A stretch of 64,000 nucleotides of DNA. It comes from Tetramitus jugosus (taxonomy: Eukaryota > Protista > Heterolobosea). The notes beneath the pieces were generated by a model, which saw only the letters and a program-made list of their open reading frames with translations, searched no databases and was not told the DNA's origin. Shown in pieces: positions 1 through 64,000 of this stretch; position 1 is the first letter of the stretch; the number at the start of each line of letters is the position of its first letter. The stretch covers positions 124,001 to 188,000 of the forward strand of contig OW569355.1 in the NCBI GenBank assembly GCA_937625935.1. The letters run 5' to 3'. The translations under genes were made by a program, and so were the position numbers.

Positions 1-825
1 GAATAAAGAGGCAACTCATGTTGTATGGAAAAAAAAAAAGCTAGGCGCCTGCTAGTCAAAGAAGTTTCGGAGAAACTAGGAAGGTTAGGTATACACAGAG
101 CTAAATCTGTGGACCTTTGGTTCGACAATCAGAAGTAATGGTTGGCTTAAGATGAATAGTGCGAGGAAAACAAGTAAGGAGTACAGACTAGGTATGTTGA
201 GAGTAGAAACACGAGCTACGAAGCAAATAACGAGAGGATTAACGAAGAATGGAATGACGAAGGACGTAGCAGAGAGAAAAGCCAAACTAATTGTACACAA
301 CACCAAGGTGTCTTGAGGTGATGCATCACCTCTTCACTAGCTCCAAAGAACTTGACGGTTGTTAATGCATTCTGCCGTCACGAAGCAAACAAGTACTGCA
401 AGTACAGAGAGCAACAAAGAAATAAAAGTGCAACCAATTGGTTGTATTTAAAACAAAAAAGCCCACTCAGTTTCAAACTCCACGTAAAGAGAGGCACCCT
501 GCACACAAAAGAGGTTGTTCGTGGGCTGTATAATCCCAGTGAAAAGAACCAGAAAGTGTGCTGCACTGAGCAGATGCCCGAGGGCTGTTTATGCCAGACG
601 GTCAGGGAGTTAACAGCTATGGGAGTAGCCTCCGATAGCTGTATCGATATTTGGTTCGACAATCGAGGTAAGATTGAAAAGCGACCACTGAGGTTGACGA
701 GTAGGGAATTCCTCATGGGTATGATGGGAATTGTGAAACGGAGGTGTCTCACGACCCTCCTTCATCGATGGTTGAAGAAAACAAAAGACAATGCAGTGAG
801 CAACCGAAATGGTTGTATTTGCTGA
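1..825 (+). mobile_element. Two tandem, diverged, degenerate fragments of one unknown protein family, possibly the C-terminus of a non-LTR retrotransposon ORF
   Basis: Frame 1 at 40-135 gives ...KSVDLWFDNQK*; after a frameshift it continues ARKTSKEYRLGML. ORF 352-825 contains CIDIWFDNRG...LRLTSREFLMGMM. FKLHVKRGTLHTKEVVRGLY loosely resembles the post-RT region of LINE-like elements. No RT core is visible. Confidence 0.35.
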
Positions 826-921
826 CCCTAAGAAACAGTTTGTTTCCTTCGAATTCCCAGGAGTAATTCTAGTTTTTGATCATGTTGATCTTTTCGTGCT
901 CCACTAAAAAAAATCATGTAA

Positions 922-1746
922 ATGCAAGATCAACATCCACAACAACAACCACATCATCATCAAGGTAGTGGCGCCACCACTCACCCAAAGAGATCCTACA
1001 ATTCACCTCCAAGAATCACTCCATCCGCTTCTCCCACCACCAATGACGATCAAACACGACCAAAAAGCTTTCGATTCATCACAGAAGAAACATACTTTGC
1101 ACAAGAACAGATTGAGCACAAGGACACGCGTGAGAAGGCAATTAATCCCATTATTCTCAGTCGCCTACAAGAAAATATCATGGACAGCTTTGTCTTCAAG
1201 TTTTCAAGCGTCGTGTGCTCGTTAGAGTACAATCAGTTGGTTGACTGTTTCCAACAAGGAGATCAAGAACAAAAAGCGTTGCCATCATTGTCAGGAACGA
1301 CAAGCTTAGCTCCTTTGGTTCGTGAGAAAACTCGCTCTTCATTAGAGTCTGCTGCTCTTCAGTTGGAAGAAGATCAAGAAGAAGTCAAGCCGTCAAAGAA
1401 ATCGACATGTTTGAAGCGTGAAAAATGGTGTGCAAAACAGAGCAAACAGTATGGTGATTGTGTGTACAGTCGATTTAATCAAGTGGTGGGCTTATTGTGT
1501 GTTCATGAGTGGAAGTGCAAACAAGAGTATGACTGGTATGAAACGTGTTTGAAGCTCATGTCGACAAATGGTCATGCTGATCAATCACTCAAGTCGTTCT
1601 TCTCCTCGTACAAGTGGAACCAAGTTCAGGGAACAAAGCACAGTTTGCCCTATGTCAACGTGTGTGAGACATACCTGTGGCGAAGGCTTTACAAGTGTCT
1701 CACCAATCATCTGCGGATTGATCCAGCTCCCTTTAATCAAGAGTAA
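922..1746 (+). CDS. Hypothetical protein with multiple Cx9C motifs (CHCH-like)
   Basis: 274-aa ATG ORF with CSLEYNQLVDC, CAKQSKQYGDC, CKQEYDWYETC (Cx9C) and CETYLWRRLYKC (Cx10C). Confidence 0.65.
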   Translation: MQDQHPQQQPHHHQGSGATTHPKRSYNSPPRITPSASPTTNDDQTRPKSFRFITEETYFAQEQIEHKDTREKAINPIILSRLQENIMDSFVFKFSSVVCSLEYNQLVDCFQQGDQEQKALPSLSGTTSLAPLVREKTRSSLESAALQLEEDQEEVKPSKKSTCLKREKWCAKQSKQYGDCVYSRFNQVVGLLCVHEWKCKQEYDWYETCLKLMSTNGHADQSLKSFFSSYKWNQVQGTKHSLPYVNVCETYLWRRLYKCLTNHLRIDPAPFNQE

Positions 1747-1951
1747 CTGTCGCGAATGGTACCACTCATTACTTGCTTTACTTTCATAAATATAACTCAA
1801 TGACAATCAATATTTGTTTGGATAACACTTAATTTGCGATAGGCATTACCATAGCGGGCAAAAGGTTCCAGATTCAGAATTCTTCTCCGCCCAAACAAGA
1901 AGGGAATTCTCTCCCAGCAACAACAATCCAAGAAAAAAAACAAAAAAGGTC

Positions 1952-3301
1952 ATGATCTCTTCAAAGTCATCCCTGGTTTTTTATTGTCTGGCAGTCCTCC
2001 TTGTGATTGCCCTTGTGAGCAACACATTGGCTCAAGTTGTTGTTTCAAGTGACCCTGTTGTCGATGTTTCTGCTGCTTCTGCTTCTGCCAAGCAACATGA
2101 TGAATTGGACCGTTTAGCTCTCGATCGATTCAGAGCATATCTCTCTGTGAACACTTCTCACCCGAATCCTCCATATGAAAAGGCTGTTCAATTCTTGGTT
2201 AAGCTTGCAAAGGACTTGGACTTTGAGCATCAAGTCGTTTCGTTGGACAGTGGATTGGAGGCTGTTGTGTTCACGTACAAGAATTTGTTGGATCAATACA
2301 AGGATAGCACAGAGTCCATCATGATGAATTCTCATACGGATATTGTGCCTGCTGATCCTGCAAAGTGGAACAGTGATCCATTCAAGCCACACACGACACC
2401 AGATGGTAGAATTTTTGCTAGAGGTTCACAGGACATGAAATCAGTGGGTATGCAGTACGTTGAAGCTGTGTATCGATTGAAGATGAGAGATGTCAAACTG
2501 AGGTACACCGTTCGAATTGTGTTTGTGCCAGAGGAGGAAGTCGGTGGCAATAAGGGTATGGTTGCCTTTTTGAAGACAAAGGAATTCAAGAACATGAATG
2601 TTGTCTTCTCGTTTGACGAAGGCATTCCAATTGCAGACTCCAACAGTCTGTCCATTTATTATGGAGAGAACATTGCTTGGTGGTTCAAGGTGACATGTGA
2701 GGGCAATGTCGGGCACGGATCTCAATTCATCAAGAACACTGCATCGTCTCAATTGAACAAGTATATGAAGAAGGCTTTCGATTTCCGTGACCAACAAGAG
2801 CAATTGATTACTGTATCGGATGCTGCAAGTGATGAGAGTGATGTCGTGACCATCAATATGAATGCAATGGAAGGTGGTATCACCACATCTATTAATGTGG
2901 TGCCTCGTCAGGTGCATGGATATTTTGACTCACGTATTCCACCTAGCTACAACCTGCCAGAAATGGAGAAGCTGTATTCTAAGGTGTGGACAGAAGGTAC
3001 TAACTGCACTGTGCACTGGATGCAACAAGGAATGGAGAATCCGATCAGTGACCTGAAATCCCCAATCATCCAGAGCACTATTGAGTACTTTAAGGGCAAA
3101 TACGACAATATCAGATTGAAATATTTCCCAGCAGCAACTGATGCTCGATTTGTGAGATTGGCTGGTATTCCATGTCTTGGTATCAGTTTGCTCAGTGGTG
3201 TACCAATGTTATTGCATGATCATAACGAATATATTACAGAAGATATTTTCATTAGAGGTATTCACCAGTATCAAGAGCTCTTGATTCATTTGAGTAAGTA
3301 A
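1952..3301 (+). CDS. ACY1: Aminoacylase-1 (M20 peptidase family) with N-terminal signal peptide
   Basis: Motifs NSHTDIVPA, IFARGSQDMK, VPEEEVGG, GHGS, FPAATDARF, LLHDHNE; hydrophobic N-terminus. Confidence 0.93.
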   Translation: MISSKSSLVFYCLAVLLVIALVSNTLAQVVVSSDPVVDVSAASASAKQHDELDRLALDRFRAYLSVNTSHPNPPYEKAVQFLVKLAKDLDFEHQVVSLDSGLEAVVFTYKNLLDQYKDSTESIMMNSHTDIVPADPAKWNSDPFKPHTTPDGRIFARGSQDMKSVGMQYVEAVYRLKMRDVKLRYTVRIVFVPEEEVGGNKGMVAFLKTKEFKNMNVVFSFDEGIPIADSNSLSIYYGENIAWWFKVTCEGNVGHGSQFIKNTASSQLNKYMKKAFDFRDQQEQLITVSDAASDESDVVTINMNAMEGGITTSINVVPRQVHGYFDSRIPPSYNLPEMEKLYSKVWTEGTNCTVHWMQQGMENPISDLKSPIIQSTIEYFKGKYDNIRLKYFPAATDARFVRLAGIPCLGISLLSGVPMLLHDHNEYITEDIFIRGIHQYQELLIHLSK

Positions 3302-3383
3302 TTATTTATTCATATGACATCACAGACCCTCCAAGAGAATGCAATGATAAATTAATGTATTGTACGATATTGGTGAATGAGCA

Positions 3384-4139
3384 CTATTTTTTCATTCTAG
3401 TACCCATCTGAATTGTCATGGCATCGCTTATTTTGTTTTCGACCTGCTTTAACTCGGAATAGAGCTGTTCTTCCCGCCTCCTTATCTCGCTGAGTTGTTG
3501 CCAGAGCAAGTCTCTCTGTTTCAGAAGATGCGTTATGTTTTGCTCGGTAAAGTATGTCATTATATCCTTCTTCTGGCTTGTTTCCCAAGCGTTGGAAAAC
3601 ATGGTTGACTTCACGACTGTCACTTCAATCTGCGGTTCTTTAACAGCAGCGTCCGGTCCACTCTTCCCGGGTGATGTTTCTCTAGCTGAACAAAAATCTT
3701 CACTTAAGCACGTCTCATCATAGAAACTCTTTGTGAGAGGCATTCTTTTGATAAACTCGTCACTACTGCTAGATTCAAATTGCATTTCATCTTCTTCGAT
3801 CTCCTCCTTGACTTCACACATGGGTATGGAACGGGTTGTGTCACCAGGTATTGAACTCTTTCGTTTATGATGTTCTTTCGAGGTTGGGTCATTCTCATTC
3901 TTCGGTGACAAATCTCGAACTCCAAATTGAGATAATGGTGAGAGTGATCCCGAACTCATTTGTTTCATTCGATTCTCTTTATCATAATTCGAGAATATTG
4001 TGTTTGGTTTCTTGATAGTTCGATTTTTAGGGTTTGGTGTTCCTTTGTTGCTCTCTTTCGTGACATGAAAAGGCTTCTTCACTCGATCCGCTATCATCTT
4101 ATTCTTGTCCACTATTGTCAGAGGTTGTCGAATTGCCAT
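3384..4139 (-). CDS. Hypothetical protein with C-terminal coiled coil
   Basis: 251-aa ATG ORF divergent from PRP4; heptad-like C-terminus; KEN-like DKEN motif. Confidence 0.7.
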   Translation of the reverse strand: MAIRQPLTIVDKNKMIADRVKKPFHVTKESNKGTPNPKNRTIKKPNTIFSNYDKENRMKQMSSGSLSPLSQFGVRDLSPKNENDPTSKEHHKRKSSIPGDTTRSIPMCEVKEEIEEDEMQFESSSSDEFIKRMPLTKSFYDETCLSEDFCSARETSPGKSGPDAAVKEPQIEVTVVKSTMFSNAWETSQKKDIMTYFTEQNITHLLKQRDLLWQQLSEIRRREEQLYSELKQVENKISDAMTIQMGTRMKK

Positions 4140-4337
4140 GGTCGATGATGAAAAACTCTATGTCGCGTTAGTTCACAAGAGTCGAGAATATAGATTCGAG
4201 TTCTCGAGAGACACAGTAATGACACCAATAGTCGTTCGCCCGTTTCGTAACGTCACTCGCCAAGAATTTCATTTTCCCGCATTTTTTCATGCATCCTTCA
4301 TTGAACCGCGATCACTGAGAAACAACAAAACGAAAAG

Positions 4338-6053
4338 ATGATACACACTCGCACGTCGACGAATAACAACCACACAGATCAAGTGCTCACCGATATTCAA
4401 AGACGTGAACTACTCATCAAAGAACTTGAGATTCAAAGCCTCTCAAAAACCATCTTAGCTCCCACTGATGACACTGAAGTAAAGCTTCAATTGAGATCTC
4501 TAGGTGAACCCATTTGTTATTTTGGAGAGGGACCAGGAGACAGAAGAGATCGTCTTCGAGTATTACTCGCTAGAATCCATGTGGAATCAAGAGACAAACA
4601 ACAACAAGGTGAAGGATCACTAAAAGCTGAGGAGGAAGAAGAAGGAGGTGCCATGGAAGATGAATCAATGACACAAGAGTTGACTTTTACAGAGGGACCA
4701 GATCGATTGCCGTTTGTGCGCATGGACATTGCACAATTCTCGTTGAGAAGAGCTCAAGTGAGAACAAAAAGACAACAAGTCATGTATGAGCAGATTTGTA
4801 ATCAAGCAAAGAAGATGCCGAATCAATCATTGGATACAAAAGTAGTGGAATATAAGCGATTGATGAGTGAATTGAGCGATTTTGATTGTTTGTCGAGTCA
4901 GATTGGTGATCATCGGCCATTGTCTTCAGTGTCCGTGGTGCCTCGAGAAGCATTCAATGGAACGCAATTGATATTGAGTTCTTCGTGGTCTGGTCATGTG
5001 AAACTGTGGAATATGAATGCTCAGGAATGCACGTGTGTTCAGTCTTATAAGGCTCACAATGAACGAATTGTGCATGTTGTGAGTAATCCTGTTGCGAAGA
5101 AACAGGACACGCTATCTTTTGCAACAGCCAGTGCAGACAAAACAATCAAAATTTGGCAGATTAAAGTAACGGGTAAGATTGAAGAAGATGCCGCGCGATC
5201 CATGAAACAAATAGAAGCAGAACGGAAGCGATTGAGCGAACAAGTGAACAAGAATGAAGATCAGAACGCAATGGAGGATGATGAGAATGGTGGCGAAGTT
5301 GGACATCATCACACAGAAGACACTGCAACATCTGATCTTGACAACGCGAGTACGACAGTAGTGAAGTGTGTAACATTGAAGGGACATACAAATAGATTAA
5401 GTAGACTCTGTTACCATCAATCTGGATCCTATTTATTCAGTACGAGCTTTGATAAAACGTGGAGATTCTGGGATTTAGAGACAGAGACGTGCTTGTACGA
5501 ACAAGATGGACACAAATATCCAGTGTACGGCATTGCAATGCATCCAGATGGATCTTTATGTGGTACATCTGATCTAGGAGGTATTGTGCGTGTTTGGGAT
5601 TTGAGAATTGGTCGTACGATCATGCCATGGCGTGCTCATGTGCAACAGTGTCTTTCTCTCGACTTTTCGCCAAATGGATATCATATTGCAACATCAGGAG
5701 ACGATAACACAGTGAAGGTTTGGGACTTACGAAAATTTGCAAACGTGGAACAAGTGTCAAAGAGCATGTTTGTCATACCTGCTCACTCAAAACTCATTTC
5801 TCGCGTGCAATATGAGCCTGTGCATGGAAGATTCTTGTCATCTGCTGGCTATGATGGTATGATCAAGGTTTGGAATAGTTTGGACTACAAGATGATAACG
5901 ACGTGCAAGGGTCATGATGGAAAAGTAATGTACACGGACATGATACCGTCGACGACATATTCTGCTGCTCAGATAGTAAGTTGTGGCTATGACCGAACAA
6001 TCAAACAATGGTGGAAATCGGATCACGCTCTTCAGATGCTCAAAAATTTATAA
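4338..6053 (+). CDS. PRPF4: U4/U6 snRNP protein Prp4 (PRP4 motif + WD40 repeats)
   Basis: PTDDTEVKLQLRSLGEPICYFGEGPGDRRDRLR PRP4 motif; SQIGDHRP; multiple WD repeats. Confidence 0.95.
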   Translation: MIHTRTSTNNNHTDQVLTDIQRRELLIKELEIQSLSKTILAPTDDTEVKLQLRSLGEPICYFGEGPGDRRDRLRVLLARIHVESRDKQQQGEGSLKAEEEEEGGAMEDESMTQELTFTEGPDRLPFVRMDIAQFSLRRAQVRTKRQQVMYEQICNQAKKMPNQSLDTKVVEYKRLMSELSDFDCLSSQIGDHRPLSSVSVVPREAFNGTQLILSSSWSGHVKLWNMNAQECTCVQSYKAHNERIVHVVSNPVAKKQDTLSFATASADKTIKIWQIKVTGKIEEDAARSMKQIEAERKRLSEQVNKNEDQNAMEDDENGGEVGHHHTEDTATSDLDNASTTVVKCVTLKGHTNRLSRLCYHQSGSYLFSTSFDKTWRFWDLETETCLYEQDGHKYPVYGIAMHPDGSLCGTSDLGGIVRVWDLRIGRTIMPWRAHVQQCLSLDFSPNGYHIATSGDDNTVKVWDLRKFANVEQVSKSMFVIPAHSKLISRVQYEPVHGRFLSSAGYDGMIKVWNSLDYKMITTCKGHDGKVMYTDMIPSTTYSAAQIVSCGYDRTIKQWWKSDHALQMLKNL

Positions 6054-6059
6054 ATTTAT

Positions 6060-7607
6060 TTATCTCAAAAGTAGATTAAGAGCTGCCTCGATATTTCCTC
6101 CTGTCTTTGTCAGAGCTTGCACACACACCTCTCTATTAAAGCCCATGTTCATCAAGTTTTGGATAGCATCTTCACTTATTCGTGGTGCTTGTGTTTGTAC
6201 TTGTGCTTGCGGCTGAGGATTCCTTGTTCTGAGGAATTGATTCAGAATATCAAGCTGTTGTCTCTGTGCATCAGTGCCCTGTGAACTTGGAATGGTTGCT
6301 GTGGATGTTGGAGCAGGATTGAGGATTGGTGAGCTTGGAACATTTGTTGTGGCTGTTTGTGGAGCAGTATTGACAATTGGACTCCTGGGCACAGCAGGAG
6401 ATGGACTTCTAGGTGTAGGTGAGCTGATAAACGACCCAGGTAATTGATCAGCTGGTGTAGGCAAAGGAGAACTGCCCATGGCCAAATCACTCTCCATTCT
6501 CTTCTTGCTTGGCAATTCGTGCTCGCCCAGGAACGGAACACGCTCATCACCCACCACAAGATAATTGTTCTTCAAGTCGATGCATGCCTGCCATCTGCGC
6601 AACATGTCCAAACCAATCAAAAACTCCATATCATCCTGATCCAACACCGTAATGGTCAAATTGAAGAAACTGTTGCCAATCTTGAGTTGAGTCTGATGAA
6701 TTCTACCGAGAATCTTGGCTGATCCAACACCAGTGGCCACACCGTGATATCTCGTGTCCAACAATCGCATCAAATTACACTTTTCTGCACATGACTTGCC
6801 CATGACAGTCATTTGAGCACCAGAGTCCACAAACGCCTTCAACGGAATATTGTTCACCTCTGAATTAATGTACAGCATGAAAATACTGGCAAAGCTCTCT
6901 GGATTGTGCTCGTACGCATACTCCAAATTCTCTTCAATGTTCCTCTTTTGGATCATCTCTTCCAAGAGCTTTTGAGCTTCGATATCAAAAGGATTGTCCT
7001 CCAATCGACGAATCAATTGGTCCTCTCTCTGTCGTTCTCTCAACGGTTCCAGAAACTGGTTGACAAGTGCAGTGTTATTGTCGAGAATGGCTTGAGCAAA
7101 CCTTGGATTCATTTGATTGAGTGATTGCATGGTGGCAGCATTGGAACGAAACATTTGAATCACTTGTTCCGTACTCAGTGCAGTAAAGTCCATTTGTGCC
7201 AACGGATTGGCTTGTCTTTGTTGCTGCAACTGTTGTTGTTGTTGTTGTTGAGCAGCAGCAGCAGCAGCAGCATTTTGGAATTCAAGTCCACCCCATCCAC
7301 CAAACGCATTGGCCGATGGTTGTTGTGGAAGTCGTTGTTGTTGTGGTTGTTGATAGGATGGTTGTTGTTGTTGAGCAGCAACGACATTGTACAGCAGAAC
7401 ATCATGATCCTTGATGTTGCATGATTCAAGTGTGGCGTGGTCTTGAAGAATGTTACCTTCGAATGTGAGTCTCTGATTCTTGACAGCATGATTGGTCTGT
7501 TGATGAACGAGTTGTTTGAGTTGAGCTACGGTAGCAGAGGAGTCAGCCACTTGTACATTGTACATTTTACCAGTGGATTCATCAAAGAGAGTCAGGTTGA
7601 TTGTCAT
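6060..7607 (-). CDS. DDI1: DNA damage-inducible protein 1 (UBL + retroviral-like aspartyl protease + UBA)
   Basis: N-terminal UBL, DNPFDIEAQ, KAFVDSGAQMT, C-terminal UBA (LMNMGF...AL...GGNIEAA). Confidence 0.96.
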   Translation of the reverse strand: MTINLTLFDESTGKMYNVQVADSSATVAQLKQLVHQQTNHAVKNQRLTFEGNILQDHATLESCNIKDHDVLLYNVVAAQQQQPSYQQPQQQRLPQQPSANAFGGWGGLEFQNAAAAAAAQQQQQQQLQQQRQANPLAQMDFTALSTEQVIQMFRSNAATMQSLNQMNPRFAQAILDNNTALVNQFLEPLRERQREDQLIRRLEDNPFDIEAQKLLEEMIQKRNIEENLEYAYEHNPESFASIFMLYINSEVNNIPLKAFVDSGAQMTVMGKSCAEKCNLMRLLDTRYHGVATGVGSAKILGRIHQTQLKIGNSFFNLTITVLDQDDMEFLIGLDMLRRWQACIDLKNNYLVVGDERVPFLGEHELPSKKRMESDLAMGSSPLPTPADQLPGSFISSPTPRSPSPAVPRSPIVNTAPQTATTNVPSSPILNPAPTSTATIPSSQGTDAQRQQLDILNQFLRTRNPQPQAQVQTQAPRISEDAIQNLMNMGFNREVCVQALTKTGGNIEAALNLLLR

Positions 7608-7741
7608 TATGGTGGTGATTGTTATTTATACAAGTTTGTGTTGATGTTGTGGGGTGTTTTGCTTTTTGGCTTTTTGTTGATCATGCTTACAACAGCTTTT
7701 AGGAACATGTTCTAAAAATAAGTGGAAAAAGAAAGGCAACT

Positions 7742-9433
7742 TTATTGTTGAACTTCTCCAAGTTTTTGTTTTTTACGACTGGAAGCATCATCCTCTTCCA
7801 CGTCCTCGATGAGGATGAAAGATGGTCTGGGACGTTTCATTGCGTTGTTGAGAACATTCGAATTTGTTGTTGGCGGTGCTGTGGCTGTTGTCGTCGTCGA
7901 TGGGCGAGACCTCTCATTGACTTCTCTTTCACTATATTCCCTCTCTAATTGTTGCCACAATTGGACTCCTTTTTTCAGAGGAGGCCTGGTTGAGAACAAT
8001 GAGGTCACTTGTTGGTGAAACATCTCAATTTGAGTGTTGTTCGTCTGCTGAAGATTGGCTGGGCCTGTTCGAGGTGTTTTGTATTGTGCCCATATCTCTG
8101 GTCCGAATCTAGGTGTGATTTGTGCATTTCCTAACCATGTTTTAATCATGTAATTCATAAACTTCTCCCCTGCAATAGGTCTCCACTTGGTCACAAATTG
8201 ATTCACAACCCGTTGAAACTGATCATCACTCGTGAAGTTGGAACATGCTAGAATCTTGATGTCCTGCTTCAATGACAAGCTAACGCTGCTGTTACTCTTC
8301 AAAACATGCTCCTTATAGACTCCTTGCTTAATCCATTCATCAATGGCTTGTTGTTGATGAAACAAACAACCAACAATCTGTGCATCTGGCCAATGTGTCT
8401 TAATGGCATTGTGCATCTCCTTATCATAATGGACTGTCATTTGAATCTTCTGTATATTACCTAGCTCCGGTACCAAATATTTGATTGTCCACCACAGGAA
8501 CCAACAGTCCTTTTCTGCATTTTCTCTGTTCAAGAAGGAGAAGAGACAAGGTATGGCTCTCTCTTGTTCCTTCTTACGCAACATGATCGTGAGCATTTGC
8601 CCGAACCCTTCTGCACGTCGATCAAACGTTCCATCAATAAAGAATTCATCATCACGAGTTGCAGTTCTTAATATGTTCATCTGATAGTCTGATGCCCATA
8701 TCATCAGAGTGTGGGGATAAGTAGAGACCCAACGAACAAATCGTTCTCGAGTTCCTCTCGATTTGGTCATCGCTAATTCCGAGAGATAGTGCACATCTTG
8801 AATCCTATACCTTCTTTCTCTCTCGTACCTTAATTGAGCTGATTGAACATCTTTCATTGTAATTTTGAACCTCGGATTTTTTTGTTGTTCGGCGGTCAAC
8901 CCGGCATTTAACATTTCAGCAATAGTTCGGCTTGATCTGATATGTGTGTTCGCTTCCACAAAGTCATCCAGAATTGCCAGTCTCGATAGGTCAAGAGATG
9001 GTGTGCTCTGTTGAGCTTTGACTGGAGTCGCTGAGTGATCCACATGCTCTCCTGCATGGACATAAACATTGTATTTGGGATAATAGCGAATTCGAGCTCT
9101 GCACTGATGACTCTTGTTCTTGTTGCAATAGTAAACTTTCGACAGTTTACTTACAGCTTCCTTCGAACTATAGTAGTAATCACGCCAAGACAATTGCTTC
9201 TTACCTCTCACCTTTTTCACTTCGCCCCAAGGAATGACGGATTCCCATGGATTTAGCTTGATTGCTCGATTGAATTCGTCAACGAGCTTCTTTTGGTTGT
9301 CTAATGGCTCTATGTTGATTAGATCAGCAATCTGTTGTGACAGTGTTCCAGTATTGCTACCAGGAGGAACTTCTTTTGTTGATGTCCGAACAGTGGATGC
9401 ATCAGTCTGAAATTGTTGTGTTTTTGTCTCCAT
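7742..9433 (-). CDS. MULE (Mutator-like) transposase-derived protein with WRKY/FLYWCH-like zinc finger, probably domesticated
   Basis: YYCNKNKSHQCRARI...HAGEHVDH; FFIDGTF; GCLFHQQQAI; TNNTQIEMFH. First ATG at 9433. Confidence 0.8.
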   Translation of the reverse strand: METKTQQFQTDASTVRTSTKEVPPGSNTGTLSQQIADLINIEPLDNQKKLVDEFNRAIKLNPWESVIPWGEVKKVRGKKQLSWRDYYYSSKEAVSKLSKVYYCNKNKSHQCRARIRYYPKYNVYVHAGEHVDHSATPVKAQQSTPSLDLSRLAILDDFVEANTHIRSSRTIAEMLNAGLTAEQQKNPRFKITMKDVQSAQLRYERERRYRIQDVHYLSELAMTKSRGTRERFVRWVSTYPHTLMIWASDYQMNILRTATRDDEFFIDGTFDRRAEGFGQMLTIMLRKKEQERAIPCLFSFLNRENAEKDCWFLWWTIKYLVPELGNIQKIQMTVHYDKEMHNAIKTHWPDAQIVGCLFHQQQAIDEWIKQGVYKEHVLKSNSSVSLSLKQDIKILACSNFTSDDQFQRVVNQFVTKWRPIAGEKFMNYMIKTWLGNAQITPRFGPEIWAQYKTPRTGPANLQQTNNTQIEMFHQQVTSLFSTRPPLKKGVQLWQQLEREYSEREVNERSRPSTTTTATAPPTTNSNVLNNAMKRPRPSFILIEDVEEDDASSRKKQKLGEVQQ

Positions 9434-10010
9434 TTTCTTTTCCAGATTTTTGTTCAATCTCCAAAATTTTGAAGTCCTTGCCACTTTTATACAACCACCT
9501 GCGGAATTTTCTTTTATTCTTAGTTCGAAACTTCCATAAGTTCCGGTTGAACAACTCCTTCAAAGGTCATCTCCTGCAAGAAAGGTCTGTCATCGATGCA
9601 AACGTGAAATCCAACATAATTGCCTTTTTGCAGAACAGGTATTAAGTGCTTCTCGTTCCATCGTTCTGGACTCACGAAGAAATGGTTTCTAGTATCCACC
9701 ACTCCATTTGCACAAAATGTCTTCATCTTTAGGGTTGCTCTTTCAAGCCGACGGACCTTTGTCTGACAAACAGTCTACAACAGATGCCGGCGAGATAAGT
9801 TTCGTGGGTTAAACTGATCATCAACGCTGCTCCTTGATGATTGAAATTAGATCGAGCCTCTCAATCGAGTATCACTGAGAATGATCCAGCTTGATACAAC
9901 AACTCTGGAATCAGCTGTGAATGATACCGGTTCTTGTGCAAGCAGTTGTACATCCAGCCATATGGACATTGATCTTGTTATCAAAAGCTACCCTCAGATA
10001 TGGATTTTTT

Positions 10011-11087
10011 TTACGAAGAGTTATTGACGGAACCCTTGATGGTGTATTTTCTGGAATAGTCCTTCTTTTCTGGAGTGTAAAACTCCCAACGACACACTGG
10101 GAACTTGTTCTTGTTCTGCTCGTACCATCTTCTCTCGACAACCTTGGCTGCGTGAGACTCTTCTGTCTCGACTGAAGCGTCAGACACGAGACGAATATCA
10201 TCTCTCACATCAAACAAGAACAATGGACCAGAAACACCTCTTGCCTTACTGATAATCAAATCATAAAATGAATAATGATGCGGTATAATCACATCCTCCT
10301 TAATAAACATGAGATCACTGGCTGCCACTCGTTTCAATTCCTTCCATTCAGGTTGTATCATGTACAAGAAGCTCTCAATCGTAGTTCCCTTCTTGCACTT
10401 GTGACTCTTTCGGTGTCCCGTACCGTCCCAATAAGAATACGTCACATCAATCTCCTCTTGCTTAATTTGTTCTTGTTGTTCCAACCATTGTCTCTTGAGG
10501 ATCTCTCGTTGTCTCTGCTCTTCTTCATCTCTCTCTCTATCGGGCAACAAAATGGAAGAACTAACCGAGGGATCATGCTCCAGTTTTTGCCTCTTTGTTT
10601 CTTCTTGTTGTTGAGTAGCATCCACAGTTGTCTTTTCAGCCGAAGACGACGACGACGATGACAACAACAACAATTGTTGTTCCTCTTGTTCTAAATCTTC
10701 TTGAAAGGACAAGACGTGTTTTTTGAGTTCACGTTTACGCTTTTTTGATTTTTTAGCACCAGCACCACCACTTCCATTCTCACCTCTTGATGCCATCGTC
10801 GTCCCTTGCTGCAGTTTCTGTTCATCAATGAGCTGTTGCTGTTTTTGTTCGAGTTCAATTTGTCTCTTTTGAAAATCTTCCAATGTGACCAGTCCGATCG
10901 TGTCCTTTTTGAGTCTCTCCTCTGCTGCAGTTGCAGAATTTTTTGCAAATTTTGAGGTCATTCCTGCCACCTTTTGTGTTTCATTCTGTAGCTTTTGAAT
11001 TTCTTCATGGTATTTTTGTTGTTGACGAGAACGTTCCTTTTCCAATTGTTTGATTTTGTTGTTGGATGGTCCAATGTAGTCTGCCAT
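10011..11087 (-). CDS. XAP5: XAP5/FAM50 family protein
   Basis: TIGLVTLEDF, YSYWDGTGHR, LMFIKEDVIIPHHYSFYDLI, KARGVSGPLF, ESHAAKVVERRWYE. Confidence 0.95.
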   Translation of the reverse strand: MADYIGPSNNKIKQLEKERSRQQQKYHEEIQKLQNETQKVAGMTSKFAKNSATAAEERLKKDTIGLVTLEDFQKRQIELEQKQQQLIDEQKLQQGTTMASRGENGSGGAGAKKSKKRKRELKKHVLSFQEDLEQEEQQLLLLSSSSSSSAEKTTVDATQQQEETKRQKLEHDPSVSSSILLPDRERDEEEQRQREILKRQWLEQQEQIKQEEIDVTYSYWDGTGHRKSHKCKKGTTIESFLYMIQPEWKELKRVAASDLMFIKEDVIIPHHYSFYDLIISKARGVSGPLFLFDVRDDIRLVSDASVETEESHAAKVVERRWYEQNKNKFPVCRWEFYTPEKKDYSRKYTIKGSVNNSS

Positions 11088-11209
11088 TTTTTGTTGTTAT
11101 TGGTTATGGGTTGTTTTTCTTTTGCGAATTGTTTGTTCGTCGTTTTGATTTATGCATGGTTCAAAGAGGAATATTTTCAATTAATTTTGGCGCCAAACAA
11201 ACAGCGAAA

Positions 11210-12339
11210 ATGCAAAACAACGACCCGATCAGGCATTACGAGAAGAGCAACAATGTGGCAATGAGTGAAGAAGATTTGTTTGAACAAAAGAAACAACAAG
11301 TGTTTGCGCGATTGGCTCAACGTCACGAAAAATATAAGAGCTCAATCACTGACGAAGAAAATGAACACAATAATGATAAGGAAGATGAAAACTCTGCGAT
11401 TACAAAATTCTGGAATGATTTTAATCACCTGAGTCAAAGTATGTTTGTTTTTGTTGTTTTGTCAAGGAAAATACTCGCTTACAAAAAAGTTTACAATGAA
11501 TGAACAAAGATGTAAGTTTTACGATTGACAATGTGGATCGCAATGTGTGTATAAAGGAGGCAATGCAAAATCTTTTGAATGCTCATATGCACTTGTTGAT
11601 GCCGTATGATATTCGTCAAGCGGATGAGAAGATTAAGATGTTTGAGAATCAGATTCAAGAGTCGCGGAATGCCAAAATGAAGAAGACAAAGTTTTCCTTT
11701 TCTTCGAGAAAGTCTGCTCCAGTGTCTTCGAGTGCAATGAAACCAGAAGTCACTTCGAATGTGTCGTCGAGTCGAACACAGATATCGTCTTCACAACAGT
11801 TTGTCATTCCCGACAGAGCCAAATCGTTTTGCGCGATTAATGATAAGCACTTTGTTATTACGGCTCCCGTGTATGGCAACGACGAAGAAAAGTTAGAAAT
11901 TAAGCCTGATGATGACATTGTTTTGTCTGATTGCGAGAATGCTACGATTACGATGTGTTGTGTCCTTGGTGCTGCATATTTGAAGAACCTAACGAATTGC
12001 AAGATATTGCTTGGCCCGATCAAAAGCTCTATCTTTATTCAAAATTGTACAAATTGTGTGTTTGCTCTCGCATCGAAGCAAATTCGAATCCACACATCCG
12101 AGAACTGTGACTTTTATGTTTTTGCTAGGAGTAATCCAATCATCGAACACTGTAAGAATGTTCGATTTGGCGCTTACAATCTCCACTATAAAGGAGTAGA
12201 AAACCAATTTACCATGGCTAATTTTGATTACTCAACGAACGATATGTGGAACGAAGTGAAGGACTTTAATTGGTTGGGGTCAACAAAATCTCCCAACTGG
12301 TCCACCATCGAGAATACTCTGCCAATACGACTTGAATAA
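11210..12339 (+). CDS. TBCC: Tubulin-specific chaperone C; 2 exons (intron 11439-11509)
   Basis: LMPYDIRQ, KTKFSFSS, C-CAP domain (QIRIHTS, SNPIIEHC, WNEVKDFNWL); the GTATGT...AAG intron restores frame. Confidence 0.9.
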
Positions 12340-12349
12340 ACTTAGAAAT

Positions 12350-15300
12350 TTATCCTCCTTCAAGGCTTTGCGATTTGTAGTTCCAAATTCCACCTTTGGG
12401 AGTTATCTCTTTCATCCTCCGATTTCTGCTCAGCAATTCAGGTTCGAAGGTGCATTGATCCAGTTCGTCTTGTTCCTTCACTTGTTTAGCAAGCTCAATA
12501 CGCTGTCTCTTTTGTTGTTCAGCGGCATGCAACTCCTCATACCGGTGGAGCTGTCCATCCTTCCTTTCTAACCTTTGTTTGTCTAGTTCTTTTGAGCGTG
12601 CGTTTATCCTTGGTTGGAAACGCAATTCTTTTCGAACTTCATTCTCGATCATACCAAACTGAAATTGATTTTGAAGCAGCTTGATTTCTTGTGATACTGC
12701 CTCTACATTGATCGACTCATTACTGTACAATATTCTTTCAAATTGAGAAAAGGACAACGAAATGTCACCCAGGCTACTAAGTACATCAACAACATTCTCC
12801 AGTGCTCCTCCCTCAGGTAAGTTGAGCTTTCTAACCATTTGTTTGAGAGTATTGGGATGTATTTTTGCATCCCTGAAACTATCTTCGAGGAGAAAATACT
12901 TATAGAGAGAGAAAAGTCTCTTTCTCTTCATCTCCTTCATAATTTGATCACTCTTCTGGTTTGTGAAAACAGATTGGTGTTTGTCCCGTATGTAGTTTTC
13001 GTATTGCTCCCCAACAAAACGTTTCCTATCTCGTTCCTCTTTACTTCTTTCGTACAAAAGCTCGCCTCTGTCTACGCTTGTCCGCAAAATGTTGGATGAG
13101 GGGTTAATCGCAGGTTTAAATGTGGCATTCTCCTCTTTGAGCAATTGATCTCTAATGGTTTCCATGTGTATGTCCTTGTTTTTAGTAGATGATATCATCC
13201 TTTTCACGAATTCGCTCTCCTGCTGCTTCGAAATGTATGTGCTTGACGAAGGAACAGAAACTTCGCTCTGTGTGTCATCTTCTGCCTCCCGCTCTATCTT
13301 CCGTTCTTTTGCATGTTTGTACAACTGTTCGTATATCTGTGAATCTCGTTGCCCCATTCTCTTGGCTGCTAATTCCTGACTAACTCTATTGATCTGTGGT
13401 GCGAACGTACAATCTTTAAACTTCTCTCTTTCGTACTTTTCTCGGTCTAATTCTTTCCGAATTGTTTGACGGGTGTAAGTTAACATTGAATCATCAGCAA
13501 CCTTGACATGTGTTCCTTTTGTCAGAGTTCCTTTATCTTCGCTCTCCTCAGACGCTTGACTTTGTACGGGAAGCATTGATAGTCTCTCCCATATTCGAGA
13601 TTCTTTCGAACTCTCCCTTCGTTTTTCGATCGCAAGACGTTTTGACATATCACTAATTTCAGGGCCATCTCTCAGATGGTTGATCTCGATTTCATACTTT
13701 TTCCTTCTCTCCTGATCTGCCCAAGCTTCGATTCTTTCTTTGTGGTGCTTACCCTCTGAATAAAGTCTGTCCCAACATTGATTAGTGCTCGCCCTTCTCT
13801 TTTCTTTTTGTTGACTAGACCCAATCGAGAATTGAGGTGTCGATGGACGACTAATGTTTCGACTTGAGGACCAATCCATGCTAGTAGTTCTATTTTCTAA
13901 TCTGGTAGTTGAAGAAGATCTTCTAGGTGTTTGAACAGATTGAGAAGCTTGTGTTCTCCAATTACTTTGTCTTACACCTCTTGGAGGATCCGATACGGCG
14001 TGATTTCCCATCACTTGTCTCATGATTTCTCGGTGTCTCTCGAGTTTCTGTCTTGCTAATTGACTGCGCAATGTCTGAGGATCCGATAAATGGATATTTT
14101 CTTTCATACTCTCTTCATCAACTTTCCTCGATATAGTCTCTTTGCTAGGACTATGTTCATTTCTTGAACTCTTTTCAATTTGATCCAACTTTGACTTTAA
14201 TCTTTCACTGTATCCTCTCTCGTCAATTGCAGATCTCACAGGTATAGTAGGTGGTTTTGACCATATATCAGTTCCAACCTTCACAGATTGAGTACTCAAA
14301 TGGAAACCAATGAAATGATCAACAAGGTAATGAGCCATCCATCATGTCGTATCACTTCATCTAGAAGTTCCAATTCCCTTTCATACTTCCTCTTGTTCAT
14401 TTTCATGGCTCTTATCTGCTCCTCTAATAACTGTGCTTTCTGTCGCTCGACAAGATCTACCTCAGAAATACTTGTACTCTCTTCGTCATCAGTCACTAAA
14501 TTAATTGTGCAAACATCAATCTTATCTTCACTTATGGTAATTTTCTTTGATTTCTCATTACTACTCATCTTCCTTATACTTACAGTTCTAGTCTTTGTGG
14601 ATGCACTCAAGTTTGGTGTTCTTGCCCTAACATTCTTTGCAGTTTCAATGGCTTTCTTCTTGCTAGTACCCCCTGGTCGCTCAGGTGGTTCTTTCTTTTT
14701 TGACGGAACACTCTTTGCTGTAGAGTTGTCCTTGATTTGAGCTACTTCATTAGGAACTTTTTTGGACCGAGACTCTTTCTGGTCCTTTTCTTCCGTTCGA
14801 ACATCTTCATTGTTTTTATCGTCTGATTCCTCATCTTGCAACATCTCGTCAAAACACTCCAGATTCTCAATATCATCATCTCTTGATTCTAGTTCCCCTT
14901 TCTCCCTCTGATTAGAAGGATCATATGTGTCACAATCTATTCCGTCTATTCGCAAATTTGTTGCTGTTAACTCATCTTTTTCAATCTGATTTGTGGGTAT
15001 ATTGACCTCTGACTCCTGGATCAACTCCTCCATCTGGTCTGTAAGGCAACTACCGGTCTCTCTGATACATGTGTTTGAATATTCTTCTTCCTTAACCTGG
15101 TCTCTTCTTTCTTCGGAAGTAGGAATCGAAGTGTCTACGACTTCTTTCGGTATCAGATTAGAATTCAAGAACGACCTCTCTGTGTAATATGGTTTATCAT
15201 CTAAACTTGGAGGAGTTTTTATTTCTTCTGGGTCATCCTCGATCGTTTCAGCAACCATAAAATCATCTACATAAGAGCTACTGTACAAACCCACAGCCGA

Positions 15301-15433
15301 GTCGACCTGAGGTGCTCCTTGTTGTTCCTTGTGTTTCTTTTTTTCTGAAACCAAGCAAGATTAGCTCCCAATTTCTTCTCGAGATTGAATCATAGTTCTA
15401 CTTACTCTGTAGTTTCTTAAACAAACTATTCAT
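12350..15433 (-). CDS. Large charged protein with TFxPxIN repeats; 3 exons (introns 15345-15405 and 14279-14355)
   Basis: ATG at 15433; a GTAAGT...TTTCAG intron joins the 14296-15354 frame, and a GTGATA...GAAG phase-0 intron joins the 12350-14338 frame. Repeats TFAPQIN, TFKPAIN, RFQPRIN, TFEPEL. Confidence 0.7.
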
Positions 15434-15576
15434 AAATACTATCGATGGGTCCAAAAAAGGATCGATAATTGCTGTGCAAATTTCTGCTGAAATTTTTGTG
15501 AAGAATCGAGCGTAACAGAAGAAAATAGGCGGGAACCATCAATCAGTGCATTTACGGCTGAAATTATTGGCAAGTA

Positions 15577-17070
15577 TTACATAGCAGATTTGGTAGTCGA
15601 AGCAGCTGAGCCACTACTGCTACTTGATGCAGCCCCTCTCTGTTGCTCCAAGTCCTCTAATCCATAGAGATCCTTGTGAGCACCACTATACCTAAAGTCC
15701 TTGAATGGATTCGTTTGTGACTTCTCTTCTACTTCGGACGCTGGTTGATCTTCTTCGTCATCACTGTCCACAATGTTCTTAAAGTTGGAAGTATCGTACT
15801 TGTCCTTGATCTTAGGGACAATAGGAGGCTTCTCATTCCGAATCAGTGCCCAAGTAATACCCTTGAAGAATGGATGCTCCTTGATGTCAGCAGCACCATA
15901 CTTGTGACCCAATCTCTTGTTTTGATCCGAGACGAGCAATTTCTTGATCAAATCTTTGCATGGCTTGGATACGGGGATATTGGTTGGAAATTCCAACTTC
16001 TTGTGCAAAATGTGAGAAAAGGTTTCATTTTGACTTCGGCCCTTGAACGGTGTCGTTCCAAACAGCATCTCATACATTAAAATACCAAAGGTCCACCAGT
16101 CGACAGAAGACGAGTGACCATATCCAGTAATCACCTCTGGTGCAATGTACTCTTCTGTTCCTACGAATGAATTGAATTGCTCCAAGACCTTGGTATCGAC
16201 CTTGCCAGACTTTCTAGAGGAGAACATGCTCTTGATAAACTTTGGGTTTGCTTGGGTAACGGTCGATTTGGACAAATCAAAATCAGTCAATCGAATATGA
16301 CCAGTGTGATGCACCAAAATGTTCTCTGGTTTCAAATCTCTGTAAATGAACCCCATCATGTGCAAGTACTCGAGTGCCAACAACACTTCTGCGGCATAGA
16401 AACGAACAGCAGCCTCTGGCAAGCACTTTCCAGGCTGTCTCTCCAACATTCTAAAGAACTCTCCACCGGCACAGTACTCCATCACAAAATACAAGCGGTC
16501 CTTGCTGGGAAAAGACGCGTAGAGTGAAACAATAAATGGGTGATCGGTCGTTGCCAAAATTTCTCTCTCGGTCAACACTCGCTTGACCTTATTTCGCTGA
16601 ATCATGTCCTTCTTCTTCAAAACCTTCATGGCAAACAATTTTCCAGTGTTCTTCAATCGAACGAGATACACCTTACCGACATCACCTCTGCCCAATAACT
16701 TCAACTTTTCAAAATTGGACGGTTGAAGGTTTCGGTAGTCAATCGCCTGTTCAAACTCTTCGAGATTGTTAGTGGATCCACTTCTGGCCATTTCACTCAC
16801 CACTTTTTTCTCAAAGGCAGCAGCGTTCATCAATCCCTTAAAGTCACTCGTGTCCAAATCAGATAAATCAATGGATTGTTGTGATGCTTGTGCCGATGAT
16901 GACGATGAAGAAGTATTCGTATTGTTGTTGGTATTGGTGTTGGTAGTAGTGGTGGAGCTTGTTGGAGTCTGTGGAGTTGTATTGTTGGGCTGTTGTTGTG
17001 GTTGTGGTTGTGGTTGCGGTGGATGATGACCGGTCAGCGTATTGGCCAAAGTAGAAAGAAATGAGGTCAT
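15577..17070 (-). CDS. AGC kinase of the Kin82/Fpk1/nrc-2/phototropin (AGCVIII-like) type
   Basis: [24 protein letters not shown] (DFD in place of DFG), [13 protein letters not shown]. Confidence 0.92.
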
Positions 17071-17491
17071 GATGCTTGTCGTGTCAGATGGTAAAACTGG
17101 CGGTCGTTAGGAGGTTTTTTTTCTGTTGTAAAAGTGAATATTGTTGTTATTGATATTATTATTGTTGGTGGTTTGTCCTCGGTCTTTTTGTTTGTTGGAC
17201 TCTCTGCAAGTTACACGTGCGAACAAGTGGGATGAAAGTTTTTTTGCTGTGTCTTTTTTTTCTCCGTGCGTGTTATTGTTTGAAGTGACTTCAGGCAACC
17301 CAGTTTTCAAGACCGACTTGGACGTGAAAATAAGCTTAATTTTAGAGCTGAATCGATAATTGTAATAGATTCTCCGATATTTTCATTGGAGGTTCAAAAT
17401 CAGGAGGAAACTTCGCTCCATATCACACACAAAACAAGAATCAAAGAAAAAACAAACAGAAACAAGACCACACATACATCTTAATACTTTC

Positions 17492-17836
17492 ATGTCAGTT
17501 CAAAATTTGCAAACCTACGACCCATTCAAGGACACCGACGACTCATTCGCCAGTAACGCCATCAAGGGATTGCAACAACAACACATCCACATTAGAGTTC
17601 AAAAGAGAACAGGTAAGAAGACACTGACCACTATTCAAGGCTTGCCAGAGGAGCTTGACTTTAAGAAAATTGTAAAGGCATTCAAGAAGGAATTCTGTTG
17701 CAATGGAACCATTGTCGATGATGATGAATTGGGTAAGATTATTCAGTTGACTGGTGATCAAAGAGAGAGCGTTTCAAAGTTCTTGATTGAAGAAGGAATC
17801 TCCACCAAGGGATCTATCAAGATTCACGGTTTCTAA
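17492..17836 (+). CDS. SUI1: Translation initiation factor eIF1/SUI1
   Basis: IHIRVQKRTGKKTLTTIQG, KKEFCCNG, IIQLTGDQR, IKIHGF. Confidence 0.97.
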   Translation: MSVQNLQTYDPFKDTDDSFASNAIKGLQQQHIHIRVQKRTGKKTLTTIQGLPEELDFKKIVKAFKKEFCCNGTIVDDDELGKIIQLTGDQRESVSKFLIEEGISTKGSIKIHGF

Positions 17837-18607
17837 ACAAAACCAATTTGCTCTCAAAGGTTCAAACGGGAGAGAGAAGATGCTTCCGATGGAACGTATC
17901 TCACACTGAGGAGCATCCTTACTCTCTTGACTACTTTTAATTGTTGTTGTTCACATATGAGAGAGAGAGATGGTGTTTGAATCTTGTGATGGCAGTTGGT
18001 GGTGCTGTGTTTTGTTGTCATGACATGATTTTTTTATTTTCACAACATGCGCGACACACTGTGATTGAGAAATGCGACAACAACTGCCACAACTACAAGA
18101 CACTACCCTTTTGTTGATGGTAATGATATAATAGATGATGGAAAAGATGTTGAAACATACCATTCCCTCGAGCCACATAAATTGACAAAATCTAAATTTG
18201 ACTTGTGCCACAATCTATTTTTCTCCTACTTCCAAAAAGATTTTTTACTGTTTGTGACTTTTGGGCTCAACCAGATGCCCAATCTTCCAAGGACGAACAA
18301 TTGCAAGTTCTTTGTTCTCCTTCGTTTCTTCTTCTTCACGTCCTCACAATAACTCACAACAACATAAAAAAACGAGCTAATTCCCATATTTTCTGCTCCT
18401 TGGTTTCTGAACCACGCAAAACAACAGTCAGTGAAAAAGAAGACTCTCAAACTGCAGTAAAAAAGCAGCAAAAAACATCACGAACCGGTTTTTTCAGGAG
18501 TGAATTCGGCGATAGAAAATAACAATCATCATCAGCAATCATTTGATTCGCAGCAAACCATCATCAATAACTATTGACAGCAACAACAACAACAACAAAA
18601 ATAAAAA

Positions 18608-21600
18608 ATGGCAGAGGACAATGTGGAAGATCCACATGGTCGCTATTTAAGAGTATGTCCTCACCCGTTTTTCTTCAAGATATTTCACACATGTGTGATT
18701 CAAAGGAAGAGACACTAACAACGATAACAACAACAACGATAAGCAGAGAGAATTGATTGGTACTGGTGCATTCAAATCAGTGTTCAAAGCTTATGACAGT
18801 GAAGAGGGAATTGAAGTGGCATGGAATCAAGTTCGATTGCACAAGGTGCAACCACAACAAAAAGCAAAGATTCTGGGTGAAATTACGATATTGGAGCAAG
18901 TGAAGCACGCACACATTATGGAGATTTATGACTCTTGGGAGACTGTTGATGGACATTACGTCGTGTTCATCACTGAGATTATGTCAATGACATTGAAAGA
19001 GTATGTGTTTTTTATGCACTTGATGTGTTATTCTTGATTGTTATTATAATGGATGATTGAGAGAACTATGAGAGCTAAAGTTTCAAATGATTCATTCGAA
19101 AAAAAACATGTGACGAAAAAAAACACTCTTATTCAAACCGATCCAACAAAGCTTTGTGAGAAAGGCGAAAAAAGTGAGGCTTAAGAATGTGAAAAAATGG
19201 GCATTACAAATTCTGCAGGGATTAGATTACTTACACAGTCATGATCCACCTATTATTCATCGAGATTTGAAGTGTGACAATGTTTTTATGAATACGAATC
19301 GGGGTGAAGTCAAAATTGGTGATTTGGGATTGTCCATATGCATGAAGGATAAAAAGTTTGCAGTTTCTGTGATTGGAACTCCAGAGTTTATGGCTCCCGA
19401 GTTGTATGAGGAGTTGTACGATGAAAAAGTGGATATTTATGCGTTTGGAATGTGCTTTTTGGAGATGGTAACGGGGGATTACCCTTATAGTGAATGTGTG
19501 ACCGCTGCACAAGTGTACCGAAAAGTGACTCAGGGGACGAAACCTGAGGGCATTAAGAAAATACCAAACGACACCGTGAAGGACTTTATTTATTTGTGTT
19601 TGAGTCATAAGGATGTTAGACCTTCTGCCAAAGAGCTAATGTCTCACCAATTGATGGTTGATGATACTTTGGATGATCTCGTTTTTAATTTGAGCAGTGG
19701 TACGTGAATGCAATGTTTTTATTTTTTGTTTGAGTGTTGTGTAGTTCACCATATGGACGAGTATCAATAATGACTAAGACGATTTCATTTTTGCTGATTC
19801 ACAATATAGAATCCGATACGCAGGAGCGTATTTCCGAGTTTATTGCCATGAATCATAGTACAGTTCATCACCCTCCACAGCAACCTGTGGCAAGTATCTT
19901 GGACAACGAACCAGAAGAGGGAGAAACTTCTGCATTTGATGGTGAGTCTACTCCTCTCAGCGCAAGGAGAATTACTTCAGACGAAGATGTTGATATGTCT
20001 GAGCCATCAAATCCATTTACAGATGATGCCAGTGAATCGGTTACCCGTGTCGTACTCGTAGAGAATTCGTTGCAAGATGATGAAGTCTTATTAAAGTTAT
20101 ACCTCAAGTTGGGACATGGATATAAAGAGGTTAAATTCCCATTCCATCTCAGTCTTGATACTCCTCAAGCAGTTGCCAAAGAGATGGTGATGGCTTTGAA
20201 CTTGTCGGATCTTCATTTTACCATGATTGCAAATGGTATTGCTGATACGTTAACACAGGCTAACTTGGTATCGGCACACAATGGAAGGATTACAACTATC
20301 ACACAGGCAATCGAAGAGAATAATTCTCAGATTATTTTCACTCAAACTACAGTCGATCCCCATGCAAGCACAGATACTACATCAACGGTTAGTCAGGACA
20401 ATGACATAAGCAAAGCTGTTGATATGATGCTGATTGATACAAGTCCAACTACGCAGCAGTTGATGGAACATGAATTACCTAGTTCGATCTCTCATCACAA
20501 TACGTCTATTCACCTAGAGATGAACGACAATAAGCAGGCTATTCCAACCACTACGCTCAATACTACAACCACAGTTACTGTTGTACCAAATCCTAATCCG
20601 ACAAACCCAAATAGTATTTTGGAAAGTTTAGTAGACAAAATGAGGAATGATGTTGCTTCGACAAAGGGTCACTCATCAGGTTCACACACACAGTCTCCGT
20701 CATCCCCTCAAAAAACTGGTGCAGTTCAACAAGAAAAACCATATGTTAAGAATGAGGAGATCGCTGAGCCTGTGACTAATCCGGCAAAGGGTGGTGAAGG
20801 TATCAAGCAATCTGGCACTTCACAACCACTTAAAATTGACATACCAACAAAGGAGAGTGAAATAGTATCGAACGAAGCCTTTGAAACATGGCAAAAATTG
20901 GCCAGGCAGCACAAAGAGGAGAGGGCTGCATTAGAGGAGCGACACAGACATCAAAGAGAGGAGTTTAAGAAAAAGTTTCCCACTTTTGTAATTCCTGCCA
21001 GTCCTTCACACTTTGAAGCCCCAACTCCAAGTAGTCCAGGTGATTCTGAAAATCGAGTAACAGTCATTCCAACAAAGAAATTTTCGAATCTGACAAATAA
21101 GGTTATTTCTGATATTGCAGCAAGTATATCCAATGACCTCTCGAATAACAGTGCTGCTAAAGACAATAACAATTTGATAACGACAACAACCATTGTGAAC
21201 AATCTAAACAAGAAGGTTAGCGACACAGGAACAAGTGTGTACAAGATTATGACAACATCTATGCAGACTACCTCCTCTGCTGGTCCTGGTATCCAGAATC
21301 TTACTCTCGCGCAACTCCGAAAACTAAATGGACTACCAAGCTCAGTACAAACACCAACCACGGCCTCCTCGCTTGTTCATCCCTTCCAGAACAAGGGTAA
21401 TCTGTCAAGCAAAAGCACTGGTCAGTTAGATGTGAACATTAATTTGTTATTGCAGAATGCTCCTGCTTCTGAAAACAAGACAAATTTTGAAAGCAAGGTC
21501 ACTGGATGCGATGATCTCTCTTCGTTGATAAGCAAAAATTTGACATCCTTGTCATTGAAAACCTCGAATCCAGTTTTGCAGACACACCAACATCAGCATC

Positions 21601-21881
21601 AAATACCCTTGAATGGTTCTCAACAGTCTCCCCCACTACTCAGTAGTCAGACATCTGTTGGAAAACCATCATCATCTGCATCCGTGCAAACGGGAGTTGT
21701 GAGCAACTCGTCCACCGAGAGCATGGGCCCAAAGACTGCCACAAGTAATAGTTCACAGTCCTCGGTCAACACAGTCACCTCTCCAACCAATCAACAGTAC
21801 CTGAGTCAAAAGAATGCAACTATATCAAACACGAAATTCGGTACTGATCGATCAAGCACGAAGGATGTAACTGGATCGTAA
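18608..21881 (+). CDS. WNK: WNK kinase; 4 exons (introns 18653-18743, 19001-19151, 19700-19809)
   Basis: [41 protein letters not shown]; post-kinase [21 protein letters not shown] domain; GT-AG introns all frame-consistent. Confidence 0.93.
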
Positions 21882-22270
21882 GTCTGATTGGCACACGACA
21901 ACGATGAGATGACTTTGCTACGTAGATGGACAAATAGGATTGCCGTCAGACTCTTAGCTAATATTTATTTGTTTCTGCAGCTATGCTCCACCTGTAAAAG
22001 CGAACCTCTAACAACTGTCCCTGTAAAATATACCAAACAATCAAACTCTTCTTCTGCCCATTGTATCTCATGCCATTTTGTCCGAGACCGAGACTTCGGA
22101 GAGTTCTCCAACTCATCCATCAATTGTTTTGACTATTTCCCCGAGACACTTGAAGCTCGTTATCAAAAACATTCGGTCGGCATGGGTTTATCTCCTTGAG
22201 CATCCCACTAACAACACAGGATAGAGAGCACCAACACACACATTTATCATCATCATCGTCATCGATTCAC

Positions 22271-24049
22271 ATGTTTTCTAGAATGAGTTTCTTTCCCAGC
22301 CTGAACACCCGAAAGGATGCCGAGAGAGACACTCAAGAATTTGTCACACAGCTGTCACAACAACAACAACAGCAAAAGACGACGCATATCCATCATCATC
22401 ACGAAAGAATTGACGATGACACGAGTAGCATCGGAACAGACACCTTATCTGATCCATCTCCCAACACTCAACAACAACAACAACGAAATCACCGAACACA
22501 CTCCTTTTCCTTCTTTTCCTCTCACTTTTATCGAAATAACGGTACGAGTACTCTACAGACAAACACAACAAAGAATCGAATGAAGGATCATGTGAAGAAC
22601 ATGCTCAAAAACGAAACTCAAAAATCATCTTCACTGCTCGATCCATCGAATGTGACTTCACCGAATCAAACAGCATCTCCATCGACGAGTACAGCATCAT
22701 CGGACTCACCTCTCTCTTCATCGCCACTGTTGTACGTGTCAAGTGCTCAGTCACAACATCAACAACAGCATCGGAATTATGGTGCAGTGGATGATCAACA
22801 CATTATGACATCGTCAACACGTTCGTTGCTTTCTGTGCCGATGAATCATCATGGAAGGAATCGATCCTTGTCTGATGATGTTACGAATCGAATTCAAAAA
22901 CCTCACAATAATCATAATAATCCAAATAATAACAGTAGTAATAATCATAACAATAGTAGTAATAGTAATAATAGTCAATCAGTCAGCATGCTCAACGATT
23001 CACTAAAGAAGCAACAGTATCAGTTTGATATTGTTCGGTTGATTGCCAATGGTGGATTCTCTCGTGTCTATGAAGTCGAATGTTTGACAGGTAGTCCAAT
23101 CACTGGTCGAATGGCAGTCAAGGAACTCTTGTTACTGAATAACAGTAGCAATGACAGTGAAAATGACAATAATAATAATAATAATAAGAGCGACAGTGCC
23201 ATTAATGGGAGCAGTAATAACAATAAAGGCGACCAAAAGGCGACAAGGAATCACCCTGTTCGAAACGAGATTCAAATGACATTGACCGAGCGAGTCCAGG
23301 AGGAAATTAAAGTGTTTCAACACTTGTCTCAACATGAGAATGTTGTCACGTATTTTGACTCGTATATTGATCATGAGAAGGGAGTCGTGTTTATTTTTCA
23401 AGAGCTGTGCGATATGAATCTAAAGACTTGTATAGAAACACAAATGGATCGCATATCGGATCTTATATTGTTAGATTGGTGCCGTACGATTGCAAGAGTG
23501 TTGGTCTATGTGCACGAACAAGGCTACATTCACCGAGACATTAAACCTGCAAATATTTTGTTCAAGAGAATGCCGGATCCAAGCAATCCGACTCGAAAGA
23601 AACTTGTACTGAAGTTGTGTGATTTCGGTTTGAGTAAGAATATCGTTCAATCGGATGCAAAGACAAATGTGGGGTCTGCGTGCTTTATTGCACCAGAAGT
23701 GTCGAGAAAGAACAACAATTCACAACACAATTATAATCAACTCTTTAATAACAATACCAGCTCTATGCAGGGCACTAGGAGAAAGTACACAAACAAGTGT
23801 GATGTTTGGAGTTTTGGCGTTTTGGTGTATCAGTTAGTCGGCAGGATTGGAAATGAGATGAATTTACCGGACTTTGAGCGGTTGTTACAGGAGAAGCCAA
23901 AGGTGCTAGAAAACAGTAAGCATCTCAAGACAGCTCTAATGAATCCCGATCATGTATTACACAAGTTAGCACTAGTTTGTGTTCGGTGTCTTCAACTGAA
24001 CCCTGATGATCGACCATCGGCAGAAGAAATAAATACTACAATTGGTTAA
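22271..24049 (+). CDS. Ser/Thr protein kinase with long low-complexity N-terminus
   Basis: ANGGFSRV, AVK, HRDIKPAN, CDFG, APE, DVWSFG; first ATG at 22271. Confidence 0.88.
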   Translation: MFSRMSFFPSLNTRKDAERDTQEFVTQLSQQQQQQKTTHIHHHHERIDDDTSSIGTDTLSDPSPNTQQQQQRNHRTHSFSFFSSHFYRNNGTSTLQTNTTKNRMKDHVKNMLKNETQKSSSLLDPSNVTSPNQTASPSTSTASSDSPLSSSPLLYVSSAQSQHQQQHRNYGAVDDQHIMTSSTRSLLSVPMNHHGRNRSLSDDVTNRIQKPHNNHNNPNNNSSNNHNNSSNSNNSQSVSMLNDSLKKQQYQFDIVRLIANGGFSRVYEVECLTGSPITGRMAVKELLLLNNSSNDSENDNNNNNNKSDSAINGSSNNNKGDQKATRNHPVRNEIQMTLTERVQEEIKVFQHLSQHENVVTYFDSYIDHEKGVVFIFQELCDMNLKTCIETQMDRISDLILLDWCRTIARVLVYVHEQGYIHRDIKPANILFKRMPDPSNPTRKKLVLKLCDFGLSKNIVQSDAKTNVGSACFIAPEVSRKNNNSQHNYNQLFNNNTSSMQGTRRKYTNKCDVWSFGVLVYQLVGRIGNEMNLPDFERLLQEKPKVLENSKHLKTALMNPDHVLHKLALVCVRCLQLNPDDRPSAEEINTTIG

Positions 24050-24105
24050 TTGGTAAGATCTTCATGTATGTACTTCACCCAATTTTTGTGAGAGTTCCAG
24101 CAGTT

Positions 24106-25737
24106 CTAACTCGCACATGATAAACGATAGGCATGTCCAACTTTCATTTCTTCGCAAGTTCTACTGTCTTCAATATTGTCAAACAAGAGAGATTTAGCGA
24201 TTGGACTTGCGTTGGTTTCTGTGCTCCTTTGAGGAAAAGAAGCCAAATCCCGAATAGTCGTATGAAAGTCTCTAATATTGACCAATCGTTTTGCATTTTT
24301 CTTCAGTTGATCTGTTGCTGCATAACGGGGAAGAATTAGTGCTGCAAATGGTCGGTTGTGCTCCCGCTGAGCTTGCGTCTCATTCACCTTAAAAAGAGGT
24401 CCGTAGTGCAGTCCATGATCAGCCATTAAAAGAACAGCCGTGTGTTGCAATCTCTTTGATTTATGTAGCCACTTGAGGTATCCTTTGAGATCCGGATCAA
24501 GCATCAATACTTGATTACCACGGGAGTCATGCGACTCATCGTGAACTGTCATCAAGAACTTGGGGACATCATGATATTGCCGAACGAACGATCTCGCAAA
24601 CTCAAATATATGCGTACTCATGAACTTGTTTCCTACGCATGGGCATTTATCTGGGTCGTACTCAAATGTATTACCTAATTTCCTACCAACCCAATCCAAT
24701 ACTCGGTGAAAATGAGGATACACATCATAAGTTAAGTTTAGATTACGATATCCGTAAATTTTTCCTGCTGTTTTGGGCGAGTCAGCAACATCCTCCCCAA
24801 CCGATGAAACATAACCCATATGTTTCAAATGATCCCAAAGCAGTGGGACAGTGACAGGTCCTCCTAGTAGTCTTCCTTCTGTCTTCCATAGAAATTGTTC
24901 GTAAGAGCCACCGTCTGTGAGATTCAGTTCAATGTCCATCCCCGTGGAGAACTGAAACATGTTAGGAGGAGAATTTTTTGCAAGAACTTGATACTGCTCC
25001 ATTTCTACCACGCTGACATCCTTTGTTTTTCTCAGTTCATCCAAGTACTGTTTCGTATGGGCAAAATGTCTATGAAAAAAGTCTCTACCTGTGGAATCCA
25101 GTACGATGACATGAATGTCGAGTGGTTTACTCCTTATTGAATTTGAATCGTTACTGAATGAGTTCGTGTAGCTCCTTAGTGCCTCCCTTTGTCTCGAAAC
25201 CAATTGTTCATCTCGAACCACCTGAGTGAAGAAAGAATGATAGCTCACTCTGTTCTCTAAGTCAACACATGCGGTCTGGATCACTTCCATTCCTTTCACT
25301 GACAATGGCTTGTTATCTGTGTATAGGTCTTCAGGAAACAGAACCCAGAGTCGATCATCAACCAATTCAGGGATAAAGGTTGTGCTGTTGTAAACAAAGG
25401 GAACATGAGAATTCTTGAAACATTTCATACGAATGACTTGTAACTGGGAATCAAACCATGTATGGGTGGGTGTACATTCTCCTTGATACTTATCGCTAGT
25501 TCGCTTCTGATACAATATGTCATAGTGCTCAAAACTGCAAGTGGAGTTTGCTTCTGTCTTCAGAATTGCCCACAAATCTTCTAGTGGTAGATCATAGATA
25601 TCAAACCGAGAAGATTCTTGAGTCAAGAGTAGGCGAGGATAGTACCCAAATAAGTGAAGTATCAAAACCACTGTCAAAGTGACGAGCAAAATCTTTGCTC
25701 GTCGAGTAGGTTGAGTTATTCTTGGTACGTGTTTCAT
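24106..25737 (-). CDS. DUF229-like membrane-anchored protein (alkaline phosphatase/sulfatase superfamily)
   Basis: N-terminal TM, VIVLDSTGR, KNSPPN, ESHD, LMADHGLHYG, EHNRPF, DFHTTI, RTC. Start uncertain. Confidence 0.8.
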   Translation of the reverse strand: MKHVPRITQPTRRAKILLVTLTVVLILHLFGYYPRLLLTQESSRFDIYDLPLEDLWAILKTEANSTCSFEHYDILYQKRTSDKYQGECTPTHTWFDSQLQVIRMKCFKNSHVPFVYNSTTFIPELVDDRLWVLFPEDLYTDNKPLSVKGMEVIQTACVDLENRVSYHSFFTQVVRDEQLVSRQREALRSYTNSFSNDSNSIRSKPLDIHVIVLDSTGRDFFHRHFAHTKQYLDELRKTKDVSVVEMEQYQVLAKNSPPNMFQFSTGMDIELNLTDGGSYEQFLWKTEGRLLGGPVTVPLLWDHLKHMGYVSSVGEDVADSPKTAGKIYGYRNLNLTYDVYPHFHRVLDWVGRKLGNTFEYDPDKCPCVGNKFMSTHIFEFARSFVRQYHDVPKFLMTVHDESHDSRGNQVLMLDPDLKGYLKWLHKSKRLQHTAVLLMADHGLHYGPLFKVNETQAQREHNRPFAALILPRYAATDQLKKNAKRLVNIRDFHTTIRDLASFPQRSTETNASPIAKSLLFDNIEDSRTCEEMKVGHAYRLSCAS

Positions 25738-26074
25738 TCTCGTTAGTTGTTTCTGTTGTTTAATCGCTGCCAACAAGGAAACCTAAAGCAACTCGCGTAT
25801 TGCTTAATGAACTTCCCGTGGTGGGGTACCAAAATTATGAAAAGGAATTCATGATTGTCTTCTAAAACACGAATATGTAGGGATGATGTGAAGATCTGGT
25901 TTTTTCCATTCGCGGATGTCGGTAGGACTAATCAGGCTTGAATTCCCTGAGTGGTCAACTTAGGCTATTTGAATGGGTTCAGGTTTTGTTTTGGGGCTTT
26001 TTTTTCGCTAAATACAAGAACTAGGTTTCCATAAGACCAAAAAAGTGCCAATACGAGAATACAATAATTGTGCA

Positions 26075-26400
26075 ATGTCGATCGACTTTCAAGTTTCACA
26101 TCTGGTTGCCATGGTAGAGGCTCTCTTGAAGGACAATGTGGATCTCCAAGGAGCTAAAGCTAAAGCTAAGGAATCTCACCAACAATCCCAACTTGTTGCT
26201 TGAAGAAGACGATGACGGGAAGAAAAAGAAAGCAAGGAAGAAAGGGAATGGAAGAATTCGCCTCTTCTGACACTCCGCAGGATTAGGGAATGCCTGTAGA
26301 TGAGTGTATCGATTGTTGCTTTGAGAAAACCATTCCACATACGTGTCTCTAGCCAAAACGTAGTCTCAACTGTGCACATATATTTGCCAGCTGTTGGATA
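26075..26400 (+). pseudogene. Possible decayed coding fragment with several in-frame stops
   Basis: From ATG 26075: MSIDFQVSHLVAMVEALLKDNVDLQGAKAKAKESHQQSQLVA*RRR*REEKESKEEREWKNSPLLTLRRIRECL*. Protein-like, but no family recognised. Confidence 0.25.
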
Positions 26401-26500
26401 ATAACTGGAGTGGTGTGAACTGGTCACCAAAGAAGATGAAAATACATGACACTTCTGTTGAATAAAAAATCTCTTAACTGAATGATGACTTTCATCATTT

Positions 26501-26530
26501 TCATGCTTCCTCACACCATTTGTTCTTTCG
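26501..26530 (-). pseudogene. Orphan remnant of a SKP1 3' end (RKNKWCEEA*)
   Basis: AAC AAA TGG TGT GAG GAA GCA TGA versus AAT AAA TGG TGC GAG GAG GCA TGA in intact SKP1. Confidence 0.65.
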
Positions 26531-26675
26531 GAAACTGGTGCGGTGCGCCAATTTTGATTGTCAACATATTTTTACTCCAACAACTCTTCCAACATCAAAA
26601 AACAAGTACCGTTCAAACAACAAGACAACAATGCAAACACCAAAATGATAGTAATACATTCATTTATTCACGAAT

Positions 26676-27182
26676 TCATGCCTCCTCGCACCATTTATTC
26701 TCCTCGCGAATCTTTGCTTCTTCTTCAGGAGTAAAGTCATTCTCAATACCAAACATTTCTCTAATTTGTTCTGGTGACTTACCCTTGATCATGGAAGCAA
26801 CCTTGGCGCATGTCAAGTCCAACAAGTCCTTAATGTTCAGGTAGTTGGCAGCCATGATGAGTTCAATCAATAGGGATTGATCAATCTCCAAAAACTTCTT
26901 GTCCCAATCACAAATCACATCCTCAATCTTTCCCTTGAGTGGCTTTTCGATTTCTTCAGCTGGGTTCTTGTGGTGGTATTGACAGTATTCAATCACCTTT
27001 TGCAATGGCTTGGAGTCAACGTTTGGGACTGGAATAGTTTGTGTCTCATCATCTTCTTCGTCTCCTTCTTCAAGCATGTCCTTGACCAAGTGAGACATTT
27101 GAATGACTTCCTTGTCAACTTTGAATTTTTGTCCGTCCTTGGATAGGAGTTCAACTTGCACGGTTTCCTTGTCGTCTGCCAT
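26676..27182 (-). CDS. SKP1: SCF component Skp1
   Basis: IPVPNV, KVIEYCQYH, ELIMAANYLNIK, IKGKSPEQIR, NDFTPEEE...ENKW. Confidence 0.98.
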   Translation of the reverse strand: MADDKETVQVELLSKDGQKFKVDKEVIQMSHLVKDMLEEGDEEDDETQTIPVPNVDSKPLQKVIEYCQYHHKNPAEEIEKPLKGKIEDVICDWDKKFLEIDQSLLIELIMAANYLNIKDLLDLTCAKVASMIKGKSPEQIREMFGIENDFTPEEEAKIREENKWCEEA

Positions 27183-27394
27183 TCTTGTGATTTTTGTTCT
27201 GTGTGTTGGTGTGTTTTGTGATTTTTTCTCTTTTGCTACAATTTAATGGAGGTTGGTGTGAATAGAGTTCGTGACCGACAATTCCAACCCAACTTTACAA
27301 AAAAAATATTACAAAAAAGATTTTGTTCGGATGAGAGTTCTCTCGAACTGCGAAGACGTCATTCAAATACAAAATCGAATCATCACAAAACAAC

Positions 27395-28053
27395 ATGACC
27401 CTTGTTTTGGACGAATTTTTGTTCTGGAGAAACTCTCGTCGTGTACCATCATCCAAGATTTCTACACGAGAGCGACCTCAGAATGCAGACCTGAAGGTTA
27501 TCAGAGGCAGTCGTTGTTCTTCAAGGACAATTTCTGCAGCACGTGATGGAGATGCAAAAAGCTTTTCCTTTGGTCCCAGCGATAATCGCTCCAAGAGAGA
27601 AAAGCTTTGGCATCAGAGTAAGAATGCCGACGGTAAGAAGAGTTTCAAAGAAACTCACGACTGCAACGAACCAACAACATGGGACGTATTCCAAGAGGAG
27701 AAGTCGTACATAGAACACTTCAATGAGTCTCACCCAGTCAACCCGGATCTACCATTGCAATACAACTCACTTTCATTTAGATTAGAGTGTGGTTTGTCGC
27801 CAAACGAAGAGACCTCCATTTCAATCAAGACGTTGACGACATCTTTCATTTTTCATCCGACCGCTCAATCAGTTTTTTATCCGATAGCAGTTTTCTTGAC
27901 GACTACAGTGATGACGAGCTATGGCGGGGAATGAACTCTGTTTTGAACTTGTCGGACCGCGAACAAAAAAGAGGACATTTGGAGAATGAGTTGGATGAAT
28001 ACAAGAGTCAGTACAATTTTGATTTTGGTTTCTCTACAGAACACCAACATTGA
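27395..28053 (+). CDS. Hypothetical protein, 2 exons (likely intron about 27686-27780)
   Basis: Two overlapping ORFs are joined by a GTATTC...TTTAG phase-0 intron; alternative donor/acceptor pairs are also frame-compatible. Confidence 0.55.
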
Positions 28054-28329
28054 TGCATTTGCTCTGGTGCCACATTGGAGAGAATGGTTTCACAATTTAA
28101 GTTGCGACTTGACCCCGTCTCGATTCACAGAATGCAGATGTCTGGCTACAGTCGCAGGCGATAACTGATATAATTTTCTCTCTTGGAATGGGATCTCATT
28201 CCTCGTGTGAATTAGAGACCAAGAGTTTCTAGCTTAATAAAACTAGACTCAAAAGGATGAGGTTTTCGTTCAACAAAAGTACATGGCGGACAAAAGATCT
28301 TCTTTCTCCCAAACTAACTACAGTCAAGA

Positions 28330-30770
28330 ATGGCAAGTACCCTTCAGGTGAACAACGGGAGTGAATTGATTCAAGTCAGTGTCAATGCCTCTGCACTTCT
28401 ACAAACTCTTCAAGAAATACTCACCAAGGTGAATGACCAAGAGACCTTTCTTTCTCTATTGAAGAGAAAAGAAGCGAGCAATCAAATCAGTGGAACGAAG
28501 GAAGAACTTGAAGAGCTAAAACAAGAGATTCAAGGATTGCAATCCGAGAATATTCTATACAAGGAGAGAGTTCATGACCTCGAACGGAGAGTGGAGGAGA
28601 TGTCAACTGATTCCAAAGTGAGAGCCGAGCGACATCATGAGGAGATAAGAGAAATGTACACAAAAATTCGAATAGAGAGAGAGAATATGAACACTATCGT
28701 TCAACAAACGAAACAGGAGGTAGAGGCGACAATAGAAACACAAACTACAGACTTTGATGTTAAACTTAGGACGACGCAACGAGAACTTGAAGTAGCTATA
28801 TCTCGGGAGGTTCGGTCACACATAGGAACCGCAAGCGCAGAGTTGAAGCATGGGATAGAAGCGGTGAGAGATATGGTACGATCAACATCGAAGAAGATTG
28901 TTAATTTAGAAGAAGATATTGAACAAGTAAGATATGATCTCCCATTGATCAGTAAAGAGATATCAGCTGAGTTGGATGATATTCGACAGGAAATGAGTAT
29001 TCAACATCGTGAGATAAAGAGAGAAAACGATTCTAATCTATCCAAGATAAGAAAAATGTATGATATTATGCAACTTGATGTGGAGGCTTTGAATGAAGAG
29101 AGAACCGTGAACTCTCACATGTTATCTCAAACGACCTTGTTTCAGACTCAGTATATACATTCTCATACAGCAGCTGAAGTCGAGAAACCAGTCAATAATC
29201 ATCTGAACTCTCCCTTGCCCCAGAAAAATATTCCAGTGAACATGAACAGGCTTACCAAAGAAAAGAATGGAGAGACTGTCGTTCAGAACATTGATATCAA
29301 AACAGATTTAACGTCACAGTCAATATCTACCACTAGCCAGGATGATACACTTCCAGGAACTAAAGTACAGGATTTCATCGCTCCTTTGGAAAAAACAATT
29401 CTACGAGCAGAACCTAAACCTGTTACAAAAGATACAATACTCTCCCCATTGATAGAGAAGCGAAATGAAGACCAAGAGATGGAGTTAAAAACAAATCCTT
29501 CTATAGAACACCAAGTAATCTCAAAACACATTGTAATAGAGGAACTTTCAAGAGAATCAACCGAACCTCGACCTAACCTAAGTCATGGATCACTCATCGG
29601 ATTAACACCCAAAACAAATCAACATCCTTTGGAAACCAATAACACCGTCAAGATGATGTTGAATACTCCAACATTTGTTGAACTGAAGCGTCAAATAGAC
29701 GGTCAGATAATGCAACTCCGCGTGGATCAAGACGTATTCCAAAATCGTATCGAATCAGAGTTCCAAAAGAGTGCAAGAGACAACAAGGAGTTGTTCCATA
29801 AGTTTGCAACGAAGAATGATCTGGCAAAGGTGTTCCAATATGAATCTAGTATAAATGATATGAAGGGTAGGTATTCATCAGTCTTGTTTAGAAGTGGTAA
29901 AATACTAATTAGAACAACTATTCAGATCTGATTCGAAAGCATGAGAGAAACCTTGACCATATTTATTCAAATTACTGGTCCAAAGAACAAGTATGGGATG
30001 CCCTTCGACTCAAGGCAGATGAGAAAAACTTAGATTTGAAGGCCGACAGGAAGTTTGTGAATGGCTTGTTTGACTACTTGAATGAAAAGATAAACGCAAT
30101 GACTGGGGATACTGAGTCAAGCGATAAGCTATTAGATGCTATTCAGACACTCGAGAGTCAACTTCATCAGAAAGCTAATCTATCTGATTTGATTGAGATA
30201 GAAAAATCTCAATATCAAACAATAGGATATGGTCAAGGCACTAACATCGTATCAGAACCTCCTCTCTTGTTGAATAGAAGTGATATATTTAATGATGTGG
30301 CCGAGTCAAAATCTTACAAATGTTTAAGTTGCAATCGCCCTCTTTCACCAAGGCAGAGATCTCCACCGAAGGATCTAACACACCGATCTCCACGAAAAAG
30401 CTCAAGACTAGAAGTATCAAGTAACAATGAGGGACAACCAGAAACCTTGATCAACTCATGGACTGGCAATGAAGACGAAGAAATTAATAGCATTCAGAAG
30501 TCTCAGATTCTTAAACTGAATTTGTCCAAGTTGCATGAGAAAGAAAATACAATAGCCCCAACTCCACCGAAATCAGCACCTTCTTCGGGTCGGATGAAAC
30601 GATCCGCATCGTCCGGAGACTATACGAGGAGAAACAATAGTGATAGTGAAACGCTCCGAGGACCAAATGACTCCTCATATCGAGTATCATCAAATTCAGT
30701 CTCTAAACTTGCGAGGAGAAGGCAAATCCCTTCCTTTGATGATAATCCTTCTCGATTCCCACCACTCTAA
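28330..30770 (+). CDS. Coiled-coil protein with QRICH2/C16orf96 (DUF4795)-like C-terminal region; intron 29867-29925
   Basis: Long heptads; repeated KAD/KAN motifs followed by YKCLSCNRP; the GTAGGT...TTCAG intron is in frame. Confidence 0.7.
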
Positions 30771-31747
30771 CAATTCCAGACAAATTTCTTGTTTCCACAG
30801 TACATCACAATGGATCGATCCCAGATCCATCGAACTGGAGGTTCCAGTGACGCTGTTGCCTCGTTTGTCCACTCGATAATTTGCTTTTCTGAAACATTTC
30901 CCATCGTATCATACTTTCCTACTGTAATGTGAACATTCCAATCATCTAATAGTTCAAAATATGGTTTCTGATTCTCGGGACTCACAAGCTTTCTCTGTAT
31001 TTCATGGACCAAACTCACGACAGGAGATTTTTCTTCGACATAGTGAACAAAATATAGAATATTGTTTGCACCTTGAATGTTCCTCAAAACACCTACACCC
31101 GATGTATTGAACTTTTGCATCGATTTGGCCCTGTTACTGTTACGAGCACGTTGGAGCTCTCTACTTACCTCGTACAAGATACGAGCAATCTCCAGACAAA
31201 TTGGATACGAAAACAGTTTCGTTGGTGTTATGGACACATGGATCTGATTTTCAGAAAGTAGTGTAATCTTTTTCTCCATGTGATGATTGCTCGCAGTTAA
31301 ACTTTGATCTTCACTGCCCAAGCGCACAGGCAAGTGAATGTATGTTGGCCACTGTCCTATACTTGAGTCAGATTGATCGATAGAGGTCCTTTGACTGCTC
31401 TGAAAACTTTTTGGCAGCTTTGGTCTCAAATCAGGCTTAAAGTTCTCAATGACCTCCCAACGCTGCTGCGTATGTGTTGCAACAATCGTACCAGAACTCG
31501 TTGTTTCCTCATCTCTCTCATCTTTGCCGCCATAATCATCGTTTGTGTTGCTTTCTGTTTGGATATGGATCTGATCCGCTTCCTCATCACTCTCATCATC
31601 GTCACTCTCTTCGTCATGACTGTGAGCCTTTTTGTCATGATCGAGTTTGATCCTCTTTCGTTGTGGAAAGTCCACTAGATTTTTCTCTGCAGTGTCATCA
31701 TCACTGCTCTCATCATAATAGTTTGAAACGACGGATGGTGTTTGCAT
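30767..31747 (-). CDS. USB1: U6 snRNA phosphodiesterase Usb1-like (2H phosphoesterase)
   Basis: GQWPTYIHLP, two HxS/T motifs (HVSI, HITV), PYFE, C-terminal CGNK; ATG at 31747. Confidence 0.72.
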   Translation of the reverse strand: MQTPSVVSNYYDESSDDDTAEKNLVDFPQRKRIKLDHDKKAHSHDEESDDDESDEEADQIHIQTESNTNDDYGGKDERDEETTSSGTIVATHTQQRWEVIENFKPDLRPKLPKSFQSSQRTSIDQSDSSIGQWPTYIHLPVRLGSEDQSLTASNHHMEKKITLLSENQIHVSITPTKLFSYPICLEIARILYEVSRELQRARNSNRAKSMQKFNTSGVGVLRNIQGANNILYFVHYVEEKSPVVSLVHEIQRKLVSPENQKPYFELLDDWNVHITVGKYDTMGNVSEKQIIEWTNEATASLEPPVRWIWDRSIVMYCGNKKFVWNC

Positions 31748-31815
31748 GATCGTTTCAGTTTTTTGTTTTTTATTGATCTTGTCCCAAGTGGACAATTTAG
31801 GTGACAGGTCGGTGA

Positions 31816-34209
31816 TCAGTAGTGTTTGGATGCCCGTTTCAGATACTTCATCATTTCTTTGTCGTCTGCATATTGTTTGCCAATGTGAATCATGAGTTCT
31901 TCGAATCCCTTCTTGGTTAGTATGGACCTGCACTGTTCATACATGCAAAAGTTTCCAAGCGAAAACAAGGCAATTTTCCTTGCACTTGTGCCATTGTCAT
32001 CCCTCAGTGTTGAGAGAAGAGAACCCATAGCATCTTTCTTTATTAACTCGTCCAGCAAAGAGTCAGAATTCCTAGCTAAGTTTCCAAGGGCACCAGCTGC
32101 ATTCGCTCGGGTTTTCTCTTCTGAATCCTGAAGGAGATTGATCAAATGAGGAATACATCCCTTCAAATTAATGTACAAATCACCATTGTGAAAGCTAGCA
32201 TTTCCAATTGCAAAACATGCAAATTTTCTCGTGTTGGAATCTGGGTCTTGGCATCTGTCTATGAGTTCTTGTAGAATATCATGCTTGTTCAATGACTCAT
32301 AGAAGAAATCAGAATGTCTGCACATATTTCCTAGGAGATTGCATACCTTCGCTCGAATATCTGCATCCTTGTGTCGTAACAAGATCTTTAACTCCTGAGA
32401 TATCTTTGCCTGTTCAATTATAGCGTAGTTATCTTGTTTCAATCTCGCTAACTGTGATATTATCATAATGATGTTAATAATAATCCTAGTATTATTAGTA
32501 GAATCCAACAAACTTCGAACCAGAGAGGACTCCAAACCTCCGAATGTTAAAAATTGAGTAGCAAAATGCATCGATCCTAATACGAGTCTCGAGAGAATAT
32601 CAACTGGTTGAGAGTAATTCTCTTTTGACAGATATCTTAAACAGTAGATACAGTGTTTCACTACCTTTTGTTTGTACACTGTATTGTGGATTGATTGCAA
32701 TACACTTTCGGGTAAAGGACTCGTTAGAATGACTTGAAGTAATGTAGTAGTACTCACAATTACATTTTGAATGGATGATGGAACAATCTGGGACAAGAAG
32801 TCGAGAGTTTCTCCCCTTATCAGTGAAAATATTGTCTTGAGTAGCTCGTTATCCTTTATGACAAAGCTAGTATTCTTTGAGCAGTGTCCAATAATAATAA
32901 GTACAATATCGAGAGCAGCTGATTGTACTCCAGATGATGGGTCCAACTTGCTCTCAATCATGGGAAGGAGAGTGGGATATATTTTAGAGAGGATAAAATC
33001 ATATCTATCGGAGGGATACTTGCTGGAATTCTGAAATAGCGACTTAGCGATGTCGAGGGCAGATACTACATCCCTATCCGGTGTTTTCTGATGTTCTGTT
33101 GATATATTCCTGATTACGCTAGCAATTGTGGCGATAGAAGTATTGTCGCTCGCTAGTTTCGAAACACCATCGTCTTGCTTGACAATCTCTTCGACTACAG
33201 AAAATCCCACCGTTTTATCTGGAGAAGGTTTCAACTTGGTACTCCTGATGAGTTCTCCAAAGAGTGCTAATCTTTGTCTCCCTAGATCCTCTATCAGAAA
33301 TTTCTCTCGTGTCATCCTCTCTTCTTCAGTTTCTCGTACAAAAGGATGTTCCGCCAATTTAGGCCAATCTAACCTCTGAGAAGGGTTTTTGTTGAGTAAT
33401 CCTCGCAAGAAACTTTTGAATTGAGGCGATATTTTCTCCGGGTATTTTACAGGATCCTTAACAATAAACTGAATCAGGGAATAAAAGTTGTTAGTATAGA
33501 AAGGAGGTTTGCCCACATATAGTTCATATAAGATGACTCCAAGAGACCATAGATCGACAGTGTGATTGTAGGGTTGCTCTTGAACAAGTTCGGGCGCCAT
33601 GTAGAGAGGAGTACCCTTTATAGATGTAAGTACCATTGTGTTACAAGACATGACTCGGGCAAAACCAAAGTCACACAACTTGATTGTACCATCACATCCC
33701 ACGAGAATGTTTTGTGGTTTCATATCTAGCAAAATTAACTAGTGAGTAAATGTTTCATGCTCTAGCTTGTACATGGACCATATCATACCTCTATGAATTA
33801 TTCTATTGGAATGCAGATAGTTCAGAGCTCGAACTAATTGTTTAGCAATTCTCATCACTTGTTTCTCAGGTAATTTTCTATCGTCCTCTAATATCTCAAA
33901 TAACTCTCCCTGAGCGTACTCCATGATTACACAGAACTCGTTCTCTGTTTCAAATGAGTCAAGTAACATGACAATGTTCTCATGGTTCAGTTTTTTTAGA
34001 ATGTTAATTTCTTGTCGCAAATTCACCAATTCCTTCTCGTTCTTTCCCTTCTTTGGAATAAATTTCATAGCAACTGTCTGTCCAGTGTACTTTCGTCTAC
34101 CTTTGTACACTTTGCCAAAGGAACCTTCTCCAATGAGATCTAGAACATGATAATCTTGAACAATTGTTGTTTTATTCTTTTGAGTTGTTACTGTGGCATT
34201 TGTTGGCAT
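31816..34209 (-). CDS. STK36: Fused/STK36/TIO kinase with C-terminal ARM/HEAT repeats; intron 33726-33788
   Basis: [68 protein letters not shown]. Confidence 0.93.
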
Positions 34210-34965
34210 TGTTCTTATCAGACAACAAAAGCTCTCTTTCGTTGCGAAAAAACAAAAAGCCGCCAAACACATCGTAAACTCTTTGCTCCCGAAAGCCCGA
34301 CGAAACCGATGAAAAAATGGAAAGGAAACAAGTATCTGCTTCCAGTTTCTCATTGGCACGTTGTTGGCCAGATTTATCGGATCGACTCTTATGACCTGTG
34401 GATAAATAGCTCCTGTGCTGGAAGCAGTCGTGAAAGTTCAACTTTCTCTGTCACTTGTCATCATCGGGGAATATTTATCAGGACATGGGCTGTCACTTGT
34501 CGCTATTCAAAACTAAACAATCGTCCCAAACATCCTTCGTTGTCCCCTCTTCTGAAAGTCACGAACGAATCAACTCACCTTGTCTACACCTCGTTGAGTA
34601 CACCTTTCACACAAACACAAGCAAGATCCCTCAAAATTCGCCCTTTTTTTCAGAAGAAAAGAGAAACCACAACACAAGGAATTTTGGTACCAGTACCGCA
34701 CAGAGAGAACATAACCCGAATCTCTCCACAAAAAACATCTGGCACTTACATCCGAAAAAACAACAAACAAGCAAAACAAACATCCATCACCACTCCCCAC
34801 ACAGACAAGGAGAGTGAAAGAGGGAGAAACAACTCTCAGAGAGCGAAACAACATATCACATAATCACAAACTTCAATATTTCATTTGTGTCCCTTGGTTC
34901 CACAATTTGACTCACTGCAAGAAAACGCTACAACTCACATCAAAACAAGAACAATTTGACGACAA

Positions 34966-37900
34966 ATGAGCAATCATCCAAGCAACGGCAACAATTTGAA
35001 CAGCAAGAGACCAAAGTCACTGCCATTTGAGGCGTTTCACCAAAGTGGCAAAGGCAATAACAACAACAATAGCAACCAATACAACAACAACAATTACAAT
35101 AGTAATAATGATTATAGTGGTAGTTATGGCACAAGTGGTCAAGATATGTTGCACCAACTGATTCTTCAACAACAACAACAACAACAACAGATTGCAGACA
35201 ATTTGAGCACAAGCACAAACCCTAATTATCCCATGCAAGGGAATTATCATGGCAACCATCACAGTAACAATGGATATTGGATGGATAATAATACTGACAA
35301 CAACAACAATAACAATACTAACAACAATGACATGGCCAGTAGTAGTTATGGAAATGTAAAGAATGGAGGTCAGTCATCAATGATGTGGTCTGGTTCCATT
35401 GGATTATCCACCACATTGCCATCTTCTACTAGCTATGATGAAGGGTAAGTCAACACTCACCACAAACACACATGTGCTCGTAGATACAAAAAAAGCTTCA
35501 ATAGCTCGTTTGTTCTTTTTTGATGTTGAAGCAGCGCGATGATGCAATTTATCCGGCGTAGCTCTACTGTTCGACGGTGTCAGAGTCCCCCTCGATGATG
35601 CGGAACTCTGTAACTCGATGGACATAGCTCTAGAGTGCACTTGTTTTTTGATTTTGTTTTCTATTGTCCACACACACACACAACCACTCGCCATTCGAGA
35701 GCTGCCCCCAGTAACATTGAACTAACACGTTGATTTCACTTGTTTGCTCATTCCTTTGCCGTCATCTACTCTCCTTATTATCCAATTATCCATTTTACTT
35801 TTTTTAGATTGTCATCAGAAACCATACAGGAGAGAGAGCAAGATTTGATTGATACTCTGGGATTAGAAGACAATCCTATTGCGAGTAATGCATCAACATC
35901 CACAGCAGGTATCATGTCATCTTCTCCATCACTATCAACCATGAACCAACAACAACAAGTCAGTCGAATACAGCAGCAGCAGCAGCAACAACAACACTAT
36001 TTATCCTCTATCCATAACGCACTGTCATCGTCTCCTTCAACTACACAACACATTCATTTGGTTCAACAGCAACAACAACCTCAGTCAAAACAACAACCAC
36101 AACAACGCTTCTCGTTTGACTTTGGAAGATCACCTCCAATTGCTACAACCTCCATGCCCATGAATGGCAGCGCCAGTGTCAACAACAACAATAACAACAA
36201 TAGTGGCACTCGAAATAATAACGGTGGTGCTCCAACGTCCTCTGCACCTATCATGATTGCTCAACAATCACAGCAGTCATCATCCCGTTCTCTTCTCCAA
36301 TCAGTAGTAGCAGCAGCAGCCACCACAACTGGTACATCTCCTTCCTCTCCACGCAATCGCAACAGTATCAATAATGGAAATAATAGCAATAACAGTAACA
36401 ACAACACTTCATCTGAACAGTATTTGCAAAAGTATGCCAACAGCAATCCCAATAGCAAAAAGTCATTCAAGTTTAGGAGCTTGTACCTTCAGTGGTGTGA
36501 TCAAATGAATTGTAGTCCAACTCCAGAATTGGTGAGAAATTTGAAGAACACTATCCGTTCTCAGACTCCATTCCAGAGATTGAGCATTTGTCACGCTGGA
36601 ATCGATGATGGACATGTGAAAGCATTGGTGAACACATTGCTTGGTATCAGTTCTACTCACAATCAACGCGTTGGCAACGATGCTGTTGGAACTGATTCGC
36701 CTAGTGCAGAGCCATTTGATGTCAATGAAATTTTGTTGAATCACAATGAGATCACAGATGAAGGATGTATCTTGTTGTGCGACAATGTCCTGAACAATGA
36801 AATTTGGAATGCAAAGATTACCAGCGTAGAACTGTTTGGAAACAAGTTGGGTGATAGCAGTTGCGAGGCTTTGTCTCAAATGTTGCAATCAAACTTGAAT
36901 TTGAAACGATTGAAGCTCGGGGACAACAAGATTGGACCTGTTGGTGCCTCTGTGTTGGCAGAGGGACTAAAGAAGAACCATACCTTGACGCAGTTGCACT
37001 TGGGAGGAAACACCATTGAAGTTGAAGGTTTGAAGGCTATTTCTGAGGCTCTGATGGGTAATGTTGCACTCACTTCTCTTGGATTGAGAGATAACAATGT
37101 GGGACCAGAAGGAATCAAGTATCTCGCAGATACGCTCGCACTGGACTCATGTGCATTGAGCGATATTCAACTGAAGGGAAATGCAATTGGTCCTCAGGGT
37201 GCTGCCTACTTGGCTTCGGCTCTTCACAAAAATAAGAGCCTCAAAGTATTAGAGCTACAAAGCAACAACATTGGTCCGCTTGGTGTTAAGGCCGTCTGTG
37301 CAGCACTCAAGGAGAACACTGGTGTTCATGCACTAAACTTCAATGACAATGATCTCTCAGATGATGGGTCCGAGTCCGTTGCATTGCTCCTTGAAGAAAA
37401 TCCTTCCATTACCACTCTTGGACTGGCAAACAACAGAATCAGAAAGAAGGGAGCCTCTTCATTAGCTCGTGCACTGGAATGCCCTCGAACTGCAATTACT
37501 GGTCTCGATCTTGGAAGTAACGAGATTGGAAACAGTGGTGCCGTTGCGTTGGCAAAGGCTCTCAAATCCAACGTTATTTTAACATCACTCGACTTGAGAT
37601 CTTGTGAGATTCACTTGAAGGGTATTTTGGCATTGGCAGATATGGCTCGCGTCAACAGTACCCTAAGACATTTGGATCTTGGTGCCAACTATGCAAAGAA
37701 TCATGGTGCTATTGCTTGGGCTGATGTGCTAAAGACCAACAAGAGTTTAACTCGCTTATGTTTGACTGATAATCAAATTTATCATGAAGGTGGAGAGGCT
37801 TTGGCTACTGGATTACAAACGAATTATACTCTAAGAAACTTCTCATATGGTGGACAAGGTGTTAGTGCTAATCGTATTGATTCAACAATCCGAAGAGTGA

Positions 37901-39438
37901 TTGACTCGATTGTCTCAGAGAATAAGCGTCACTGGGAGTCAGTTAGTGAAAATTCTTCTAATGAGAACGCTAGTTCCGAGTTGGATTCCGCATCTACATT
38001 GATCACGAGCTACGAGTCTACCAATCAATTCAGATTTATTTCAATTCCACAAATTTTGAATGGTGGAGGTCAATCCCAGTCCCAGTACAGCAACGGCAAT
38101 AACAATAATAGCAACAACAATTCATCAGCTAAATTGTCAAGAGGTAGTTCAAATGGAGTGATTAAAAACATTCCAGGAAGCAGAAGTTCATTGCCTGCTA
38201 ATCTGAATGCCAATCCTGCTCTCCAGCAACAATTGTTGGCCAGCAAGACTAACAAACGAAACTCTGTGAGTGTTACGCAATCACTCACATCATCAGCAAA
38301 TCAGGCAAATCTTCCGAATTGGTTCACTGCGCACATGAGATTGCAAAATCAAATAGACCCTGCTCTCCTCGATGCCAGACTTGAAGTACTTTTCAAAAAT
38401 CATTTACTCAAGGCAGAAAATCCAAAGTTTAGAGGGCATTACTTTATTGGAAACGTCATTAATACTCTGAGAAAAGTTTTCCCAGATATGCGAATTGATG
38501 AAGTTGGCCTTGTTCAATTTGCTTACAATAATCCAAAGTACTATGTGCATTTGTCGAGAGAGATGGTAAAGACTCAGATCAAATACCAAGGCGACAATCC
38601 ATCAAACAATACCTATGCACAACCACAGGGTTACGAGACCAGTGAAAATGAAGTAATGGCAAGACGCAGACCAACAACAGTGAATCTTGGCTCTAATCCC
38701 TCATTTTTCACTGACGCATCCATGGTCAATTCTATGTATGCACAACAGCAACAACTGGCAATGGGTTCTAACATGCGTAACAGTGGAGATTTTTCTCAAC
38801 AAGTGACAGGCAGGGAATACAATTCTTTCTTCCCACCATCACAACGATTAAGCACCGACTTTAGAGATGGCAATGTCATGAACAACTCTCATCGTGGAAG
38901 TGGGGATTTTTCTCAGGTATTTTCACGTGGAAGCATGGATTTCTCAACTGCTTTTTCCAACAGAGCAAGTGGTGACTTTTCCCATATGCCAATGCAATCT
39001 GCTGCGATGGGTTCCCCCAGATTAGGCTCGCCAAGACATAACACAAACTCAATGGACTTGATGCAGCAACATTTGTACAGACGCAGTGGTGATTTTCATC
39101 CAAACCTGTTAGGTTCAAATCCTCTCAGCACAAATGATTACATGGGAGCATTCAATTCGATGCCAGCGCCAACAACCATATCCAGAGGAAGTTTAGAATT
39201 CCGGGGTGGGTATGACGCGATGGTTGCTCATAACCAATTTCAACAACTGCAACAACAGCAACAGCAGCAGCAACAACAGCAGCAACAGCGCAACAGCGGT
39301 AACTTTAATAATATTGATTGGACTCAAAATTATCCATCTGATTCCAACTACCAGAGAACTGTAGATCTGAATCAACAATTCAGCACCTTATCTTCTCCTC
39401 ACATACGCTACAGTGGGGATTTTTCTCACTTTCAGTGA
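34966..39438 (+). CDS. RNI-like (NLRC3/CARMIL-type 28-aa) leucine-rich repeat protein with N/Q-rich termini; intron 35445-35807
   Basis: About 14 LxxLxLxxNxIGxxG repeats; a GTAAGT...TTTTAG phase-2 intron joins the two ORFs. Confidence 0.88.
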
Positions 39439-39571
39439 GTCACTTATATTCAAATCATAGAAAATAAAGGTTTTTGCTCCGTGTCTCTCTGGTTCATTTC
39501 ATTGGCGCTCAAAAACTTTTTACAGGCGGTGCGTTACGAGCGAAAAGAAGCACTGATCAATTTCAAGCAAG

Positions 39572-41387
39572 ATGGAGATTGTCCATGTGTACCAACGAAA
39601 GAGAAGAGACTTTGGAAGAGCTTGTCATTTTGAAACAACTGATCCTACCCTCCTTTTAGATATCAAACCAGACCTTAATCTCCAAGCTCGGCACGTCACT
39701 CGTAATCCCGTTCATGTAGGAGTTCAATGTGCTCCCGAGTGCTCTGAACACTTCGTATGTAGTTTAGGTGACTTGTTTGAACATCAACAGAAACTAAACA
39801 AGATACATGTTTTGGATGAAAAAGACCAATACTCAACTGATAGAGATACAGGAGATGGGAATGAACCACTTGGAAGGAGGTTGGCCTCAAGATGTCAACC
39901 CCGCAAAAGAAACCTCCAAAAAGCGTCAAATCCTCAAGATGGAAAACGATGCTCGTTATCTTAAAGCCGTTGTTACATTGTCTGAACCACTTGAGAAATT
40001 TGTCAAACAGAATTGTGCTCTCGATATCTATAACGATTACTTTGAGAGTGGGTCAAATGATTACTATTCTGAAGTCCCTGCTGCAAAGATTACTGCAGTG
40101 TTCAAGGATCCACATAAGGAATTCGGTAGAACTGCAACTCATATATCATGGATACCTACCGATGGAAAGAAACTGGCTGTAGCTTATTCTGTTCTTCGCT
40201 TTCAGAGTACTCCGGAGGGAATGCCAACTGATTCATATATATGGGATATAACGAACCCCAATGTACCCGAGACTAAAATGTCACCTACCTCTCCTTTATG
40301 TTGTGTCGAGTATAATCCGAAAGAATCTTATACACTTGTTGGTGGGTGTTACAATGGAGTTGTATCATTGTTTGATGCTAGGAAACCTGCTGGAAAACCT
40401 GTAATCGAATCTGATATCAAAGAGAGTCATAAGGATCCAGTTTATGATATAAAATGGTTTCAGAGCAAAAGTCCAAGTATGTTCATGAGTTGCTCCACGG
40501 ACGGCCAAGTATTACTTTGGGATTCCAAGAACATGAGTCAACCTGTTGAAACCTACGAGGTTTCTCTTGCAGGGGAAAAGATAGCAGATGACAAGGTGGT
40601 TAAGGGTATCGTGGGAGGAGAAGTAATGGATTATGATATTAGTTACAGTCCAACAAAGTTCCTCTTGGGATCTGAACAAGGATACATTGTAGCGTGCAGT
40701 AGAAGAAAGAACAAAGGATATCAAATCGATCGTGCTTATTTTGCACATTATGGTCCAATCTATTCTGTACAGCGAAATCCATTTTTGAACAAATACTTTA
40801 TGAGTATTGGAGATTGGACTGCTAAGATTTGGATGGATGACTTGGCTAGTCCTATAATCACAACCAAGTATCATTCTTCTTACTTAACTGATGGATGCTG
40901 GAGTAACTCCAGACCTGGTGTGTTCTTTACCACAAAGATGGACGGAACTCTAGATATTTGGGATTTGTTGTACAAACAAAGTCATCCTCTGCTGACAGTA
41001 AGCGTGTCCAACGAAGCACTCCAAACAATTCGGATGTACAATGGAAAATATCTAGCTGTGGGTGGTGTAGATGGCTCGACTAGTCTTGTTGAGCTGAGCC
41101 ATGGACTCAGTGGTTTTAGGGGTGAAGAGAGATCTCCAGCGAATGATGAAAAAGCGGCCATCCAAGACATGTTTGACAGAGAAGTGAAGAGAGAGAAGAT
41201 GCTTGAAGAACAAAAGCGAGAAGTCACTGCTCAGAATCGAAGACTCGCAGATGGAACAAATGCAAAGAAGAAATCATCTAATGATGTTCTCCTTATAGAT
41301 GAGAAGCAATTGCAAGATGTAGAACAATACTTTAGAGAAGAGTTAGGTGAAGACGAAGAAGAGAATTATCCAGAGGAGCAACAATAA
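39572..41387 (+). CDS. DNAI2: Axonemal outer-arm dynein intermediate chain 2 (IC69-like); intron 39755-39824
   Basis: MEIVHVYQRKRRDFGR, GMNHLEGGWP, KLAVAYSVLRFQ, SHKDPV, HYGPIYSVQRNPF. Confidence 0.94.
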
Positions 41388-41401
41388 AGTGATCTATATT
41401 A

Positions 41402-42451
41402 TTATATAATATCAGAGTGACTACCAGGTGAAAAGAGGGTCACATTATGCTCAAAGCATTTGTAGTGCAATGTTTGTCTTGTCAACAAGCGCATCGAATG
41501 TGCGTTAGCATCAGAGGATGATCCTGCCAACTTCTCATACACCACTTCGACCAAACCGTGAACATCCTTTGAATAGCCAGTGGGCAATCCTCCCACTCTG
41601 AACACAACATTTGCGTACTGTTCAATCAAATTGGCAGTTAAATTGGCTTCTCCATCGCCGTGCATCAACAAGACAATTGCCGTAGAGTTTGTTTGAGCCC
41701 AGGAGAGCAACCGTTGAACAAACATGAACACGTCTCTGAAACCATTCTTGGTGTACAGTGCCAACACATCGACATGATCCAAAATGATGCACTTGCAATC
41801 GCCACCCTTCAACTCGACTGTTGTTTGTTGATTACCCGTAATCATTTGAAACAGAGAATCCAACAGAGTTGTTGAATCATTATTATCACTATTATTACTA
41901 CTACTGCTATGACTACTATTGTAGTTCCATTGAATGAATCCAGTGGGAACGTGACTCTCTTCCTTGACTGTACTTGCATTGAACTTGCTTCTGACATGGA
42001 TCGGAGATGTGTAACTCAATGGATGAACATGACGACTGTTATTATTGTTATCACTATCATTATTATTGATTGTTGGTTGCAATACGGATTGAACAAGACC
42101 GTTCTGAGCATCGACAAACAACAATTTTCCATTTTGACCCTCCTTTTGTAAATTCATGTTCAATTTCAATTCAATGGTTGAATAATGGAAGAAGCTTTGA
42201 TTGAGATTGATGAATCGAACATGTTTGGGAGTACTCTCCTGATGATGATGAGGATGATGAGGATTGACACTGGAGAGATATGAATTGAGAAAGTGAGGCA
42301 ACAGAAAACTGCCATCAGCAGTCAATGAATCACGAATGAAAAAGAAAAAGTGTTCAGGTGCAAAGAGATCGGGCCAATTGAGAATGGTGTTCAAGTCCTT
42401 GTACGTTGTCATTCTTGTTATTTTGGTACTATTGTTGTTTGATTTGGACAA
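41402..42451 (-). CDS. ELP6: Elongator complex subunit 6
   Basis: DSLTADGSFLLPHFL, QSFFHY, IILD, LPTGYSKDVHG, LHYK...LFSPG. Confidence 0.85.
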   Translation of the reverse strand: MSKSNNNSTKITRMTTYKDLNTILNWPDLFAPEHFFFFIRDSLTADGSFLLPHFLNSYLSSVNPHHPHHHQESTPKHVRFINLNQSFFHYSTIELKLNMNLQKEGQNGKLLFVDAQNGLVQSVLQPTINNNDSDNNNNSRHVHPLSYTSPIHVRSKFNASTVKEESHVPTGFIQWNYNSSHSSSSNNSDNNDSTTLLDSLFQMITGNQQTTVELKGGDCKCIILDHVDVLALYTKNGFRDVFMFVQRLLSWAQTNSTAIVLLMHGDGEANLTANLIEQYANVVFRVGGLPTGYSKDVHGLVEVVYEKLAGSSSDANAHSMRLLTRQTLHYKCFEHNVTLFSPGSHSDII

Positions 42452-42568
42452 TGAATGCGTTTTGGTTGTTGAAATGAAAAATTCGAATGCCTTTTCACCG
42501 ACATCGCGAAATCGGAAGGATAAAATTCACCGAATTGACGACCAAAAGAAAACTGACTACCACAAAAG

Positions 42569-45481
42569 ATGTCACACCAGAGCAATACGGTTGCAGATAA
42601 TGATGATGGAATCACAACAACAATAACAATAACAACACTGTCTGAAGATGATAATACTCAAACAACATCACCTCCTCCACCACCACCACTTTTACCACAA
42701 CATCTCATGTATAATGATGAGAGTGAAAATAATCATAGTATATCAACTGATGGTGGTGGTTATCATACACCGACAACAATGATACCCAAACGAAAGAGAG
42801 CCATGGGTATCTATGGTCAATCCCATTCCATGTCACCCAACACTGCTTCTATTACTCCTACTTCTCTATCGTCCATTGGTACTAGTAGTAATAGTAGTAG
42901 TAGTACTAGTAGTAGTAGTACTAGTAGTAGTAGTAGTAATAGTAACACTTGTCCTTCGTCACCCATGTCTCCTACTACCACTACTACAAATCACAGTAAT
43001 TATCAAAGTATGGATCACAAGGAGAGCAGCACTACTAGTAGTACTTTCAATAATCATAACAGTAATAATAACAGTAATAGTAATAATAACAGTAATAGTA
43101 ATAGTAATAGTAATAGTAATAGTAATAGTAATAGTAATAATAGTAATAATAATAATATGGAAGAAAATTCATCCATTCATCGAATTGGTCAAGTTGTTGT
43201 CGAATCAGATCGTGACTATGATCTCATGCGAACCATTCAGAGAGGTATTCGAAGATTGTTTCGATTGGACTGTTCCTTTCCCACCATACCCAAACTAGAA
43301 TACGCTGCTGCTTCTTCTTCACGCTCCACTACTAATACTAATACTACTGCTTCTGGTAGTAGTATAGGGTTGAATGGTAATGCAAACACTCATCATCATA
43401 ACAGTAATCACAATTATTACAATGGAGAGAGAATTCAGGGATTGATATGGGATGATTTTCAAGATGATACGACGTTTCAGTTCAGAGACACGCACTGTGA
43501 AGTCAAATTTCTGTGTCCCATTGTCTTTATGAAAATTCGAAGCAAGTTCAACATTGATCCCGTGAATTTTGAGAAGCAGTTGGGTGGTATGGCAGGTGCG
43601 TTCACTCGGATGGGCACACCAGGCAAGAGTGGAGCCTTCTTCTTCTATTGTCCCTCTATGCAATATTTGTTGAAGAGTGTGAGTGATGAGGAGTGTGCAT
43701 TCTTGTTGGACATGTTGCCAAATTATACGAGGCATGTGAGTTGCAACTCGCACACTCTCCTGTCCAATTTTCTGTCCTTTTTCGAAGTGACAACCACAAC
43801 GAATCAAAAGTTTCGATTCGTTGTCATGAACAATGTATTCTTTACAAATTTGCCAATGCACAGGAGGTATGACCTCAAGGGATCCACTGCCGGACGTGCT
43901 GCAAGTGACTTAGAGAAGAAAAAGAAGAGCCCCATACTCAAGGACAAGGATATTGAAGTTGGTTCGATCAAATTGACCAGAGAATCCAAATTGGAGCTCT
44001 ATCAGAGACTGCGGAGCGATTGTAAATTTTTGAGAGAGAATGATATTATGGACTACAGCTTGTTACTGGGTGTGCATGATGTGGGCACAGATGAAGAGTT
44101 CGCGGATGTGTATCAGAATGTCATTCACAAGAATAACAAGAAATGGACGGGAGAGTTCCACAATTGTGTTGCATCGAGGGACGAACAGTCCATCTACTTT
44201 TTTGGCATCATTGACATTTTGCAAAAGTATAACAGCCGAAAGCTGATGGAGAAGGTAGTAAAGTCCGGTATGGAAAAGGTCAAATCGAAAATCAAGGCAA
44301 TGGATCGGAGTGAAAAGGTGTCCGTGGCCAATCCTCTAAAGTATGCACGACGATTTGAATCCTTTATCAAAATTCTGTGCTCTGAGATATCATTGGACAG
44401 CTTTAAACTGGGAAGTCAAGCCTCGTTTGAAAGATTAGACGAAGCAGAAGAATACTATAATATGGCAGTCAGAGCAAACACTCATGACTCAATGGCTCTT
44501 TTTTATCGAGCGATACTGTATTACACACAACTGGATAACAAATGGAATGCCATGCAAGACTTGCATAAGTCAATCAAGATGAATCCATCATTCTCAAATG
44601 TTCTCTGTTATCTATGGAGAGGAATGTTGCTGCATGAGCAAGGAGAGTACGACCCTGCAATCAAGGATTTCACAAAGGTGATTGAGATGAATCCCTACTG
44701 TCCAGACCCCTATTTATTGCGTGGTCTCGTCTATCACAAAGGTCTGAAACAATACACGCTAGCAGAGAGAGATTATTCAAAGAATCTGGAGATCAATCCA
44801 CAACTTATTGATCCATACGAGTTCTCAAAAATTATGACAAGATTTGGTCTGACACCATTCAATGCCTATGTTCAAAAGGGACTCTTGTACAATGACTTGA
44901 ACGAGAAAGAAAAAGCAATCTCAGAACTTAAGAAGGCACTTGATGCATCACCGAAAACCAAGGATCTGATTTACTTCGAACTGGGAAAACTGTACGAACA
45001 GCATAACAACATGATTGATGCCATGAAGTCTTACAACTGTGCGATTGAGATCAATCCCTCATTCTATCAAGCCTATTTCAATCGGGGATGTCTCAGGAAG
45101 AGTGCGAAGAATGCCGTTACTGATTTCACAAAAGTCATCGAATTATGTCCGAGTATGTTCCAGGCCTACTTCCAACGAGGTATGCTGTACAAGAATGCCT
45201 TCTTACAGTATGGCAATGCTTTGTCAGATATGGACCAGTATATCAAAGTTAAGCAAAACAATGTGAAGGCGTACATTGCCAGAGGAGAGTGCTACTACAA
45301 CTTACAGAGAGCAAAGGAAGCAGAATCAGACTTTTTAAGGGCTCTCGAACTCGATCCAAACCAACTCGAGATTTACAATCATCTCACAAATCTGTACGTT
45401 GCTCTGCCTCTACGATCGATTCAAAAAGCTCAATACTATGTTGACGCGAAATTGGCAATCATGATGCAAAATCCTGTATAA
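42569..45481 (+). CDS. Phosphatidylinositol phosphate kinase (PIP5K family) fused to C-terminal TPR repeats
   Basis: PGKSGAFF, VVMNNVF, YDLKGS, LKDKD, MDYSLLLG, GIIDILQKY; followed by about 9-10 TPR motifs. Confidence 0.9.
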   Translation: MSHQSNTVADNDDGITTTITITTLSEDDNTQTTSPPPPPPLLPQHLMYNDESENNHSISTDGGGYHTPTTMIPKRKRAMGIYGQSHSMSPNTASITPTSLSSIGTSSNSSSSTSSSSTSSSSSNSNTCPSSPMSPTTTTTNHSNYQSMDHKESSTTSSTFNNHNSNNNSNSNNNSNSNSNSNSNSNSNSNNSNNNNMEENSSIHRIGQVVVESDRDYDLMRTIQRGIRRLFRLDCSFPTIPKLEYAAASSSRSTTNTNTTASGSSIGLNGNANTHHHNSNHNYYNGERIQGLIWDDFQDDTTFQFRDTHCEVKFLCPIVFMKIRSKFNIDPVNFEKQLGGMAGAFTRMGTPGKSGAFFFYCPSMQYLLKSVSDEECAFLLDMLPNYTRHVSCNSHTLLSNFLSFFEVTTTTNQKFRFVVMNNVFFTNLPMHRRYDLKGSTAGRAASDLEKKKKSPILKDKDIEVGSIKLTRESKLELYQRLRSDCKFLRENDIMDYSLLLGVHDVGTDEEFADVYQNVIHKNNKKWTGEFHNCVASRDEQSIYFFGIIDILQKYNSRKLMEKVVKSGMEKVKSKIKAMDRSEKVSVANPLKYARRFESFIKILCSEISLDSFKLGSQASFERLDEAEEYYNMAVRANTHDSMALFYRAILYYTQLDNKWNAMQDLHKSIKMNPSFSNVLCYLWRGMLLHEQGEYDPAIKDFTKVIEMNPYCPDPYLLRGLVYHKGLKQYTLAERDYSKNLEINPQLIDPYEFSKIMTRFGLTPFNAYVQKGLLYNDLNEKEKAISELKKALDASPKTKDLIYFELGKLYEQHNNMIDAMKSYNCAIEINPSFYQAYFNRGCLRKSAKNAVTDFTKVIELCPSMFQAYFQRGMLYKNAFLQYGNALSDMDQYIKVKQNNVKAYIARGECYYNLQRAKEAESDFLRALELDPNQLEIYNHLTNLYVALPLRSIQKAQYYVDAKLAIMMQNPV
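43056..43156 (+). repeat. (AGTAAT)n/(AAT)n coding microsatellite (NS repeat)
   Basis: Directly visible tandem hexamer within the PIP5K N-terminus. Confidence 0.9.
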
Positions 45482-45594
45482 TGCCTGTTGTAATGAGCAT
45501 TACAACTCCGTACTAAAAAACACACCTTAATGAGCACGTAAAGAAAAATCACATAAATTATTTATTGAACTCTGCCCGATCAATACTCATTCAC

Positions 45595-46683
45595 TTATTG
45601 AGCTCCAGAATCAGCAATATTGACTCTGTCCTTGTTGTACACTTGAATCGTGTACACCTTGCCCAATTGATTCAATCCCAGTTGATTCAATGTCTTTGTT
45701 GGTTCCATCAGAACACCGTACGATGCGAACACATAGTCCTTTGGATTATATTTTCTATGATTACAGTACATGGCTTGAATCTTCTCAAACTTCATTCCAC
45801 TCTTTGCAGTGATATCACAACCAATGACTTGTTGATTCACCTTTTCTTGAATTCTTAATTTTACATCAACATTCTTCTTCTTCTTCTTCTCTTCAGAGGA
45901 TGCTTCAGTGCCACCAGACTCTGAGGAAGATGGTGCATCTGTTGTTGTTGTTGCTGCTGCTGCCGGTGAGGACGCAGAAGTAGTAGCAGAAGCAGTAGCA
46001 GTAGCAGTAGATGCATTGGATGAAGATGATGGGGATTCAGCAGTGATTGATGACTGTTGATCAACATCCTTTGATTGTTGTTGTTGCTGTGCGGATGGGG
46101 ATGATGATGCGGACACTGGTGAAGTTGAATCGACATTCACATTGGATTGTGAGGTTGTTGATGCCAACGGTGAGACTGGTGATGACACTGATGATGATGC
46201 ATCATTATTGGTGTTATTATGACTGCTACTGTTGTTGTTGTTGTTGTTGTTGTTATTGGTCACAGCAGTGGTTGGTGGTGGAATGTACACCTTGGCAGGC
46301 ACCATTCTCTCCTTTCTCTTGACCAGTCTCTGCTCCGTGTATCCATACTGTGCCAATTCACTCTCGTGCAACAGCATGACAGGGAACAACTGACTCGTCG
46401 TATCAATCTGATTCTCCTGAAGACTCTTGTTCATGACTAGAACGTGATCATGAATGACTAATCTGTACTGTTCTGGATTCTCGATACCTCTCATCTTGCA
46501 AAACTCATTGACCACTGCACTCACATTGTTCATGTTGCCGAGACGAATGGTGACAAAAGTCTTTCGGAATTTACTCTGTTCGTGACAGACTTTGATGGAA
46601 ACGAGTTTTTGTTTGATGATCATTTTAGGGTTGCTGTTGGTTGGCAAGTCATCGCCACCATTGGATACGGCAGTGGATGTCAT
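45595..46683 (-). CDS. Protein with N-terminal ubiquitin-like and C-terminal SUMO-like (Rad60 SLD-type) domains
   Basis: VVNEFCKMRGIENPEQYRLV...NKSLQENQI; KSGMKFEKIQAMYC...VFASYGVLMEPTKTLNQLGL; S/A/T-rich linker. Confidence 0.6.
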   Translation of the reverse strand: MTSTAVSNGGDDLPTNSNPKMIIKQKLVSIKVCHEQSKFRKTFVTIRLGNMNNVSAVVNEFCKMRGIENPEQYRLVIHDHVLVMNKSLQENQIDTTSQLFPVMLLHESELAQYGYTEQRLVKRKERMVPAKVYIPPPTTAVTNNNNNNNNNSSSHNNTNNDASSSVSSPVSPLASTTSQSNVNVDSTSPVSASSSPSAQQQQQSKDVDQQSSITAESPSSSSNASTATATASATTSASSPAAAATTTTDAPSSSESGGTEASSEEKKKKKNVDVKLRIQEKVNQQVIGCDITAKSGMKFEKIQAMYCNHRKYNPKDYVFASYGVLMEPTKTLNQLGLNQLGKVYTIQVYNKDRVNIADSGAQ

Positions 46684-47079
46684 TTGATACGTCTTTTTTT
46701 TCTGTCTTGGTTTTTTTGTTTGTGACAATCGGTGAAATCTGTCAACTGTCGGGCGATAGTCCGAAGATGTTGACGGAATGAAGGACAGAATCATTGGGAA
46801 GGGTGAAGGGTGTTGTGGAATGAGAAAGGCAAAGATTGGACCATTCCTTGGAGTAAATCAGAGAATGATAGAAGTTATGGTACGTACCATAACTCTGACC
46901 CTGGTTTTTCGGACTATTGACGCAGAAATTCAAAACTGAATCGAAAATTGAATTTGTAAAGTGACGCAATTCTAGGTAAAAATAGATCGATTTGTGATCA
47001 TACATGAACACAAGCTTCAGGAAAGAAAACACAAGAGAGCAAAAAAGAAGCAAGAAACAACAACTCACTTGATTCAACA

Positions 47080-48654
47080 ATGGCGTCTGCAACAACAATA
47101 GAAAAATCAGAACACGAGGGTATCCGATCTTACTATATCAGCAAGATTGACGAGAAGGAAATTTTGCTCAGAGACAAGAAGGAAAATTTGAGACGTTTGC
47201 AAGCTCAGAGAAATGAATTGAACTCTAGAGGTACGATCGCATATTCACAGCAACTTTTTCAAGTGTGAGCACACACAGCCATCCACAGACATCACAACTG
47301 TAGTTTGGGCTGACTCGCACAAAAACAAGAACCAACACAATACTGACTCTCATTCTCTCTCTTTTTTCTATATGTGTCTTATTTGCATACATGCCTGATA
47401 TGATATTATTCGAATATATGTATGCGTTCATTACTACCTCTATGCTATTCTGTTGCTTCATGTCAACAACACAGTGCGTCTCCTCAAGGAAGAATTGCAC
47501 ATGCTTCAGGAACCTGGCAGCTATGTTGGTGAAGTTGTCAAAGTCATGGGCAAGAAGAAGGTGTTGGTCAAGGTGAACCCCGAGGGCAAATACGTTGTTG
47601 ATATCGACAAGGCAATCGACATTACAAAACTGACACCAAACACTCGTGTGGCTCTGCGAAATGATTCCTACATGCTGCACAAGGTGCTACCAAACAAGGT
47701 TGATCCACTTATCAGTCTCATGAAGGTCGAAAAAGTGCCTGATGCAACATATGAGATGGTTGGTGGTCTGGACAAGCAGATTAAGGAAGTCAAGGAAGTT
47801 ATCGAATTGCCAATCAAGCATCCAGAGTTGTTTGACAGCTTGGGTATCGCACAGCCAAAGGGAGTGATCATGTACGGTCCACCGGGCACTGGAAAGGTTT
47901 GTTTTTTTTCGTCATGTACTTTTTGTCCTTGCATTGAATGTACCTTTGACTCACGCTTTATACACACATACATGCTGCATGCACACGCACACCATTCATG
48001 AACACTCACACATAATAGACCTTGTTGGCCAGAGCAGTGGCACATCACACTGATTGTACATTTATTCGTGTCTCTGGATCCGAACTGGTTCAAAAGTATA
48101 TTGGTGAGGGATCGAGAATGGTGAGAGAATTGTTCGTCATGGCACGTGAACACGCACCTTCCATTATCTTCATGGATGAGATTGATAGTATTGGCAGTTC
48201 TCGTATCGAAGCTGGCAGCGGTGGTGGTGACTCTGAGGTGCAACGTACCATGTTGGAGTTGTTGAATCAGTTGGACGGTTTCGAAGCAACATCGAGCATC
48301 AAGGTTATCATGGCAACGAATCGTCTCGATATTTTGGACCCTGCACTGTTGAGACCTGGACGTATCGATAGAAAGATTGAGTTCCCTCATCCGACCGAGG
48401 AGGCCAGATTGGACATTTTGAAGATTCACAGCAGAAGAATGAATCTTACCAGAGGTATCAACTTGAAGAAGGTGGCCGATAAGTTGTCTGGTGCATCAGG
48501 TGCCGAAATTAAGGCCACGTGCACAGAAGCCGGTATGTTTGCTCTGAGAGAGCGACGTGTCCATGTCAATCAAGAAGACTTGGAGATGGCTGTGGCCAAG
48601 GTGATGAAGAGAGGAGAGGAGCGCAACATGAGTATAAGGAAACTATTCCGTTAA
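47080..48654 (+). CDS. PSMC5: 26S proteasome AAA-ATPase Rpt6; introns 47231-47474 and 47897-48018
   Basis: [27 protein letters not shown]|[29 protein letters not shown]. Confidence 0.97.
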
Positions 48655-48785
48655 ACAACAATCAACGTTTACTTGTGTATGTTTTGTGCTTGAGGATCTG
48701 TACAGTAACACAATACATTTTATATCTATAAACACTAAAATAATGTATCACCTGATCCACCCACCACCATTGGTCATTGTTATTA

Positions 48786-49607
48786 TTATTCATCAACGTC
48801 TGCCTTTTTGTAAATGACTTCAGTCTTATTGTCGTGCTGTGCGGCCCATCTGGCAGCAGCAAAGAAAAAGTCACTCAAACGATTCAAGTAGATCTGAACG
48901 ACCACATCGGTGCAACCGTCTCTCACAAGAGGCACCACACTTCTCTCTGCTCTTCTGCACACAGTTCTCACAACATGCAGCTGACTTGCACTCAATCCAC
49001 CACTCGGCAAAATAAAGTTCTTGAGAGGAGGCAACTCCGAATCCAATTCATCAATCCACTTTTCAATGACGGTAACATTCTGATCACTGAATTGTGTGCG
49101 GCGCAACTTGTTTTCGTTTCTTGTAGTATCGATTGGTGTAGCAATGCACGATCCAATGTCTAACAATCGACTCTGGATCACTTCCAACTTGTCTGTCAGA
49201 GTCTGATTGTTTGCCTGGTTGCAAAATTCACATGCAAGTCCAATGTGAGCATTCATTTCATCCACGTGGCCCAGTGCTTCAAAAATCACATCGTCTTTTG
49301 GTTTTCTCTTTCCATTGTAGAGACTTGATTCACCACGATCACCAGTCTTTGTGTACAGCATGCTCTTCTTGAGAGTCTTTGTTTGTTCTGCTTCCTCGAG
49401 GTGGTTTTCTTGTTGTTCTTGTTGTTGGCTCATGGTGTTGATGGCAGTTGTCGATATGTTTTTCAGTTTTTGATCAAATTGTTTTGAAATCATCAATGGA
49501 ATATTGGTGCATGTGTGGGTGAAGCTTGAGAAGAGTTTGGGTTGCTGTTGGTGAGAACAGCTGCGACACTTCTGACTCACAAGTTTTCTTGATCCGACGA
49601 GTAGCAT
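48786..49607 (-). CDS. MMAB: Cob(I)alamin adenosyltransferase (PduO/MMAB type) with presumptive mitochondrial presequence
   Basis: YTKTGDRGES, EALGHVDE, LPPLKNFILPSG, RTVCRRAER, YLNRLSDFFF. Confidence 0.94.
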   Translation of the reverse strand: MLLVGSRKLVSQKCRSCSHQQQPKLFSSFTHTCTNIPLMISKQFDQKLKNISTTAINTMSQQQEQQENHLEEAEQTKTLKKSMLYTKTGDRGESSLYNGKRKPKDDVIFEALGHVDEMNAHIGLACEFCNQANNQTLTDKLEVIQSRLLDIGSCIATPIDTTRNENKLRRTQFSDQNVTVIEKWIDELDSELPPLKNFILPSGGLSASQLHVVRTVCRRAERSVVPLVRDGCTDVVVQIYLNRLSDFFFAAARWAAQHDNKTEVIYKKADVDE

Positions 49608-49693
49608 GTTGTGTGTTTGTTTGTGTGGAGAAGAGAATAGGATACAGGAGATTAAGTACACCACGGGGTTGAGAGTAACAAAATCCTCTCTTT

Positions 49694-52207
49694 TTACTCT
49701 CCAAAAATTTCATGTAGTGGCTGAGGACTACAAACACCATTGTCAATATTGGATTCCGCAAGAGATATCATACGATCCACAAAGAAATAACTCTGGTGGG
49801 TTCTCTGACCAGACAGTAGCAGTGACTTGACAGCTTTGTAATGGTCAATTGCTTCCGAGAAGGAATAATTCAGGAATGCGTCACGTGCAGTCATCAACTT
49901 ATCTTCAATAGCAATCGTGTCTTGATCAGCTTCTTCTCTAGGGCAAATGGGGCGATATACTCGAATCGGATTGTTGTTTCGACCTCGGACTGCCACATAG
50001 GCCACATACTCACACACGAATGCATGCTTCACCAGTTCAAACGTTTCTTCACCAATCAAAATATTCGTACCAAATTCCTTGTTTAGAGCCTCGAGTCTCT
50101 GCGCGCAGTTGACTGAGTCACCAAGTGCTGTAAAGTTCAATCGACGAGAGCTTCCACAGTTGCCCACGAGTGCATTTCCACTGTTGATTCCAATACGAAT
50201 CTGAAGCTCTGGCAATCCCTGTTCTCTCCACATCTCACGCAGTTCAATCATTTTGTTCTGGCAGTTGCATGCAGCTTGGCATACAGATAGCGCATGAGCC
50301 TGCCGATCGATCCACAGTGCCATAATGCAATCACCGATATACTTATCAACTAGTCCATTGTCATCCTCAATAATTGAGCTAATCTCTTCAAAATAGTCTC
50401 CGACGACTTCCAGCAATTTGGATAATTCCTGGGAGTGCATCTGTGATGTGAATCCAACAATATCAGCGAACATGATCGAAATGGAGTCATAGGGTCTCAT
50501 TCCGAGTCGAGATGATGTCCTCTCAGACAAAATGTTCTGTAACACAACATCTGGCACATAGTGCTTGAACGACCGGAGTGTGTGAGTCAGTACATCGATA
50601 CTCTCCTGAATCGTGCGTATTTCGTGAAAGGGATTCGACTTCAATCCACAATATCTATCCTTCTCATATGTATCGACATCGAAATTCGACAATTTCAATA
50701 GTCGTCGCTGCATGCTATACAATGGTTGTGTAATTGCTTGTGTCACAACAAGAACAGCAATCGTACCCAGTAAGATGGACGCAAACGATACAATAATCAC
50801 AATAATAGACGATTTGAAAATGACACTCCAAAATGTCCTATGTTCTACAATGACAACCAGTATCCAGTCCAGTCCATACGCATCTCGATAGTTTAACGTT
50901 TCATAGTAATAGGTATTGGAGTTATAATCTAGTGAACCAGATCGAGTCCTGTTGTTGTCACCATATGGTGTATGTTCATTGTTGTTGTTTGTCATTCGTG
51001 TTTGACTGCTACGATGCCTCTCTGCACCTATAATCGCCTTAACCACACGCCTCGTTAATCCATCCTGCTCACTCATTGTCACATTCTGACCGATGAGTAC
51101 TTTGTCCTGATCCAAGGACGATGCAATCAATATGCCATTTCTGTCCATGAGGAATGCAGTGGTCGATGGAATCTGGGTGACCGATCGTTGCATGCACTGA
51201 GAGATGCGCTTGAGTGGCATTTGAGTGGCAAATATACCCTCGAGAGTGCCATTGATGGGATGATAAACTGGATAGGTCAGTGCAATTGATAAGCTCACTG
51301 TCTGATTCAGGGCACCGAGACTCATGAACGTGTCGCTCCATGTGATATGTCCCACACGCTTCGTCTTAATGTACCACGGCCTTGTGACCACAGAGTACGA
51401 TACATCTCTCCTGGACACGTTGATCGGCTGACCCAGGTCATTTGTATTGAAACTGAACAGAACATTGGGAACAGTTTCATTCTGGACAGAAACCTGATTG
51501 AATGAGTTGACCATGATGAACTCATCCTTTTCTGTGCCATAGTACACCAGATCAGTACTACCATCAAACACCTGTTTCAATCCATAGAAGAACTGTGCCA
51601 TGTCCATGTGGCGCGAACAGTTTAATCGACCTTGTTCAAGATTGGTCTTGATAATGTTAATGATTGTGGGTCCCTTTGCCATGAATTGTGACACTGAACT
51701 GAAGACGTTCTGAACAACTTGGTGTTGACCTCTGGTTCTCGCTACTTGAATCGATGATTGGCCTGCATTATAGAGCAGTAGCCACGAACAACCAATGGTC
51801 AACACACCGTGCATCAAGAACAGAATCATGAGAACGACTCGAACATTGAAGCAGCAGAGTATGGCGGATTTTGTTCTCCGACAACACGACTGCCGTTTAT
51901 CAAGAGGTAAATTTGGTTGTTCTTGTTGGTTCAATTCGTCTTGACTCCTCCTGCTGTTGTTGTTCCTGTGGAGGTTGTTGTCCGATGTCGTTATTGTTGT
52001 CGATGTTCTTGCCAAAGTGATAGAGTCATCATGGCAGCTGCTGCTACTGTCACTGAACGAGTGATTATCATTGTCGTTCAAGAGAGCGACGATTGATGTT
52101 GTGGTTGTACTTGTCCGATCATGATTCTGGGAGTGATGATAATTGTTGTTGTTGTTCTTGAGATGACAACTACTGGATGTAGTAGATGTATTCCTGCTAT
52201 GATCCAT
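49694..52207 (-). CDS. Membrane adenylyl cyclase (TM-dCache-TM-HAMP-class III cyclase)
   Basis: RPWY Cache motif, YGLDW, MFADIVGFT, DKYIGDCIMA, RIGINSG, TALGDSVNCAQRLE. Confidence 0.92.
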   Translation of the reverse strand: MDHSRNTSTTSSSCHLKNNNNNYHHSQNHDRTSTTTTSIVALLNDNDNHSFSDSSSSCHDDSITLARTSTTITTSDNNLHRNNNSRRSQDELNQQEQPNLPLDKRQSCCRRTKSAILCCFNVRVVLMILFLMHGVLTIGCSWLLLYNAGQSSIQVARTRGQHQVVQNVFSSVSQFMAKGPTIINIIKTNLEQGRLNCSRHMDMAQFFYGLKQVFDGSTDLVYYGTEKDEFIMVNSFNQVSVQNETVPNVLFSFNTNDLGQPINVSRRDVSYSVVTRPWYIKTKRVGHITWSDTFMSLGALNQTVSLSIALTYPVYHPINGTLEGIFATQMPLKRISQCMQRSVTQIPSTTAFLMDRNGILIASSLDQDKVLIGQNVTMSEQDGLTRRVVKAIIGAERHRSSQTRMTNNNNEHTPYGDNNRTRSGSLDYNSNTYYYETLNYRDAYGLDWILVVIVEHRTFWSVIFKSSIIVIIVSFASILLGTIAVLVVTQAITQPLYSMQRRLLKLSNFDVDTYEKDRYCGLKSNPFHEIRTIQESIDVLTHTLRSFKHYVPDVVLQNILSERTSSRLGMRPYDSISIMFADIVGFTSQMHSQELSKLLEVVGDYFEEISSIIEDDNGLVDKYIGDCIMALWIDRQAHALSVCQAACNCQNKMIELREMWREQGLPELQIRIGINSGNALVGNCGSSRRLNFTALGDSVNCAQRLEALNKEFGTNILIGEETFELVKHAFVCEYVAYVAVRGRNNNPIRVYRPICPREEADQDTIAIEDKLMTARDAFLNYSFSEAIDHYKAVKSLLLSGQRTHQSYFFVDRMISLAESNIDNGVCSPQPLHEIFGE

Positions 52208-52965
52208 CTGTTGCTGTTGTTGTTGTTGTTGTTTGGGCAGGTTCTCTCTGAATGCCGGTTTTTCTGCAAAGTATTCTCTGGGGGTTCAGAATATTGTACG
52301 TGCAAGCCGTGCCGAAGAAAACTGATGTTTTCTGATTCGCTCAATGGACCGGTCTCAATCTTCCTAAAAGTTACTCGCACGAGCAATCGAATACAAAAAC
52401 TGATATTCTTTTTGTTTTAGGCAGGATCGTGTGTCGCTTCGCCAATCGCTTTAAAGCGATCTCGGTTGCAGGAATTTTCTCGGAAAAGGATCTGATCTCT
52501 TCAAGAGTCTCAAAATTCAGCATGCCAGTTGTGGAAATCGATTCCCTTTTTGTTCGTCCGCACTGGGGGAATTCTGATCCGAGCGGAATGTCAATAACCC
52601 CACATATAGAGATATTGTTATATGAAAGAGATGCTTTCTTTGTATGGGTGCGATCATTGCCCATTTTATTGGTCGGATCGGTCAAGAGACACAATGATGG
52701 TAGAGAACGCTTGCGCCATTGCCGGAGCAGAAATCATTCCAACATAAAGGAATGAGCGACAAGAGAATTTCCTGTCACCTTTTTGATTTCCGCACCAGAG
52801 ACACTTGTCTTTCGTGAGGAATAATGAATGAGGCGAGGGCCATCCTTTTTTACCTCCACAAGATGCAATCCTTTATGATACATCATGTGATCCATTTGTG
52901 TGTGTGACGGACACACACACTATATATGCATTGCTCTCTCTCTCCTATTTGAGACAAAGTCATGT

Positions 52966-53655
52966 TCAAGACCGGTATCCCATGAGCCACTCGAGTCTAA
53001 ATTGACGCTTTTCATCTCGATTCACAGTTTCTGTAGTAGTCGTAGTAGAAGCAGCAGCAACAGTCGTTGTTGCAGGTGATAATGATGAGGTGGTTGGTTC
53101 TTCTAAAGTCATTGTTTGAGAAACAACAGGAGAGGGCATAGTTGTCATAGTGGTATCACCCATGATGGACAGAGGTTTCAATGGCGATAATGATGACTCT
53201 TGTTGTTGTAGTCGTCTGCTGTTGTCATGATCCATCGCAACAATTGATTCATCAATCAAATCATCATCTACAGCATCTACAGCATCTATCGCATCATCAT
53301 CATCCACTAGATAGAGATATCGCTTGGGTAATCGTTGTTCATCTCTCAAATATTCTAGATATTCTCTCTTGAACACCCATGGCATTTGATCCATGGTTGT
53401 GTAGACATTTCTCTTTCGAACAGCCAATCTCTTGGTTGACATTTCATCACGCAGCAATTTGGCCTTGACACACCATCTGAACTCTTCCCAATCTTCTCTA
53501 CAGGATCTGTAACCACCGTGTTCATACATGGTGTTCATTTGAGATTTTCCACCGCGACACAGTGCAAATTTATCAAAGTAGTAGCGACATTTCAATTCGG
53601 GTGATAGCCGATCTTCTATTGGATCTGGAAATGGTTTTAACCAACTCTCAAACAT
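52966..53655 (-). CDS. DUF3128/EMI1/C22orf39-like twin-cysteine protein
   Basis: CRYYFDKFALC...QMNTMYEHGGYRSCREDWEEFRWC...PWVFKR. Confidence 0.75.
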   Translation of the reverse strand: MFESWLKPFPDPIEDRLSPELKCRYYFDKFALCRGGKSQMNTMYEHGGYRSCREDWEEFRWCVKAKLLRDEMSTKRLAVRKRNVYTTMDQMPWVFKREYLEYLRDEQRLPKRYLYLVDDDDAIDAVDAVDDDLIDESIVAMDHDNSRRLQQQESSLSPLKPLSIMGDTTMTTMPSPVVSQTMTLEEPTTSSLSPATTTVAAASTTTTTETVNRDEKRQFRLEWLMGYRS

Positions 53656-53903
53656 GATGATTATTTCTCTCTGTCTAATCTACAGGACAAGTTGTTTGTG
53701 CTTCTTTGGGTGTTGAATGAATTGTTTTCACACTCTTCTTTTTTTTGTTGGAGAAATGATCATCTCAACTCCGCTCGGAGAGATTCTCCCTTGTAAAGTG
53801 ATGTCAAGTGTCAATCATAGCCGAAGAAGCACCACAAGAGCCACAACAATCTCAAAAACAAAAACACTCACATTCATATAATAATCATCATCACAGAACA
53901 AGA

Positions 53904-55538
53904 ATGAAGAAAACAAAGACTTCAAGCAGCAGCAAGCCTAAATCAGCAGCACCAGTCGAATTGCCAAACATTTCTCATCCTCCACTCAAGGAATATGACA
54001 TTCAATTCAGTCTCATCAACAACAATCACAACAACAATAACGATATCAATGATAACAATAGTAGCAACAAGGAAGAATTTCGAGTTGTTGCAGATTCCGT
54101 CTACTATTCCAATTATCAACTATTGTTCACTGTGGATCAACAACAACAACAAGAGGTTCTCGTATACAAGGTCAATGCATCATCATCAACTGTATCATCA
54201 CCTTCATTTGAATTGATTCACATCGTTAGACAACCACCATCCAAATCACTCGTATCCAAACCATCATCCAACAACACAATCAACTACATGCATGTCGATA
54301 AACTAAAGAAATGGTTGTTTATCAATTATAGATCATCAGGATTGCACGTCCATGATATCACTGCCATTCTCAACAATAACAACATCATCAACAATACGAC
54401 TACTACTACTACTACTACTACTACTTCAACAACAACAACATCATTGATTGCGTCCAACATTCTCGGTACCAGCAACTACTATGCAATTGCAATTGATGAA
54501 CTGTACAAGAATCAAAAGATTGTTACATTGAACACGCAGGGACTATCAGTCTACGAGTATCATAAACCAGAGAGCGCAACAACCACCACAACATCATCTA
54601 CCACCACCACCAGTGCAAAAATTGATTATCGAACCAATAGAGTTCAAATGACAACCAAGCAGCGAAGCGTACACATGAGTCTGTCTCACATGAGTGAACA
54701 ATCACTAGAGTTTAGTTATGTCAAGTGCGTAGGTGATTACATTATGATTGCTCAACCGAGAGCAAGCATGAATTATACGTTGGTACAGTTGGATGCCACC
54801 ATCAAGGCATTTTCTCACAGTGGCAACAACAACAATAGCATGTTGAATATTGAAGATTTGACAAAGTCATCGAGTAGTGAGACGAGTGGTGAGTCATCGC
54901 CATCACCGTCATCACCACTACCATCACACTCGTCACACTCGTCAGCATCAGTCAAGACGAGAAGAGTCAAGTCATCGACCACAGTTCAAGACACCATTAT
55001 TCCTAATCAGTGGCCCATGTATGGCAAATTGGACAATCACTTTCCAAAGATTGTTCGACTGTTCGGTAAGGCTGTCCTGTTGAGAGCAGGTAGAAATCGA
55101 TTGGTGACTGGTGAGTTGTCAGGCATTGTGACAACAACGAACAGTCAGTCCTATGCAAACAACAGAGATCCAATCACTGGTAGCAACTATCAGTACAGAG
55201 CAAGTGAATACATTTTTGATCAATCGTTGGTTGATGTTGCGTTGAGTGGTGTGTGGTTAACTGGTGTCTATGCATCATCATCCAGCAGCACTCACATTAT
55301 TCTGGATGCAGCTCAAGTTGTGCAGCCACATCATCATGGTGGCGACAACAACGCTGAGTCCGTTGCTACCGAACAACAGGAAGAACAGGAAGTGCATCAT
55401 GTCAAGTGTCAATTACCAATTGTGAATGCATTGACGGGCGCTGCTGATGAGAGATTAGAGATTGTAGCTGTTGGCAATGGAGACTTTATTGTTGTTGTGT
55501 GTGGTGATTTGTATTATATTGAAGCCAAGTACGAATAA
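53904..55538 (+). CDS. Hypothetical protein (beta-rich segments separated by low-complexity tracts)
   Basis: Long open frame; first ATG at 53904; poly-N/T/S inserts typical of genes in this window. Confidence 0.7.
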   Translation: MKKTKTSSSSKPKSAAPVELPNISHPPLKEYDIQFSLINNNHNNNNDINDNNSSNKEEFRVVADSVYYSNYQLLFTVDQQQQQEVLVYKVNASSSTVSSPSFELIHIVRQPPSKSLVSKPSSNNTINYMHVDKLKKWLFINYRSSGLHVHDITAILNNNNIINNTTTTTTTTTTSTTTTSLIASNILGTSNYYAIAIDELYKNQKIVTLNTQGLSVYEYHKPESATTTTTSSTTTTSAKIDYRTNRVQMTTKQRSVHMSLSHMSEQSLEFSYVKCVGDYIMIAQPRASMNYTLVQLDATIKAFSHSGNNNNSMLNIEDLTKSSSSETSGESSPSPSSPLPSHSSHSSASVKTRRVKSSTTVQDTIIPNQWPMYGKLDNHFPKIVRLFGKAVLLRAGRNRLVTGELSGIVTTTNSQSYANNRDPITGSNYQYRASEYIFDQSLVDVALSGVWLTGVYASSSSSTHIILDAAQVVQPHHHGGDNNAESVATEQQEEQEVHHVKCQLPIVNALTGAADERLEIVAVGNGDFIVVVCGDLYYIEAKYE

Positions 55539-55641
55539 AGTGTGTAACAGATTTACTGTGTTGATAGTGTATAAAGTATGACGTTGTAAACCAAACACGA
55601 CCGGATAATAGAGACATAGAGTTCTTATGGGATCACAGTGA

Positions 55642-57453
55642 CTAGTATTGTGAGTCTCTGAATTGATCACACCAGGAAATGACATCCTTCGAATTGATGG
55701 CTACTTCTGGTCCTTGTGCTTTCTTCTTGTACCAGATCAGCAATCTAGGAACCACCAATTGTGAACCCACGCTCTCTCCATAGTTTTCTTCCCATTGTGT
55801 AACTTTCACTTTTCCATAATACTGAACTACAAGAGCATACTCTGGCACCTTTGGAGGAATGTCAGTCTGCATTTTGATCACTCTAAAATATTCTCGCTCG
55901 TTGATTCTGGGTGGTGTGAGTGTCGAGAACAGATTGTCCTGGTATTGTGGGTAGAGGAGAGCTATCTTGTCCTCACCTTTAAATTGTTTCTGAGGTTGTA
56001 TCTTTGCCTCTGTTGATAAAAAAGCAGTGAGTAAGTGTCATATACTATACTACCAAAATGAATGATACGAACGTTCATACTGGTCCTCAAAGCTTTTATC
56101 CACAGAGAGGCACGCATACAACTTTGCTTTGCTTCCAAAGATTTCGTCGCTGTTGGGTATTGTCGTTGGACTCAAGTACACTCTGTTCGATAAAACTAAC
56201 CACAGTAATTGATTAATCTACGGAAAAACGATGCAGATGATAAGTTACTAACCAACTTGTCAAAGAGATGATATGAAGTGATGGCACATATTTGTACATA
56301 CAACATCGACTGGTAGTGCACTGTTTTCCTGGAGATAACCACCAGCTAATAGTTTTTTCAGACCTTTGAGTGATGGAATGTCATTTAACATCTGACTGGA
56401 AAGTTTACCGCCGTAATCTGACCATCGCATCTGCTTATCATGATAGATACAGGGGAATGGGCTATAATAGCCGCTTGCTTCCTTTTTCAATAGTGACAAC
56501 ATGTATCGCAGAAGGTGTTCCTCATTCTTGAGATAATGTCTCAGCAATGAAAATCCAAACCCAGACGTTCTTGCACGGTTCAAATTCGCCATGGCATCCA
56601 CGAATCCAGGTCTATATCCCAAAGTAACCTTTCTTCCAGATATCAAACACTTGGAGTTGCATGTTTGAATCTCTGAATACACCAACTGAACCATTCTAGA
56701 CAGCAGTCCACCACGTACAATCTCTTCAACCAGTACCCAGAAACGAGAGTAACTTTCGAAGAGCCGAATGAGAGCACTCTGGAGCAACATGGACAAGCCA
56801 AAGTCATTTCTGTGCTGACTCATACGAGTTGCCCTCCTCAAAGGTGAATTGAATGCGTCAGCTTCTGCGAATTCGTTCTTCTTTGGTTCTTCCTTCAGTG
56901 CCTTCCTCTGCTGTTTCGTCTGCTTCTTCTGCTTTCCCTTGACATCGTGTAGTCTTGACGGTTGAAACACTTGTTCATGCACAGAGCTATCGTTTATTGT
57001 CTTGAGATAGTTTGCTCCTCCCAGATCCACCTTCACATACACAACAATCTCGCTCTTCTTGTCAATGAATCTCCCGCCAAAAAAATTGTCTGACGCGTTA
57101 GGAAATAATCGTAGAGGATTCAAGTTCAAAATGATATGAACAAATTGTTCCTCTGTTTGGTTCTCGGTAAATGTCAACAGATCTGGGTGGCAATTGTTGT
57201 CACTGCTTTCAGTCTGTTCATGACAAGATTGAGTTTTGGACTTCATCTGGGATTGTAGTTCCTCGTGTGTCAGGACAAGACAACCGCATAGTCCACCTGC
57301 AGTCAACAACAATTGTTTGGCTTCATTTCGTAAGCTTTCAATCATAGATTGAAGAGTCAATGGAGTGATATTTGGTTCATGGATGAGAAATGGCTGATTT
57401 GCATCACCTAGAACTTGTTCAATGCAAATTCGACTCTTGGTTTCTGTCGTCAT
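55642..57453 (-). CDS. Divergent PARP6/PARP8-like protein; 3 exons (introns 56218-56301 and 56010-56072)
   Basis: GT-AG introns join three frames. YYSPFP, LLWLVLSNR and VVPRLLIWY recall PARP6/8 segments; the catalytic FHGS motif is not visible. Confidence 0.55.
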
Positions 57454-57547
57454 CTGGTTTTTTGTTGTTTTCTGCAATTTTCTCGATCTGCTGCAAAAAA
57501 ACAATTGCTTTCATTTTCAGAATGTATTCCGTGAAAACCGATTTTCC

Positions 57548-59263
57548 ATGGTATACTACCTGAATGACGTGACAAAGGACGGACAATTGGTTGTTCGGCA
57601 ACTGACTAGAAATGAGACACTGTCGAGTATTGCAGTTGGTTTGGGACACACCAATGTCACTCTCCAAGTGCCTCCACCACTTGGTAATGACAGTAATGGC
57701 TCAAGTTCAATGAACATGGAACAATGGATTGTAGCAGAAGAAGAACAAGTGATCCATACAGAGTACTTTGATTTGAGAGTCAAGTCAACGTACAAGACTG
57801 ATTTGTACTATGAGAGAAAAATGCAGTTTTACACACTGGATTTCTCTCGAGTACGACTGTCAAACTCCAGTTTTCAATTTGTGCAATTGAATACAAACAG
57901 CACAAATCAATATGTAGTGTTGCCCAATACGAGAGTGTGTGAGGATTTCACTGAAATTCAAACAACAAACTATTACTTTCAGATAGCATTCTCAGTCTCT
58001 ACCATTATCGTTGCAGGCATTCATGTATTGCACGGCATATGGTTGTTTATCGCTCAGATTGTACTTTGCAAGCACTCACTAGTAAAAAGTCGTTTGCTGT
58101 CTGAGATTCCTAGTGGATTGGCTGTGAATGCATCTGATGTGGTTGTATTGATTCTGTTCAGTGTGGACGTGTTCTGGATATACAAGTATGGAGTCAGAAG
58201 CAGTTCACTACTGATTATTAGTGGATACGTTAGGTCGTGGCTCATCTATGTTGCCTGTGTGTCCTATGTGTTGAATTGCCTCCGATACCTGCTGCTGTTA
58301 AACTTTTATAGATTGGTGAGGCAAGGAAACACAGTGTCAAAGTACCACAAGATTTTGACCTCCAAACTAATGTTCATTGTGCTACTCGTGATGTTTGCAT
58401 CGATCATGTTGGTCATTTGTGTCATCACGTTAAGTGTCATTGGAATCAAGGCTTTGAAAGTACAAACCTATTTAGTCACTGTTCTTGCCATTGTGTCCTG
58501 TGTGGGCGCTATTGCCTCAGGACTCATCTCTATCGTTTTCGAAATCATGGTGAATTTTAAGTCCATCAAAAAGTATGGATTGATTTCATATTTTAGGAGA
58601 GACCCACTGTACATTAGATTACAAATGCTAGGTATCGTATTTCTGATTGTAGTGGGTATTGCTTATGGAGGTCTGTTCGGCTTCTTACAACCAAACTATC
58701 GCAGTATTCGTCTAACATATGGAAGAGTGTTTGGTTATGTGATCGTATACTTGTTGTTTGGATTGATTCTCAGAATTATCATGGCTGGTGCATTCATATG
58801 GCCATTGCAACTGGTTCAACTGTTCTCTGGGGATCAGAAACAGTATGAGTTCAAATTCGAAGAACTAATGTCTGATCCAGAGTGCTATGATCTCATGTAT
58901 GAGTATTGCAGTCGAGAGTTTTCTCTGGAGAACCTACTGTTCTGGAAGTACGCACAAGATCTCAAAGGTCTACCCATTGACCACCAAACGGTGGTCAAAA
59001 TAGCAGACAAGTACATGAAACCATTAAGTCCATTGCAAATCAATTTGCCAAGTAAGACGGTAAGAAACTTTTTGCAATTGATTACAGATATGGAAGCAAA
59101 CCAGAGAACAGAGATTGAGTTTGACTTAATGTACAACGTCGTTCGTTCAGATCTGTTGATGAATTTGGATGATACTCTGAAACGATTTTACTCAACTACA
59201 GCTTTCCAGGAGTGGGAACACAAACATGCAACTTCTAAGCAATTGATTGAAACTGTGTTTTAA
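57548..59263 (+). CDS. Multi-pass (about 7TM) membrane protein with C-terminal RGS domain
   Basis: About 7 hydrophobic segments, DPLYIR, YCSREFSLENLLFW, SPLQINLP, NLDDTLKRF. Start may be 57422 or 57548. Confidence 0.88.
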   Translation: MVYYLNDVTKDGQLVVRQLTRNETLSSIAVGLGHTNVTLQVPPPLGNDSNGSSSMNMEQWIVAEEEQVIHTEYFDLRVKSTYKTDLYYERKMQFYTLDFSRVRLSNSSFQFVQLNTNSTNQYVVLPNTRVCEDFTEIQTTNYYFQIAFSVSTIIVAGIHVLHGIWLFIAQIVLCKHSLVKSRLLSEIPSGLAVNASDVVVLILFSVDVFWIYKYGVRSSSLLIISGYVRSWLIYVACVSYVLNCLRYLLLLNFYRLVRQGNTVSKYHKILTSKLMFIVLLVMFASIMLVICVITLSVIGIKALKVQTYLVTVLAIVSCVGAIASGLISIVFEIMVNFKSIKKYGLISYFRRDPLYIRLQMLGIVFLIVVGIAYGGLFGFLQPNYRSIRLTYGRVFGYVIVYLLFGLILRIIMAGAFIWPLQLVQLFSGDQKQYEFKFEELMSDPECYDLMYEYCSREFSLENLLFWKYAQDLKGLPIDHQTVVKIADKYMKPLSPLQINLPSKTVRNFLQLITDMEANQRTEIEFDLMYNVVRSDLLMNLDDTLKRFYSTTAFQEWEHKHATSKQLIETVF

Positions 59264-59374
59264 GGATGTAGTTCGTTGGACCTCAACGTATAAATAGAAC
59301 TCTACCTATAAATTTTCCAGACTGCCCAAAAAAACAGGTGCACGACACCGAATCACAAACACAAGCTTACGATC

Positions 59375-59545
59375 ATGGTTGCCACATCTCATCAATGGTT
59401 CTGTTCCGGCTGTGGTTCCGTCTCAGCCAAGAGTATTATAATGAATACTGCCTCATGGTTCTGCCCAGGATGCGGTCAAGTACTGGTTGATTCAACAAGC
59501 AATCAAAACAGGCACAAAAAATTTCCTTTGCAATTTGCACGGTAA
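59375..59545 (+). CDS. Small zinc-ribbon ORF (56 aa, two WFCxGCG knuckles), possibly a 5' gene fragment
   Basis: MVATSHQWFCSGCGSVSAKSIIMNTASWFCPGCGQVLVDS...FAR*; below the ORF-track size cutoff. Confidence 0.5.
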   Translation: MVATSHQWFCSGCGSVSAKSIIMNTASWFCPGCGQVLVDSTSNQNRHKKFPLQFAR

Positions 59546-59812
59546 GCCTGACTTGCAAACGGCCAAACAGTGTGAGTACAAATTGTCCATATAAGACCTT
59601 ATTGTTGATAGATTATTGACTATCGAAGATCGAAAATCCCGACACGTCAATACCAAATTCAACACATCTTCTACACCAAGGAACGAACCAACTAGATACA
59701 CAAATAAATCAATATGTATATCGGTTATTCTTACTTTTCTTTTGACTCCAAACTTTACCAATTGTTGGTGTTGGTTATGTCTTCTTTTGGCGCCTTTTCC
59801 TTGTTTTCCCAT
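59492..59812 (-). pseudogene. F-box-like N-terminal gene stub
   Basis: ITDIHIDLFVYLVGSFLGVEDVLNLVLTCRDF fits the F-box pattern; the ORF ends with no substrate-binding domain. Confidence 0.55.
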
Positions 59813-59963
59813 TTGTTCATTGATTTTTTTCATCAAAAAAAACTTGCAAAAAACAGAAAACAAACACTCTGAAGGACATCGTGAATGCGAGTGACCTGAT
59901 GAGTGTGAGTTTTCTGACGTTTGTCAAATTCTGTCCTATTGATACCATTAGAGAGGTGTTGAA

Positions 59964-60599
59964 TTGTCCGATAACTTGAGTATTCAGATCTCATTGATGA
60001 CACTTGCTCTTCAAACATATCCTGATAACACTGACTATGTCAACAAGATTATTAATAACATTGCTAGTCAATTGAATAGCACTGCACTTGCTTCAGATGA
60101 AATTGTAGAGATGTTGAAGCGATTGTTGTTGGTGCCACTCGAGTCATACAACAATGTGCTAACAGTTTTGAAGTTGGAGAAGTATGGTGATATTATTCAT
60201 TCTCTTGGATATGAACAGAGAAAGTTTATTGCACTGAGCATTGTGAGATGCGCACTTGACAATGGACACAAGATTTCAACATTTGAACAAGTGAACAAAC
60301 TGTTTGATTTGATTCGTCCACTGTTGAAGGATGAGGAAGACCAAACAACATTCTCACCTTCTGACGACTCACCAATAGCTGCAACATTGCTCGAAGATTT
60401 CGAAGAAGAACAGAACTTGATTGCCAGATTGGTTCATTTGTTTGATAATAGCGATACTGATCAATTGTTTAAAGTTTTGGCCGCAGCCAGAAAGCACTTT
60501 GGTCAGGGTGGTGTCAAGAGAATTCAATACACATTGGTACCGCTTGTATTCTCCTACTTGAAACTTGCTCAGAGAATCTACAATGCACACTGCAAATAG
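59964..60599 (+). pseudogene. VPS35: Internal fragment of retromer subunit VPS35
   Basis: LALQTYPDNTDYVNKI, LLVPLESY, DFEEEQNLIARLVHL, ARKHFGQGGVKRIQYTLVPLVF; lacks the N- and C-terminal portions. Confidence 0.85.
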
Positions 60600-60958
60600 A
60601 CACCTCTTGTCGACTCTCCATCTTTTTTGATTGATTTGGTTGTTGTTGTTGTTGTTGTTGATGTTCGTTGTGCGACTTGTGTTTTTCGTTGTTGTTGTTG
60701 TCGTGTCAGAGAGAAAGTTTTTCGTTGTCTTTCGTTTGGTTCAAGATTGGATAGATAGGTGGATATATTATAAAAAAATACAATAAATGTTGTATCAGTT
60801 TCCTCTAAGCTGCGGAATTGGTGCAGTTGTAAAAATTTCCGTTGAGACTGTCTTTACAACGACAACGGCCATCTACCTCGGTTTAAAAAGCGCTGTCTTT
60901 TTCGCTGTTTGATTCAACTCACACAACAAATACACCACACAACAAATACAAAAACATT

Positions 60959-61975
60959 ATGCCACGAGGCGTGCCTAAGGACGGCAAGAGAAAGAGAAAG
61001 AGAGAGACTGTCAAAAAGAATGAATACTCATCACATTACGTGGTCAAGGTCGGTCTGAAGTCTCTGTTGTTGCATCATCCAACTCTGTTACCAATCATAC
61101 AGACTCAAGCTCTGGAGATTACAAGGATTGCTCTTCGACTCACAAGATTTATAAACATATTCGTTTTGAGGCACTTGGAGTCTGACTATCAAATCCCTTT
61201 ATTAGATCAAGTGTTTCTTCAAAGATTAGGTTCTGTGTTGTTTGGACGCAATTCAAAACCAAGAGACAATAACTTAAGTCTCATCAACGAGTCTGTCAAC
61301 ATGGACGATGTAGTAGTCAAACTCAGAAAGATTTATCAGAGTTTTGCCACGTCCATCAATTATGTTGCCAGGTCTCTCAATGTCAACATCTCCAACATGC
61401 TCAAGTTCACATTGGAACCAAGACTGAGGAAGTATCTGAGGGTCAGAATGAATCAACTACACAGTGACTCATCTATTCCAAAGTCAGAACAAAGAAGGGT
61501 TGTTGAATACATTATCAGAAGGTTGACATTTAGCACTCCTGTCCACGATTTTATCAAATTGCCTCCAAAAGAGTTGATAGAGACGATTCCTGTGTTGATC
61601 CGAGAGGTTCGAACACTTGTTGATGCTAAAACTGATGAAGTAATTGATGAATCATTTGTGAAGAACAACACCAATAACATGCTGAAGTTTTACTGGCATG
61701 TTCAACAATTTCTGATCAACAATGATATGAAATCGTTTGCACTACTTCCTTTGTCTCATTTCAAGTGCAGGTGTATGGAGATTGGCACAAAGGAATTAGT
61801 TGATATGCTTAAACAGAAGAAACAAGGAAGACAAAAGAAGGGCGAGGAGTCAACTGAATTGAAGTGTAATCTCATATCATATCCAGGAGGTTGCCGATAT
61901 ACGTCTTCCTTGGAAACCACGAAAGGGAACAAATTCAATCGAAAACGGTACGGGATAATATTGGCATCCAAATAG
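60959..61975 (+). mobile_element. Fanzor1-like (TnpB/Cas12-related) protein, truncated before the RuvC domain
   Basis: VVKVGLKSLL...LLPII...ITRIALRLTRFINIFVLRHLE...IPLLDQVF; NISNMLKFTLEPRLRKYLR; KSFALLPLSHFKCRCMEIGTKELVDML match the Fanzor1 N-terminal pattern. No TDG or GxDPG downstream in any frame. Confidence 0.72.
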
Positions 61976-62088
61976 CCACACAAAAATTGTTGTTCAAATT
62001 CTCCAGCACCCACAATAGGAACCACAGAGAGCCACCAAGAGAGAGAGAACACAGAATCACAAACACAACACGAGTAATCAAGGCAACA

Positions 62089-62268
62089 ATGGTCAAACAA
62101 TTGATTACTCGTGTTCAACATCCAAGTCACCTGACCCAAGGTTCTCGACTCATCAAGCACTATGTACTGAGTGCATTGTTATCCTTTCTACTACTCTTTC
62201 TGGCTCACTACTTGTGGACACTGATTGTTGTTCGGGTGCTACAACTGAGACAGCAACTACAACAATAA
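62089..62268 (+). CDS. Small single-TM ORF (59 aa) or 5' gene stub
   Basis: MVKQLITR...VLSALLSFLLLFLAHYLWTLIVV...; preceded by a CA-rich leader like those of real genes here. Confidence 0.3.
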   Translation: MVKQLITRVQHPSHLTQGSRLIKHYVLSALLSFLLLFLAHYLWTLIVVRVLQLRQQLQQ

Positions 62269-62378
62269 TAAATTGCAATGAGAGGGGAAACTCTGTCGTC
62301 TCTGTCCTTCACTTTTGATCTATTTACAATTTTTGTTTTATTGATTCATTGCTTAACAACAATCATCAATCAGATCTG

Positions 62379-63701
62379 TTAAAAGTAATCCACTTTGAGA
62401 TCACTGTTTGTTGCCAATAGTTTCTTAATTGTGAGCTTACTCTGACCATCCAAGTCATTCTCACCCAGATTAATCAATTGCAAGTGTGGTAATTGACACG
62501 ATCTCATCAGTATCAACTCTTGAACAATGTACACCGCAGTTTCACCTTGTATACGATTGCACCACAAGTCCAAAACTTGCAATTGACTCAAGTGCTGTAC
62601 ACTGGATGTGATGAGAGATGCAATGGGGAATGTAATGTGATGACCCGACAGTGTCAAATGAGTCAACTGTTGACTGTTGAGCAGAATGGGTGATATGCAC
62701 TGTGACCATGCATCAGAATCAATAAAGTGATGATCCTTGTCATCATCCACCAACCATAGACTACTACTACTACTACTACTGTTGTTGTTGTTATTATTAT
62801 TATTGTTGTTATTATTGTTATTATTATTATTGTAATTGTTACTTGTTGTTGCGACTCGATGACCAATGCCTCTCATGGTTAAGCGTGTCATGATTCGATT
62901 GCCAACAAATGATTGAAAGAATATGTGACATCCAATGTTGCCATTCAATTGAACACTGATATTTCGATATTGATTCTCTTCCAACAATTGTTGTTGCTGT
63001 TGCTGTGATGATGATAATGTACTATGAGTAAAAGTACGATTAGTAGTAGTAGTGGTAATGATTTGAACTTGACATGCATCTCTCAATTCATTCAACAATT
63101 GAACCAATGGTTTATTCCAATTGTATTGAATGAGATGTGAGTACTTGTTGTTGGTATCAAATGTGTATGATGATGAACATGAGGATGATATGGTTGATGA
63201 TGATGGTGGTGACAGAGGAGAATTCTTTTGTTGTCCATTGCCAACAAATTGTGGGTGTTGTTGTTGTTGTTGTGGATGGTGAGAAGAATATGGTGGTGGT
63301 GGTGGAGGTTGTGGTTGTTGATGTTGGAGATTGGATTTATCATATTGATTGTAACTTGTTGTTTGTTGTTGTAGTTGCTGAGAGGGCAGTGCTGATTGAT
63401 GATGATGATAATAATTAGATGGAGAATTGGATAATTGTTGTGATGATGACGACGATGAGGATAACATGATTGGATAATACACTTGTGGCTCTTGTTGTTG
63501 TTGACAATAATAATTGTTCACATTCGATGATGATGATGATGACTGTGCCATGAGTGGAGGAGCACTGGCATCAATGTCATCCAATCGATTGAATGATGAA
63601 GAAGAACTGTTGTTGTTATCATTATTGTTGTTGTTGTTGTTGCTTGGAGAGAGTAATCTTCTCTTGGAACCCAATTTCTTACCCAGACCAAACAATGTCA
63701 T
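62379..63701 (-). CDS. RNI-like LRR protein with low-complexity N-terminus
   Basis: LTHLTLSGHHI, LQVLDLWCNRI, LQLINLGENDL; poly-N/S/Q tracts. Confidence 0.8.
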   Translation of the reverse strand: MTLFGLGKKLGSKRRLLSPSNNNNNNNDNNNSSSSSFNRLDDIDASAPPLMAQSSSSSSNVNNYYCQQQQEPQVYYPIMLSSSSSSSQQLSNSPSNYYHHHQSALPSQQLQQQTTSYNQYDKSNLQHQQPQPPPPPPYSSHHPQQQQQHPQFVGNGQQKNSPLSPPSSSTISSSCSSSYTFDTNNKYSHLIQYNWNKPLVQLLNELRDACQVQIITTTTTNRTFTHSTLSSSQQQQQQLLEENQYRNISVQLNGNIGCHIFFQSFVGNRIMTRLTMRGIGHRVATTSNNYNNNNNNNNNNNNNNNNNSSSSSSSLWLVDDDKDHHFIDSDAWSQCISPILLNSQQLTHLTLSGHHITFPIASLITSSVQHLSQLQVLDLWCNRIQGETAVYIVQELILMRSCQLPHLQLINLGENDLDGQSKLTIKKLLATNSDLKVDYF

Positions 63702-64000
63702 GATCTTCTCTCGAGAGACTGCTCGTACTCGCTCTAATGGAGTGTGTTTTGATGTCTTTTTTGTTGTTGTTGTTGCTTGGGTGTTTTTTGGTTGTCGGAG
63801 CTAGTCCAATTTGATGCTTCCATCAAGACCTGAGGGGGACATTGCGTGTGTTGTCTGGCGGCTCTCCCAAACATTTCAGAAAGAAACACACAAACTGACA
63901 AAAAGCTTGGATCCATCAGACATTCAGACATTCATGATAATAGTCATCATCGTCCCATATTATCAATAATAAATATATTTGCATCACAGACATTGTCAAA

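Follow-up and report, generated by a model that had tools for sequence, protein, structure and literature searches.

A 3'-truncated Fanzor1-like gene in a young, multi-copy TTAA element of a protist genome

Introduction

Non-autonomous Pack-type DNA transposons carry captured fragments of host genes and no transposase. Abortive gap repair, known from the P element, Ac/Ds and mariner, yields internally deleted copies with breakpoints at the element ends and short filler.

Fanzor1 proteins have already been reported in protists (Saito et al. 2023, PMC10432273). SpuFz1 of Spizellomyces punctatus (PDB 8gkh) has the catalytic residues D383, E541 and D606, uses the TAM CATA and cleaves 16-21 nt into its target, and GtFz1 of Guillardia theta, a protist Fanzor1, has a measured TAM of 5'-TTAAN (PMC10432273). 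NlovFz2 belongs to Naegleria lovaniensis, a member of the Heterolobosea; Fanzor2 proteins are compact and are found in IS607-type elements (PMC10432273). Here we describe a Fanzor1-like open reading frame (ORF) in a protist genome, the element that contains it, its intact relatives and the junction at which it is truncated.

Sequence data and methods

The window, by which we mean the whole stretch of 64,000 nt that was analysed, corresponds to C12:124001-188000 of a genome of 26.35 Mb in 56 contigs, and this genome was searched with the ORF in six frames. An alignment and profile, A2, was made from nine members, namely five genomic copies and four metagenomic homologues (59-75% identity). Residues of SpuFz1 are numbered after removal of the 394-residue MBP tag of 8gkh. 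Contigs of four runs were compared over window positions 58300-63300; X3 is organism A and X4 is a groundwater metagenome.

The truncated gene and its intact relatives

The ORF was listed mechanically at 60959-61975 on the forward strand; it starts with ATG and encodes 338 aa. An initial annotation had read it as the N-terminal WED/REC half of a Fanzor1 nuclease, stop-free and cut before RuvC, and had quoted a series of motifs. Listing and translation confirmed both the open frame and every motif, which are KRKRKR, VKVGLKSLL, ITRIALRLTRFINIFVLRHLE..IPLLDQVF and FALLPLSHFK..IGTKEL. Searches of Pfam and of PDB sequences with the window ORF alone gave only noise and nothing significant, the PF07282 zinc-finger/target nucleic-acid binding domain is absent from it (Pfam), and an ESM Atlas feature search with residues 1-305 returned no usable match. 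For the first ~130 aa, no similarity outside the family was detectable in Pfam, PDB sequences or the ESM Atlas.

The six-frame search yielded 39 matches to the ORF in the genome, most of them in open frames of ~660 aa and most with either 96-99% or ~83% identity over residues 1-305/309. Full-length paralog ORFs comprise 637-643 aa, and 19 loci align end to end with a 654-aa homologue with zero stops. Intact copies, whose existence elsewhere in the genome had been anticipated, are thus present as 19 uninterrupted frames with RuvC motifs. The paralogs contain LVGIDPG, MIDEFMTSQKCHHC (IDEF…CxxC) and THNRDINAAKN and match Pfam PF07282 (Cas12f1-like TNB) at 7e-10, above the curated cut-off, while a single paralog sequence matches SpuFz1 (PDB 8gkh) at 1.9e-13. 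Profile comparison with SpuFz1, which the annotation had proposed as a check, aligned A2 with 8gkh at E 8.3e-21 over profile positions 130-618, colinear from REC to the C-terminus (SpuFz1 residues ~129-633).

A2 shows no variation at D373, E536 and D587, which align to the catalytic D383, E541 and D606 of SpuFz1, or at four cysteines of the zinc finger. Within the part that the window ORF retains, the FALLPLSHFK block aligns to FSAIPLRR of SpuFz1. SINYVARSL aligns to SpuFz1 SINYLTVSM, the REC segment with the TAM-contacting residues Q129, Q130 and N133. SpuFz1 was the sole significant solved relative in single-sequence and profile searches of the PDB, in which no TnpB or Cas12 chain appeared at E<=0.1; the NCBIfam TnpB models scored weakly and below cut-off (IS607_TnpB, E 0.003). 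An AlphaFold2 model of a full-length paralog, made with a 9-sequence alignment, had a pLDDT of 44.6, too poor for a fold search, and a word search for Fanzor homologues found five relatives, metagenomic in every case. Judged by these alignments, the family is probably of Fanzor1 type, with the REC region to the C-terminus colinear with SpuFz1 and the first ~130 aa unmatched. The reading of the window ORF as a WED/REC half cut before RuvC is accordingly upheld for residues ~130-305, which lie inside the SpuFz1 profile alignment; the WED/REC attribution did not extend to the first 130 aa, VKVGLKSLL included, which match no known Fanzor.

Between subfamilies, dN/dS is 0.16 in the N-terminal half, which therefore encodes a functional domain in the intact copies. 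The subfamilies are mosaics, that is, sequence has been exchanged among copies.

We put at roughly 85% the probability that the ORF consists of Fanzor1 codons 1-305, followed by 33 read-through codons, in a 3'-truncated element copy. Paralog identity and the profile alignment place codons 1-305, with the basic N-terminus and the WED/REC half, at 60959-61873 on the forward strand, and translation and junction comparison assign 33 non-Fanzor codons and the stop to 61875-61975 on the same strand. Similarity had been thought to end near 61855; comparison with full-length paralogs moves the break, where homology to intact copies ends, to 61874/61875, which reads AATCTCA/TATCATATCC (the slash marks the breakpoint). 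The split RuvC with its D-E-D triad is not in the window ORF, which stops before RuvC-I. Neither a TDG motif nor GIDPG nor the rest of RuvC occurs in the window in any frame, and a search with the RuvC half of a paralog was without a match in that part of contig C12, in agreement with the annotation.

Over the 915 nt from the start of the ORF there are 0 differences from the intact 637-aa copies L003 and L005 (contigs C8 and C38). The gene was therefore truncated very recently, and the fact that its frame is open is uninformative on selection. Two explanations had been offered for that frame, recent truncation and retention as a nuclease-less protein, and only the first is borne out. The second would have the truncated gene kept as a WED/REC protein that acts as a regulator or as a dominant-negative binder of the omegaRNA or the target motif. 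It could draw on the open frame and the intact upstream region, but we regard it as scarcely credible: with zero private substitutions in those 915 nt selection is unreadable, the 33-aa tail comes from reading on into non-coding DNA, among the runs compared no RNA contig crosses the 61874/61875 junction, and an exact-protein look-up found the truncated sequence in none of the public assemblies.

Element structure

The truncated gene lies in a type A Fanzor element. Type A elements are young, multi-copy and transposase-less; they end in inverted repeats and duplicate a TTAA target. The annotation had looked to flank alignment to define the element ends, and this gave the TTAA duplication and a 12-nt inverted repeat. 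Comparison of sister loci places the left end at TTAA/GGATGTAGTTCGTTGG… and the right end at …CGAACTACATCC/TTAA, and TTAA flanks both sides of all complete sister copies. The complete copy on contig C8 spans C8:610507-614178 (3,672 bp), and the right element end is only ~90 nt past the Fanzor stop codon. A second backbone, type B, has other ends (…GACCGCCACC/TTAA), is compact at ~2.68 kb and holds the Fanzor gene only; the metagenomic homologues L044 and L047 likewise bear type B ends. The repeat is a 12-nt perfect inverse in type A and 10+ nt in type B, and the elements are characterised by the end sequences GGATGTAGTTCG or GGTGGCGGTC.

In the window, blastn against sister loci delimits a 3'-truncated type A element at 59264-61874 on the forward strand, 2,611 of ~3,672 bp (the left 71%), and when whole elements were compared with the entire window by blastn, 59258-61874 alone matched. 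The left copy of the TTAA target duplication occupies 59260-59263, as indicated by sister flanks and by X4 joints that skip from 59264. It is followed by the left type A terminal inverted repeat at 59264-59279 (+; GGATGTAGTTCG..), of which 12 nt are a perfect inverse of the right end. Next come a weak F-box-like cargo ORF at 59492-59863 on the reverse strand, common to sister elements (Pfam E 0.04 only), and a captured internal Vps35 fragment of 636 nt at 59964-60599 (+; PF03635, 1e-44; profile positions ~323-530 of 726). The genuine Vps35 gene of the host maps to C22:81999-84489; over 20 fragments of it adjoin Fanzor copies. The Fanzor upstream region at 60795-60958 (+) is common to types A and B, type B homology beginning here, and is presumed to hold the promoter and 5' UTR.

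The part lost amounts to ~1,060 bp and includes codons 306-637 (TDG, RuvC I-III and the zinc finger), a conserved 3' block and the right repeat, so that the window copy keeps the left end alone. Since these parts are gone, the copy is predicted to be a dead fragment that can neither cut DNA nor mobilise as a two-ended element.

Three further observations concern the elements. A 56-aa ORF at 59375-59545, in the left cargo region common to sister copies, has two WFCxGCG zinc-knuckle-like motifs. Contigs of a soil metatranscriptome (X11) cover 59262-60786 at a depth of 200-2300, the Fanzor ORF having a depth of 0-5, and one of them begins at 59262 and includes the repeat, which suggests that the cargo side of the element is transcribed; the X11 signal is partly host Vps35 mRNA, as loose contig ends run on into the real gene. 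Outside the window, ~150 kb downstream of the truncated copy, C12:334404-337176 holds a type B Fanzor copy that is degenerate, its frame being broken by several stops.

Insertion site, junction and origin of the truncation

On the left, the element adjoins a host gene at 57422-59263 (+) whose 613-aa product has a membrane-spanning region and a C-terminal RGS domain (PF00615, 9e-09). The TAA stop codon of this gene (59261-59263) falls inside the TTAA target site, and the insertion leaves its coding sequence whole and replaces its 3' UTR. The nearest database homologue, also an RGS protein, is 51% identical and therefore provides no orthologous empty site. On the right is a convergent host gene at 62379-63701 (-), a listed ORF of low complexity with a leucine-rich C-terminus. 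Its reading as leucine-rich repeats is by eye only, Pfam giving nothing significant, and a look-up found no exact record of its protein.

A near-identical, multi-copy repeat is prone to collapse, and the junction might thus be an assembly artefact at a locus that in reality holds a full element. We find this extremely improbable: an X3 contig crosses the break (61848-61967) with zero differences, the 46 nt past the break are unique in the genome, and the right flank runs on into the host gene. The X3 contig in particular makes an artefact at the junction unlikely, though X3 may be the source sample. The X3 record also holds a second version of the left flank over 59002-59227, with 14 differences in 226 nt and ~2/3 of the depth of the perfect version, a sign that the culture is mixed or carries a divergent haplotype.

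Element-free alleles were found in X4, which matches the window at 98-99.8% identity in the flanks. Two X4 contigs join 59263 to 61921 and to 61935; both contigs are short, their shorter side comprising 27 nt, and the joints allow for additional letters between the two sides. The skip begins exactly where the repeat has its first base, as it should in an element-free allele. The 22 loci that a metagenome scan with a 19-mer of the left flank brought up had no further homology and were all chance matches.

Between the broken element and the point at which the empty allele resumes lies a 46-nt stretch, 61875-61920, with no second copy in the genome or in the retrieved loci. Either these 46 nt are filler DNA or the original flank began with them; in the latter case the X4 alleles bear deletions from the TTAA. 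Under both readings the flank-side break is at the element/TTAA boundary and no TTAA-adjacent bases of the right flank were lost. Two truncated sister copies have TTAA at the junction or 4 nt from it. The copy on C45 (L012 2296) keeps the left end, breaks at codon ~266 and reads ..CCTTTG-TTAA-flank, and that on C38 (L024 6590) keeps the right end and reads flank-TTAA-AATA-internal sequence from the equivalent of 59549.

The element inserted at the TTAA that shares its TAA with the stop of the RGS gene. On the reading that we favour, a break of the kind made by a TTAA-specific transposase would have arisen at the element/TTAA boundary. Incomplete copying or resection and then end-joining would have left the truncated copy. 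Spontaneous deletion or ectopic recombination, unrelated to transposition, might instead have removed the right part of a complete insertion, and copies on C16, C24, C23 and C2 do have internal deletions at varied positions. A random event, however, usually takes flank as well or spares part of the right end, while in the window copy and in the C45 and C38 sisters the flank-side breakpoint is the element/TTAA boundary, and we consider this origin unlikely.

The truncation could also be a scar of restorative homing, in which the element was excised, Fanzor with its omegaRNA cleaved the resealed empty site, and a sister copy was the template from which part of the element was copied back. Homing of this kind is established in bacteria, for TnpB (review PMC13565253), and the retention of one end with an internal break at the other, the identity to intact copies expected of recent templated copying, and the mosaic subfamilies, with their exchange of sequence between copies, would all suit it. 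SpuFz1, however, cuts 16-21 nt into its target, and the loss to be expected from such a cut is absent here, as the empty alleles resume at 61921 right after the TTAA or, on the other reading, the flank is whole from 61875. The two truncated sisters break at TTAA itself, where a transposase cuts, and ordinary gap repair after cut-and-paste excision would yield the same products without Fanzor. A homing scar is therefore quite improbable. Junctions at TTAA fit transposase breaks better than Fanzor cuts, and we infer that the evidence favours a transposase-made break with incomplete repair.

A separate observation concerns the place of the break within the gene. Type B copies (L015, L018 and L020) differ from type A by 10-28% from L003 ~1672 to ~2411 and are 97-100% identical from there on. 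This recombination boundary, at L003 2411-2433 (window ~61869-61891), lies within ~20 nt of the breakpoint (L003 2416). The proximity could be due to chance (~1%), or the REC-RuvC linker could be a hotspot of recombination or stalling.

Candidate transposases

No transposase was found inside type A or type B elements. The TTAA duplication and terminal inverted repeats are features of TTAA-duplicating DNA transposons (piggyBac/Kolobok). The ends of piggyBac elements read CCC..GGG, in contrast to GG..CC here. The genome contains ten piggyBac-like PF13843 loci, none of them with matches to the type A or B repeats nearby. Several PF13843 frames are free of stops and 582-968 aa long (C34:198515, C18:150044-151294, C30:266267-267517, C18:38735, C39:393561 and others) and are candidate TTAA-specific transposases.

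Candidate omegaRNA and TAM

A 3' block of ~220 nt (L003 3254-3475 and its equivalents in L015 and L020) is 99-100% identical from one subfamily to another; immediately upstream of it the same subfamilies diverge by ~20%, and downstream their repeats differ. It comprises the last ~160 nt of the ORF and ~60 nt downstream and, by analogy with described systems, is a candidate omegaRNA scaffold. A short stem past the stop codon has compensatory changes, noted by eye, in L003, L044 and L047 (CCCGA/TCGGG, CCCAA/TTGGG and CTAAA/TTTAG). For the 3' region of intact copies, the other RNA tests were negative: RNAalifold showed weak covariation, with a positive covariation term, the RNAfold z-score of -1.06 is not significant and an Rfam search gave no match. 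The block ends at the hairpin CATAAT-T6/7-ATTATG, and its synonymous sites are more conserved also in comparison with the metagenomic L044.

Given SpuFz1 and GtFz1, the latter with its TTAAN TAM, the protein of the intact copies would be expected to bind an omegaRNA encoded at the 3' end, with DNA just beyond the right TTAA as guide, and to recognise a TTAA-containing motif. TT precedes TTAA at 5/5 genomic type A left ends (window 59258-59263; L021, L022, L025 and L031) and at one in the soil run X8; the right flanks of seven type A copies and the left flanks of six type B copies are without this bias. This TT is host DNA, since the X4 empty allele has it, and TT-TTAA may reflect an orientation-specific preference for a target or TAM (TTTTAA) tied to the type A WED/REC variant.

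A broader proposal holds that the family is active now and uses Fanzor for restorative homing in a eukaryote, the truncated copies being aborted copy-back products and a TTTTAA TAM co-evolving with the variable WED/REC half. We give it a low probability.

Host affiliation

The DDI1 protein encoded in the window has a 98%-identical Logan protein, and its best named matches (39-58%) are from Naegleria fowleri, N. lovaniensis and Willaertia magna. In a quick maximum-likelihood tree, limited to one gene and partial sampling, it forms a clade with Naegleria/Willaertia and Heterolobosea sp. BB2 (SH-aLRT 82-98). The host is probably a heterolobosean-like protist that belongs to neither Naegleria nor Willaertia. 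A Fanzor1 in a heterolobosean host had been called notable, which holds only mildly: because Fanzor1 in protists and the TTAAN TAM of GtFz1 have already been reported (PMC10432273), neither the host nor the TTAA association is a categorical novelty.

Conclusions and comparison with known systems

The ORF is itself dead; its value is that it leads to a Fanzor1 family that is multi-copy and very young and has 19 intact genes. The family sits in compact, transposase-less TTAA elements of a poorly sampled protist lineage, with insertion-free alleles in environmental relatives. It thus offers a natural system for asking which transposase moves Fanzor-only elements and whether a eukaryotic Fanzor aids the persistence of its element, which only bacterial TnpB has so far been shown to do. 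To this the window copy adds an insertion that is dated and polymorphic, and its junction speaks for breaks of the transposase type over Fanzor cuts. By its sequence, the family appears to be a fresh Fanzor1 family of an already known type.

The full-length paralogs, at 637 aa, are nearly equal in length to SpuFz1. They are colinear with it from REC residue ~129, conserve the catalytic D/E/D and the zinc-finger cysteines, and their gene occupies the right end of a terminal-repeat element, with only ~90 nt between its stop and the element end. Identity, however, is low, the first ~130 aa of the family cannot be aligned, and the TAM of SpuFz1 is CATA whereas the family element has a TTAA target duplication; the window copy, moreover, is without everything from residue 306 on. 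The TAM of GtFz1, which was compared by description only, matches the TTAA expected for the family. NlovFz2 comes from the Heterolobosea, the lineage to which DDI1 gives a weak affinity here, but in contrast to the compact Fanzor2 proteins of IS607-type elements the family has a long Fanzor1-colinear REC and TTAA elements with terminal repeats. The elements resemble Pack-type transposons in being transposase-less, in their captured host-gene fragments and in having truncated copies that break at element ends, and differ from them in their cargo, which includes a gene for an RNA-guided nuclease that is apparently functional and under purifying selection.
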